A DNA stretch of 64,000 bases, from assembly GCA_964016885.1 (NCBI GenBank), contig OZ024743.1, forward strand, positions 54,684,001 to 54,748,000. Reading direction: 5' to 3'. The position numbers were made by a program, and so were the translations under genes. This document shows positions 1-64,000 of the stretch, in pieces (positions within the stretch are counted from its first letter, which is position 1; every line of letters begins with the position of its first letter). The notes beneath the pieces are model-generated. The model did no database searches. It had not been told where the DNA came from and was given only the letters and a program-made list of their open reading frames with translations. This stretch comes from Eledone cirrhosa (lineage: Eukaryota).

Positions 1-401
1 TTTATGGATGTATGTATACGTAATATATACATTTGCATTATACGCCTGTCAGTGTATGCAAAATGTCGGTATATATCGGTGATAATTCTGTTTCTATGAA
101 AACCAGACGGAAGAGCTGTATGAGAGTTTAAGATTAATAGATCTAAATTTGGGTATTACATCTGTCTATATGGAAACATATGCACATTAAAATTTATGAG
201 TGTACAAATATTTGCATAATTACACACACGCATACACATAAATACGCACATACACACATGCATGCATACATGCATGTACCTGACGTATGTTTGTGCGTAT
301 GTGAGTATTTATGTATGTATACATTCATTGTGATATGAATACAAATCCATATATATATATAGATAAATTCATACATATATATACATACACATTTATATAA
401 A

Positions 402-454
<53 letters not shown>

Positions 455-485
455 TATATATACATACATTCATATATATATATAT

Positions 486-531
<46 letters not shown>

Positions 532-564
532 AAACATATATATACACATATAATATATAAATAC

Positions 565-639
<75 letters not shown>

Positions 640-1317
640 AATGTCGCTGTCAAGCTTTCAATATCCAAAAGTATATTTTGCTGCCGTATATTATATTGAG
701 TACAATATTATGTTTGACTTGGGCGAATTTGAATGAGAATATTTCCTACGGCTGCTAGTAGTGTGATATTAAGGAATGATTCATTGAGAAGTCCTGCACC
801 AGCATCAAGCTGTCAAGTTCTCACATTTACATTCAACAACTGAAACCCATAAATCAACAACTTCATCACCATCGTACATTACTTGGTCAATCGGAAAGAT
901 ATTATTCATCTGCTAACATAACTCAAACAACTTTCCTTGTTTCTCTTACATTCTATATAAACCCCCTCCACATGTTTTAGAGATGGCGGCTAGCTCACAT
1001 CGTCTATTTCGCTGGCTTAATATTTCCATTATTTGTCTGTAAACTTGCAGTCCTGTATGGAGTTGAAGATATATGTATAATAGTGTAGAAAAGAAATATG
1101 GACGATATCAGATTGTAATTTGGTTCAAAATCAGACGGTAAATCTAAAGAATAGAACGAAAAGTAACGGATCGTAAGGTGAATAATTCATACGCATTAAA
1201 ACTGGGTTTATTTCACTTAATAATCCTTCACAGAGACATATAGCTTTTCTATTTATATGGTTATATAGGTGTGGGTTTTTGGAAATGTAGCGTAAGTGAT
1301 ATACACGTGGATATGTT

Positions 1318-1612
1318 GGACTTTCGTCGCTGCCAATGACGCATGTTCCATTTGTTTGAACTCGGGAATAGTCGACTTGTGAAATTAACGTGCAATTGAC
1401 TATGAATTCAACAGACACGCATAACTTTCATGAAATTCTCAGGGAGATACAACAAACAGATTGTGTGACAAAAATGGAACTTTCAATAGCATGTACAACT
1501 CATTTTCGCCTGTCGAGAGGCTTGGAGCTACGTGAAATATAGTTTCTAACGCAAGGACACAACGTGCAGCTGGGAATTGAACTCACGATATTACGATTGT
1601 GAATCATACACT
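1318..1612 (-). mobile_element. tRNA-derived SINE family A, degraded copy
   Basis: Shares body 'gtgaaattaacgtgcaa..cacagacacg..ttctcagggagat..gtgtgacaa' with copies at 3.4, 4.1, 8.8, 22.3 and 63.4 kb; reverse B-box-like 'gggaattgaactcacga' near 1572-1590. Confidence 0.7.
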
Positions 1613-2165
1613 TAATTATTTTATCAAAACTTATACTTACTCATTGTATACGATAATATAGGTGTAGGTCTCTTTATGTGTAAAAGATATGTGCGCGCGC
1701 GCGAGAGTGTGGTGAACCCCAATTGTTTCCATCGATGAATATTCCAGTTGCTGAAAGTGATTTACATTCCACAATGTAACATTTCATATTGGAGTAAATA
1801 TAAGACAAATAAAATAACATGGTACATTTCCTTTCTTTTAAAAAGGGGGCGTTAACGACGAAATATCATTAAATATGAGGTGAAATTGTAAACTATTGCT
1901 TTGTCTTTCTTCCTTTTCTCTGGTTTTACCTTTTGCATTTCTCAGTTGCACTGTAACGGATCCCCAAAGGAATCATAACCACATATATCACAATGCTTCA
2001 CAAAACACACACACACATATATATACATATATATATCTTTGAGTTGAGCATTGAATAAATAAATGACAAAAGAGTAAGTGTTATAGGAGTGACAATTTAT
2101 CGATGAACACTATTTACAAACATAAGATAAATTGTATGAATGTATATTATTACACACACACACAT

Positions 2166-2241
<76 letters not shown>

Positions 2242-2285
2242 TATATATATGTGTGTGTATATATATATATATGTGTGTGTGTGTG

Positions 2286-2316
<31 letters not shown>

Positions 2317-2375
2317 ATATATATATGTGTGTGTGTGTGTGTCTGTATATATATTTGTGTGTGTGTGTATGTATA

Positions 2376-2418
<43 letters not shown>

Positions 2419-2571
2419 TATAAGCAAATCATTGCTTTTCTATATACATGTATATATGTGTTTTTCTTTATGTAATAATGCATACATACACAGGCACCAC
2501 ACGCATGCACGAACGCAGACACATGCATACAAGCCTGTGTGTTTATATATAAATGCATATATATATATATT

Positions 2572-2662
<91 letters not shown>

Positions 2663-2750
2663 TGAGAATGAGAGGGGGAACAGAAAAGGACAAAGAGAAA
2701 TAACGAGGGAGATTAGATAGATAGATAGATAGACAAACATACAAACTCAT

Positions 2751-2781
<31 letters not shown>

Positions 2782-3291
2782 AACACACAAACTCACACAC
2801 ACACACATACATACATACACACACACACATACACGTTTGCATACAGTGTTATAAGCCTCTATTAAATACTATCAAGAGGTTTTCTCATTGCTGAAACTAA
2901 ACGCATGCATAATTTAGTAGACATATATTCTGAACTAATGAAAATTTAGAGCGCTCGTAAATTATAATTTACACGTAGAATTCACCGTCAACGAACTCGG
3001 AAAGCATCGAGTAAAATACTTTAACAGATCAGATTTCCACGTCAAATAAATCGGCACAAATGCTCGGCAGTAAATCGTCAGAACGCCATTGCAATTCAAA
3101 TATCTCTGAGGCAGACGTTCAGATGAGGGAGGCCCCCTACATCATTAAATTATACATTATATGTGCGGCTGTCTGTGTATGTGTAACTGTGAATATAAAT
3201 GTGTGTACCTGTGACTTATGTGGCTTCTATGCGTGTGACTTCCAGGAGTATTGTGTGCGTGAGTGTTTGAGCTTATTTGTGTTTGGGTTTG

Positions 3292-3377
<86 letters not shown>

Positions 3378-3560
3378 GGACCTCCGTCCGTTCACACGAT
3401 GAGTATGTTTTAGTTGTTCGCCCCGATGGACGGGACAGCCTGCTCGTGACATAAACATGGCTGAGCCCTAGACACCCGGCAATCAAAACGTATTTCTCAG
3501 GGAAATTCAGCATCACAGAGTGTGTGACAAAGTTGGACCTTTATATTACAAGTACAATTT
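3378..3560 (-). mobile_element. SINE family A fragment
   Basis: 'ggacctccgtc..cagcctgctcgtga..ttctcagggaaattcagc..gtgtgacaa' matches the other family A copies. Confidence 0.65.
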
Positions 3561-4059
3561 TCGGCCATAAGTCGATAGACCGCTATTGCGATTCCTATAT
3601 CTCCGAGGTAGACGTTCTTATGTGGAAGGCCACCCTCTGTGTTGAATTGCACGCTATATGTGTGGATGTGTGTGTATATGCGTATGTGTATATGTGTCTG
3701 TGTGGTTGTGTGCGGGCATGTTTGTGTATGTTTATGTGCGTGTGGGTGTGTGTGTGAGATTGTGTGTGTGTATGTTCGTGTGTGTGTTTGTGTGTGAATG
3801 CGTGTCTGTGTGTGTGTGTGGTTGTGTGCGTGCATGTATGTCTTCGATTATGTGTGTGAATATGTGTGTGATTGTGTGTATGTCTGTGTTCTTGTGTGTG
3901 TGTATGTCTGTAATTTTACGTGTGTATGAGTGTTGGACATCCATCAGTTCTGATCACTGGCGGCCATATTTTTACGGGTGTATAGCTGTAGGTATTTTGA
4001 AATGTAATGAAAGCTATGTCTGTGTAAGTATGTTTTATATCCATCAGTTTCTTCAATGT

Positions 4060-4270
4060 CCTCCAGTCGTTCAACACAACGGACGGCTCAACTTTATCGT
4101 AAAATTAACGTGCAATGTCTGCGTATTAACATTCCATAGACATTTGTACCCTTAACGCAGTTCTCAGGGAGATTCAGTGTGACACGATATGTGATAAGGC
4201 TAGACAATTGAATTACAGGTAAAACTCTCTTTTTTGCAGCTGAATGACCTGGCGTAACGCAATTTCATTG
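4060..4270 (-). mobile_element. SINE family A fragment
   Basis: 'aaattaacgtgcaa..gtacccttaacgcagttctcagggagattcagtgtgacac..gaattacagg'. Confidence 0.65.
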
Positions 4271-4313
4271 ATTATCGATAATAACGCATCCATTCAAAAC
4301 AACAGCTAACATC

Positions 4314-4393
<80 letters not shown>

Positions 4394-4709
4394 GAAAGTT
4401 TTTCTCGTATTTAATAATAATCGCAAGCTGGAATGGCTCGTCCAGTTCATGTCTATCACTATCCTCCGGGAAAATGCCTTCTCTATTCTGTCCGCCGGGG
4501 CCGCGGGGACTCCAATTCATAATAGTGAGTGAGGGGTGAGGGAGAGAGCGGAAGAGACTGAGGCAGTGACAGTGGGAGTTTGGGTCCTTTGTGCTCGGAG
4601 TTTGTGTGTATGTATATATTTATTTACAGCACCACATTTTGTATATGGACATTTAACTGGTTAGATTTTAATATATTGCAATACTGGAAAAATTTTACAA
4701 AATAATGTG

Positions 4710-4810
4710 CTTGGCGTAAGGACGTAACGCGCCGCCCAGCGTTGGATTCGAGCTCCTGACCTTACGATCGTAAGTCAAAGCCCTTAACCATTAACTAAGC
4801 CACGTGCCAT
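4710..4810 (-). mobile_element. SINE tRNA-like head fragment
   Basis: Reverse complement reads 'ggcacgtggcttagtt..ggttaaggg..gagctcgaatcc', with A/B-box-like pol III motifs. Confidence 0.55.
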
Positions 4811-5163
4811 CATAAGTGCTTGGCCATAAATCGAGATTGCCATTGCCATTTAAATATCTGGAGAGAAGACATTTGCGTTAGGGAAAGGGTCCTCATTAAA
4901 TTACACATTATGTAGCCGTAATAGAGGCTACTATTGCTGCTGCTACCAGTTTTCTGTTACAAAACCATAAAAAACACCAAATACTACATATTAAACATGG
5001 GCGACATATTGGTTCCACTGCTTCATCCCTTGGGTGCAGTTTGTGGCATTTATTATGACTTGTAATCACTTGCCACAATGCTACTTAGCGAGCAGATAGG
5101 AATGCTGTTTGCTAAAGCCAATACACACATACACACATTCATGCATACAAGAATATGTGCGTG

Positions 5164-5265
<102 letters not shown>

Positions 5266-5385
5266 CGTGCGTGAGTTTGAGTGTGTGTGTACGCATATTT
5301 ATACAGTTTTACAACTGCAAGCTAATCTCATTGAGTGAGTGGGTCATGGCCGGAAATCGCCGAAATAAATTCGGTGACTTTCGTA

Positions 5386-5431
<46 letters not shown>

Positions 5432-5470
5432 TCAAAATTTTAATAAATATAGACATTCATCTAATCAAAT

Positions 5471-5538
5471 ATATTTTATTATATATATTTCGGAGGTACT
5501 GTGCTGTTTCCTCAGTACGTCCTCATCAGATAAAATAT
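5471..5538 (-). ncRNA. Type I hammerhead ribozyme motif with minimal palindromic helix III
   Basis: Minus strand: atattttat-CTGATGA-ggacgtactg..cagtacctcc-GAAA-tatataTA^-ataaaatat. 9-bp helix I, 10-position helix II with one mismatch; sits in a short element between (TA)n runs. Confidence 0.8.
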
Positions 5539-5655
5539 ATAAATTGATGTATGACATACCTCAACTGTGCTGATGGTTCAATTCCAGTCTTGGCAGTATT
5601 TAATATTAATAACTCCAGAAAACTTTAATCAATGAACCTTGTTTAACACTTTTGG

Positions 5656-5707
<52 letters not shown>

Positions 5708-5710
<3 letters not shown>

Positions 5711-5980
5711 ATTTACGTGGTTTTGTCTTTGCGTGCAATTGTTCTCCCCGCTCCACATATGACGTATTATCTTCGCGTTTTTCCCTTCATTGCCAGAGAA
5801 CGTCTCTATGAACCACCTAATAGAATATTAGTCTACGACTTCTTTTATACCATAAACGTGGTTCTGTCTTTGCGTGTAATTGTTTTTCACCGCTCCAAAT
5901 AATGACGTATTATATTCCTTTTTTCCCGTTCTTTACCAGGGAACGTTTCCACGAACCAAAGTATCGTCTTCCTGACTTCC
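5708..5980. repeat. Imperfect ~141-bp tandem duplication
   Basis: 'accat..acgtggtt..gtctttgcgtg.aattgtt..ccgctcca..atgacgtattat' occurs at ~5708 and again at ~5849. Confidence 0.8.
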
Positions 5981-6070
5981 TCCGGTTGCAACGTTTTTTT
6001 AAATATTCACTTCTGCGTTCACAGATTGACTTTGTTAGTTTCAGAAGATCCCGTTAAGGGTGAAAGCATA

Positions 6071-6108
<38 letters not shown>

Positions 6109-6281
6109 TATATATATATATAAATGTATGTATATATGCACGTATGCGTGTATGTGTGTGTGTGTGTTTGTGTGTGTGTATGTGTGTGTGTGTGTGTGTG
6201 TATGTTTGTGTGTGTGTGTGTGTGTGTGTGTAACGGTTGACCTAAGAAGCATTTATCTCCGGCGAAATGTAATTTTGTTTA

Positions 6282-6480
6282 TACATTAAACATTATACAT
6301 GACAAAACAGTACATTACTAAATCCCATATGTTATAAAATACATAGGATGGGTTAGGTTCTCAATATGAAAACTAAACGACTAATTTTCGTTTTTAAACA
6401 TACAAGGAGACAACCTAGAAAAATTACCGATTTTCCACCCCACCCTCCGCTTATTCCACCCCCTCTTACTCCGAGAGTAC
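6282..6480. repeat. Dispersed repeat, inverted copy at ~14285-14470 (probable DNA transposon remnant)
   Basis: 'ggagacaacctagaa..ccgcttattcca' is the reverse complement of 'gaaataagcgg..ttctaggttgtctcc' at 14.3 kb. Confidence 0.65.
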
Positions 6481-6577
6481 TTCTCTAATTACCGCAACCA
6501 CAGCAATCTCTCTATCTCCCTTCCTCTCATTACAATACACGCACATTCACTTCCCCACCCTCTCTTTCTTTAACACA

Positions 6578-6618
<41 letters not shown>

Positions 6619-6742
6619 TCTCTCTCTCTTCTCTCTCTCTCTCTCTCTCTTCCTCTCTCTCTCTCTTCTTCCATATCAATATCATGTATCCCATAATGTT
6701 GATATCATTTCCATTATTAGCATCATTGTTAAAATAGTTGCT

Positions 6743-6980
6743 TTAACCCCTATGAAACCAAATAAATCCTGGTACAAAGACACCGTTCCTCGTTCTGTTA
6801 TATGAAATTGTTTGCTTTAATGTGTTTATAACTAATTTGTGAACTTCCATCACATTTTCTGTAAGAAAATGTTAAGTTATACTCCATATATGAAGTGTTT
6901 TATGTTGACCAATATCTTGAACATCCATTGAAACGCTTCGTCATTACATTTCATTAGAAATGTAGTAAGGAAAGGGTTGA
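6743..6980. mobile_element. piggyBac-type MITE (TTAA-CCC...GGG-TTAA-like ends)
   Basis: Begins 'ttaacccctatg', ends 'gaaagggttga'; similarly sized element at 15901-16139. Confidence 0.5.
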
Positions 6981-7575
6981 ACCACCAGCCATGATGTTAT
7001 TAAGATGTCAGATGACAACCTGAACAACATCACTCGACATCCGGGACAAATTACGCATGTTATATCTCATATCTCTTTCGATAGTCAACCATCTTCATTA
7101 ACAACACTGATATCAATATCAACAGCGCCTCTTGATGTTATCGTCACCATCATCACATTTAAGTACTCAACATCACCACCATCGCATCACTTAACGTTGC
7201 CATTGGAACGGTATCGTATAAAGCTATGTTGTTGCAAGTAAAGAAGAGACCAAAGAAGAACGGTTATACTGTTGTAGATTAAATTCATCCGGGACTAATT
7301 TTGATTTCATTGCTGAAGAGGCAATATTATTTTTAATTTTAAATCGAGCAGACTATCAGATGTCCGTAGACATTGTTGGTCACAATACGCTTCCACTTCT
7401 CTTTTGATTTCAGCCTTCTCTTCGATATTCGATATTCTGCTATCACTGCGTGCTCTCTGCTCAGTTCTCGTATTACCTCGTTTCGTATATAATAATCTCG
7501 AAGATGACGTACGTATGTTTAGAAATATAAAACATTTGATCCAGAAACCGTCTATACCCCTTCTTACACCTCTTC

Positions 7576-7577
<2 letters not shown>

Positions 7578-7615
<38 letters not shown>

Positions 7616-7620
7616 CAACC

Positions 7621-7667
<47 letters not shown>

Positions 7668-7686
7668 ATTCTTCATCATCATCATC
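7578..7686. repeat. (CAT)n microsatellite
   Basis: Direct reading; source of the poly-His and poly-Met ORFs. Confidence 0.95.
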
Positions 7687-8665
7687 AACTATCTTTTTAA
7701 GTGTGATCAGATCAAAAAGAGTCAAAGACTAGTTTTGCGCAGCTTGCCAAACTGTTAGTTAAATTTTAATTCTTTTATTTGAGAAAATGGGGCGCATAAG
7801 TTGGAGAAGGGGGGGGGGCACATTATGTAGCTAGCCTAGAGCGCTAAATATCCAAGCGATGGCTTCACTTTTAGTGGAATAAATAAATACATAAATATAC
7901 AAATATAAAAATTATAAAAATAATAAAATGGACGTTATTGTCAATCTTCCTTTGTTCCATTACCGTCTAAATGTAAAGTAGCCAGTTGCCAAGGTAATGT
8001 GACTCTCATTCATGGTTCCTTCCATATGATAGTCACATAGTCATGTCATTCTACTGACATACACTCAACATGTATGGGACGAAAACTGATTATACAGAAC
8101 GACTTGTTAATTCGCTTTTCTTTTTTTATTTCTTAATCTTTGTTACCGACAATATCTTGTCACTTGCAATACGGTGATGAATAATAATTATTTTGTCATC
8201 TTATTGTTGTCATCTACAGCCGCTAAAATAAATTGGTTGAACGACAATTATACAATTATAGTGTAAGTGATCGAGTCATTCTTGTTGTTTGTTTGTACTA
8301 CACCACTTATATACATAGTTTGGAAAATATAGCTAGTGCCTCTGGTGATAATACTATGACGTATATAGGTTTTTAACAACTCATGACACCTGTTATAAAT
8401 GTTGCCATAGATACTAATTAGCTATTGTGACTGACATCTTATGACAGATATCATAGCACAAACCAGAGGTACTCTTTGGTACAACTCGTGACAGCCGTCA
8501 TAGTCACAGTGTTGTCATATATATATATATATTATAAATAACTAGTGCCCAACGGCTGAGCTCAACCCCTTTCAACGTACCTGAGTACTTAGCTGAATAT
8601 AATCATACTAATCTAACCCTAATAACTCCCAACTTCCTCCTTCTCTCTCTATTCCCCCCCCCCCC

Positions 8666-8738
<73 letters not shown>

Positions 8739-9664
8739 TGTAAGTGTAAGTGTATGTGTATGCGTGTGCAATTTATAAATGACACATTTTCAATTTGTAT
8801 AGGGGTAAAAAGGGACAATATTTCGAATGCATATATGGGACCTCCGTCGGTTCCGACGACAAGGGTTCATCGGAACTGTCTATGCGTGAAGTTAACGTTC
8901 AAGTGGCTGATCATTCTTTAAACACCTATACCATTAACCTACAGTCGGGTCCCAAATAATTGAGGGCTGGGTGTCTGGAAGTTGAGTAAGTGGATGGTCG
9001 AGGAGGGGGGGGGGGTAATACGCGGCAGGGATTGGAATAACTTCATTGTAATTAGTGATTGGTTATTTCATCAAAGCTCTTTCGTCACATATTGTGTGAC
9101 CTCCTGAATGACTATTTGTTCTCTGTGTCGCCTCTTCTTTCTGCTCTTATTCAGTTTACTTCACCTGAGAAAGATAAGATGTAGTAAACATAATAATAAT
9201 TAAATAAAAGTAATACCAGTTAAAATATGACCCCTTATTTGCATGTTATAACAGTATAGCATGTGCAGAAACAAGTCTGCATGTCAAAATTAAAGTATTA
9301 AAACCCATATTTTAAATTGTGATCCGCTTTGCCGATTTTAAATTCTTGGGTCGACTTTGTCTTTCATTCTTCTGAGAGTTCGATAATCTATATATCTTCA
9401 TTTTCTTTATCATACGTCTAAGTGAATATTTGAACCTACTAAAATGTCAACAAAAGTAAAATCGTTTTTCGGTTAGGGCCAAATTCCTTGTTTTGTTCTA
9501 GGACCCACTGCCGATTTTCTCAAAGGCATATTCGTTGAGCTGTAGCAAGGATTTCCTTATTTTAGGCATTACTTGATATTAGGTACTATTGGCTTTTTTG
9601 TATTTCTGTTGAATCTGTCTGATTTTTTGTTTGTTTTTTTCTCTGGAGGCTCGTAGCTTAGTAG

Positions 9665-9995
9665 CTAGGGCTCGGGGTGGTGCGTTGCATCCCTGAGCAG
9701 GACACTTATTTCACTTGCTTCAGTCCATTCAGCTATGAAACATCTGAGTTGTGACGGCACTGGTGTCAAGCTGTATCCTGCCGTTGATTTTCTTTGGACA
9801 ACATCATATACAGAGTAGTATATAGTATTTATATATGGTCTTTCCCTTGGAAAAAATTGATGGCAGGGAGAGGGGAGATAAACGTGCATGGATGCCTCTT
9901 GCTCTACCACAAATACACCGTACTCAGGCTTGTACCCAGATAGGTAAACATATCTTCAGTCAGACATGGGTACAGTCATATGGCCAGTCATGACC
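9665..9995 (+). mobile_element. SINE family B, degraded
   Basis: 'ggtgcgttg..gagcaggacacttatttcacttgcttcagtccattcagct..gagttgtgacggcactggtgtcaagctgta' matches 30808-31140. Confidence 0.6.
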
Positions 9996-10247
9996 CTTTG
10001 ATTTTTTCGTTTTTGTGTCGTAAGGTTGCTGCTGTTGATTTCATTAAAGATTGAAACAGCTTTTAGTTTACGTTGATTTGTCACAGCTTCAGTCTATCGC
10101 TTTTTGTTGGTTTACTATGTTTACGTTACTGTTTGGCTCTTGCTGGAGTTTTGAACTTCATATATGAGATTTGGTTTACAGAATATTTAACTTCTACTGC
10201 GTAAGTCTCCCCGCTGCATAACCATAAACCTAACAGCAAGGGGGGAA

Positions 10248-10249
<2 letters not shown>

Positions 10250-10318
<69 letters not shown>

Positions 10319-10393
10319 ATTGTAGTAAGAAGAAGAAGAAGAAGAGAAACAACAACAACAACAACAACACCATCAACATCAACAAAAACAACA

Positions 10394-10455
<62 letters not shown>
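10250..10455. repeat. Palindromic compound microsatellite (GTA)n(GTT)n...(AAC)n(TAC)n
   Basis: Left and right trinucleotide blocks are mutual reverse complements around a (GAA)n spacer. Confidence 0.85.
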
Positions 10456-10858
10456 ATCAACAACTGATGATATTAAACAAATTTACTGATGCGGCAATAA
10501 TTTCTTACTGACACGAAAAACTGAAAATTCCCTAACAAAAGAAATAAATGGAGTTCTAAGATATTTGAAATAAAAGTCTAAGACTGATTTCTACAGAACC
10601 ATTATCGGAGCTAATCCTTCGTCTTGGCTCCTGCTTCACCTCGATTCTTGAAACGATTTGGAAATACTACGACTTTTTAAATCCCATTTGAACACGTACA
10701 TTGTATGGCTGAGTTAGTGACACTGATACGGAGAGATTTAAATTTTAAAATCAGATTTAATTTTAAAAAAAAAAGCAAGTACACGCACATACACACATTT
10801 GTATATACTAACACATGCACACACGCATATATTTATATGCAGGCAAAATACATTCTTT

Positions 10859-10931
<73 letters not shown>

Positions 10932-11217
10932 ACATATATATGTGTATGTGTGTGTGCTTGCCTGCATGTGTAAAAGGGCATCGGTGAAGGTCTGTATTGG
11001 AGAGGGATGAAAAGCACATTGTTAAGTGTGTTGAATTATGTATTTTCTCTCATGCGAAGGAGATGTGAATGAAATGCATGTTATTGTTTTGACATGCATA
11101 AATTTTATTCAACTTTTGACTTTTCACAATGGCATGTTTGGAAATAGGAATTGAAAGAAAGCAAAGTAAAATACACGGAAGTAAATATATATATATATAT
11201 ATGTGTGTGTGTATATA

Positions 11218-11317
<100 letters not shown>

Positions 11318-11516
11318 TATGTATGCATGTATATATCACATTATATTATATTATATTATATTATATTATATTATAAACCAGGATTAAAAGAAATATTAAA
11401 TTTAAATTCCGAATTGAAATATTGAAATTCTTTCTGAAATTATTCGAAGACTTTGTGTTTGTTCTGGACAACATGTAAAATGTAAACGTTGGGCATAACT
11501 TAAATATCTACATATA

Positions 11517-11570
<54 letters not shown>

Positions 11571-11633
11571 ATATAGAGAGAGAGATGGATAGATAGATAG
11601 AGAGATAGATAGATAGATAGATAGATAGATATA

Positions 11634-12690
11634 TTTCTTTATTAGCCACCGGGGCACAACAGAAGGGGACAAATACAAAGGGAGAAGTTTACATACAATA
11701 AAAACGTGTAAAATATTATCACAAATACAATTTAAAAGTTAATCGATTTTCTCCAATAGGGGGAGACATTACATATGGGTAACACATACCCGCAAAAAAA
11801 TGTGCAACCCTCATCTCCAGGAGTACGAAGAGTGAGTACCCCTTTCCTCTATTCCTCTTTTTCCTCAACCTACTGGCTGATATAGAGAGAAGGCCCATTC
11901 TCGCCACTTTCACCCACCTTTCATAAAACTTTCTGGGGTACAGCACCTCTCTCTCCATCATGATTCTTCTTCCAAAGTGGTATTTGAAAAAAAGAATCAG
12001 TTGTTGGCCGGAGAGAATGGTGTCTGACCTCAGCCCTTTCACCCTTGTCCACCATACAACCTCTTTCGCCATAGCTATTACACAAAGGAAAACCGCCTCT
12101 CCTTCGTTTACGAAGGAGAGTGGCGGTTTCATTATGACAATGGACTCGGTGGTCAACCGGATTGGTCCCACCCGCGACAATAGTCGTTCTACATAGCCCG
12201 GGCAGTGTATGAATGCGTGCGCGGCGGTTTCTTCGTCTCGCACGCACCTCGGACAGATCTTTTTCGAAGGATCCCTGCCCAGGCGCCCATGTCTGTAGAG
12301 CTTGTCTTGAACTGGTAGAGCTCCTCGGTAGCACTGCCAGGCCAGGGACCTTTGGAAGTTGTTCATCGGTCCCGGGCGGAAGGTCCTACCGAACAGGTTG
12401 GCCAGTTCGTCTTCCTCTACGCCCTGAGCTTCACCGAGTGCGTCGTCGCACTAGCTGCGGATCAACCCTCTATAGAATGACGAAGTAGAGTCTCCACTGA
12501 TCGCCGGGTCCGCCTGCCAGAGGGCTGTGAGCGCCTGAGCACATTCGATTTGCTAGTCGCCCATTTTCCTCGGTCTTTGCTTGACCCAGGACTGCAGCTC
12601 GGTCAGCGAGATGAGTCGTGAAAAGGCTCGCCTCACGAACGGGGCCCACGCCGGTTGTTCGGTGAGGAATATGTAGAGATGCCGCTGCCT
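11634..12690 (-). mobile_element. 5'-truncated Tx1/L1-clade LINE (ORF2 C-terminus with zf-RVT-type CCHC, plus 3' UTR)
   Basis: ORF 11719-12366 has 'ICPRC..ETAAHAFIHC' and is homologous to 49801-50522; ends 'aataaagaaa'; (GATA)n on both flanks. Confidence 0.85.
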
Positions 12691-12739
12691 AGATAGATAG
12701 GTAGATAGATATATATGTGTGTGTGTGTGAATTTAGGTC

Positions 12740-13290
12740 AGTACTACAAAGGAGCCGCAGTTTTCCATTTTCCAACAGATGCGCCCAGTCTGGTTGTCCT
12801 CATGCATCAGCTCCAGGATCAAGCAGTGCACATAAAAGAGCGTCGTGTTGCTGACAATGCTTTACGCAAGCGAAACCTAGAAGAGCACAGCAAAGATAGA
12901 GAGACAGCTGAACGCATTCCACCAGCGGTGCCTGTGAAGGATCCTTCGTGAGCCCTGGTGCGACTTAGTGTGAAACGAGGAAATCCTGCGATGTGCGGAG
13001 TCGTAGACGCTGCAGAGGGTGGTCACGAAACACAGGTGTCACCTGACTGGCCATATACTGCGCCTGACCAACGAACGACACTCGAAAACAGCGATGAACT
13101 GGACTCCACCTGGCAGCAAACGGAAGCAGGGTTGCCCTAGGATCACCTGGCGACAAACCTTCCCAAAAGACCTGATGGAAGCCAACATCACTTGGTACGA
13201 GCGCGAAAAAGCCGCCTCTGATCGTGACCGTTGGTAACTACTTACTGCTCGATACGCCGAAAAGCGCAAAAGAACCTAAGACTAAAACTA
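12740..13290 (+). mobile_element. RTE-clade LINE 3' fragment
   Basis: 'GHILRLTNERHSKTAMNWTPPGSKRKQGCPRITW..AASDRDRW' is a typical RTE C-terminus; short repeat tail 'ctaagactaaaacta'. Confidence 0.8.
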
Positions 13291-13463
13291 CAACGACATC
13301 ATACCAGGTACGTACGTTTCGTTGATCGTTGACGAGCAGCTTTTTAACCTGTGCCGATAAAAAAGAACAGGGTTCTTAAATATTTATATTCAAACTCGCC
13401 CTTCGGACTTGAGTTTCTCTACACCTTGGATTTTTAAAAACTGTTACTCATATGTGTATATAT

Positions 13464-13684
13464 GAGAGAGGTGCTGTACCCCAGAAAGTTTTATGAAAGG
13501 TGGGTGAAAGTGGCGAGAATGGCCCGAGTGAATGGGCCTTCTCTCTATATCAGCCTGTAGGTTGAGGAAAAAGAGGAATAGAGGAAAGGAGTACTCACTC
13601 TTCGTACTCCTGGAGATGAGGGCTGCACATTTTTTCTCGGGTATGTGTTACCCATATGTAATGTCTCCCCCTATTGGAGAAAAA
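13464..13684 (+). mobile_element. Short Tx1 3' fragment, inverted near-copy of 11748-11955
   Basis: Near-identical reverse complement; retains 'ggcccgagtgaat', which is deleted in the 11.9 kb copy. Confidence 0.85.
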
Positions 13685-13708
13685 CCACAGACCCTCCATC
13701 TCAACTCA

Positions 13709-13746
13709 CCTTTTGAAAAGCAGAAGAACTGCGAAACCGGTAAAGG
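13709..13746 (+). ncRNA. Minimal type I hammerhead with U3:A8 core variant
   Basis: cctt-TTGAAAA-gcag aagaa ctgc-GAAA-ccggTA^-aagg. Helices I and II pair perfectly, helix III is palindromic; decayed homolog at 54015-54050. Confidence 0.7.
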
Positions 13747-13864
13747 AACCAAATAAATATATATATTTTTTTTAAAAATAAGACTCCAGTTGCATTTTCG
13801 ATTTCATCTCTTTTTCTTTATATATATATATATATATATATACAAAGAGAGAGAGAGAGAGAAT

Positions 13865-13898
<34 letters not shown>

Positions 13899-15134
13899 GG
13901 AGGGAACTCTAGAATTTTACTAATTTATTTCTCCGGGTCTTACCGTCAAGTACAATATTTTACAACGTTTGAAGTTTGCGATATTTTGCATTTTGAAGAT
14001 GTTAATCTTCTCTGGAGTGATGTTATAGGGAATTAGGAATTAGCCTCGAGAAATAATACTTGTTTTAGCAATAATGAATTCAATGAAACTTTGAAACAAT
14101 ATTCATATATTCATAACTTGGAAAGCTCTAAGGTTTCGATTCAAAATGCCACGATTACGCTAGTCATAACCAATATGATTTCTAAATTTTATTTACATCA
14201 ATTTGAAATTTGATATGTAGTTGTTTCAATGTAAATGTCCATATTTATATTCGACTAAATCTCGGGTCTCATATAATAGTAGGTGTGGGATGAAATAAGC
14301 GGGGGAGTTGGAAAATGGGAAATTCTTCTAGGTTGTCTCCGTTGATTTTTTTTTAAAACATAATTAGTCGTTTAGTTTATATATTGAGACCCCAACCCAT
14401 TCTATTTATTTTATAACGTATGCGATTTCTAGTAATGTACTTTTTTGTTAAGTATAACGTTTTTAATGTCTGAAGAAAACTAGTTATCGCAGGAATGCTA
14501 CCACTTACAATAAAGGTTTTCTCTTTTTTATTCTGCTTATTATTTTCCTTTGTTTAATACATTTATTTCCTATTATCATGTTAATTTAAACCATTACCGT
14601 TTGGACACATAATGATATCTGATCAATCTCGCTTGGGTTACGTGGTTTAGGGTGAATATTGTAAAACCCGAAACCCCCAATGACTCCAGGACACAGCACT
14701 CATGATATTCATCGAATATTGGATGTGTGAAGAACTAAAGCTAGATTTATCTGAAGTCCTATATATCCATCTACAGTTATACTGCAAATGACATAGCTCC
14801 GCTGTTTGTCTTAAAAATGAATATTTTATACTTCGTTGGCCCTTTAAGTGCTTCCTTAAAATATCAGTACGTACCTGTCTAACAGTAACATCCTCAGACA
14901 TTTGATATCTAAAGTAGTTCATTGATTTACCTTACTGAAGGAAATATTATATATACTGGTTGGACCACTTGAATTCAGCATCCTTGGTATCAGGCAATTT
15001 TATGGCAACGAAGAATGCTGGAAAACAGAAATTGACCCCTAAAGTGGGACCCTATGCAAACATATATTCCATATGTATCTTTGCATCTATAAACTCGCAT
15101 ACCTGAGACGATGTCGAAGAAGAGTCACGCCCCT

Positions 15135-15286
15135 GCGTTGGCGCATAGAGTTACGGCCCTTGCCATTCTGAGTTCAAATCCCGCCGAGGTTAACTTTGCC
15201 TTTCATCCTTACGGGGTCGATAAAATAAAGTACCAGTAATACACTGGGTAATTGCTGGCCTTGTGCCTAACGTAGAAACAATTATG
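15135..15286 (+). mobile_element. SINE family C (tRNA head plus 'gcctttcatccttacggggtcgataaaataaagtaccag' core)
   Basis: B-box 'gagttcaaatccc'; core resembles the MetaSINE-type central domain (from recall); copies at 33.1, 33.9, 37.0, 46.8 and 47.1 kb. Confidence 0.75.
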
Positions 15287-15385
15287 ATTGTACCCTGTGC
15301 TGATCGATATCGAAACAATTATAATATTCCAATATAGTTTGTACAAAAGCTGCAACACTGACTTCGATTCAACTTACTTTCTCTA

Positions 15386-15486
<101 letters not shown>

Positions 15487-15900
15487 AGAGAGAGAGAGAG
15501 AGAGAGGTGTCTTATCAAAGCTTAAACCTAGAAACAATACGACTAATAAAACTTCATTCGATGTTGTTATAGTTTCGTATAATCTAACGTCTAAATCTAA
15601 AATAATAATAAGGAACATATAAGCAGATTACAAACGTGTCGGACCATAGAATGCCGTATTTATGAGGTTCAATTTGACTGTCACTTCAGAATTTGAAATT
15701 GAATTCATTAATGCGAAAACAAATTTTATTTCTCTTAGCTAATTCACCTTGACCATATTCAAAATACAACACATCGTAAACATCAGATTAAAATTGCCTT
15801 GTATCTATATACCACGTAAACGTTTTTAATGTGTCTTATATTTATTATACAACTATAAATGCATCTATTATAAGAAATTTGATGCAAGAATATATTTCCT

Positions 15901-16139
15901 TTAACCCTTTCGTAACCATATTTTTAATAAAAGACACAGCTTATGATTATCAAATGATTTCTAAAATAATAATAAAAAAAATGATTTTCTCATTATTAAG
16001 TTTGTTTTGAATATAACTTAAGGGTTCTTACATAAAATTATAATGGAAGGTTTTAGATAAATATATACAGTAAAAATAAACAATTTTGTATCTCAGAACA
16101 TGTGGTTTGTTTGAGGCAGATTTGTAACAAAAGAGTTAA
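15901..16139. mobile_element. piggyBac-type MITE
   Basis: 'ttaaccctttcgtaacc' ... 'gtaacaaaagagttaa', imperfect TIRs with TTAA ends. Confidence 0.55.
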
Positions 16140-17051
16140 TTAGACATTTATCAGCTCTCCTTTAGACTTTATTCAAATTTCAAATCTTAGGTAAGAATTT
16201 ATATTTATTATATTTCACATTCCTGCAGCAGTCGTTACATCTTACCATAAGCATCTGAAATAACTATGATGCTATTTTAGCGTTCGGTCTACTACAATAT
16301 CTGTAGTTTACCATGTATAATTATCTAATCTGATTGCCGGGTTACGGTTAGTTTTCTTAGTTGAAGGTGACTGCACATTAACCTATGGATAGGTAGACAC
16401 GTTAAAATAGCACCATAACTACCAGTGAGCCCCGCAAGTTAGAATGGCCATCCCAACGCGTCTTCTTCACCATCCTCGGGGGCAATGCTTTTTCCATTCT
16501 TCTGATAGGATCACAAAGTGACCAGTACCTGGGTCGTGCATGCCAAATAGTACGCCTGCCACACCGTCTCGTCTTGTATCATTGGGATAGTGATGTTTCA
16601 GCATACTTTAGAGATTTTATTTGTAAAGAGCTAAGTTCAATTCGACTGAACTCTGAACTTGACCATTACATATGACTTTTATTCCATAAAAGGAAGAAGA
16701 AAAAAGACACACCACCGTCAATAGACAACAGTTATGTCATGCACACACGCCACGGCCCTATATATGGCACTCATGCGACCACCGCATTTTCATTCTACAT
16801 TTAACTAAAAAGGAAATACGTCCAAATTCCGCTTGCTCAAGAAACGAACGAGTAACACGATTCATAGAATCATGACCCCGGCGTCATAATCACAAGGCCC
16901 CGCACTGTTACCAGCTGCTTGGAGTTGATATTTTCTTTATCAACACCGAAAGAATGAAAGAGGAAGTTTGATCTCAGCGGGATCTGAACTCAGAGTCGGC
17001 GCAAATATTGCAACGCATTCTATCAGATATTTTAACGTCTTCCCCATACCT

Positions 17052-20690
<3,639 letters not shown>

Positions 20691-21297
20691 AGAGAGTGGG
20701 GAAGTATACATAGATGTATGTGAATATAACTGTAGAGTATACAGATCTAACTCACGTACTGAAAATAAGGACTTTCTAGTTCAGTGTTATATTAAAATGA
20801 TATCCTCTAAGTTTGTATAGTAAGATGTGTCTAGATGCATGTATAGACCTACACACACTGCCAACCAACATAGAAATGGGCAGACATTTATCTCTATCCC
20901 CCAACAGACAGACATACCTTAACAAAGATTACACCGCTACTTCGCTTTGTAATATTTCAAGTTTAAGTAATAAACATATATTCAGAAACACCTTACTAAA
21001 ATTTCTTAAATAAAATGTTGATAATGTCCCTTTCTTGACCGTATTTCGAATGACATATATATTATTTCAGTCAAGTCAATATATAAAAAATTTTGAACGA
21101 TATGTTAAATGTATTACGTGTTTCATTACTCAGAAAGTAACTTATATGGATTTTGTATAAAATCATGCTGCTATCTACCTACATGGTAGGACTATTAACA
21201 CAATTTGAAATCCATGGAATTCAGAAGTAATAATTCCAAAGAGATCAGGTGATCAGAGTTCTTGTTTTGTAGTATGCGGTCATTATATGGGATTTTC

Positions 21298-21543
<246 letters not shown>

Positions 21544-21678
21544 CCGACTAATAATATGGAGTTACATAATTGCTATCGATTAGTGATTATATCAATTCAT
21601 CGTGATCAATCAACCTTCTGATATGTTAGCAAAACAATAAACTGATTAAACGCTAAACTTCGCCTTTTGTTTCATTGT

Positions 21679-21776
<98 letters not shown>

Positions 21777-22314
21777 TAACCATCGAATTATATGTATGTA
21801 TATATATAAAGTTATGTTGAAAGATTAAAAGTTCCAATAGGAACTCTTTAAAATGAAAAGAGATATTTAGATTGTTTTTAAGAATTTTGAGGAATGCTAC
21901 TAACGGAGAACGAAAGTTAAGAAGGTAACCATAATGACAAACATTTTATAGAGGAAAAAGAAAGAAGTCTAAGAGGCTCTTTAATAAGATGATATTTTTT
22001 CCCGAATAGTTTGGTATGAAGAAGAGTATAGAAGATTCTAGAAAGGAATGCTAACTACTATACTGTATATAGCACCCGAATGGATACAATGCTTTCTTCA
22101 GAATCATAAGGTGCAGGTTTCAATAGTATCTTGGACAAGCGTTGCTTACCACGATTTTGAATCTAATGCCGTGTGAATGAAATTGAGTAAAAGGAAAATG
22201 TTTAGAAGCACGTCGTATAGACAGATTTTTTACTTCAAAACGTCATTTATCACACCGTGTCAGGCTGAATATGCCTAGAAATTGCAATTAAAGACACGTG
22301 TTTATGCATTAGAG

Positions 22315-22505
22315 AGGCACTCTGTCGTTTACGAAGACTTGAATTACAGTCGATACTATCAACGAAACAGCCTGCTCGTGAAATTAACGTATAGGTGGCC
22401 GAGCATTCCACAAACACACGTACCATTAATGTAGTTCTCAGGAAGATTCAGCGTGACACAGAATGTGACAAGGCTAGTCCTTCGAATTACGTCATTTTTT
22501 GCCAG
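22315..22505 (-). mobile_element. SINE family A fragment
   Basis: 'aacagcctgctcgtgaaattaacgt..gtagttctcaggaagattcagcgtgacacagaatgtgacaaggct'. Confidence 0.7.
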
Positions 22506-22949
22506 ATAAGTAAGTAAGCCGTAAGTATGCCGAGACTTGTTCGTGTTTATTTAACCAGTCTAAATACAAGTAAGATATCGGGATTTATAGCAGGAATTAA
22601 ATTAAATCTCCTACAAAACTGACTTTGTGCTTCCGCCAGAGAAATTCTTTCTTGTCTTGGTGATGATATGACCTCGGAACATTTTCGTCACGTTGTTCCA
22701 CCCTTCACCAATGATGTCCCGTGCTCTACTGTCTTCAAAACAGCTAAATATTGATTTCTAAAATTCAAAATTTCACATTCAATTATATTTATTTACGTAT
22801 TGAAAGAAAAAAAAGTCAGCAGAAGGAAAAAAATACAGAATGAAGAGAAATGAGGGGAAATAAATACATGTTAGGTTGAGATATATCTCAACTAGATCGC
22901 TCGGACAAGTTGGTAAAATCATTGCTGTGGAAAACAGCAAACAATACAA

Positions 22950-23280
22950 GACGCATCAGCCAATCTTTTTCATGGGGCTCCTTCCTCGGGTAAGATACCC
23001 TTCTGATTTGATGGAGGGAAAACGGGAGAGGAGGACGCCGAAGGTCTTGATGACGACAGGCGCAAAAAGGAAACGGCTAGTTGAAACTAGATATTTCCTT
23101 ATTTTCTGCTCGTCTGAGTAGCAACACCCAGGGTTTTGGTCGAAGCCAACAAGCTTCTCTTTGGGAACATGTGGTGTCACATGTGTTTTCACTGTATATA
23201 GCATTCCAGATGAGTGATTTAGCCCTCGCAAACAGCAGAAGTGTTATCCCATCTGGGCACCTACAGCCAAATATCTAAAA
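22950..23280 (-). pseudogene. Restriction-like endonuclease remnant of a CRE-type non-LTR retrotransposon
   Basis: Minus-strand frames give 'CPDGITLLLFARAKSLIWNA' then 'EQKIRKY..RFLFAPVVIKTFG', matching the RPDG..SLIWDAT..K.KY..F.P..ET.G pattern; frameshifted. Confidence 0.6.
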
Positions 23281-24720
23281 TATATACAAAGACAAGAAAT
23301 GTGTGGTATTGATAAAGTCAACTAAAATAAGATGAAAATTTATTTGGTACTTTATTATATCGACTCTATAAAAATGAAAATCAAAGATTACATCGGTGGG
23401 TTTTAAACTAAAAAATGTAGAGAGAGGAAACTAAATGTTCTAACATATTCATTCCGTCACTCTGCTGGCTCCGAGTTTGTTATAAAGTTAATTAAATGGA
23501 CAGTTTAGAGCTAAATATTTTGTTTAAAGAGACTGTGTTCCGCCAGTGATACAATACAAAACTAATAATCTTACAGCTAGCCTTTGTTATTCCACTTACT
23601 CAGCACTCCAGTACCAATAAAACAATTAATTTTTAATTCTGAATAACAAAAGAAGGTTTCTGTTTTTAAATCTCATAATTGAGTTTGAGTTTCAGAGTTA
23701 TTTACTTATATTTATATTCATAGACAGTTAGGAGACACTGTAAAATAAAGAAAATGAATGGATCGTTCATATTGTAACGGAGAAACATCTGTGTGGGGAA
23801 AGTTTTCCTTAACTATTTTAAGACCAAACTATATGAAACTGCACTCTTTTCTATGTTAAAACTTTGTGTAGCTTATTAATATTTATCAACAGCATCCTTC
23901 ATAATGTTATATAAGAACCTGTCTACGTTATTTTCCAAATACCAAATTGAAAACGAGAATTACGCCATAATACTGTTTTGTACATTTCAAGAATGACTCA
24001 CTAATGCGGTTTCAAGTGATATATCCTGTAATTATTTATCAAACATTGCCAACAAAATTGAGTCGTTAACTCAAATGTTTATAGTACTTTTAATAATAGA
24101 CAGACTTTATGAAAAATTGCCATATTAGAGTAAAGACTTCCATTTTTAACGGGATGCATGCAGTCATAGTTTTCTTCTCTATTTTTGAAGGATGTCTTGT
24201 CATGCTCATGTGGGTTCAGTTGGTTTGCTTCTTCAGATATTTATAGTATCTTTACTAGCTGACAGATCATTGTACACCTTCAACGTTTAATGTGATGCAG
24301 TAATAGAGCTGTTTTATTAACGCCGAAGAAAGTCTTGCTAAAGCACTTTGTTCCATGTGGTACAGGATGTTAAAAGTTACAACTATAAAATCAACATCTG
24401 CAGGGTTCTTCCCTTGAAAGCAGTGAATTTTAATATATGTTTACATGTCAGTTGATAGATTCACAGCTCACAAATATCTCTAATTAATGAAGATGGTGAA
24501 AGCTTCTCCTTAGAGATGAAAGACGAGGGAAGTTTCACTATAGACAGACGAACGGGCAGTTAAATAGAAAATGCTCCTTCTGTGTGATTTCATATAAACT
24601 GAACTATATAACTGTGAGGGAATGGAGGCAAAGGTAAACAAACCGTAGATTTGACAACAGTATAAACACATCTATAATAAGGCTTTGTTAGCGTATATAT
24701 ACACTTATTTCGTGTGTGTG

Positions 24721-24774
<54 letters not shown>

Positions 24775-24878
24775 GTAAATTTAGGTTCAAACCGGTGTTT
24801 GTAAAAAATAAAACTACATCAATCCATTTATACTTATCCACATATAAATCAACCCCCCCCCCCTCTCTCTGTCTCTCC

Positions 24879-25029
<151 letters not shown>

Positions 25030-25404
25030 GAGCCACACACATTTATATTTATAAATACATATGCATGCATAAAGAACCAAATGCATACACGTGTATATTT
25101 ATTTATTTGACGCCGTAAGCTGTCCCTGATACTACGATACAAAACTTTATTTTAAAGTATTTATAGTTAACAAAAACCTTCTATCCCAATTTTTGGTAAG
25201 AACCTTTGTTAAGTTATATTCCACAAACTTAATGAGAAAGTTACTATATTACTAAATCCTTCAAATTCTTGATTACTTTGAAAGATATTTGAAAATCATG
25301 TGAAGTGTCTTTTGTTAGAAATATAGTAACAATAGAAGAGAACATGATATTAAAACCGGACCCCACACCCCGGTGGCACTCGCTGTTGATTGTTGACTAC
25401 TTAT

Positions 25405-25720
25405 AGCCAGGGGCGTATTTTCACTGCTCCTTTATGGTGACACTCACTGCTGAAGACAAGAACTGTGTTTCCACGGCTCAGCTAAAATGTCGTTGACTAA
25501 CTGATGAGGACCAAAGATGTATTTTCCCTGCTCCGTTATGGTGGTACTAACTGATGAGGACCAAAGATGTATTTTCACTGCTCCGTTATGGTGGTACTAA
25601 CTGATGAGGACCAGAAGTGTATTTTCACTGCTTAGCTAAGTTGACACTGATGTTTTTACTGCTCAACTAAGATGACTCACTGATTGACTACTGACAGCCA
25701 GGGGCGCATTTTCACTGTCA
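25405..25720. repeat. ~50-bp minisatellite
   Basis: 'actaactgatgaggaccaaagatgtattttcactgctccgttatggtggt' in about three copies plus degenerate flanking units. Confidence 0.85.
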
Positions 25721-26731
25721 GATTCACTCTCAACACAGCGGTTACGATTTCAGTTATTCGTGTAATTATTTCGGTTTGTTTATTTTTTAGCTCACTAAAC
25801 GACCCACGGGATATTGTCGGAATGCCCATAATGCCGATCCGTCTTTGGATAACGAAAGGGTTAAGGTTCTTCGTTGTTTTCTAAATGTGAAGAAGCGAAT
25901 ATAATTCTAATTATGCAGCCGTAAAGTCGTGGTACTTTATTCAGGATCATATTGATAAGGACAAGAATGGTGGAATTGGCGCCTGGCCATCGTAGGATCT
26001 CTATAACAACATGTCCAGACTTGTGCAATTGAGGTGTTTATCATAGTTAAACTAGGCAGATGGATGTTATTCTAATAACATATAATTGAATGATATATTT
26101 ATATTGTTCTGGGTGATAAAGAGGGGTCGTGTCAGAGTGTGTGCGGTTCTCTGTGTATAGATCTAAAGTATGTATGTGTGTCTGTTCCTCTATATGCATA
26201 TTGATGTATGTATGTGTAGTTGTGTATGTATGTGTATATCGAAGTATGTTTGGGAGTTTTGTATGTATGTGTGTTTCTTTACTATATGTATATTGAAGTC
26301 TGTACGTGTGTTTGAGTATGAGCATATCGAAGTATATACGTATTTGTGTATGTGCAAGTAACTACATTCGGTGTTGTGAATAGAGGTGCGTGTGTATGTA
26401 ATATGTATAGAAAAGCATGTGTGCATATATGTGTGTATGTTCTGTACATGTATGTATATGCTGTATGTATATTTGCAAGCATTGTTTATGTTTATGTTTA
26501 TGTTTATGTGTTGTACGTGTAGCTGTAAGCATATGTGTGTAAAGTAAAGGTTCTATGTGTGTATGTATTTATATGTGTGTTTGCTTATATGTATATATGT
26601 GTATATGTACTGTTTGACGTCCTACGATTTATAAGTTTCCGCATCAGATCGAAACTTGATGAACGATATAGACATAACAGATTCTTTCCTGGGGAATATT
26701 TTGAAATTTCCTACATTATACCGACCCAACG

Positions 26732-26769
<38 letters not shown>

Positions 26770-26850
26770 CTGTAAATACATATATGAATGTGTGCATATA
26801 ACATATATATATATACATATATATATATATTATAAGTATATGTATATATG

Positions 26851-26967
<117 letters not shown>

Positions 26968-27207
26968 ATGGATGTATGTATGTAAGTATATATATATATA
27001 TATGCACTCACAGAGAAAATTATACCTAAATATTTACAAATATACAGACACTCTCCAACACAGAAAAACGTACGTATGTATGCAGACAACCCTATGTATT
27101 TATGTATATAGCTAAGTCTATGAATGTATTTATGCATGTGTACATATATTATATATGTATATACGTACGTATACATACGTGTATTTACGCATGTATGTAT
27201 GTGTGTG

Positions 27208-27395
27208 TGTGTAGGTTTGTATGTAACTCCTATAAATATGTACGTATGTATGGATGCAGGCATGTATGTATGTGTGTAGGTTTGTATGTAACTCTGTAAG
27301 TATGTACGTATGTATGGATGCAGGCATGTATGTGTGTGTGTGTAGGTTTGTATGCAACTATGTAAGTATGTAGTATGTATGCAGGCATGTATATA
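27208..27395. repeat. ~66-bp tandem repeat, three copies
   Basis: 'gtgtgtaggtttgtatgtaactc..tatgtacgtatgtatggatgcaggcatgtat' repeated. Confidence 0.8.
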
Positions 27396-27987
27396 TGTGT
27401 GTAAGTAAATAAGTGTATGGTATGTCTCGATGACTAGGTATCGATTCCCCAGTTGGCAGCTAAGATTATGCTAGTAGGGAAAGCACTGCTGGCTAAATGG
27501 AGTTGTAAGTTACTAGACTGTAGTATTATTAATATATTGTTGGCGCCACTGGCGTCATTAGAAGCCAAATGTTATTAGTTTGATAATACTACTGAAATAG
27601 TTCAGACTACTGATAATTGCAAATATGTATGTATGTATATATGTATGTATGCGTGTGTATGTTTGAATGTATGAATATGTAGGTATGTATGTATGTGTAC
27701 ACACAGACACACACATACATATATTTATATATATAATATATATATATGCTGTATATATGTATATATATACATACATATATACATATATATATATAGACAT
27801 ATAAATACATATATATATATACATACATATATATATTCATATATATATACATATGTACATATATATAGACATATAAATACATATATATATATTCATATAT
27901 ATACATATGCACATATATATATACATGTATATACATATATATATATATACATTTGCATATACACACGCACGCACACACACACACACG

Positions 27988-28135
<148 letters not shown>

Positions 28136-28160
28136 TATATACGAATATATATATATATAT

Positions 28161-28196
<36 letters not shown>

Positions 28197-28379
28197 GCGT
28201 GGTAAAATGAGAGTGGGGGGGGGGGTAGAAGAGGCGTTGTCATAAAAAATGACAGAAAATAAATCAAATAATAATATGAAAAACAAAAGAAAAGAATGGA
28301 AATATAACTTAAATATAAATAAAAAATAAATGCCTATGATATTAATGCATAATACATATCCATACATAAATACATACGT

Positions 28380-28449
<70 letters not shown>

Positions 28450-28699
28450 CGTGTGTGTGAGTATGTGGGTATTATATTCGTTAAATATGCGATTCATTAT
28501 CCTGATAGCCCAATTTACATGTGTCTATGTTTATTTCATTACAGCCTCTCTTTGCTGATTTCGAAATAATGGTCTGTTAAGTTGTCTACTTGCCCTCTGA
28601 CGCTGTTGGAGATAGAATGGATTGCTTTGCCAGAGTCATTCCTGATTGTTGATGAACGCTTCATTCACACACTCATATTCACATATATTTCTTCCTCAT

Positions 28700-29940
<1,241 letters not shown>

Positions 29941-30033
29941 AAGCATCATGAAGTGTTCTCATCAACATTCTCTCTCTCTCTCTCTCTGCACACACACACG
30001 CGCACACACACACACATATATATATATATACAT

Positions 30034-30105
<72 letters not shown>

Positions 30106-30130
30106 CGAAATTTTCTTTTATATATATATA

Positions 30131-30733
30131 AAAGAAAAGTTCGCTCTACATGGCTGAATACAATAAATGTAATCTGAGTTTTTCGAATATTAATAATAAC
30201 ATTCGATTCGTTTGCAATTATGCAAACAAGCCTCGATTGTATAGCCATGTCAGTAGAATGAACACTTCATTCTTGTTCTTGTGTTGGCATGCGAACAGAA
30301 CTGCAGACACTAATGTTTCTGGGTATCACCCTTCATCAGTACAGCTCACCGTTCACCTGCCAAATTGTCAGTCTGCTGATATGCCACTCTGCTGATATGC
30401 AAATCTGGCTGATCAGTGGATCTGCTAATATGCAGATCTGACTGATCAGCCAGCCTGCTAACATGCAAATCAGGCCGATCAGTCACTGTGTATTTTTGAA
30501 AATAGCATATATTTTCACTAGCTCCGACAATTTGGCAGGTGAACATTGAGCTGTACTGATGAAGGGTAATACCCAGGAACATTAGTGTCTGCAGTTCTGT
30601 TCGCATGCCAACACAAGAGCAAGAATGAAGTGTTCATTCTACTGGCATGGCTATAAAATTGAGGCTTGTTTGCATAATTGTAAACGAACCGAATGTTATT
30701 ATTAATATTCGAAAAACTCAGATTACATTTATC
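30131..30733. mobile_element. Non-coding PLE-type insertion: ~207-bp inverted arms (30163-30369, 30526-30732), each with an HHR
   Basis: Arms are near-perfect reverse complements; spacer holds ~33-bp tandem units; (TA)n on both sides; ~30-bp extra tail on the left only. Confidence 0.8.
30298..30347 (-). ncRNA. Type I hammerhead ribozyme
   Basis: gagctgta-CTGATGA-aggg tgata ccca-GAAA-ca ttag tgTC^-tgcagttc; 8-bp helix I including G-U pairs. The mirror copy at 30548-30597 has GAAA>GGAA. Confidence 0.85.
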
Positions 30734-30807
30734 ATATATATATAGTGATGACTAAAATACAAAGAGGGCTCGATAAGGATAAATACATATCAAATATATA
30801 AGAACCG

Positions 30808-31140
30808 TAGAGGTGCGTGGCTTAGTGGCTACAACGAGTGGCCTCACAATAATGAGCTTGTAATTTCGATTCCCGGACCGTGTGGTGCGTTGTACCCTTG
30901 ACCAAGCTGCTTTCTTTTACGTTGCTCCAATTCACTCAGCTCGAGAAAATGAGTTGCGACGTCACTGGTGCCAAGCTGTAACAGCCTATCCCTTGGATAA
31001 CATCGGTATCGCGGAGAACGGAAACTGATATGCAGGAGCCACTCCTTCTCTTCACTCCAAAAAACTTTGCACAGGCTTGTGCCTTTTAGGGGACCTTTCT
31101 AGGTGCAAAACCCATGGTCATTCGTGAACGAAATTGTTCT
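30808..31140 (+). mobile_element. SINE family B, near full length
   Basis: tRNA-like head 'gcgtggcttagtgg..tttcgattccc' followed by 'gttgctccaattcactcagct' core. Confidence 0.7.
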
Positions 31141-31184
31141 TTGATATATATACATATAATGTATGATGTAAATTACTGGAAATC

Positions 31185-31830
31185 TCACTGGTCTGGGCAG
31201 GGAGCTGCCATGCCAAGCAAGCTGACACCATCCTCATCTCGGCAATGAGAATAGTATTTGACACACTGAAATCTGCATCTTCTCAGTGACTGCTTATCCC
31301 TTCTCATATATCTCCTTTTCACATGCGGCATCAGGATATGTTCTGCGAAATACCACTTCTTACTAAGTACAAGCCCGACCTTCCTATCCATGAAGACTTG
31401 GAAATCTTTCCCAACATGCGCTTGAAATCACGCAACCCATTCTGGGAATCAATGAAGATCTTCAGGATAATAACTTTGACCTGAAGGTAGATTTGCGAAT
31501 ATCATGGAATGAGTCTAGATTTGCCAACCAATACCTTGTGCAAGATAAATCGGCGGATTTCCCCTCCTCAGAAAGCAATGGGCGTCCCGTAATCGGATCC
31601 GCACAACACATGCCAGGACAGCTTATCATCACCATCGATGGAAAATGAAAGACAGTCCAGCATGTGACTGTGGGAACCCTGATCACACAGTACTGCATGT
31701 GGTTCGGGATCGCCTCCTCAGCCATTTTCCCGGTGGCCTGGAGGCTATCCATAATGCTGCAAATGACACCTTGGTCTGGCTCACCGGTCTCGACCTGCCT
31801 ATCCAACTATTGTGCATATGCCATACGTCA
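31185..31830 (+). mobile_element. Vingi/Ingi-like LINE 3' fragment
   Basis: 'WASRNRIRTTHARTAYHHHRWKMKDSPACDCGNPDHTVLHVV..FPGGLEAIH..WL' fits the C-terminal zinc-knuckle pattern of this clade. Confidence 0.65.
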
Positions 31831-32159
31831 AGGTTTCTGGAAATCTCACGTCTTTTCTATGCAGAACAGTAGAGATGTGCGCAAAAGGAAGTAGCTACTA
31901 CACCACTACAGAATACCACTCTCAAATCACACACCATCGTCTTAAAAGACGAATAAGGGTTTGCATTATATAGTCCCATTTACACAGCATCTGAAAAAAA
32001 TAAAGAAGGGTTGATCACAAGTTGAATGATTTCCATCAGCATTCTGCTCAAACAAGGTTAACTTAGTGATAAGCAACAACGTGTGACATTTTCTTGAAAG
32101 CAATGTTTAATTGAATAGTTAATAATTGACTTCTTTAGGCGCTCCCATGGCTTCTGAGA

Positions 32160-32250
32160 TCAGTACCATATCTGGCACCTTGGCCAAGTGTCTTCGATAA
32201 TAGCCTAAGGTTGACCAATGTCTTGTGAGTGAAATTTAATAGATAGAACC
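32160..32250 (+). mobile_element. SINE family D fragment (also ~22110-22220 and ~47400-47500)
   Basis: Shared 'accttggccaagtgtcttc..tatag..ttgtgagtg.aattt'. Confidence 0.55.
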
Positions 32251-32266
32251 TGTGAGTGTATGTGTG

Positions 32267-32384
<118 letters not shown>

Positions 32385-32828
32385 CGTGCGTGCGTGTGTG
32401 CGTCTGAATCTGGTTATATTTATGATCCGTAACAACAAAAACATAAATTTAAAAATAATAAACAGAAAAACAAGAGATAGGTAAAATAAATGCCAAGCTT
32501 AAAAATACTTAAGTTGATATGTTTTCTTAGTCTAATGACTGAAAATTGTAAGAGAATAAAAGAATATGAGTTACTTTTGGGATAATTATTTCTTTCAATG
32601 AATTTCCTGTCAATGAATTTCGTGCTCCTGGTTTCTCACTCGGCGGTCTGTTACATGTTCCCAATTTTTCCTCAAGATTCCAGGAATAAAGGAGTACCAC
32701 GTTGCTATCTGACACTAACTCACATTTATTTATTTACATATTTAATCAATTTGAACAATCGTGTAAAAGTAGTAAACCACGACAGAGTGAAAAATGTGTC
32801 TAATACCACTTATAAACTTATAAACGAG

Positions 32829-32895
<67 letters not shown>

Positions 32896-33615
32896 AAAAT
32901 AAGGAAAAAGGTGAAACCAAGGACATATTGATAAGGCTGCTGAATATTTTCGTTGCCTCCAGACAAACCTTAGTTTGCACTTCAAATCTTCGGAGAATTT
33001 TGTTTTGTTTTGTGAATCGAGTTTTAAAATGGCCTCTTTCTCAGACTAGTAGCTTTTACAGTGGAATATATAATAGTTTCTGATTTAGGCCCAAGACCAG
33101 CAGTGCGTGACTGGTACTTTATGTCATCGACCACGTAAGGATGAAAATCAAAGCTAACCTCTGTGGGATTTGAACTCAGTACGTAAGGGGCCTTAATTCT
33201 ATGTCACGAAGAAGGGTGTCCAACGCTCTACCAATAGTGCCATTCCACTGCCCTTATATTGGAATACATAAAACTATAAAGTTTCTGGATAGTCTGCACA
33301 AGAAGATAAAAGTGATACTCTACGACCTATTCTTGATAAAATATAGTTTAAAGGTGATATGGCCCGTTCGAAGCCAACAATCTCTTTGTTTATTAACATA
33401 GGTTCAGACGAATAATATCAATTATAAAAGCTACAAGAACCGGGTTTCTGGCATTTTTTTCTCAACCATTGTTTGCTGATTGGTCAAAATTCAATTGTAC
33501 TGCGATATATTGTGGCAATTTATTTGAAAAGCACTCTGAAAGTTTGACACTAATATCAAACGGCAGTTCAATGTTATATCACGACTAGATCATCAATATA
33601 TATCTATATATATAT

Positions 33616-33659
<44 letters not shown>

Positions 33660-34018
33660 GTGTAAGCATACACTCACGCACACACAGACATAGACATATA
33701 TCTGTATGTGTCTGTTTGAGCGTGTGTGTGTGTACACTGAATTGTCGTGTATACTTACGGGCATTTCGATATATCATATAGTTATCGACACAAAAATATA
33801 CTTCCAGACGCACAGCCAAACAGAAAGATTACCTGAGATGTATACCATAGGTATGTATACATATATATATAGAATAAGTAAAAGCGAAGTAGTTTCAGAT
33901 GTTCAAGTCCTTTAATAATAATTGTTTCTACTTTAGGCACAAGGCCAGCAATTACCCAGTGCATTACTGGTACTTTGTTTTATCGACCCCGTAAGGATGA
34001 AAGGCAAAGTCAAATAAT

Positions 34019-34092
34019 GCTGTGATATATATTTCAATGACGACACTGGCCACACTGTTCTGTGTGCGAGTGTCGTGACATCATCAGACACC
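34019..34092 (-). ncRNA. Type I hammerhead ribozyme motif with long helix II
   Basis: ggtgt-CTGATGA-tgtc acgacact..cacac/gtgtg..agtgtcgt catt-GAAA-tatataTC^-acagc; helix I has one mismatch; abuts a truncated family C SINE (33915-34011). Confidence 0.7.
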
Positions 34093-35055
34093 TTGTTACA
34101 TAATAAGGTTATGTTTCCGAGGCAATCCAAGTTGAATCGACATGGGAACGGACGAAGTGTGTGCTTTTGGGTTCTTCATCCGTTCCCCTGTGAGTACCAA
34201 TTCACCTCCACCGATCTGCGCAGGCGCGTGTCCGAAGGAAGTTGACCATTAGCTACCGCCGATTTCAACGAAATTCGCTTAGTCAGTTCACCCTCTCAGC
34301 CAAACAATGACCCATTTAGGACTGTACCATAGTTTACTGCTACCCGTCCCGTCTGTGGCAGTTAGCCGAAAGCCAGAGGGGATGGGAGAGTGTTAGTTTT
34401 TACAGGTCACAATACTACCTCTCACCAAGCATGAACAGTTCGACTGACCATCAACTCCCAAGAGAAAATATACTTAATTCGAGGTATCATGGTTTTACAT
34501 TGAAAGTTATGAGTGAGAGTTGGAAATAAAAATTAAAATCCTAAATCAAAAATTATAAATTAAACAACTAAAAAATTTACAATTAGAAATTAAAAAATTT
34601 TTCAAGCGAGAATTCGGATTGAGGTGAGTAAAAAGACATAGATTGAAGTGAGTAAATAATATGGAGAGAGATGTTTAAGTAAGAAGTTCTGAGAGGGGTT
34701 CCAATGTCACAGTTACACTATCCACATATTGAACGATAGTGCCGTACATTAGAACGGAGGGTAAACTACAGTATTCAAGGCAGTAGTCAATCTGGTACAC
34801 AGTCATAATTTCCATCACATGGAACAAAACCCAAGAAAAACAGATATAAAGTACACAAAAGAAAAGAACCAATAATGAATAAATGCAAAAACACAGAGTA
34901 CATATATAATTGTCAATTTGTCAATGTATAGATTGAATTGAGGGTACTTCTGTTCAAAAGCGATTTGGTGCAGGAAAATAGGGGTTTATCTTAGTTTTTG
35001 TTTCCGCGTATGTATTTATCCTGCCATATATATATATCTGTGTGTGTGTGTGTGC

Positions 35056-35113
<58 letters not shown>

Positions 35114-35122
35114 TTCTCCTTG

Positions 35123-35148
<26 letters not shown>

Positions 35149-35154
<6 letters not shown>

Positions 35155-35954
35155 CAAATAACGAAACGAAATTAAATTTCATTTTGTTTGTAACTCACTT
35201 TTGTATGACTGACGCTTAAACAATTAAGTTAAAAATGTACATCCGCATATGTATACTGAAATACTAGTATGCATATGAATACACACACGTATACATATGT
35301 AGATGTACCAAGTCTTTCATTGGTTACTTTACTGTGAGTATCCAGCTATTCTGTATGTAAACACACAGACAAACCGGTTTTTAGAGTCATACTGGTTTTT
35401 GAGGAAACACCTTTCCTCTATTCTCCAGTATTCATATGCATACTAGTATTTCAGTATACATATGCGGATGTACATTTTTAACTTAATTGTTTAAGCGTCA
35501 GTCATACAAAAGTGAGTTACAAACGAAACGAAATTTAATTTCGTTTCGTTATTTGTTTTTATCGTCTCCGTTGAACCGGTACGTACTCACACTCTATGCA
35601 AATTAGTCTGCCCACTACTAATTTTCATAGAAAAAGCATATAACGATATGTGCTTTTACGATTCTCCAGAAAGGCCGGTAGATAGGTAAATATTGCTGAT
35701 GAGTTGTAACAACAACGAAACTAGTTCAATATTCCTTGTCTGGCTTTCTGGAGAATAGAGGAAAGGTGTTTCCTCAAAAACCAGTATGACTCTAAAAACC
35801 GGTTTGTCTGTGTGTTTACATACAGAATAGCTGGATACTCACAGTAAAGTAACCAGTGAAAGACTTGGTACATCTACATATGTATACGTGTGTGTATTCA
35901 TATGCATACTAGTATTTCAGTATACATATGCGGATGTACATTTTTAACTTAATT

Positions 35955-35958
<4 letters not shown>
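35149..35958 (+). mobile_element. Non-coding HHR repeat (retrozyme/pLTR-like): ~1.14 monomers of ~466 bp plus an inverted 280-bp piece
   Basis: 35429-35493 is repeated at 35895-35958; 35149-35428 is the reverse complement of the tandem; flanked by (TA)n. Confidence 0.8.
35689..35733 (+). ncRNA. Type I hammerhead ribozyme
   Basis: aatattg-CTGATGA-gttg taacaa caac-GAAA-ctagTT^-caatatt; helix I extendable via ttctccagaaag/ctttctggagaa. Confidence 0.85.
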
Positions 35959-36015
<57 letters not shown>

Positions 36016-36293
36016 AGGAGAATGAGATAGAGTCTGCGGGGCTGGGCCGGGAAGACCGTGAATCATGGGAGTAGTTAATACATGGAGAGATACAGAATGG
36101 GTTTACTGATATGCAAAATCCCGACCACGGCGCCAGCGGTTTCGGCTTGTTTGTTCAGCAAGTCTTTTTAAGTTGGTAGTGATATTACTACACCCTTCAA
36201 TTTTGCATATCTCTATACCCAGTCTGCATCTCCCCATGCAAATGAGTACTCCCATGATCAGCATAGCAGATTCTCTCTCTCTCTCCCTCTCTC

Positions 36294-36414
<121 letters not shown>

Positions 36415-36603
36415 GTACATATAATATGTCAGAAAAAAGCGGTTGATCGATCAGGAATTTCGATACTGGAAACAGGTACCATGATAGTCGATATATCGAT
36501 CTTTCACGATCAATCATCCCTCTAAAGCGATCGTAAAATAATGAACTAATTAATTACCTATCTCTGACTTTCGTTTTAATTTTATTGTTCTATACACACA
36601 CAT

Positions 36604-36661
<58 letters not shown>

Positions 36662-37044
36662 CACATATGTATATATATATGTGTGTATGTGTGGGGTGGG
36701 TGGGGGTACGTATGTGTGCGTATGTGTGTAACGTCTATGGTGCTGATATCGGGGATACCACAAATCAAGCGATATATATATAGGAACATCTCTATGTCAA
36801 GACTTGACCTAACTTGTGTAATTTATCAGGCAACTCTAACCGCATATTTGCTTTGTTTTAGTATATTTGTCTCAACGTATGTTGTGCCATGTCGTCGCGT
36901 GTCATCTAGCGTCTATACATAAATATATGTTATATAAACTTTTAATTCGTCTACAGCCATGTTTCTCAACTTCCGGTGAGAAATTAGTTTATTTTGCCTG
37001 GTTGACGCGATAATGTTTACGATTTGTGGGGTACCAGCCTTACT

Positions 37045-37167
37045 GATCCCGTAAGGATGAAAGGCAAAGTTAACCTCGGCGGGATTTGAACTCAGACCGT
37101 AAAGGGACGTAACTATGGTGGAAAGCATGGCGTCCGACTCTCTACCGATACTGCCAATCCTTCACCT
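37045..37167 (-). mobile_element. SINE family C 5' part
   Basis: 'gtaaggatgaaaggcaaagttaacctcggcgggatttgaactcaga..ctgccaatcc'. Confidence 0.75.
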
Positions 37168-37202
37168 TTATGACCAAAATCCAGAGAGGACTCGATAAGT
37201 GT

Positions 37203-38290
<1,088 letters not shown>

Positions 38291-38355
38291 TATATATATA
38301 TATATAAAATAAAGTTAAATAAAAGTCAAATGATTAAAATTTAGCTTCGTTTATT

Positions 38356-38410
38356 ACTGCTATATATATTTCAGTGACAGCCATCTTTGGCTGTGACCTC
38401 TTCAGGCAGT
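38356..38410 (-). ncRNA. Type I hammerhead ribozyme in a short PLE-type insertion (38306-38585)
   Basis: actgc-CTGAAGA-ggtcacagcca aaga tggctgtcact-GAAA-tatataTA^-gcagt; homolog at 59713-59767. Confidence 0.85.
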
Positions 38411-38582
38411 TTGAATTAGTATGGTATAGACAAGTACATATGTTGTTTAGGTGTATGATATTGTCAATACTCTGATATGCCCAGTTCCTTGTTGGGTTGT
38501 TAATTCACTGGGGAACTGGAGTCATATGAGTGCTCCAGCCTGCATACTGAGGTGTTGGTATACAACCAACATAAACTCAAAA

Positions 38583-39218
<636 letters not shown>

Positions 39219-39290
39219 AAGCAGATGGACCATAACGCACCAGAGTACTCAATACTTAGGGTAGTAGAGCGGGAAATAGGGAAATGTATG

Positions 39291-39386
39291 ACCCCGACGG
39301 CAGAGCTCAAGCCGTTTCGGCGGCTATTTCTGGACTAAATTAGAATTTTTAGCCTGGTAAGAAAATAGCCGAACTTTTCAAGGGGT
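39291..39386 (-). ncRNA. Type I hammerhead, U3:A8 core variant, full helix III
   Basis: acccc-TTGAAAA-gtt cggctattt..aaatagccg cc-GAAA-cggc ttgagctct gccgTC^-ggggt. Confidence 0.75.
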
Positions 39387-40171
39387 AATTCCTTATATGG
39401 GAAGATTGTAGTTGTCAAAAGGATTGCTCAAAATTTCTTGTAAACACAATTAAGTCTATCATGGCAGTGGGTGGGAGGTCGGGGTGGCAGAACTTGCCTG
39501 TAGATCAATGAGGGAGTTGGTGCAGCCGGTCAAGCGTAGAAAGTGAAATCTATACAGCAAATTCTAAGGATTGTGTATGAAACTATGCCAGAGGAAGTAG
39601 GCGAAAAAGGATTCTAAAGAAAATAGAGAAGGGACGTTATAGAATAGGTAAATCAATTGAGATTTGGAGACAATAAATAAATAAGAGAAAAATATATAAA
39701 AATATAAAATTGGATAGTAAGAAGTGATAAAAATAACTGTAGAGTCTAAAACAGCTGCTATATATAGTTGGTGTTGCGTTTTTGGCCAATGCTATAGAAT
39801 AGGTTAATAAGTTGAGAATAGAAGATACAAAATAAATAAAAAATTTTGACATTATAAAATTGGGAAGTAAAAAGTAATACAAATTCTCTGGGATCTAAAC
39901 CAGCTGTTATAGTGAGTTTGTATTGCGTTTTCGGCCAATGCTATCTTTAATTTACTGGGGTGGGGGTACTGAGGCTACAATGGCCCGGTGGGCTGCCTCC
40001 GGGTAGGCGAAAGGGGAAAAAGAAAGAGGAAGAAGATAGGGATTGAAAAGAAGTGATAGGAGGAAACAAAGGGAAGAAGAAAACAGAAAGGAAAAGAAAA
40101 GATGTGCATCTACCTATGTAAGCAGGGGTTTCCCCTATCTTATTCGGCAAGTGGGATGTTGCAGCCATTGT

Positions 40172-42140
40172 CTACCCACCCGGGTCATTGGGGGGTTTGA
40201 GGGCGATGCAAGTCCTACGCAATTGGTGTTTGCATGCAGTTAACAGTTCGTCTTTTTTGTTTAGGAATTGGTCCTTCGTAAACAGCATTTGTAATGTTTC
40301 TTCCGAGCATAAGTTACACGGACGGCGTCCTCCCGTGTAGGTGTTAGCCCTGGACAGTGAGCTCCAAGTAAGATTGTATGTTATGTTATTATCTTGGAGG
40401 TCCTAGATGTGGCCCGAAAGTGTAGTGGCATGTCGCCGGGCCGGGTTTCGGAACGAAAGTCGGTGTTGGTAGAGCTGGGTCTTAAAGTCACAAGCCGTTA
40501 ATCCTATATAAGCTTTGTTGGAGGTGTCCGTCCTCATGTTGCACTGGTAGATCACGTTACATTCCCGGCATCTGTTGTTGAGGGGGCACGTAGATCTATC
40601 AGGGCAGTTACACCTCCTGGTCGGCTCTCCACTAATGTCTAGGTTGTTTCTTCCATAGGGGTTGAGTTTTTTGTTGTTTGAGGAGGTGATGTTTTGTGCG
40701 AAGTTGAGTGTGGCGCTGTAAGAGAATTTGATAGTGTTTTTGTTGATTATGTTGTGGTAGCGGTGTTGTGGTGGGAAGTGTTTTTCGAGGAGCCTAAAGA
40801 AGATTTTCCCGATAGGGGTTGCCACCTCGGCATTGTCGGGAGGGTTGAACCACGTTACGTTGCGTGAGCGGCGGTGTCGCCTGCTGGTTCCGCTAAGGGA
40901 AGCTGGATAAAAGGATATTTCCTCCCGGAAGCCTTTCCGCTTGAGGGCCTGGTTGTAATGAGGCGCGTGTTCGTCGAATATCTGCTCATTAGCGGACAGA
41001 CGAGATATGTGGAGGGAGATGTTTTTGACCAGGGTATTGGTGATGTTTCTAGGATGGTTAGAGCGGCGGTGGATGTAGTGCAGGTTGTCGTTTAGTTTCC
41101 TGTATGGGTAGTACAGATCATTTTCGAGGTTAATGGTAACGTCCAGGAAATTGACTCGGGTTAGGGACGTTTGTAGGGTGATTTAAATCCCAGAAGAAGT
41201 TGATTAGTTGTTTAGGGACCCGGTCTGTACTACTGGGGTTGTATCCTTTGAGGGTAAGGAGCCCTTCGTCTCGGTACAATCCACCGTCGAATGCAGGAAA
41301 TATTTCAGTGAGTTTAAATAGTAGGAATAATCCTATAAGATCGGTCACCTCGGCCGAATCGGTCTCGCCCATACTGACGTCGAAAGGGATGTAGGGAGCT
41401 CTCTTTATCCACTTGGAGTTGTCGAAAAGTACGACTGTCTTCCTGGCGCGAAGAATGATATTACTTTCCTGGTCGGTGATGGGTGTGAGTGTTTTAGCAA
41501 AGTCCAAAGCGGCCGTAAGGAACGGTAAGGTAATAGATGCATAGTAACTCTCTATGTCAAACTGGATGAATTTGGTGTCCCATTTGTCCTCATTATTCCT
41601 GAACTATGAGATTACTTCCAGGGTGCTGACCCATAGGCTAAGTCTCGCGTTTTGCTTAACTTTTGGTATAACGCGGTCTAGGATCTTTTTACTGATTCTC
41701 CCTATGTCTGACTTCGTCGGGTTTATAAGCCTGATGGATGGTTTGCCGTCGAATTCGGATTTGTGGTCCTTCAGTGTGAAGTAGGAAGTCGAGGGATTCA
41801 GTGCGGTCGGCGACCCCGAGGCAGGAGGCAATTTGTTGTCCATCTAGATTTATGTCCTCGATAATTGAATGGTTAGCCTTTTTGTAGGTGGAGTTCAGGC
41901 TGCTCCTGATCAGTGTGTGGCATCTGTCAGGGTTGACGAAATAGAGGTTTCCAGTTTTGTCCGAGTGCACCAGAATAACGTTGGTGCTTTCATACTCCGT
42001 TATTTTGCTACGAAGTTGTTGTAGGAATCTGTTGTGTCTGGGTTTGAATTGTATAGCCTTGGCCGGGTGGAAGAGGTCGTTCTCGAAGGGTAAGAGCATA
42101 GGGTTCGGTGGAGGAGATTTGTAGGTATTGAATCCGAATC
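40172..42140 (-). pseudogene. Disrupted PLE polyprotein (reverse transcriptase + GIY-YIG endonuclease)
   Basis: 'SDKTGNLY', 'TLKDHKSEF..RLINPTKSDIGRISK', 'FDVSMGETDSAEVTDLIG..GLYRDEG' (YRDD>YRDE), 'WFNPP', 'CNC..CPL..C..NVIY..YIGLT', 'CNLC..LNKKDELL..CKH'; frameshifts and stops. Confidence 0.9.
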
Positions 42141-43177
42141 TCTCTTTTCTTTTCCTATCTGTTTTCTTCTTCCTTTTGTCTCCTCCTATCACTTCCTTCC
42201 ACTCCCTATATTCTTCCTCTTTCTTTTTCCCCTTTCGCCTACCCGGAGGCAGCCCACCGGGCCTTTGTAGCCTCAGTACCCCCACCCCATTAAATTAAAG
42301 ATAGTTAAAAGACGAACTGTTAACTGCATGCAAACACCAATTGCGTATGACTTACATCGCCCTCAAACCCCCCAATGACCCGGGTGGGTAGACAATGGCT
42401 GCAACATCCCACTTGCCGAATAAGATAGGGGAAACCCCTGCTTACATAGGTAGATGCACATCTTTTCTTTTCCTTTCTGTTTTCTTCTTCCCTTTGTTTC
42501 CTCCTATCACTTCTTTTCAATCCCTATCTTCTTCCTCTTTCTTTTTCCCCTTTCGCCTACCCGGAGGCAGCCCATCGGGCCTTTGTAGCCTCAGTACCCC
42601 CACCACAGTAAATTAAAGATAGCATTGGCCGAAAACGCAATACAAACTCACTATAGCAGCTGGTTTAGATCCCAGAGAATTTGTATTACTTTTTACTACC
42701 CAATTTTATAATTTCACAATTTTTTATTTATTTAGTATCTTCTATTCTCAACTTATTAACCTATTCTATAGCATTGGCCGAAAACGCAACACCAACTATA
42801 TATAGCCGCTGTTTTAGACTCTACAGTTTTTTTTTATCACTACTTACTATCCAATTTTATATTTTTATATATTTTTCTCTTATTTATTTATTATCTTCTA
42901 ATCTCAATTGATTTACCTATTCTATAACGTCCCTCCTCTATTTTCTCTAGAATCCTTTTTCGCCTACTTCCTCTGGCCTAGTTTCATACACAATCCTTAG
43001 AATTTGCTGTATAGATTTCACTTTCTACGCTTGACCGGCTCCACTTACTCCCTCATTGTTCTACAGGCAAGTTCTGCCACCCCGACCTCCCACCCACTGC
43101 CATGATAGACTTAATTGTGTTTACAAGAAATTTTGACCAATCCTTTTGACAACTACCATCTTCCCATATAAGGAATT

Positions 43178-43273
43178 ACCCTTTGAAAAGTTCGGCTATT
43201 TATTTACCAGGCTAAACATTCTAATTTAGTCCAGAAATAGCCGTCGAAACGGCTTGAGCTCTGCCGTCGGGGT
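43178..43273 (+). ncRNA. Type I hammerhead, U3:A8 core variant (inverted-arm copy)
   Basis: accct-TTGAAAA-gttcggctattt..aaatagccgtc-GAAA-cggc..gccgTC^-ggggt. Confidence 0.75.
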
Positions 43274-43562
43274 CATACATTTTCATATATATATATATTT
43301 ATATATATCAGATATTGAGTTAGAAACTCAAAATAGTCTCTTACAATTAAATACCTCCAAGAAAGAAGTTTTTCTGAGCCGTGTAATATAATTGAATATA
43401 CAAGAGTGATAAACACAAATATAAATATACATGTGTTCGAATTGTAAAGGACCAAGTTCACTAGGGTGAACAAAATACTAACTATAACAATATGGTTTGC
43501 CAGACTCAATTTAAAGTAATAAATAAAGAAAAAGAAGAACAAACCTATATTGGGAAAGCCTG

Positions 43563-43644
43563 AAACACCCAGACAGATTTGGGAGCTGTTTCGCAATTTA
43601 TTTAGCGACGGAATCACCAATTTTCTGCTCTTCAGTGGGTGTTT
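43563..43644 (-). ncRNA. Type I hammerhead ribozyme in a PLE-type fragment (43310-43648)
   Basis: aaacaccca-CTGAAGA-gcag..ttgc-GAAA-cag ctcccaaat ctgTC^-tgggtgttt; 9-bp perfect helix I; downstream sequence related to 60574-60700. Confidence 0.85.
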
Positions 43645-43645
43645 A

Positions 43646-43695
<50 letters not shown>

Positions 43696-43934
43696 TGTGT
43701 GTGTGTTTAACTGCAGTTAGAGGCGGAACGCCGTTCGAAGCACTCACTGCTGATACGAAGTCCGTTACGTGTTGGTTTGTACCCCAGTGTTAATTTGGAT
43801 GTAGTGTACAGTGGGCCAAAGGAGTAAGCAGAATCGAGGTCAGTTTTGCAGTATATATACAAGCTTTATTGACATATTACAATTCTTTTCATATCTAATT
43901 TTTGTACATATATAACACTGATTTCAATTCTACT

Positions 43935-43984
<50 letters not shown>

Positions 43985-44029
<45 letters not shown>

Positions 44030-45053
44030 CTTTGTCTCTCTGTCTCTCTGTTCCTATGCATTCTCAAACGGCTGGAACAAATCAAATCAAATTCTACAAG
44101 GTATTAGACCCCAGGAGTGTCAACATGTAATTTTTATTTTCACTTGGATTAAAAAAATATATTTTATCTAAAATAACATTTCCATAGTGAATTATAGTAA
44201 ACTACCACCACCACCATCTCCACCACCACGAGTGATATTTTGTATATGAGTGTGTATGTGTCTGTGAGTGTGTTTGCGAATTCTTTACTACGTAAGTTGC
44301 ATACACATCATCTTCACACACAGACAATTAAGCACACACACAGATCTACTCATATGTGATGACAGACAGGTGCGTCTTAATGTATGTCTGTGTTTGTCTG
44401 TCTTAGTATGTGTATGTGGGTGTATGCGAGTGTATGTGAGAGTATATGTGAGAGTATATGTGAGAGTGTATGTGCGTGTGAGTGTATGTGAGAGTGTGTG
44501 TGTAAGTGTATGTGTGAGTGTATGTGTGCGTGAGTGTATTTGTGATAATTTTCATTTTCATTTGCATTAAGACAATAGAATACTAGACTACAACACACCT
44601 TTGTCACATTTTGTATATCAATATGTATGTGTCTATGAGTGTGCGTGTGCGCGTTCATTGGGTACGTTTTTAAATATACACACACAACTACACATATGTA
44701 GCAACTGACCAAAAATGATGTGAAAAGCTATGCGTTTGTCTGCGTGAATGTATGTCTGTGTGTGTCTGTCTTAGTATATGTATATGAGAGTGTATGTGTG
44801 TGAGTGTGTCGCAACAATTTATTCATTTGGGCACCATCAAAAAATTACACAATGAATATTGTTTACCCTTAGGTACTTCAAGATTCACAGATTTTCGTTT
44901 CTCAATTTTATTATCATTACAATTTTGATATCTTTAAAAATAAAATATAGATATTTTGAAATAATTATGAGAAAAAAACATATCTTCATATTTATTGTTT
45001 ACTAATCTGAAAAAGAACACCAGTAACCCGGGCAACGCCGGGTAATTCAGCTA

Positions 45054-45054
<1 letters not shown>
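43985..45054 (+). mobile_element. Non-autonomous Helitron
   Basis: 3' hairpin 'acccgggcaacgccgggt' + 7 nt + CTAG|T at 45026-45055. The 5' boundary is approximate (TC followed by TA run and 'ttctcaaacggctggaac'). Confidence 0.65.
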
Positions 45055-45094
<40 letters not shown>

Positions 45095-45539
45095 ATATGT
45101 ATATAGAGGGTGGTGTTTTATATATAAATCTGCATAGAACGTTCAGACATTAACTGAATGAGCACTCAATACATGTGAACAGAATATACTTATGATTTTC
45201 CGAAGAAAAAAGGTGCCAACGACTTCTAAGCTACGGTGATAGTGTATCAGCCCTGTTAATTACCTTTTCTTAATTGCTTAGAAAACATAATGAATCATTA
45301 AAATTCTAATGCTTTATGATGACTATCGCATTCTGTGTTTCATTAAATAAATGATTCACCATGAATATTTCCCCACGAGCTAATGAAGTTCATCCCTTTC
45401 TTCCCCCACACTGTCTCCATTGTATAATTTGAAATTATAAGACTTAATGGGTGTTAGTGAATCGACTTTCGATTACATAAATCGCCCGATGTTTATACCG
45501 ATGAAATTTACTTAGGCTAGTATTATTAATTAACTCGGG

Positions 45540-45870
45540 TATGCTTACACACCATCAAACAGTTTACAGATATGGGATTATAATGTCTCAGGAAAGAATC
45601 GCTGAATATATTTTACGGGCAAATCAATCGGCAGGATTGTAGCCCTCGAGCAATATGGATGGATCATATTCATGAGTTCAGTTGGTCTCGCTTGGGGATC
45701 CAACCAGATCAATTAAAGACGGTTGCTTCTGGCAAGACCCGTTGAATAGGCGGGTTTGAGGACGCTGTCTACGAAGAAGAAGAAGAAGAAGAAGAAGAAG
45801 AAGAAGAAGAAGAAGAAGAAGAAGAAGAAGAAGAAGAAGAAGAAGAAGAAGAAGAAGAAGAAGAAGAAGA
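45540..45870 (+). mobile_element. RTE-like LINE 3' fragment ending in (GAA)n
   Basis: 'MSQERIAEYIL..PRAIWMDHIHEFSWSRLGIQPDQL'; related to 28.7-29.0 kb. Confidence 0.55.
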
Positions 45871-47072
45871 ATTCCTTAAAGAAATACTCTATAGGTTCTA
45901 TTGTTGTTGATACTGCTGTCGTTGATATATGACGTCTGCTGGTGTGAGGAATCACAAACCTACCTGTCAGAAATTACTGAATGCATATCGTGTATGACAC
46001 GTGAATGATATGTCAGTTATACTGGGCCCTTAGCTTTCTAACGTCTAACAGGTACCATCCTATTCATTTAAGAGAGTTTTGTAAGCTCTGTTAGAATGAT
46101 TTATAACTAATGCTGACATAAAGCAGAATATTACTACTGAATATATATATTAATTAGGGAAATTTGTTAAACTATGATTGATGAGAAGATTTGTGATAGA
46201 TGAGCGTGAATAGAAGAATATTTTGAGTAATAGACAACTAGCAGAGAGTCTGCTCAGTTGTTAATAATCCGTTCAATGATTCATATCGATCCTAGGTCAT
46301 CTAGCTCAGTGATTCTCAAACGGGAAACACTTGGTTCTTTGGGGAAGAATTTCAGACTCCAATGTATTTCACTTAGCTGATCGTATGAACGATATGATAG
46401 TATATTTGACAGTGGTAAGTATGTGGTCAAAACACTTAACTGGCCACTTTATGTATGTAAATATCATCATGTGATATAATCTACTCTACTTTGGATAGTC
46501 AAGACACTCAGCTGTTTCTGTTACAGCTTAGTCAAGGAGGGATGACACTTTATTTTATCAAGGCATCCGGGACTAGTTGAAGGGCGAGATGAAGTTGTCC
46601 CCACATCAGAGACCTGACACAAATGCATGCAGCAAACTCAACTCAGCTAAAGGTACCCAAAGACTAGCTGATGGCACTAAAAGAGTGAGATGATTTAAGT
46701 CTACCTAGCACAAACACAGAGCACCTAGATCTGGAACAAATACTGTAAAGCATCTTGTCTGATTTCTTTAACAGTTTCGGTAATTCACCGCCCTTGATTA
46801 TTTTGACATTATTTTGACATTATTTTGTCGTCCTCGGAAGGATGAATTGCAAAACTGACCGCGGCAGAATTTGAGCCGGAACTAATCCCACGAAGCATTT
46901 TCCTGCATGCTAACGATTGTGCTAATTTGTCATCTTAGCTGGTGTGTGTAATGTGGAACTATCGATTGACTCTTTGTCTTGTTGAATTCACCACAAAGGA
47001 AAACCTAACTATGACAGACAACCGTTTCTCCATGGTTGTGCTTAGATCAACTTTTCAGAAATAAGAAATAAT

Positions 47073-47261
47073 TCTTTCTACTTTTGGCACAAGGCCAGTA
47101 ATTATCCCAGTGCATTACTGGTACTTTATTTTATCGACCTCGTAAGGAGGAAAGGCAAAGTTAACCTCAGTAGGATTTGAAATCAGACCATAAAGGGGCA
47201 TAACTCTATGCTGCAAAGCATGGCGTCCGACCCTCTACCGACACTGCCAATCCACCGCCAT
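47073..47261 (-). mobile_element. Full-length SINE family C with 16-bp target-site duplication
   Basis: TSD 'agaaataagaaataat' at 47057-47072 and 47262-47277; head 'ggcggtggattggcagtgtcggtagag'. Confidence 0.85.
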
Positions 47262-47883
47262 AGAAATAAGAAATAATAATACCACGACCACTACCACCAT
47301 CACCACCGCCACAAGCACCACTACCACCACCACTACTACTACTACGACTCGCATATATCATTCTTATTGTGTAAAGAGCTATTTATTAATTGCAGGCATG
47401 ACTGGGTTCAATCCTACTGCGAGTTACCTTGTGCAAGTGTCTTCAGCTATAGGTTCCAGTTGAACCATGGCTTGAGTGGGATTTGTTAAATGGAAACCCA
47501 TAATGTGAATAAGTGAGTGCGTGTGTGTGTATGTGCGCGCGCGTGGGTGTGTTTGTGCGTGCATGAGTGCGTGTGCGTGTGTGTATGGGAATTATCAATA
47601 CGACAAAAAAAGGATATCGATCAAATAAGTTGAAAAAGAAATGAGGTGAATGCCATCGTGTAAAATGTTTAATGGTGGTACCACAGCGTGACCGCGATCA
47701 AATGATTGGACCCAGTTACAAAATAAAGGAATATATGGTTTTATGAGACCTTGGAGGACCAGGCGAGAAACAAAAATTAGGATAATTGTAATATCAATAA
47801 TTAGTACGTCTCTCGTAAAGTCGCTTGAGGGAGAATAAACATAATTTAGATTGTTGGAATAGTCTTCTATAAACCTAATCCAT

Positions 47884-47944
<61 letters not shown>

Positions 47945-50760
47945 ATTCTCCTTGCTTTTAGTGGGGGACTGGAATGGTATCCTAGATGCACGATGGGACT
48001 ATGTAGAACCATGTCCCAATAGAGGGGGCTGCAACAGCCTCAAAAAATTTAATCGGCCAATTCCAACTGGCCGATACGTATCGACTAGATTTCCCGACTG
48101 CACCACAGTGGACGTGGACAAACCTCAGCGGGACATCTAGATCGTATTTAGATAGGTTCTTTATTAGAGAGAGAGACAAGAAGATGTTAAGCTGTCCACA
48201 AATGTACATGGTTGCCTATTCAGACCACAAACTAGTCATCTGCATAGTCAACCATGATAGAATACATAGACGAGGACTCGGATACTGGAAGCTGAAAATG
48301 TCGTTACCGACACGTAAAGCCTACAGTGAACGGATAAGTAGATTAGTTAGGCAGCAGTTGACGGGAGCCATCGTCAACAATAGATGGTGTACTCTCTCAA
48401 GAGAGCAATTAGAGTAGAGTCGATAGACTTTAGCAGAGAATTAGCCTTAGAGAAAAACAAAACAGAAACAGAACTAGTAGCCAAGGTAGAGGAGGTGCTT
48501 AGAAGTGGCAAAGCAGCTAGAGTGCTAGCAACGAGAACGGCACTGGACCAGTTCTTTGACGTGAAACACGAACGCTGCGTGGTCAGAAGTAAATCATGTG
48601 CTCTAGGAAACGAAGGAGCAAAAGCTGTTAGCTGAACCCAAGTGACAGAGGCGATAAGTGGCAAGAAGTCCATTATTCGGTCTTTGAAATACCAAAATGG
48701 ACGCGTGTTACTTGACTCCAAGGGGATGTGCGCGTCCTTTCAGCGGCACTTTGCGGAACTGTTCGAGCAGAGTGGCGGTGCGCCGAACGGGGCAATGTAT
48801 TTCGGTTCATACCTCAACGGCCTACTGCGTCTCTCGAGCATGGACGCCGAGTTCTGCGAAAGACCGATCACAGCCACTGAGATACGGGACGCTCTGGGCC
48901 GCTGCGGGAAACGCAAATCACCCGGTCTAGATGGTCTACCATATGAGTTTTACATAAGCATGCCGGACTTATTCTCTGGCGTCCTCGAAGCCGTCTACTG
49001 CAAATGGCAGCAGAACGGGAGAATTCCCAGTTTTGCAAGCAGAGGCGTAGTAATGCTGATCAGGAAAGACGAGAACAAGGGGGACGAACTAAGCCACTTT
49101 AGTCCCATAACTCTGCTCAATACAGAATTAAAGAGTTTGGCTACAGGTGTTACAACGAGGCTGGCGCTTGTCGTCGGGAACCTGACAGGGAAAGCGCAAA
49201 CGTGTGCAATCCCGACCAGGTCAATACACGACAACCTGCACCTCATGCGATAGATCATAGAGAGTGTGGGGTGTAAACCCGGCTTCGGTGGGGCTCCGAT
49301 CAATTTAGATCAATCAAAGGCGTTCGATAGGGTCGACATCGATACTTGGAAGCGGTTCTCAAGGCGGCCGGTTGCGCACCCGTCTTCAGAGGCTGGATCA
49401 AAGAAATGCACACCAACATCTACTCGACGGTCAAGGTGAACGGCTACAATCGGAGCCGTGACTCTAGAGCCACTACTGTGGAAGTTGGAGCTTCTGCAGG
49501 GCATCCCGTTGGAACCGGGACTGCGGAAAGCGGCGTCGGCTTATACCGACGACGTGAAAGTAATGGTGTCGGAAAATCGGGGCAATCGGCAACTCACTGC
49601 AGGAATACGAAAGGCTCACAGGAGCAAAACTGAACCCGGTTTGCAACTCGGGACGTGGAGAGGCAAACCAATGCTGTCCGACAGCGTCGTCGGATGCTGG
49701 ATGGAAAGACCGGTGAAATTGCTCGGGGTTTGGTTCGATCCGGACATCCAGGCGGAGAAAAACTGGGACGAGGTCACGGCCAACGTACTTGCGCTAACCT
49801 TTGAAGGGTCGAGCGGAGGTGGTGAACACTTTCATAGCGTGCGTCATCTACTACCGCTTGACCGTTGTGCCTTGTCCCCGTGAACACCTCACCAAGATGG
49901 AACGCATGCTCTTCCACTTCCTTTGGAAGAAGCAGGCTCCACTGGTGAGGAGATCCGTCTGCTGTCAGCACCCTTCCAACGGAGGGCTAGGAATGCCGTG
50001 GCTGATGATGCGTAAATATGCGCTGAGGCTACGGCATCTCCAGGTATTCCTCAGCGACCAACCGGTGTGGGCACTGTTTGTGAGACAGGCCTTCCCGCAA
50101 CTTGTCTCGCTGGTGGAGCTGCAGTCTTGGGTCAAGCGCAGACCAAAAAAGATGGGCGTAATTGTACACTGCCCGGGATTAACTGACCCGTGGAACTACG
50201 CAGAACAACTGCTGTCGCGTATGGGACAAATCCAGTTGACTGCCGAGTCGATAGTAAGGATCAAACTGCCAACCTCTTTCAAAAACGAAAGAGAGGCAGT
50301 TTTCCTCTGTACAGTGGCTATGGTGAAAGATGTTATATGGTGGACGAGATTGAGAGGACTGAGGACAGACGCCGTTCTCTCCGGACAACAACTCATTCCC
50401 ACTTTAGTAGGAGAATCAGAGTGGAGAGAGAGGCACTGCACCCCAGTAAATTTACTGAAAGGTGGATGAATGCAGCAAAAATGGCCCGAGTGATTGGGCC
50501 TTCTCTGCATATAAACTTATAGGTTGAAGAAGAGAGCAAAAGGAAGAAAGGAGCACTTGCACAACACACTCCTGAAGTTGAGGGTTGTTCTATCGACGGG
50601 GTATTAAACAACCCATTTGTAACGCCTCCCCCCTATTGGGGATTTCGACTGTTAAATTTGTTTGTTTTAATAATATTTTTACACGACTGTATGTAAAATC
50701 CCCGGCATGTGTCTTTGTATTGTCCCCTTTTCTTGTGCGCCCTTGTGGCAAATAAAGAAA
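47945..50760 (+). mobile_element. 5'-truncated Tx1/L1-clade LINE with disrupted ORF2 (APE endonuclease + RT)
   Basis: 'LLVGDWNGILD', 'YSDHKLV', 'GYWKL', 'KSPGLDGLPYEFY', 'PITLLNTELK', 'LDQSKAFDRVD', 'AYTDDV'; ends 'aataaagaaa'; (TATC)n on both sides. Confidence 0.9.
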
Positions 50761-50912
50761 TATCTTTATCTTTCTATCTATCTATCTCGCTCTCTTTCTC
50801 TATCTATCTATCAATCTATCTATCTATTTATCTATATACATACCGACCTACCAGCATTCCTGTTTCTCTCTCTTTCTCCCTATATATATATATAGGGAGG
50901 ATATATATATAG

Positions 50913-51000
50913 ACAGGAATGTTGGTAGGTCGGTAGTTCAGTATGTATATATATATTTATCCATATACATACTGAAGTACCGACCTACCAACATTCCTGT
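50913..51000. repeat. 38-bp-arm hairpin; part of a direct/inverted/direct triplication with 50841-50863
   Basis: 'taccgacctacc(a/g)..cattcctgt' appears forward, reverse, forward. Confidence 0.85.
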
Positions 51001-51160
<160 letters not shown>

Positions 51161-51162
51161 AC

Positions 51163-51220
<58 letters not shown>

Positions 51221-51510
51221 ACATCTATCTATCCGTCGACGTATCTATTTACGTACCTAACTTCCTATCTCTGTATCGTTCTGTCTGCCTGTCTATATCT
51301 CTATCTCTATTCATTCAATCATTCTATTTATCTATATATCGGTGAATCTATCGTTCAGATTGCTGAAACATTCCTCAGTAAAGCTAAACTGGATATTATG
51401 AATAGCAGCTGCCCTACAATTATTAATTACAGACATTATAAACCTGTACAATTTCATATGTTTATTATTGCTGTCTAATTATCTGGCTATGTATTCTATG
51501 GTTCATTGTA

Positions 51511-51632
<122 letters not shown>

Positions 51633-51679
51633 TCCCTCTCTCTCTCTCCGTCTCTCTCTGTCACACTCTCTCTCTCTCT

Positions 51680-51780
<101 letters not shown>

Positions 51781-51801
51781 CACATATATATACATATATA
51801 T

Positions 51802-51835
<34 letters not shown>

Positions 51836-52244
51836 GTATACACACACATATATATATAGACACACACATACACACACATATATATATATATACACGCATT
51901 TATATATATATATATATGTGTGCGTGTGTGTGTGTATGTATGTATATATATGTGTGTGTATCTAGCAATCCCTCTACCCACCTATCTAGCGAACTATTTA
52001 TTTATATATGTATATATATATATCTATCCACCTATTTATCTACATACCCATCAATCTCTTTCTACCTTACGCTTGCTCTTAGTTCCTCTCCTTTTTATGA
52101 ATCCTCTTACACACACTTTTCCATATATTGGTCGTTAGAAATGAATACAATGCTCACCCACTCATATACACACATCATAAATATAAATATCTAAGCAATT
52201 AATTACATACGCAAGCATATATATATATATATATATATGTACTA

Positions 52245-53585
52245 TAGTTTCCAATAAAACATCTGTTACTTACGACTACAAGAACTAAAGGACACACTCA
52301 TAAGCAGGGACTACCCTGCATCACTAATTGACAATGGAATCCAACGTGCCCTAAAACTCAGTACCCAGGACCTTAGACACCCTAAAGTTAATCAACCGAA
52401 ACTAACAGCTCTTCCATACATCTCCACACACAACCCCCTCAACAATGAGGCCTTTGACACCATCCTCCAGAACATCCTTGTATTAAAAAAGGACCATAGA
52501 ATTAACCAAATCCTTCGAATACACGATATCATAAAGAGCAAAAGACAATCTAAGTCAATGAAAAACATCCTAACACATGCCAAAGTACTGCCAACCACAA
52601 CAACGAAAGCCACAGTAAAAAAATGCGATAGACCCAACTGTGGCATATGCATCAACCTAATAGAGGGTTCGGAATTCTATTTCAAACAAGGACAACGTTT
52701 TATAGTAAAACACAATTTCACATGCGCATCAGAAAACCTAATATATGTATTAACTTGCTCAGGTTGTCGAGAACAATACATAGACAGATTATAAATACCC
52801 TCCGCCAACGCATGACTGTCCATAGTTCCCAAATCAAAATACGGGAATACAGAAAAATATAGAAAATAGCACTGAGTGAACACATTGATACCTGTGCCAC
52901 CCAAAATCTTTTCCCTCTACAAATTTAAAGATAATGCCACCCACACCCAGCGCATCAGCAAGGAATCTCACTTTATTAACAAATACAGACCCCGTCTAAA
53001 CACTTCTTCCTAAGACGAACCAACAACATGCACACGTTGACATACATACCTACATCAGCATACATCCTACATACATTTCTATCCACATATAAACACAATG
53101 ACATACGTAAACACACATGTTCTATGGTGCAACACAAATATACACAAATTCGCATACCTTTTGATGTTTATAGATATACACGTGGCGACACACACACATA
53201 CACATACGCACACATGTATTGCACATTGATGGGTGCATACATATTTGTACACAAGTATCCCATACGGCAGGGCCTAATGGATTCCCCTTGCAGTACGTAC
53301 AATCTGGACTCACACACGCCTTGCTGTAATGACAATACTATACATCATTTCACCTCTTTTATTATTGATGTTCTTTTGAGAGAATCGTTTTTGTAAATGA
53401 CTGAAAATATTTAATAATGTACGCCATTTTTACCAGTACCAGAAAAATACTGGTCCATCCACACACACACACACTTCTCCGTATAAGCCAAAAGCTTAAT
53501 TACCCCCCCCCCCCCCCCTCTCCGACATACACACACATTCCTACTGACCGATTCATTTCCATTATCACAACAATGAACCACTTTG

Positions 53586-53673
<88 letters not shown>

Positions 53674-54143
53674 TTGTCTTAATAGACACCTGAACTGTTG
53701 ACCTCTCAACATGACTGCAACTCAATCAACCGGAAAAGGACACTCTTCGACAAACCTACATTTGGCGCGAAAGCAGTTCGCGCTAAAATCAATTTAAAAA
53801 TTCACGTGACTTCTACCGACCAATCAAAATTGTTTTGACTACAAGAATGTTTGCAACACGAATTGGCGCGAAATTTATAGTTTTTATTCACGTGACATTC
53901 AACAACCAACCAAATCTTAATACCTCCCAAATCACTTTTTTCGCATAAAACACGAAGAATTTCCAAAACTGATCAGATTAGAACAAAAATCACAAGCACT
54001 CTATCTCAAAATTATTTTTGAAAAGCATAAGAAAAGCGCAACCGGTAAAACTTAAAACTAAAATTGAATACTAACTAATACTTATTCCTAATTAAACTAT
54101 TTTTCACTGGGAAAAATTTGTCAGCATTTTCTTTTCCTTTTTA

Positions 54144-54148
<5 letters not shown>
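52245..54148 (+). mobile_element. Neptune-type PLE 3' part (RT thumb, Cys linker, GIY-YIG, long 3' UTR)
   Basis: 52274-53013 translates 'RLQELKDTLISRDYP..LPYISTHNP..KKCDRPNCGIC..FTCASENLIYVLTCSGCREQYI..LRQRMTVH..HFINKYRPRLN*' with frameshifts; (TA)n flanks. Confidence 0.8.
53761..53915 (+). promoter_or_regulatory. Duplicated module with E2F-like, E-box and CCAAT motifs
   Basis: 'ttggcgcgaaa' twice, 'ttcacgtgac' twice, 'gaccaatc' / 'aaccaacc'; lies in the PLE 3' region. Function inferred only. Confidence 0.45.
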
Positions 54149-54194
<46 letters not shown>

Positions 54195-54196
<2 letters not shown>

Positions 54197-54388
54197 CGAA
54201 GGAAGTGTGGTAAGGAACCAGATAGACCATAACGCACCAGAGTACTCAATACTTAGGTATTAGAGTGGGTAATAGGAAAATGTTTAACTCCGACGGCAGA
54301 GCTCAAGCCGTTTCGACAGGTATTTCTGGAGTCCAGAAATAGCCGTCGAAACGGCTTGCGCTCTGCCGTCGGGGTAAAACATTTTCCC
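54195..54388 (-). mobile_element. Very short Naiad-family insertion (tail plus fold-back of the HHR 3' half)
   Basis: Matches 39216-39335; arms 54275-54330 and 54332-54387 are near reverse complements; (TA)n flanks. Confidence 0.8.
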
Positions 54389-54404
54389 ATATATATATAG
54401 ATAT

Positions 54405-54905
54405 AAAAGTTTGTACACGTACATACATATATGTATACAGACGTACAGTAGTATGTATATATACATACATGCACACATATATATATGTACGTATGGATTC
54501 CCCGAACATTTATTATAATGCTCGGTGTGTTTGTAAACAAACATCCCGTATTAAGCCGTAGTGTCTAGCAACCATCGTTGCTCGTTTGTTCAACACTGAC
54601 AAAGGAACGCTGTACTAGTTTCAAGCTTATTAACTATCGTCAGCAACGTATACCTTCCTGCCAGATTGTTGAACGTATATACTTACCTTATGCATAATAT
54701 CCGCTGAGTAGCACAATTTGCATATCGAGTGGGTTAATCGGCCGGGTGCACCGAATACGATAAATGGAAAAAATGAAACGAAATTTTATTTCCCACTCTT
54801 AGTACGCCTGTTACTTAAATATAAGTATGTACACGTACATACACATATGTATACAGACGTACAGTAGTATGTATATATATATACATACATGCACACATAT
54901 ATATA
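54405..54905 (-). mobile_element. Diverged subfamily of the non-coding HHR repeat, ~1.17 monomers of ~416 bp
   Basis: Homologous to the 37.4 kb unit; terminal redundancy at 54413-54485 and 54829-54905. Confidence 0.8.
54607..54649 (-). ncRNA. Type I hammerhead ribozyme
   Basis: acgttg-CTGACGA-tagtt aata agctt-GAAA-ctagTA^-cagcgt; helix I shows a double change (G-U to U-G) relative to the 37.7 kb copy. Confidence 0.85.
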
Positions 54906-55960
54906 CCAGATAGAAAAATGCGTACAGCAAAAAAAAGTAATATTGTTGGAATATAAACCTTTAAAAATACAGGACAAGAAACTAAAATAAAACTTTAAAA
55001 GAATAGGACAAGAAACTAAAATAAAACTTTAAAGAATTGGACAAGAAATAAAAAATTTTACAATAATATTAGTGGCAAAATTTTTATTGGTAAAAAATCG
55101 AGTTCCACATTCATAGGCTCTGGGTTCCACAATCAGAGATCGTCGTCAGACCGGGGGATCATTTGATCCTGGTTTGAACACCAATTGGGCCATAACCATA
55201 CCCCTATTTCATCATTCGGTGGCACGCCTCATGTGTCATGCATAATGTGAATGAACCCATGGGCCCATGAGCACAGATCTTGAGCAGCAGCGGACGGTCT
55301 TGTCGTCCCGCTCATCCTTGATCTTGACCAACCCGTCCATCTTCTCCTTGCATCTTGTCCTTGAGTTCAAGTCCGGCAGTCCAGATGAATGCGTGCCACA
55401 GCTTTCTGGTACAGGAAGGGGGAGCAGGAGGACTGGAGGGATGACGGGACAGAGGGAGGGAGGACCGATGGTTGAGGGAGGTGCCGTAGTCGGTGGTCAG
55501 AGTCGACATCTTGTCCCGGTCGTCTTCTCCATCTTCGTCTGGTGTTGCGGGACCAGAAGTGCATTCTTGGAGGAGACCTGCAGCTGCATCGGTCAATTCT
55601 TCTTGCAATGGTCATTCTGACGGAGCAGAACTGCCAACCAACCTCAACCAGAACCAAACCACTCAGGGGCAACGCACAATGAGAGCATGACAATTATTAT
55701 GCACTAATCAAGAAGATACTTGGGAATAGCACAGGAAACGAATAAAAAAATGTTGCCACTAATATTATTGTAAAATGTTTTTATTTCTTGTCCAATTCTT
55801 TAAAGTTTTATCTTAGTTTCTTGTCCTATTCTTTTAAAGTTTTATCTTAGTTTCTTGTCCTATTCTTTTAAAGTTTTATTTTAGTTTCTTGTCCTGTATT
55901 TTTAAAGGTTTATATTCCAACAATATTACTTTTTTTGCTGTACGCATTTTTCTATCTGGT
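54906..55960. mobile_element. Non-autonomous DNA transposon with long TIRs containing ~35-bp subterminal repeats
   Basis: 54906-55088 versus 55741-55960 ('accagatagaaaaatgcgtacagc' / 'gctgtacgcatttttctatctggt'); right arm has one extra repeat unit; GC-rich core. Confidence 0.8.
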
Positions 55961-56387
55961 CTACTATTTTTTAAGGCAATGCAAGCAACAACTATCTAAT
56001 AATTAAATGATCATAGTGAATTACTGACAAGTGATTGACATTTTAAAGTTCTTTTGAGTATAATTGCAATCTAGTTGAGGCAACTGGCTTAATGACAAAG
56101 CTACGTCATTTCTGGATTACCTCCCCTAGCGTCACGCTTACTACTCACTCACTTGAACACAAGATTTATCAGCAAACTTTGATTATACACTTTTTCCAGC
56201 TGGACCAAATTTCTAAATTTTTAAGCCAAAAGATGCGTAATGATCTACTGTTCATGCTCATATAAGTTTTATCTCAGTTAAATAAAGTAGAGCCGCGCTG
56301 TACTGTTGTAAACAGACGATAGGGGGAGGGGCGAGAGAGAGATACATATACATATATAAAGATATATACAGATACACCCCCACCCAA

Positions 56388-56441
<54 letters not shown>

Positions 56442-57114
56442 ATGTATGTATATACGCGTGAGTGTGTGTGTGTGTATATACCGATTCATTATATCCATGT
56501 TTGTGTGTCTACATACGCATGAGTGTAAAAGTACAAACATACACTTTACGTAGAAAGATATAGATATATATAATGACGTGTACTAACTGTGTGTGTAAAT
56601 ATATCTGTATGAATTCGAACAAGTCTACCATTATGTATATCAATAAGACTGTGAAATTATAATGTTACCCTATATACACATAGCTCTAGAAAACTATGTA
56701 TATATGATTCTATGATTACATGTATGATTATGTGTAGGGGTGTGTGTGTGGTTGTGTGTGTGTGTGTTTCTGTATGAGTAGATGTGTGTAAATATGTGTG
56801 TGTGTGTGTGTGAGTGGTTGTGTGTGTATGTGTGCACATCTGTACAGCTTTATATGTGTGTGTATATTCGTACATAGCTATAGAAAGATACATATATGTA
56901 TTTGTAAGTGTATGAGCGTCTATGAATGTGTATGAGTGTTTTGTGTACGTGTGCATATGTGTGCATGTAATTACACATACAATCATCTCTCTTATCTTGT
57001 CTTCTTTTCTACCTATTTTCGTTATGTGTATGTATGTGTATGTATGTGTTTGTGTGTTTGTGTGTATGTGTGTTGGTGTGTGTGAACTGGCTCGTTTCTC
57101 TCACCCCCCCCCCC

Positions 57115-57259
<145 letters not shown>

Positions 57260-57294
57260 CATATATAAATATATATATATATATATATACCCTG

Positions 57295-57344
<50 letters not shown>

Positions 57345-57801
57345 AATATATATATATATATACCGAAATTGTTGCAGGCGTATAATTTACAACATTACAA
57401 CAATAGAGTGGTATGTGGTTATGCGCCGTCCACCATTTTTCTTTCTTATAGCTCACCTTTGTATTCATGTCAACATGGCTTCCTATAGGCTTTCTATATA
57501 TAATCTTAGTCTCTGTCTCCTTTTAAGCCCGGTGTCAGTTTGTCACATGAAGTCATTTGATCAAAATCACTGGGGGCCAAATTAGTTGCTATGTCACATC
57601 GTCATCTTTACAACACATTCTCCCGCTGTGAAGTCAACCATTCCATGTCTGACGAAAAGTATATTTTCACGATATAACCTTTACTTTTCACCTTCATTCT
57701 ATGTATTATTTGAATCTTTTTTTTTAACACTTTCATTATTGTATACTTCTGTTCAACAATAAATGTTTTTTTAAGTTAATAGCTTGTTTTACACCATCTT
57801 C

Positions 57802-57952
<151 letters not shown>

Positions 57953-58077
57953 GGTATCCACTGTAAGTTGTGGGGTCTATTCTGTATCAAGAACTCAATG
58001 TAATCCATATGTTGAAAATGTTGTAGGTTAAGATAAATCTCGGAAAACAGTAAAACATTAAAAGGAAAACAGTCATG

Positions 58078-58159
58078 ATATAAGTTAAAACAATGAAATA
58101 AAAAATCAAGTCATTAGAGATATACTTCACTGACTTGATTTTTTATTTCATTGTTTTAA

Positions 58160-58166
<7 letters not shown>
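58078..58166. repeat. Perfect ~36-bp-arm hairpin with 17-nt loop
   Basis: 'atataagttaaaacaatgaaataaaaaatcaagtca' / 'tgacttgattttttatttcattgttttaacttatat', running into (TA)n. Confidence 0.9.
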
Positions 58167-58254
<88 letters not shown>

Positions 58255-58258
<4 letters not shown>

Positions 58259-58994
58259 GAAGGAATTGGTAGTTTACTTGAAACATTGTGTAGTGAGGTA
58301 TAAACGTTTGAAGTTAGAAAGCCAGAACAATGCAGGTTTGGAGATAAAATATAAATGCAAAAGATAACACTGACAATTTGTCCTTTACCCTAATTTAATC
58401 ACATATCCTGATATTTCGAGATAATATCTCTTCGTCTGAGGAAGGTAAAGGGATTAATCCAGTGTTCGAAGTGGGTTGCCAAGTCAAGCTGAACGGAAGT
58501 AGTATAACATTCTATTCTACTTCTAATGTCAAAGAGTGGAGGTGTGTGCAGGTCAAATGAATAAAGAGTTGTCTCCCTTTAAAGGGTTTGGATATGTATG
58601 TCTAAATGTGTGTGTGTGTGTGAGAGAGAGAATAGGCAAAGGTGTAAGCATGCGTGTGTGTGCGTGTGTGTGCGTGTGTGTGTGTGAGTGTGAGTGGATA
58701 CGGGGAGATGTTAATATGGGGTTTAGATGCTCTATCATGTGAAAAATTGGGTGTTGAGTACTTATCTTTGACATTAGAATTAGAATAGAATTGTATACTA
58801 CTTCCGTTCAGCTTGACTTGGCAACCCACTTCGAACACTCGATTAATCCCTTTACCTTCCTCAGACCAAGAGATATTATCTCGAAATGTCAGGATATATG
58901 ATTAAATTAGGGTAAAGGACAAATTGACAGCGTTATCATTTGCATTTATATTTTATCTCCAAACCTGCATTGTTCTGGCTTTCTAACTTCAAAC
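58255..58994. mobile_element. Non-coding PLE-type insertion with ~230-bp inverted arms (58306-58535, 58765-58994)
   Basis: Reverse-complement arms, ~50-bp left-only tail, (TA)n flanks; HHR-like motif with non-canonical core at 58406-58442. Confidence 0.75.
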
Positions 58995-59022
58995 ATATAT
59001 ATATATATATATATAACTGTAG

Positions 59023-59110
<88 letters not shown>

Positions 59111-59385
59111 TCATTTTTGCAAAGTCTATACAAATACATATTTCTACTTCGATTGACTTCAAACTTGCATTTATATATCCCTTGCGGTCTAAAGATATTA
59201 ACTGCAGCTTTTATTTTTCAATTTTCTGTTGTTAAATGGGTGTTAGGCGCCGGTTATCAAGCTCCGTCGCGCCCTTATAATATATGTCTGTATGCCTGGC
59301 TGTCTGCATAACGGCATTATGACCAACACGTCATTGCTGACGTGTTATCTTTGCCACATTCACACACACACACACACATATATAC

Positions 59386-59476
<91 letters not shown>

Positions 59477-59511
59477 TATATACATACATATACACACACA
59501 TATATACACAT

Positions 59512-59562
<51 letters not shown>

Positions 59563-59712
59563 AATTTTGAGTATATGTTGGTTTTATACCAACAACTCAG
59601 TATGCAGATTGGAGCACGCCACGAAGTGCGCAGGTTGGTTTGGTTACTCCGGAGTAATGTAAAATAAAATAAAATAAATAAGTCAAATGTTTAAAATTTG
59701 GCTTCGTTTATT

Positions 59713-59767
59713 ACTGCTATATATATTTCGGTGACAGCCATCTTATGCTGTGACCTCATCAGGCAGT
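59713..59767 (-). ncRNA. Type I hammerhead ribozyme in a short PLE-type insertion (59564-59800)
   Basis: actgc-CTGATGA-ggtcacagc ataagatg gctgtcacc-GAAA-tatataTA^-gcagt. Confidence 0.85.
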
Positions 59768-59959
59768 CCGAATTAGTGTGGTAGAGACGAGTACACATGT
59801 ATATACACATATATATATATATATATATATATATTGTTATACCGTGGGAGGGTCATATTGTTGTAATAATATTGCCAGAATTAATAACAGAACACACTCA
59901 CTCTTTGGTTGGTTTTCGCTTCTGTAACTTTTATATATACACATAAAAATATATCTATC

Positions 59960-60240
59960 TATGTATCTAGGGCGGGTAAAATTCCCGAGATCCATAGACG
60001 AGTTCTCTCCAGCGGTCTCTGTTCCTCATTGTCGCTGCCATGTTCTGCTTCTCCAACAGACCAGTGTCTGTCCTTAGGGCATCAACATATGTTAACTTTG
60101 GTCTTCCTCTTCCAGTGTGTCCATGCAGGGGATCCCACAGGAGCACTGAGTGCAGTGTCAACTCTGGATGTCGGTGATCATGTCCAGTTCGTGAATTTTT
60201 AACAGGCACTCACAAATTAACGTTTCTCATTGGAGGTGCT
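59960..60240 (-). mobile_element. RTE-clade LINE 3' fragment
   Basis: 'VLLWDPLHGHTGRGRPKLTYVDALRTDTGL..MRNRDRWRELV'. Confidence 0.8.
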
Positions 60241-60255
60241 TTTACCAATGTTCTT

Positions 60256-60283
60256 ATCCGTGCAACGCCGGGATACACTGGTA

Positions 60284-60285
<2 letters not shown>
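60256..60285 (+). mobile_element. Degenerate Helitron 3' end
   Basis: 'atccgtgcaacgccgggat..gtagt' resembles 45026-45055. Confidence 0.45.
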
Positions 60286-60341
<56 letters not shown>

Positions 60342-60530
60342 CGTAAAATAAGAAAATTATAAAATAAACTTACTTACTAAAATTTCACTCCAAATAATTA
60401 GTTTCTGAAAGGGAATAAACATAGTTTTCGAAGAAACGTACGGAGAAGCCTTTCGTCATCAGGGGAGTCTATTCTCAGGTAAGTTTCCAGGCAATACGTG
60501 GACACAGGGAACTTATACAAAAATAATTCA

Positions 60531-60566
<36 letters not shown>

Positions 60567-60698
60567 GTTTTTATTGATTTATTATTTAGGCAAACCGTAT
60601 TATTTAAAATTAGTATTTTTCAACCTAGCTAACTTGGTCATTTGCAATACGAACACATGTATACTTGTATCAGTGTTCATCCCTATCATATATTCATT

Positions 60699-60886
<188 letters not shown>

Positions 60887-61151
60887 TATATCACTGTCCT
60901 CTCTGTACAAGATTAACATCAGTAAGACGATATTTTGCGATTCTACGGGATATCTTTTAAACTGTGGACAGGCTCGTACTTATTTCCTTTATGCGTTTCG
61001 CCTTCTGTATTTTTCCTTTGTATATACAGTAATGCATTAAGATGGATCTGAGATCGATACAAGTGTTTCACACACCCACACACGCGCACACACACATATA
61101 TATATACACACACACACCATATATATATATATATATATATATTTAACCTCA

Positions 61152-61197
<46 letters not shown>

Positions 61198-61573
61198 TGT
61201 AGTTAAATCGAGGCATTTTGAGATATGCAGTATAAGACCGATATTTTTAAAAGCCGGTACAGTGTAGTAGAAAAATACGAAGGGCAAATGATGCCAAATG
61301 AAAAAAACAAAGTAATGTTTTCCACAGTGTAATTTGATATGATATTTCAGGGTCATTACCTTCTTCAACTGTATAGCTGAAACAGTTTGAAACAAAATTG
61401 AACGATCAATGTATTCTTCCCTCACTAGCCTACGTCTCTGTAATACGCATGCACGGAATTGCTACAGTAAACACCTGCCTCGTGCATTTGCGAGCTTTTA
61501 TTTATTTTATTTGCTGATGATAATGGCTCCTTTAATTCTTAAATTGCCTATATTCCTTTCTGTCGCCCCTATG

Positions 61574-61765
61574 GAAGAAGAAGAAGAAGAAGAAGAAGAA
61601 GAAGAAGAAGAAGAAGAAGAAGAAGAAGAAGAAGAAGAAGAAGAAGAAGAAGAAGAAGAAGAAGAAGAAGAAGAAGAAGAAGAAGAAGAAGAAGAAGAAA
61701 AAGAAGAAGAAGAAGAAGAAGAAGAAGAAGAAGAAGAAGAAGAAGAAGAAGAAGAAGAAGAAGAA
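61574..61765. repeat. (GAA)n microsatellite
   Basis: Direct reading; source of the poly-E and poly-F ORFs. Confidence 0.95.
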
Positions 61766-62129
61766 ATTCTCCCTCAAGTCAAATTGTAACATTTTAAAGA
61801 TTAAAAATAAGATATTGGAAAAGTTAATCTGTATTAAAATATAAGTTTGAATGATTTTCAACATTGGTTTGTTTGGCTTGTCTCGACTTGAGATTAAACT
61901 ACACAGAATGTATCTTGCGTATCTAATGTAACTGATTGTGACAACATATAACAAACCTGTCAACTCTCCCACTTTGGGTTGGGCGAGAGATGTCTTTTCT
62001 TGTGAAAATGGGTAGAGCTTCCAATATGTAAAATCTCCCCATTTTGCCTCATTTCTCCCTGTTTCGGGACAGGGTCACTTTTTTTTATGGTACTTCTCCT
62101 TTGAAGTTTTAGAGGTTGGTAGGTCTGAT

Positions 62130-62620
62130 ATAACCAAGAATATAAGTATGTTATCACATGTGACAAGAATGTAATTGATTGTGACAAAACGTAACCAAAA
62201 ATGTAATTGATCCTTGCCACACGTGACCAAAAATATAATTGATTGTAATCACACATAAGTGAAGTGCGTGACTTAGTGGATAGAAAATTGGATTTGCAAT
62301 CGTGAGCTTGCGAGTTCGATTCCCGGACCAGTCGATACGTTATGTCCTTGAGTAAGAGACTTTATTTCCCCTTGCTCTTTCTGCCAAGAGTTGTGACCGC
62401 TAGGCAGTGTCACCAGTGGAATTATTAATGGAAACATTGTTTCATTGGTCCAATTTGACGAGCTCCACTCCACCCCGTAAGTGAATGAGATTTGGGGATC
62501 TTGCGGATCGATTCGATCGATAACCAGTATGTCACTGATTGTGACCACATGTGACAAAGAATGCAACTGTGATAACACGTGACCAAGTAAGTATATGTTT
62601 GTGACCACACACGACCAAGA
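62130..62620. repeat. Degenerate ~31-bp minisatellite interrupted by a family B SINE head (~62260-62415)
   Basis: 'aatgtaattgattgtgaccacacgtgacca'-like units on both sides of 'gcgtgacttagtgg..gagttcgattcccggacc'. Confidence 0.65.
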
Positions 62621-63414
62621 GAGATTCATGCATATTAGTTTTCTACTTCACAGCCAAATTCTGTGTTAGCTTTCTGCAATTTATAAAACACTACACTAAA
62701 GTACACCTAACTTGTGTTAGAGACCTCGTCATATAACTGGGGTGGAGCAGCTGCTGTTTACACAAACATTCTAAAGTGCGTCCAAACAAAAACCATCCAA
62801 TCTCCGCCTCTTTTATTGTAATTATAATGGTTCCTTCTCCTTTGAACTAAAAGGTTATGTGCCAGCACTCAAAGCTTATAGCGTGCAGCCACTTCTAATT
62901 CCCCCACCATCGCTACTGTGGCTAATCTCTATAAGATATTTACTTAGACATTTCTCAATCTTTCCTTTTTACATATAAACATTCGTACCTTCCTAGAAAG
63001 GATAATGTTAGGCACATAGCAAGGAAAATATACGTTTCGCAGTGAATACCATATCAGAGTCTAAGGAACTAACATAAGCAGAGATTGAATATTTGATAAC
63101 AGGAAAAGATCAGCGTCTACACGAAAAGGTTTTACGAAGTGCTCTCCCCTCTATGGCTATAAATTATATAGAAACGATTGTCTATGTGGTGAGATATCTG
63201 ATAACAAAAATATACCAACTGATGCGCGTGATATGTTTCAACAAGAAACAGTGTGGTCTACTGAGTACACCAATTTAACAAACGAAATATCACCCCTCTT
63301 CTTCATACCCTCTCCCCTTCCCCCACCTAAGTATGCAATTTGGTTTCTCGCTCAAAAATTATATCACGTGATACTTGGCGGAAATATCTGCAGCACCAGA
63401 TGAGCAGACACATG

Positions 63415-63520
63415 GCTTTGTGACACATTGTGTAACGCTGAATCTTTGGGGAATGCTCAGCCACTTGCGCATAAATTCCACAAGCAGGCTATTCCATTGA
63501 TCAAACAACTGAAACAGCCA
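63415..63520 (+). mobile_element. SINE family A fragment
   Basis: 'gctgaatct..gctcagccacttgcgcataaattccacaagcaggct' is the reverse complement of the family A body. Confidence 0.6.
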
Positions 63521-64000
63521 TAGTTGAAAACCAGGTGGTCCATTTCCTCTGTACTTAGGATGACCGGAGTCAAACTGACTGGAAATAGTTAAAGAAAAAT
63601 ACGTTAGCTTTTAACTTCTGAAAGCGTTGGTAAAAATGATCTTCAGTCGATTTGAACGTTTAGGGGAAGACGGTGCTGAAGGTCAAACTGCAACACCATT
63701 TACCCACCCAGAGAACCAAATTAGGGAGTCATCACTAAATTATTTCATTGTCTTCTGCACCAAGGTTCGGGTGTTTAATGGCCGAGGAAACCGTTACATG
63801 TTTACAGTTATGGCATTAACACCCAAACATTATTCACTACAACTCAGTATATAAAGACTATCGTGTAATAAATAGGATAGCGTGAGGAAGATTTACTATA
63901 CAGATAGCTAAATGCATTACAACATTTAAAAAAAATAGATACCATGATAACGGGTGTTTTATGATCGATAGATCGATACAGAAGTGTAGGAAATACAATC

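What the first reader, a model, noticed from the sequence alone, without database searches (positions are those of the whole stretch)
39291..43273. Naiad PLE carries a U3:A8 compensatory-core hammerhead (UUGAAAA)
Seen: both terminal copies have complete helices I-III and a GUC site, but the core is TTGAAAA rather than CTGANGA. Known: C3 and G8 form a tertiary Watson-Crick pair in the active hammerhead, and U3:A8 is a rare natural covariation that retains some activity. Inference: this is a maintained variant rather than decay, and standard CUGANGA searches would miss it.
Basis: partly seen in the sequence, partly recalled or inferred. Interest (0 to 1): 0.75.

Follow-up and report, generated by a model that had tools for sequence, protein, structure and literature searches.

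The report
Hydra retroelement hammerhead, drifting core pair
Both motifs are hammerhead-shaped RNA sequences at the ends of a broken Penelope-like jumping gene, likely slow self-cutters; their U-A core pair is already published, but this family appears to have passed stepwise through four versions of that pair, one of them mismatched, and many copies begin at the predicted cut site, which likely records cutting in the animal.

Summary
In detail: two type I hammerhead motifs with UUGAAAA cores and GUC sites. The label is wrong: RT precedes the endonuclease, with DKT, CxCx5C, CxxC and CxH motifs, so this is a Hydra-clade element, not a Naiad. U3:A8 is a family trait: 3,136 of 3,842 core-free matches; CUGANGA was 7 of 1,566. 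U3:A8 in Penelope-like elements is published (PMC4209133). "Maintained compensation" holds only in part. Sixteen subfamilies form a ladder C:G, U·G, U:A, C·A, U:A, while ten other core sites never change. One very large subfamily reads CUGAGAA (14 of 16 copies). Copy 5' ends peak at the predicted cut site (about 520, against 70-145 at four neighbours, hand-corrected), also in the C·A subfamily; the peak is weaker in this copy's own subfamily. Over 95% of sampled ends read through the site. Best reading: a slow, partly cutting ribozyme; cleavage was not assayed. The scan found this family before on other DNA of this genome.

The parts
39291..39386 (-). Type I hammerhead motif at the 3' end of the main copy, sense to the ORF; core UUGAAAA at 39381-39375; predicted cut between 39296 and 39295
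43178..43273 (+). Same motif in the inverted 3' arm; U3 43183, N7 43187, A8 43188, G10.1 43190, C11.1 43245, G12 43246, C17 43268; predicted cut 43268/43269
43223..43234 (+). Stretch of loop II (35-46 nt upstream of the cut) at which most family copies have their 5' end; likely the transcription start (inferred)
   Evidence: 79 of 93 ends at risk stop here; depth step in three DNA runs of one sample
39214..39275 (-). Shortened 3' tail, present on the main copy only, joined to (TA)n
   Evidence: a 32-nt tail pattern has 24,960 exact genome matches
39276..40256 (-). 3' arm of the main copy: end of the endonuclease, 3' UTR, hammerhead
42307..43288 (+). Inverted, 5'-truncated second copy of the 3' arm without tail; ends about 17 nt past the cut site in (TA)n
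42143..42304 (+). Extra duplicated piece of the 3' arm at the inversion junction (repeat of 42461-42622)
40172..42138 (-). Broken RT-endonuclease ORF: first 57 codons missing, three reading frames, several stops; 81-85% identical to the intact 719-aa protein of the youngest subfamily
41947..41967 (-). DKT motif (Hydra clade; Naiads have DKA)
40586..40612 (-). CxCx5C linker motif of the Hydra clade
40226..40555 (-). C-terminal GIY-YIG-type endonuclease (VIY...YIG, no cysteine pair between them) with CxxC and CxH motifs
   Evidence: assigned by motif, Pfam gave no match

Best explanation
The two motifs are copies of the type I hammerhead carried at the end of a Hydra-clade Penelope-like retroelement, and it is likely a slow ribozyme that cuts only part of its RNA, with a 3-8 core pair that likely tolerates any pyrimidine-purine combination. 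Shown from sequence: the element's class; U3:A8 as the subfamily state; an unchanged remainder of the core and helix I across 16 subfamilies; seamless 3,542-bp head-to-tail units; copy 3' ends about 18 and 100 nt past the cut site; 5' ends concentrated in loop II with a smaller peak at the cut site. Inferred: most transcripts start inside loop II and so lack a complete upstream hammerhead. Read-through transcripts from tandem copies or host promoters would carry a whole hammerhead, and cutting would give them a defined 5' end 190 nt before the start codon. The downstream hammerhead must be uncut, or re-joined, when reverse transcription passes it, which would favour a slow enzyme and let the 3-8 pair drift C:G, U·G, U:A, C·A, U:A by single transitions. 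The copy in this window is dead as a protein gene.
For: Core-free pattern: 3,842 matches, 3,136 of them U3:A8; CUGANGA 7 of 1,566. On a tree of 16 subfamily majority sequences built without positions 3, 7 and 8: 0 changes at 10 other core sites and 0 at 10 helix I sites, against 61 at 39 loop II sites and 54 at 41 flanking sites; the free position N7 changes 6 times (crude Poisson P about 6e-7 for the 10 core sites). Helix II shows three pairs changed on both sides; 90% of 726 cells pair, against 26-52% when partners are slid. Cut-site peak in the youngest group: 727 matches, 72 of the first 100 true junctions (about 520), against about 84 (+1), 145 (+2), 116 (-1) and 70 (-2) (hand-counted), including head-to-head pairs whose two arms both start at the cut with one extra base between. 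125 of 130 sampled ends read through the site. In the Anolis Poseidon element, hammerhead mutants do not block insertion in vitro, uncut RNA is the main template and reverse transcription starts at two internal sites (PMC11167929).
Against: No cleavage assay and no RNA data. In a complete double-mutant scan of a type III hammerhead only the G3:C8 swap rescued activity and all other changes in that motif were low (PMC9901934), so U3:A8, and more so C·A, may be very weak. In this copy's own subfamily group the peak is weak: 17 of the first 100 of 667 matches are junctions (about 113) against 29 at -2, and only about 7 of the 17 are free of microhomology (about 47); +1, +2 and -1 were not searched for this group. 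About 16-20 of the 72 junctions are ambiguous by shared G. The C·A-type tails give fewer cut-site ends (20 of 69 typed junctions against 41 of 99 in the background), but the difference is not significant (Fisher P = 0.11). In Anolis no RNA reads ended at the cut site. The tree rests on about 135 columns, with supports of 52-100; subfamily I1 has 5 copies. Some subfamilies were found with patterns that fix TGA..AG, which could hide subfamilies with other cores.
Confidence: 0.63

Rival explanations
1. The fold is catalytically vestigial. It is kept as a protein-binding or promoter element, the 3-8 pair drifts because cutting no longer matters, and the cut-site ends come from reverse transcriptase pausing or joining at the GGGG run.
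For: A C·A core persisted through subfamilies Y5 and Y6 and a very abundant tail type (470 exact matches; 14 of 16 full copies; that tail type is 39 of 100 rows). Low activity of such mutants in one model ribozyme. Cleavage is dispensable in vitro for a Poseidon element. The peak is weak in this copy's group.
Against: U4, G5, A6 and A9 lie upstream of where most copies begin, yet never change while N7 between them changes 6 times. Positions 3 and 8 change only by transitions that keep pyrimidine-purine, and the lineage returned to U:A. A pause at a helix would be expected at the foot of helix I or III, not exactly between C17 and G1.1 (inference). Head-to-head pairs start at that base on both arms.
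Confidence: 0.2
2. The ribozyme is efficient in the cell, helped by the element's protein or by pairing of two copies through the palindromic loop III; unit RNAs are cut, closed into circles and reverse-transcribed round the circle.
For: Seamless tail-to-5'UTR junctions at 4 loci, and an array of 5 hammerheads spaced 3,542-3,543 bp. Helix III with its loop gives a dimer of -26.9 kcal/mol against -6.5 per hairpin. The circle model is proposed in PMC4209133; protein-assisted cleavage is shown for Poseidon.
Against: Most 5' ends fall in loop II (79 of 93), which a circular template would not give unless the enzyme stalls there. Read-through of tandem arrays explains the same junctions. Helix III is stable enough for a monomer, and the majority sequences fold within about 1 kcal/mol of the hammerhead form in 14 of 16 subfamilies.
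Confidence: 0.12
3. One reading: a Naiad element that holds U3:A8 as a strictly maintained Watson-Crick compensation.
For: U3:A8 is the majority state and was regained in the youngest subfamilies.
Against: Domain order and motifs are Hydra, not Naiad. U·G and C·A states were carried by whole subfamilies.
Confidence: 0.05

Closest known systems
U3-A8 minimal hammerheads of Cercyon Penelope-like elements, Schistosoma mansoni (Cervera and De la Pena 2014, PMC4209133; parts 1-2 of 4 read)
   Same: Type I hammerhead in the terminal repeat of a Penelope-like element; U3-A8 core; long helix II; G10.1-C11.1; palindromic loop III; over a thousand copies.
   Different: Here helix III is a full 5-bp stem with a 9-nt loop, loop II is about 40 nt, and the lineage also passed through U·G and C·A. 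The parts read report no such series. Its supplements were not read and could hold further core variants.
Hydra clade of C-terminal-endonuclease Penelope-like elements (Craig et al. 2021, PMC8557442; abstract, introduction, section 11, passages, supplement parts 1-2 and excerpts)
   Same: RT then endonuclease; DKT; CxCx5C; CxxC and CxH; no CCHH; RWK-type N-terminus; (TA)n targets; hammerhead near the 3' end; inverted truncated copy.
   Different: All 26 Hydra hammerhead rows of File S2 (25 families, found with a canonical descriptor) have CUGANGA and short helix III and loop II. The unit here is 3.5 kb, against generally under 3 kb.
Natural U3-A8 hammerheads from genomes and metagenomes (Perreault et al. 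2011, PMC3088659; passages)
   Same: Same covariation, described there as the first natural cases and as active in vitro in earlier work.
   Different: Scattered examples, not a dated series within one mobile-element lineage.
Poseidon element of Anolis carolinensis (Frangieh et al. 2024, PMC11167929; parts 1-2 of 4 and passages)
   Same: Two internal reverse-transcription starts that define the optional tail; hammerhead just upstream; AT-rich targets.
   Different: Other clade; canonical C3:G8; single 3 or 8 mutants abolish its cleavage; no cut-site ends were found in its RNA reads.

Membership tests
Naiad PLE | GIY-YIG endonuclease N-terminal to RT | tested here: not met
   Order is RT then endonuclease in the window and in an intact unit
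Naiad PLE | DKA in place of DKG | tested here: not met
   DKT at 41947-41967 (definition)
Naiad PLE | CCHH endonuclease with two cysteines between GIY and YIG | tested here: not met
   One cysteine only between VIY and YIG (definition)
Hydra PLE | Single ORF with C-terminal GIY-YIG endonuclease | tested here: met
   719-aa ORF in a tandem unit; domains assigned by motif and by eye against the published Hydra proteins; Pfam and PDB gave no match
Hydra PLE | DKT motif | tested here: met
Hydra PLE | CxCx5C linker; CxxC and CxH around conserved E and N; no CCHH | tested here: met
Hydra PLE | N-terminal RWK motif | tested here: met
   RWR in intact relatives; this part is lost from the window copy
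Hydra PLE | Insertion into (TA)n | tested here: met
   36 of 43 tail ends scored as running into TA; 4 of the other 7 continue into the next unit
Hydra PLE | RT phylogeny inside the Hydra clade | not tested
   No tree with named reference elements was built
Type I hammerhead ribozyme | Three helices around the core with an open helix I | tested here: met
   helix II opens with one pair and a 2x1 loop
Type I hammerhead ribozyme | U4 G5 A6 A9 G12 A13 A14, A15.1-U16.1, H17 | tested here: met
   Present in both copies; 0 changes across 16 subfamilies
Type I hammerhead ribozyme | Watson-Crick pair between positions 3 and 8 | tested here: met
   U:A in both window copies; not met in sister subfamilies with U·G or C·A
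Type I hammerhead ribozyme | Tertiary contact between helix I and loop II | not tested
   No consistent distal helix I or loop contact was seen by eye in alignment A1; no formal test
Type I hammerhead ribozyme | Site-specific self-cleavage after H17 | not testable with these tools
   Only the indirect peak of copy 5' ends at the site

The most novel reading that the evidence does not exclude
All four pyrimidine-purine versions of the 3-8 pair, including the mismatched CUGAGAA core, cut in the living animal, and the genome records it: one retroelement lineage walked C:G, U·G, U:A, C·A, U:A in single steps and left copies that start at the cut. CUGAGAA would work either as a C·A wobble or by a slipped register in which C3 pairs with G7, N7 is lost and an extra A sits before G10.1.
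Probability: 0.4. Interest if true: 0.65.

Novelty: new variant of a known kind. Interest (0 to 1): 0.45.

Why it matters
What hammerheads do for Penelope-like elements is an open question: they are nearly universal, yet cleavage was dispensable in vitro and no cut RNA ends were found in Anolis (PMC11167929). This family offers a natural, ordered set of core variants in one sequence background, with copy numbers and a genomic read-out of cutting for each, so the link between cleavage rate and retrotransposition becomes testable with five or six short RNAs. If CUGAGAA cuts, the working core consensus is looser than the descriptors assume and hammerhead counts in animal genomes are too low. The U3:A8 swap alone is ordinary.

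Tried and rejected
Rfam at E up to 10 missed both copies. Pfam found nothing for the window fragments or an intact relative, and PDB nothing; 858 unnamed homologues at about 40% identity were found, and five looked up gave no useful name. No RNA holder was listed; the three runs laid are contigs of one sample that may be the source, so they are not independent. A copy-level tree using 330 nt upstream could not root the young group, because old and young 3' UTRs align poorly (branch 0.887); I used the subfamily tree on the hammerhead region instead. A first clustering merged subfamilies and was replaced by seeded clustering: 18 seeds gave 16 clusters, and loci L061-L067, picked for a canonical core, were left out. 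Searches for more I1 and oldest-type copies gave only 2 and 4 matches. miss copies with C at 10.2, most of them CUGAGAA, so 82% overstates the U3:A8 share. I considered Neptune or Nematis from the linker cysteines and rejected them on DKT and the missing CCHH. The primary papers with rates for 3-8 mutants (Przybilski and Hammann 2007; Nelson and Uhlenbeck 2008; Scott 2013) and Lunse 2016 on dimeric cleavage were not held; I saw only their citations. Ten paper searches listed nothing whose title or abstract start describes a stepwise 3-8 series, a natural C3·A8 hammerhead or cut-site copy ends; most subscription papers are outside the library.
Full report
Observation. The sequence holds two type I hammerhead motifs, at 39386-39291 (minus) and 43178-43273 (plus), each with TTGAAAA, GAAA, a GUC site and 5-bp helices I and III. 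A strict descriptor finds these 2 in the window and none in 200 shuffles. Helix II opens with one G-C pair and a 2x1 loop, then an 8-9-bp stem closing about 40 nt. Rfam lists neither among 41 matches at E up to 10. The copies sit in head-to-head arms that are 96.5% identical: both are the element's 3' end, from one insertion.

The element. The minus strand carries a broken ORF in three frames with RT motifs first and the endonuclease last. It has DKT, a CxCx5C linker, CxxC and CxH, and no CCHH. These are the Hydra-clade marks in Craig et al. 2021 (section 11; alignment excerpts); Naiads have an N-terminal endonuclease and DKA. Intact relatives start with a stretch like that of the published Hydra proteins and have RWR for RWK (compared by eye). 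No tree with named references was built. The genome has 3.0 Gb; I did not identify the species. A 32-nt tail pattern has 24,960 exact matches. One locus has five hammerheads spaced 3,542-3,543 bp, units over 99.7% identical, each with a long open frame; one unit gives a 719-aa ORF whose ATG lies 190 nt after the predicted cut, with the two usual copy 3' ends 18 and 100 nt after it.

Is U3:A8 a family trait? Yes. A pattern that leaves the core free has 3,842 matches and 3,136 are U3:A8; of its first 100 rows 87 are U3:A8, 12 are C3·A8, 1 is otherwise changed and none is CUGANGA (hand count). A narrower pattern has 1,566 matches, of which 7 are CUGANGA and 470 CUGAGAA. These patterns miss copies with C at 10.2, which are mostly CUGAGAA, so the U3:A8 share is overstated.

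History of the pair. I collected 249 distinct full motifs and sorted them into 16 subfamilies without using positions 3, 7 and 8 (loci picked for a canonical core left out). The most diverged, O1 and O2 (median 10.7% and 8.3%), are mostly C3:G8 (8 of 17, 8 of 13). O3 and O4 are U3·G8 (10 of 14, 5 of 5). O5-O8 are U3:A8 (3 of 5, 25 of 29, 10 of 11, 4 of 4). I1 is U3·G8 (3 of 5). Y1-Y3, which include this window's copies (Y2), are U3:A8 (8 of 8, 21 of 22, 55 of 57). Y5 and Y6 are C3·A8 (16 of 21, 11 of 13). The youngest, Y7 and Y8 (0.8%), are U3:A8 (15 of 15, 10 of 10). The tree of the majority sequences is a ladder in this order, supports 52-100, rooted on O1; all 26 published Hydra rows have CUGANGA, which agrees with that root. 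A core-free pattern for old copies gave the same mixture in 25 matches. Every step is a single transition. On this tree position 3 changes 3 times, position 8 twice and N7 six times; ten other core sites and ten helix I sites never change, against 61 changes at 39 loop II sites and 54 at 41 flanking sites. On 33 real copies, 90.1% of 726 cells pair, three helix II pairs change on both sides, and slid controls pair 26-52% (related copies, so the shuffle counts are not probabilities, and two of the five measures did not exceed the shuffles). Limits: short alignment, samples biased towards well-kept copies, some subfamilies found with patterns that fix part of the core, recombination untested.

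The C·A phase was large. The tail type CCTACTCG makes up 39 of the first 100 rows of a 21,345-match pattern. Of 144 distinct ends of this type, 16 reach the 5' half of the core: 14 read CUGAGAA (11 by the script's pattern, 3 by eye) and 2 UUGAGAA.

Trace of cutting. I used patterns that forbid the three consensus letters upstream of each position, for the Y6-Y8 group. At the cut: 727 matches, 72 of the first 100 true junctions and 28 small indels, so about 520. At +1: 402 matches, 21 of 100 true, about 84. At +2: 154 matches, at most 94 of 100 true, about 145. At -1: 77 of 79, and at -2: 47, each scaled by 1.5 for a stricter pattern to about 116 and 70 (hand counts). Seventeen of the -1 rows are perfect palindromes that fit the cut site equally well. 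About 16-20 of the 72 are ambiguous by shared G. Many of the rest are head-to-head pairs with both arms starting at the cut and one extra base between, or carry short A runs, as expected if reverse transcriptase ran off an RNA end (inference). By tail type the 72 are 49 U:A-type, 20 C·A-type and 3 other, against 58, 41 and 1 in the background; P = 0.11. The U:A minority within the CCTACTCG type would explain about 4 of its 19. In this window's own group the signal is weaker: about 113 (about 47 unambiguous) against 29 at -2.

Where copies begin. Of 130 ends picked by downstream motifs, 5 stop at the cut or one base before it, and 79 of the 93 that reach loop II stop 35-46 nt upstream of the cut; depth in three contig runs of one sample steps down at the same place. 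The stronger helices I, II and III are passed, so a transcription start inside loop II is more likely than a stall (inference; the wording was prompted by e1-9529720).

Mechanism. Shown: class, conservation, order of states, end positions. Inferred: transcripts mostly start in loop II; read-through transcripts carry a whole hammerhead that cuts part of the time and gives a 5' end 190 nt before the ATG; the downstream hammerhead must be intact when copied, so slowness is tolerated or favoured. This fits Frangieh et al. 2024: uncut RNA is the main template, cleavage needs the protein, and two internal starts define the tail. Against it, Roberts et al. 2023 (passages) found only the G3:C8 swap active in a type III hammerhead, and Frangieh et al. 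found no reads ending at the cut. That U·G and C·A wobbles have similar shape, and that an extra base between A9 and G10.1 is tolerated, is partly recalled; the extra base is noted for Penelope-type hammerheads.

What is known. U3-A8 in nature: Perreault 2011 (passages). U3-A8 in Penelope-like elements, about 1,300 hits: Cervera and De la Pena 2014. Li et al. 2026 (bioRxiv 10.64898/2026.07.22.740005, parts 1-2 of 5) added only clade background; PMC7151607 and PMC6765202 (passages) added nothing on the 3-8 pair. Ten searches listed no paper on the stepwise series, a natural C3·A8 core or cut-site ends; the primary mutagenesis papers, Lunse 2016 and the supplements of Cervera 2014 were not seen. 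Other notes of this scan describe the same family elsewhere in this genome, with the Hydra label, the mismatch phase and the cut-site ends; I read them after my own tests and do not count them as support.

Verdict. Real motif, wrong clade name, known variant. The added value is the ordered natural series of core pairs with a genomic read-out, which is directly testable. Interest 0.45.

Noticed in passing
window 38925 (+), 37695 (-), 54643 (-): A different short repeat beside the element carries a canonical minimal hammerhead (CUGAUGA or CUGACGA, U-U at 10.1/11.1, almost no helix III), like published Hydra motifs; weak Rfam HH9 match at 38911-38973, E 0.75. It also lies in head-to-head arms.
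   Followed up: partly
window 35696 (+), 30339 (-), 38405 (-), 59762 (-): Four further canonical-core hammerhead candidates from a loose scan, from at least three other repeats; no chance control was run.
   Followed up: no
window 54190-54375: A short head-to-head copy of the same family, lacking the 5' half of the core.
   Followed up: no
window 39230-39265 (-); L118-L147: The tail holds a small hairpin-like stretch that is nearly unchanged from the oldest to the youngest subfamilies and resembles, by eye, the end of the published Hydra-2_Amil; a candidate signal for where reverse transcription starts.
   Followed up: no
window 43256-43261; L036, L101: Loop III keeps the palindrome GAGCUC in all 16 subfamily majority sequences and extends it to 8 nt in the youngest, so two copies could pair.
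   Followed up: partly
L324-L325 (G000:C1:91472500-91492300): Array with five hammerheads 3,542-3,543 bp apart and long open frames in all four whole units; differences alternate between units.
   Followed up: partly
G000 rows; L069-L097: Many Y3-type copies have five G in the 3' strand of helix I and others five C in the 5' strand; whether both occur together as a longer helix was not checked.
   Followed up: no
L101 and other Y7 copies; O1 and O2: Position 10.2 is A in the oldest and again in the youngest subfamily, giving an A-U pair that the intermediate subfamilies lack.
   Followed up: partly
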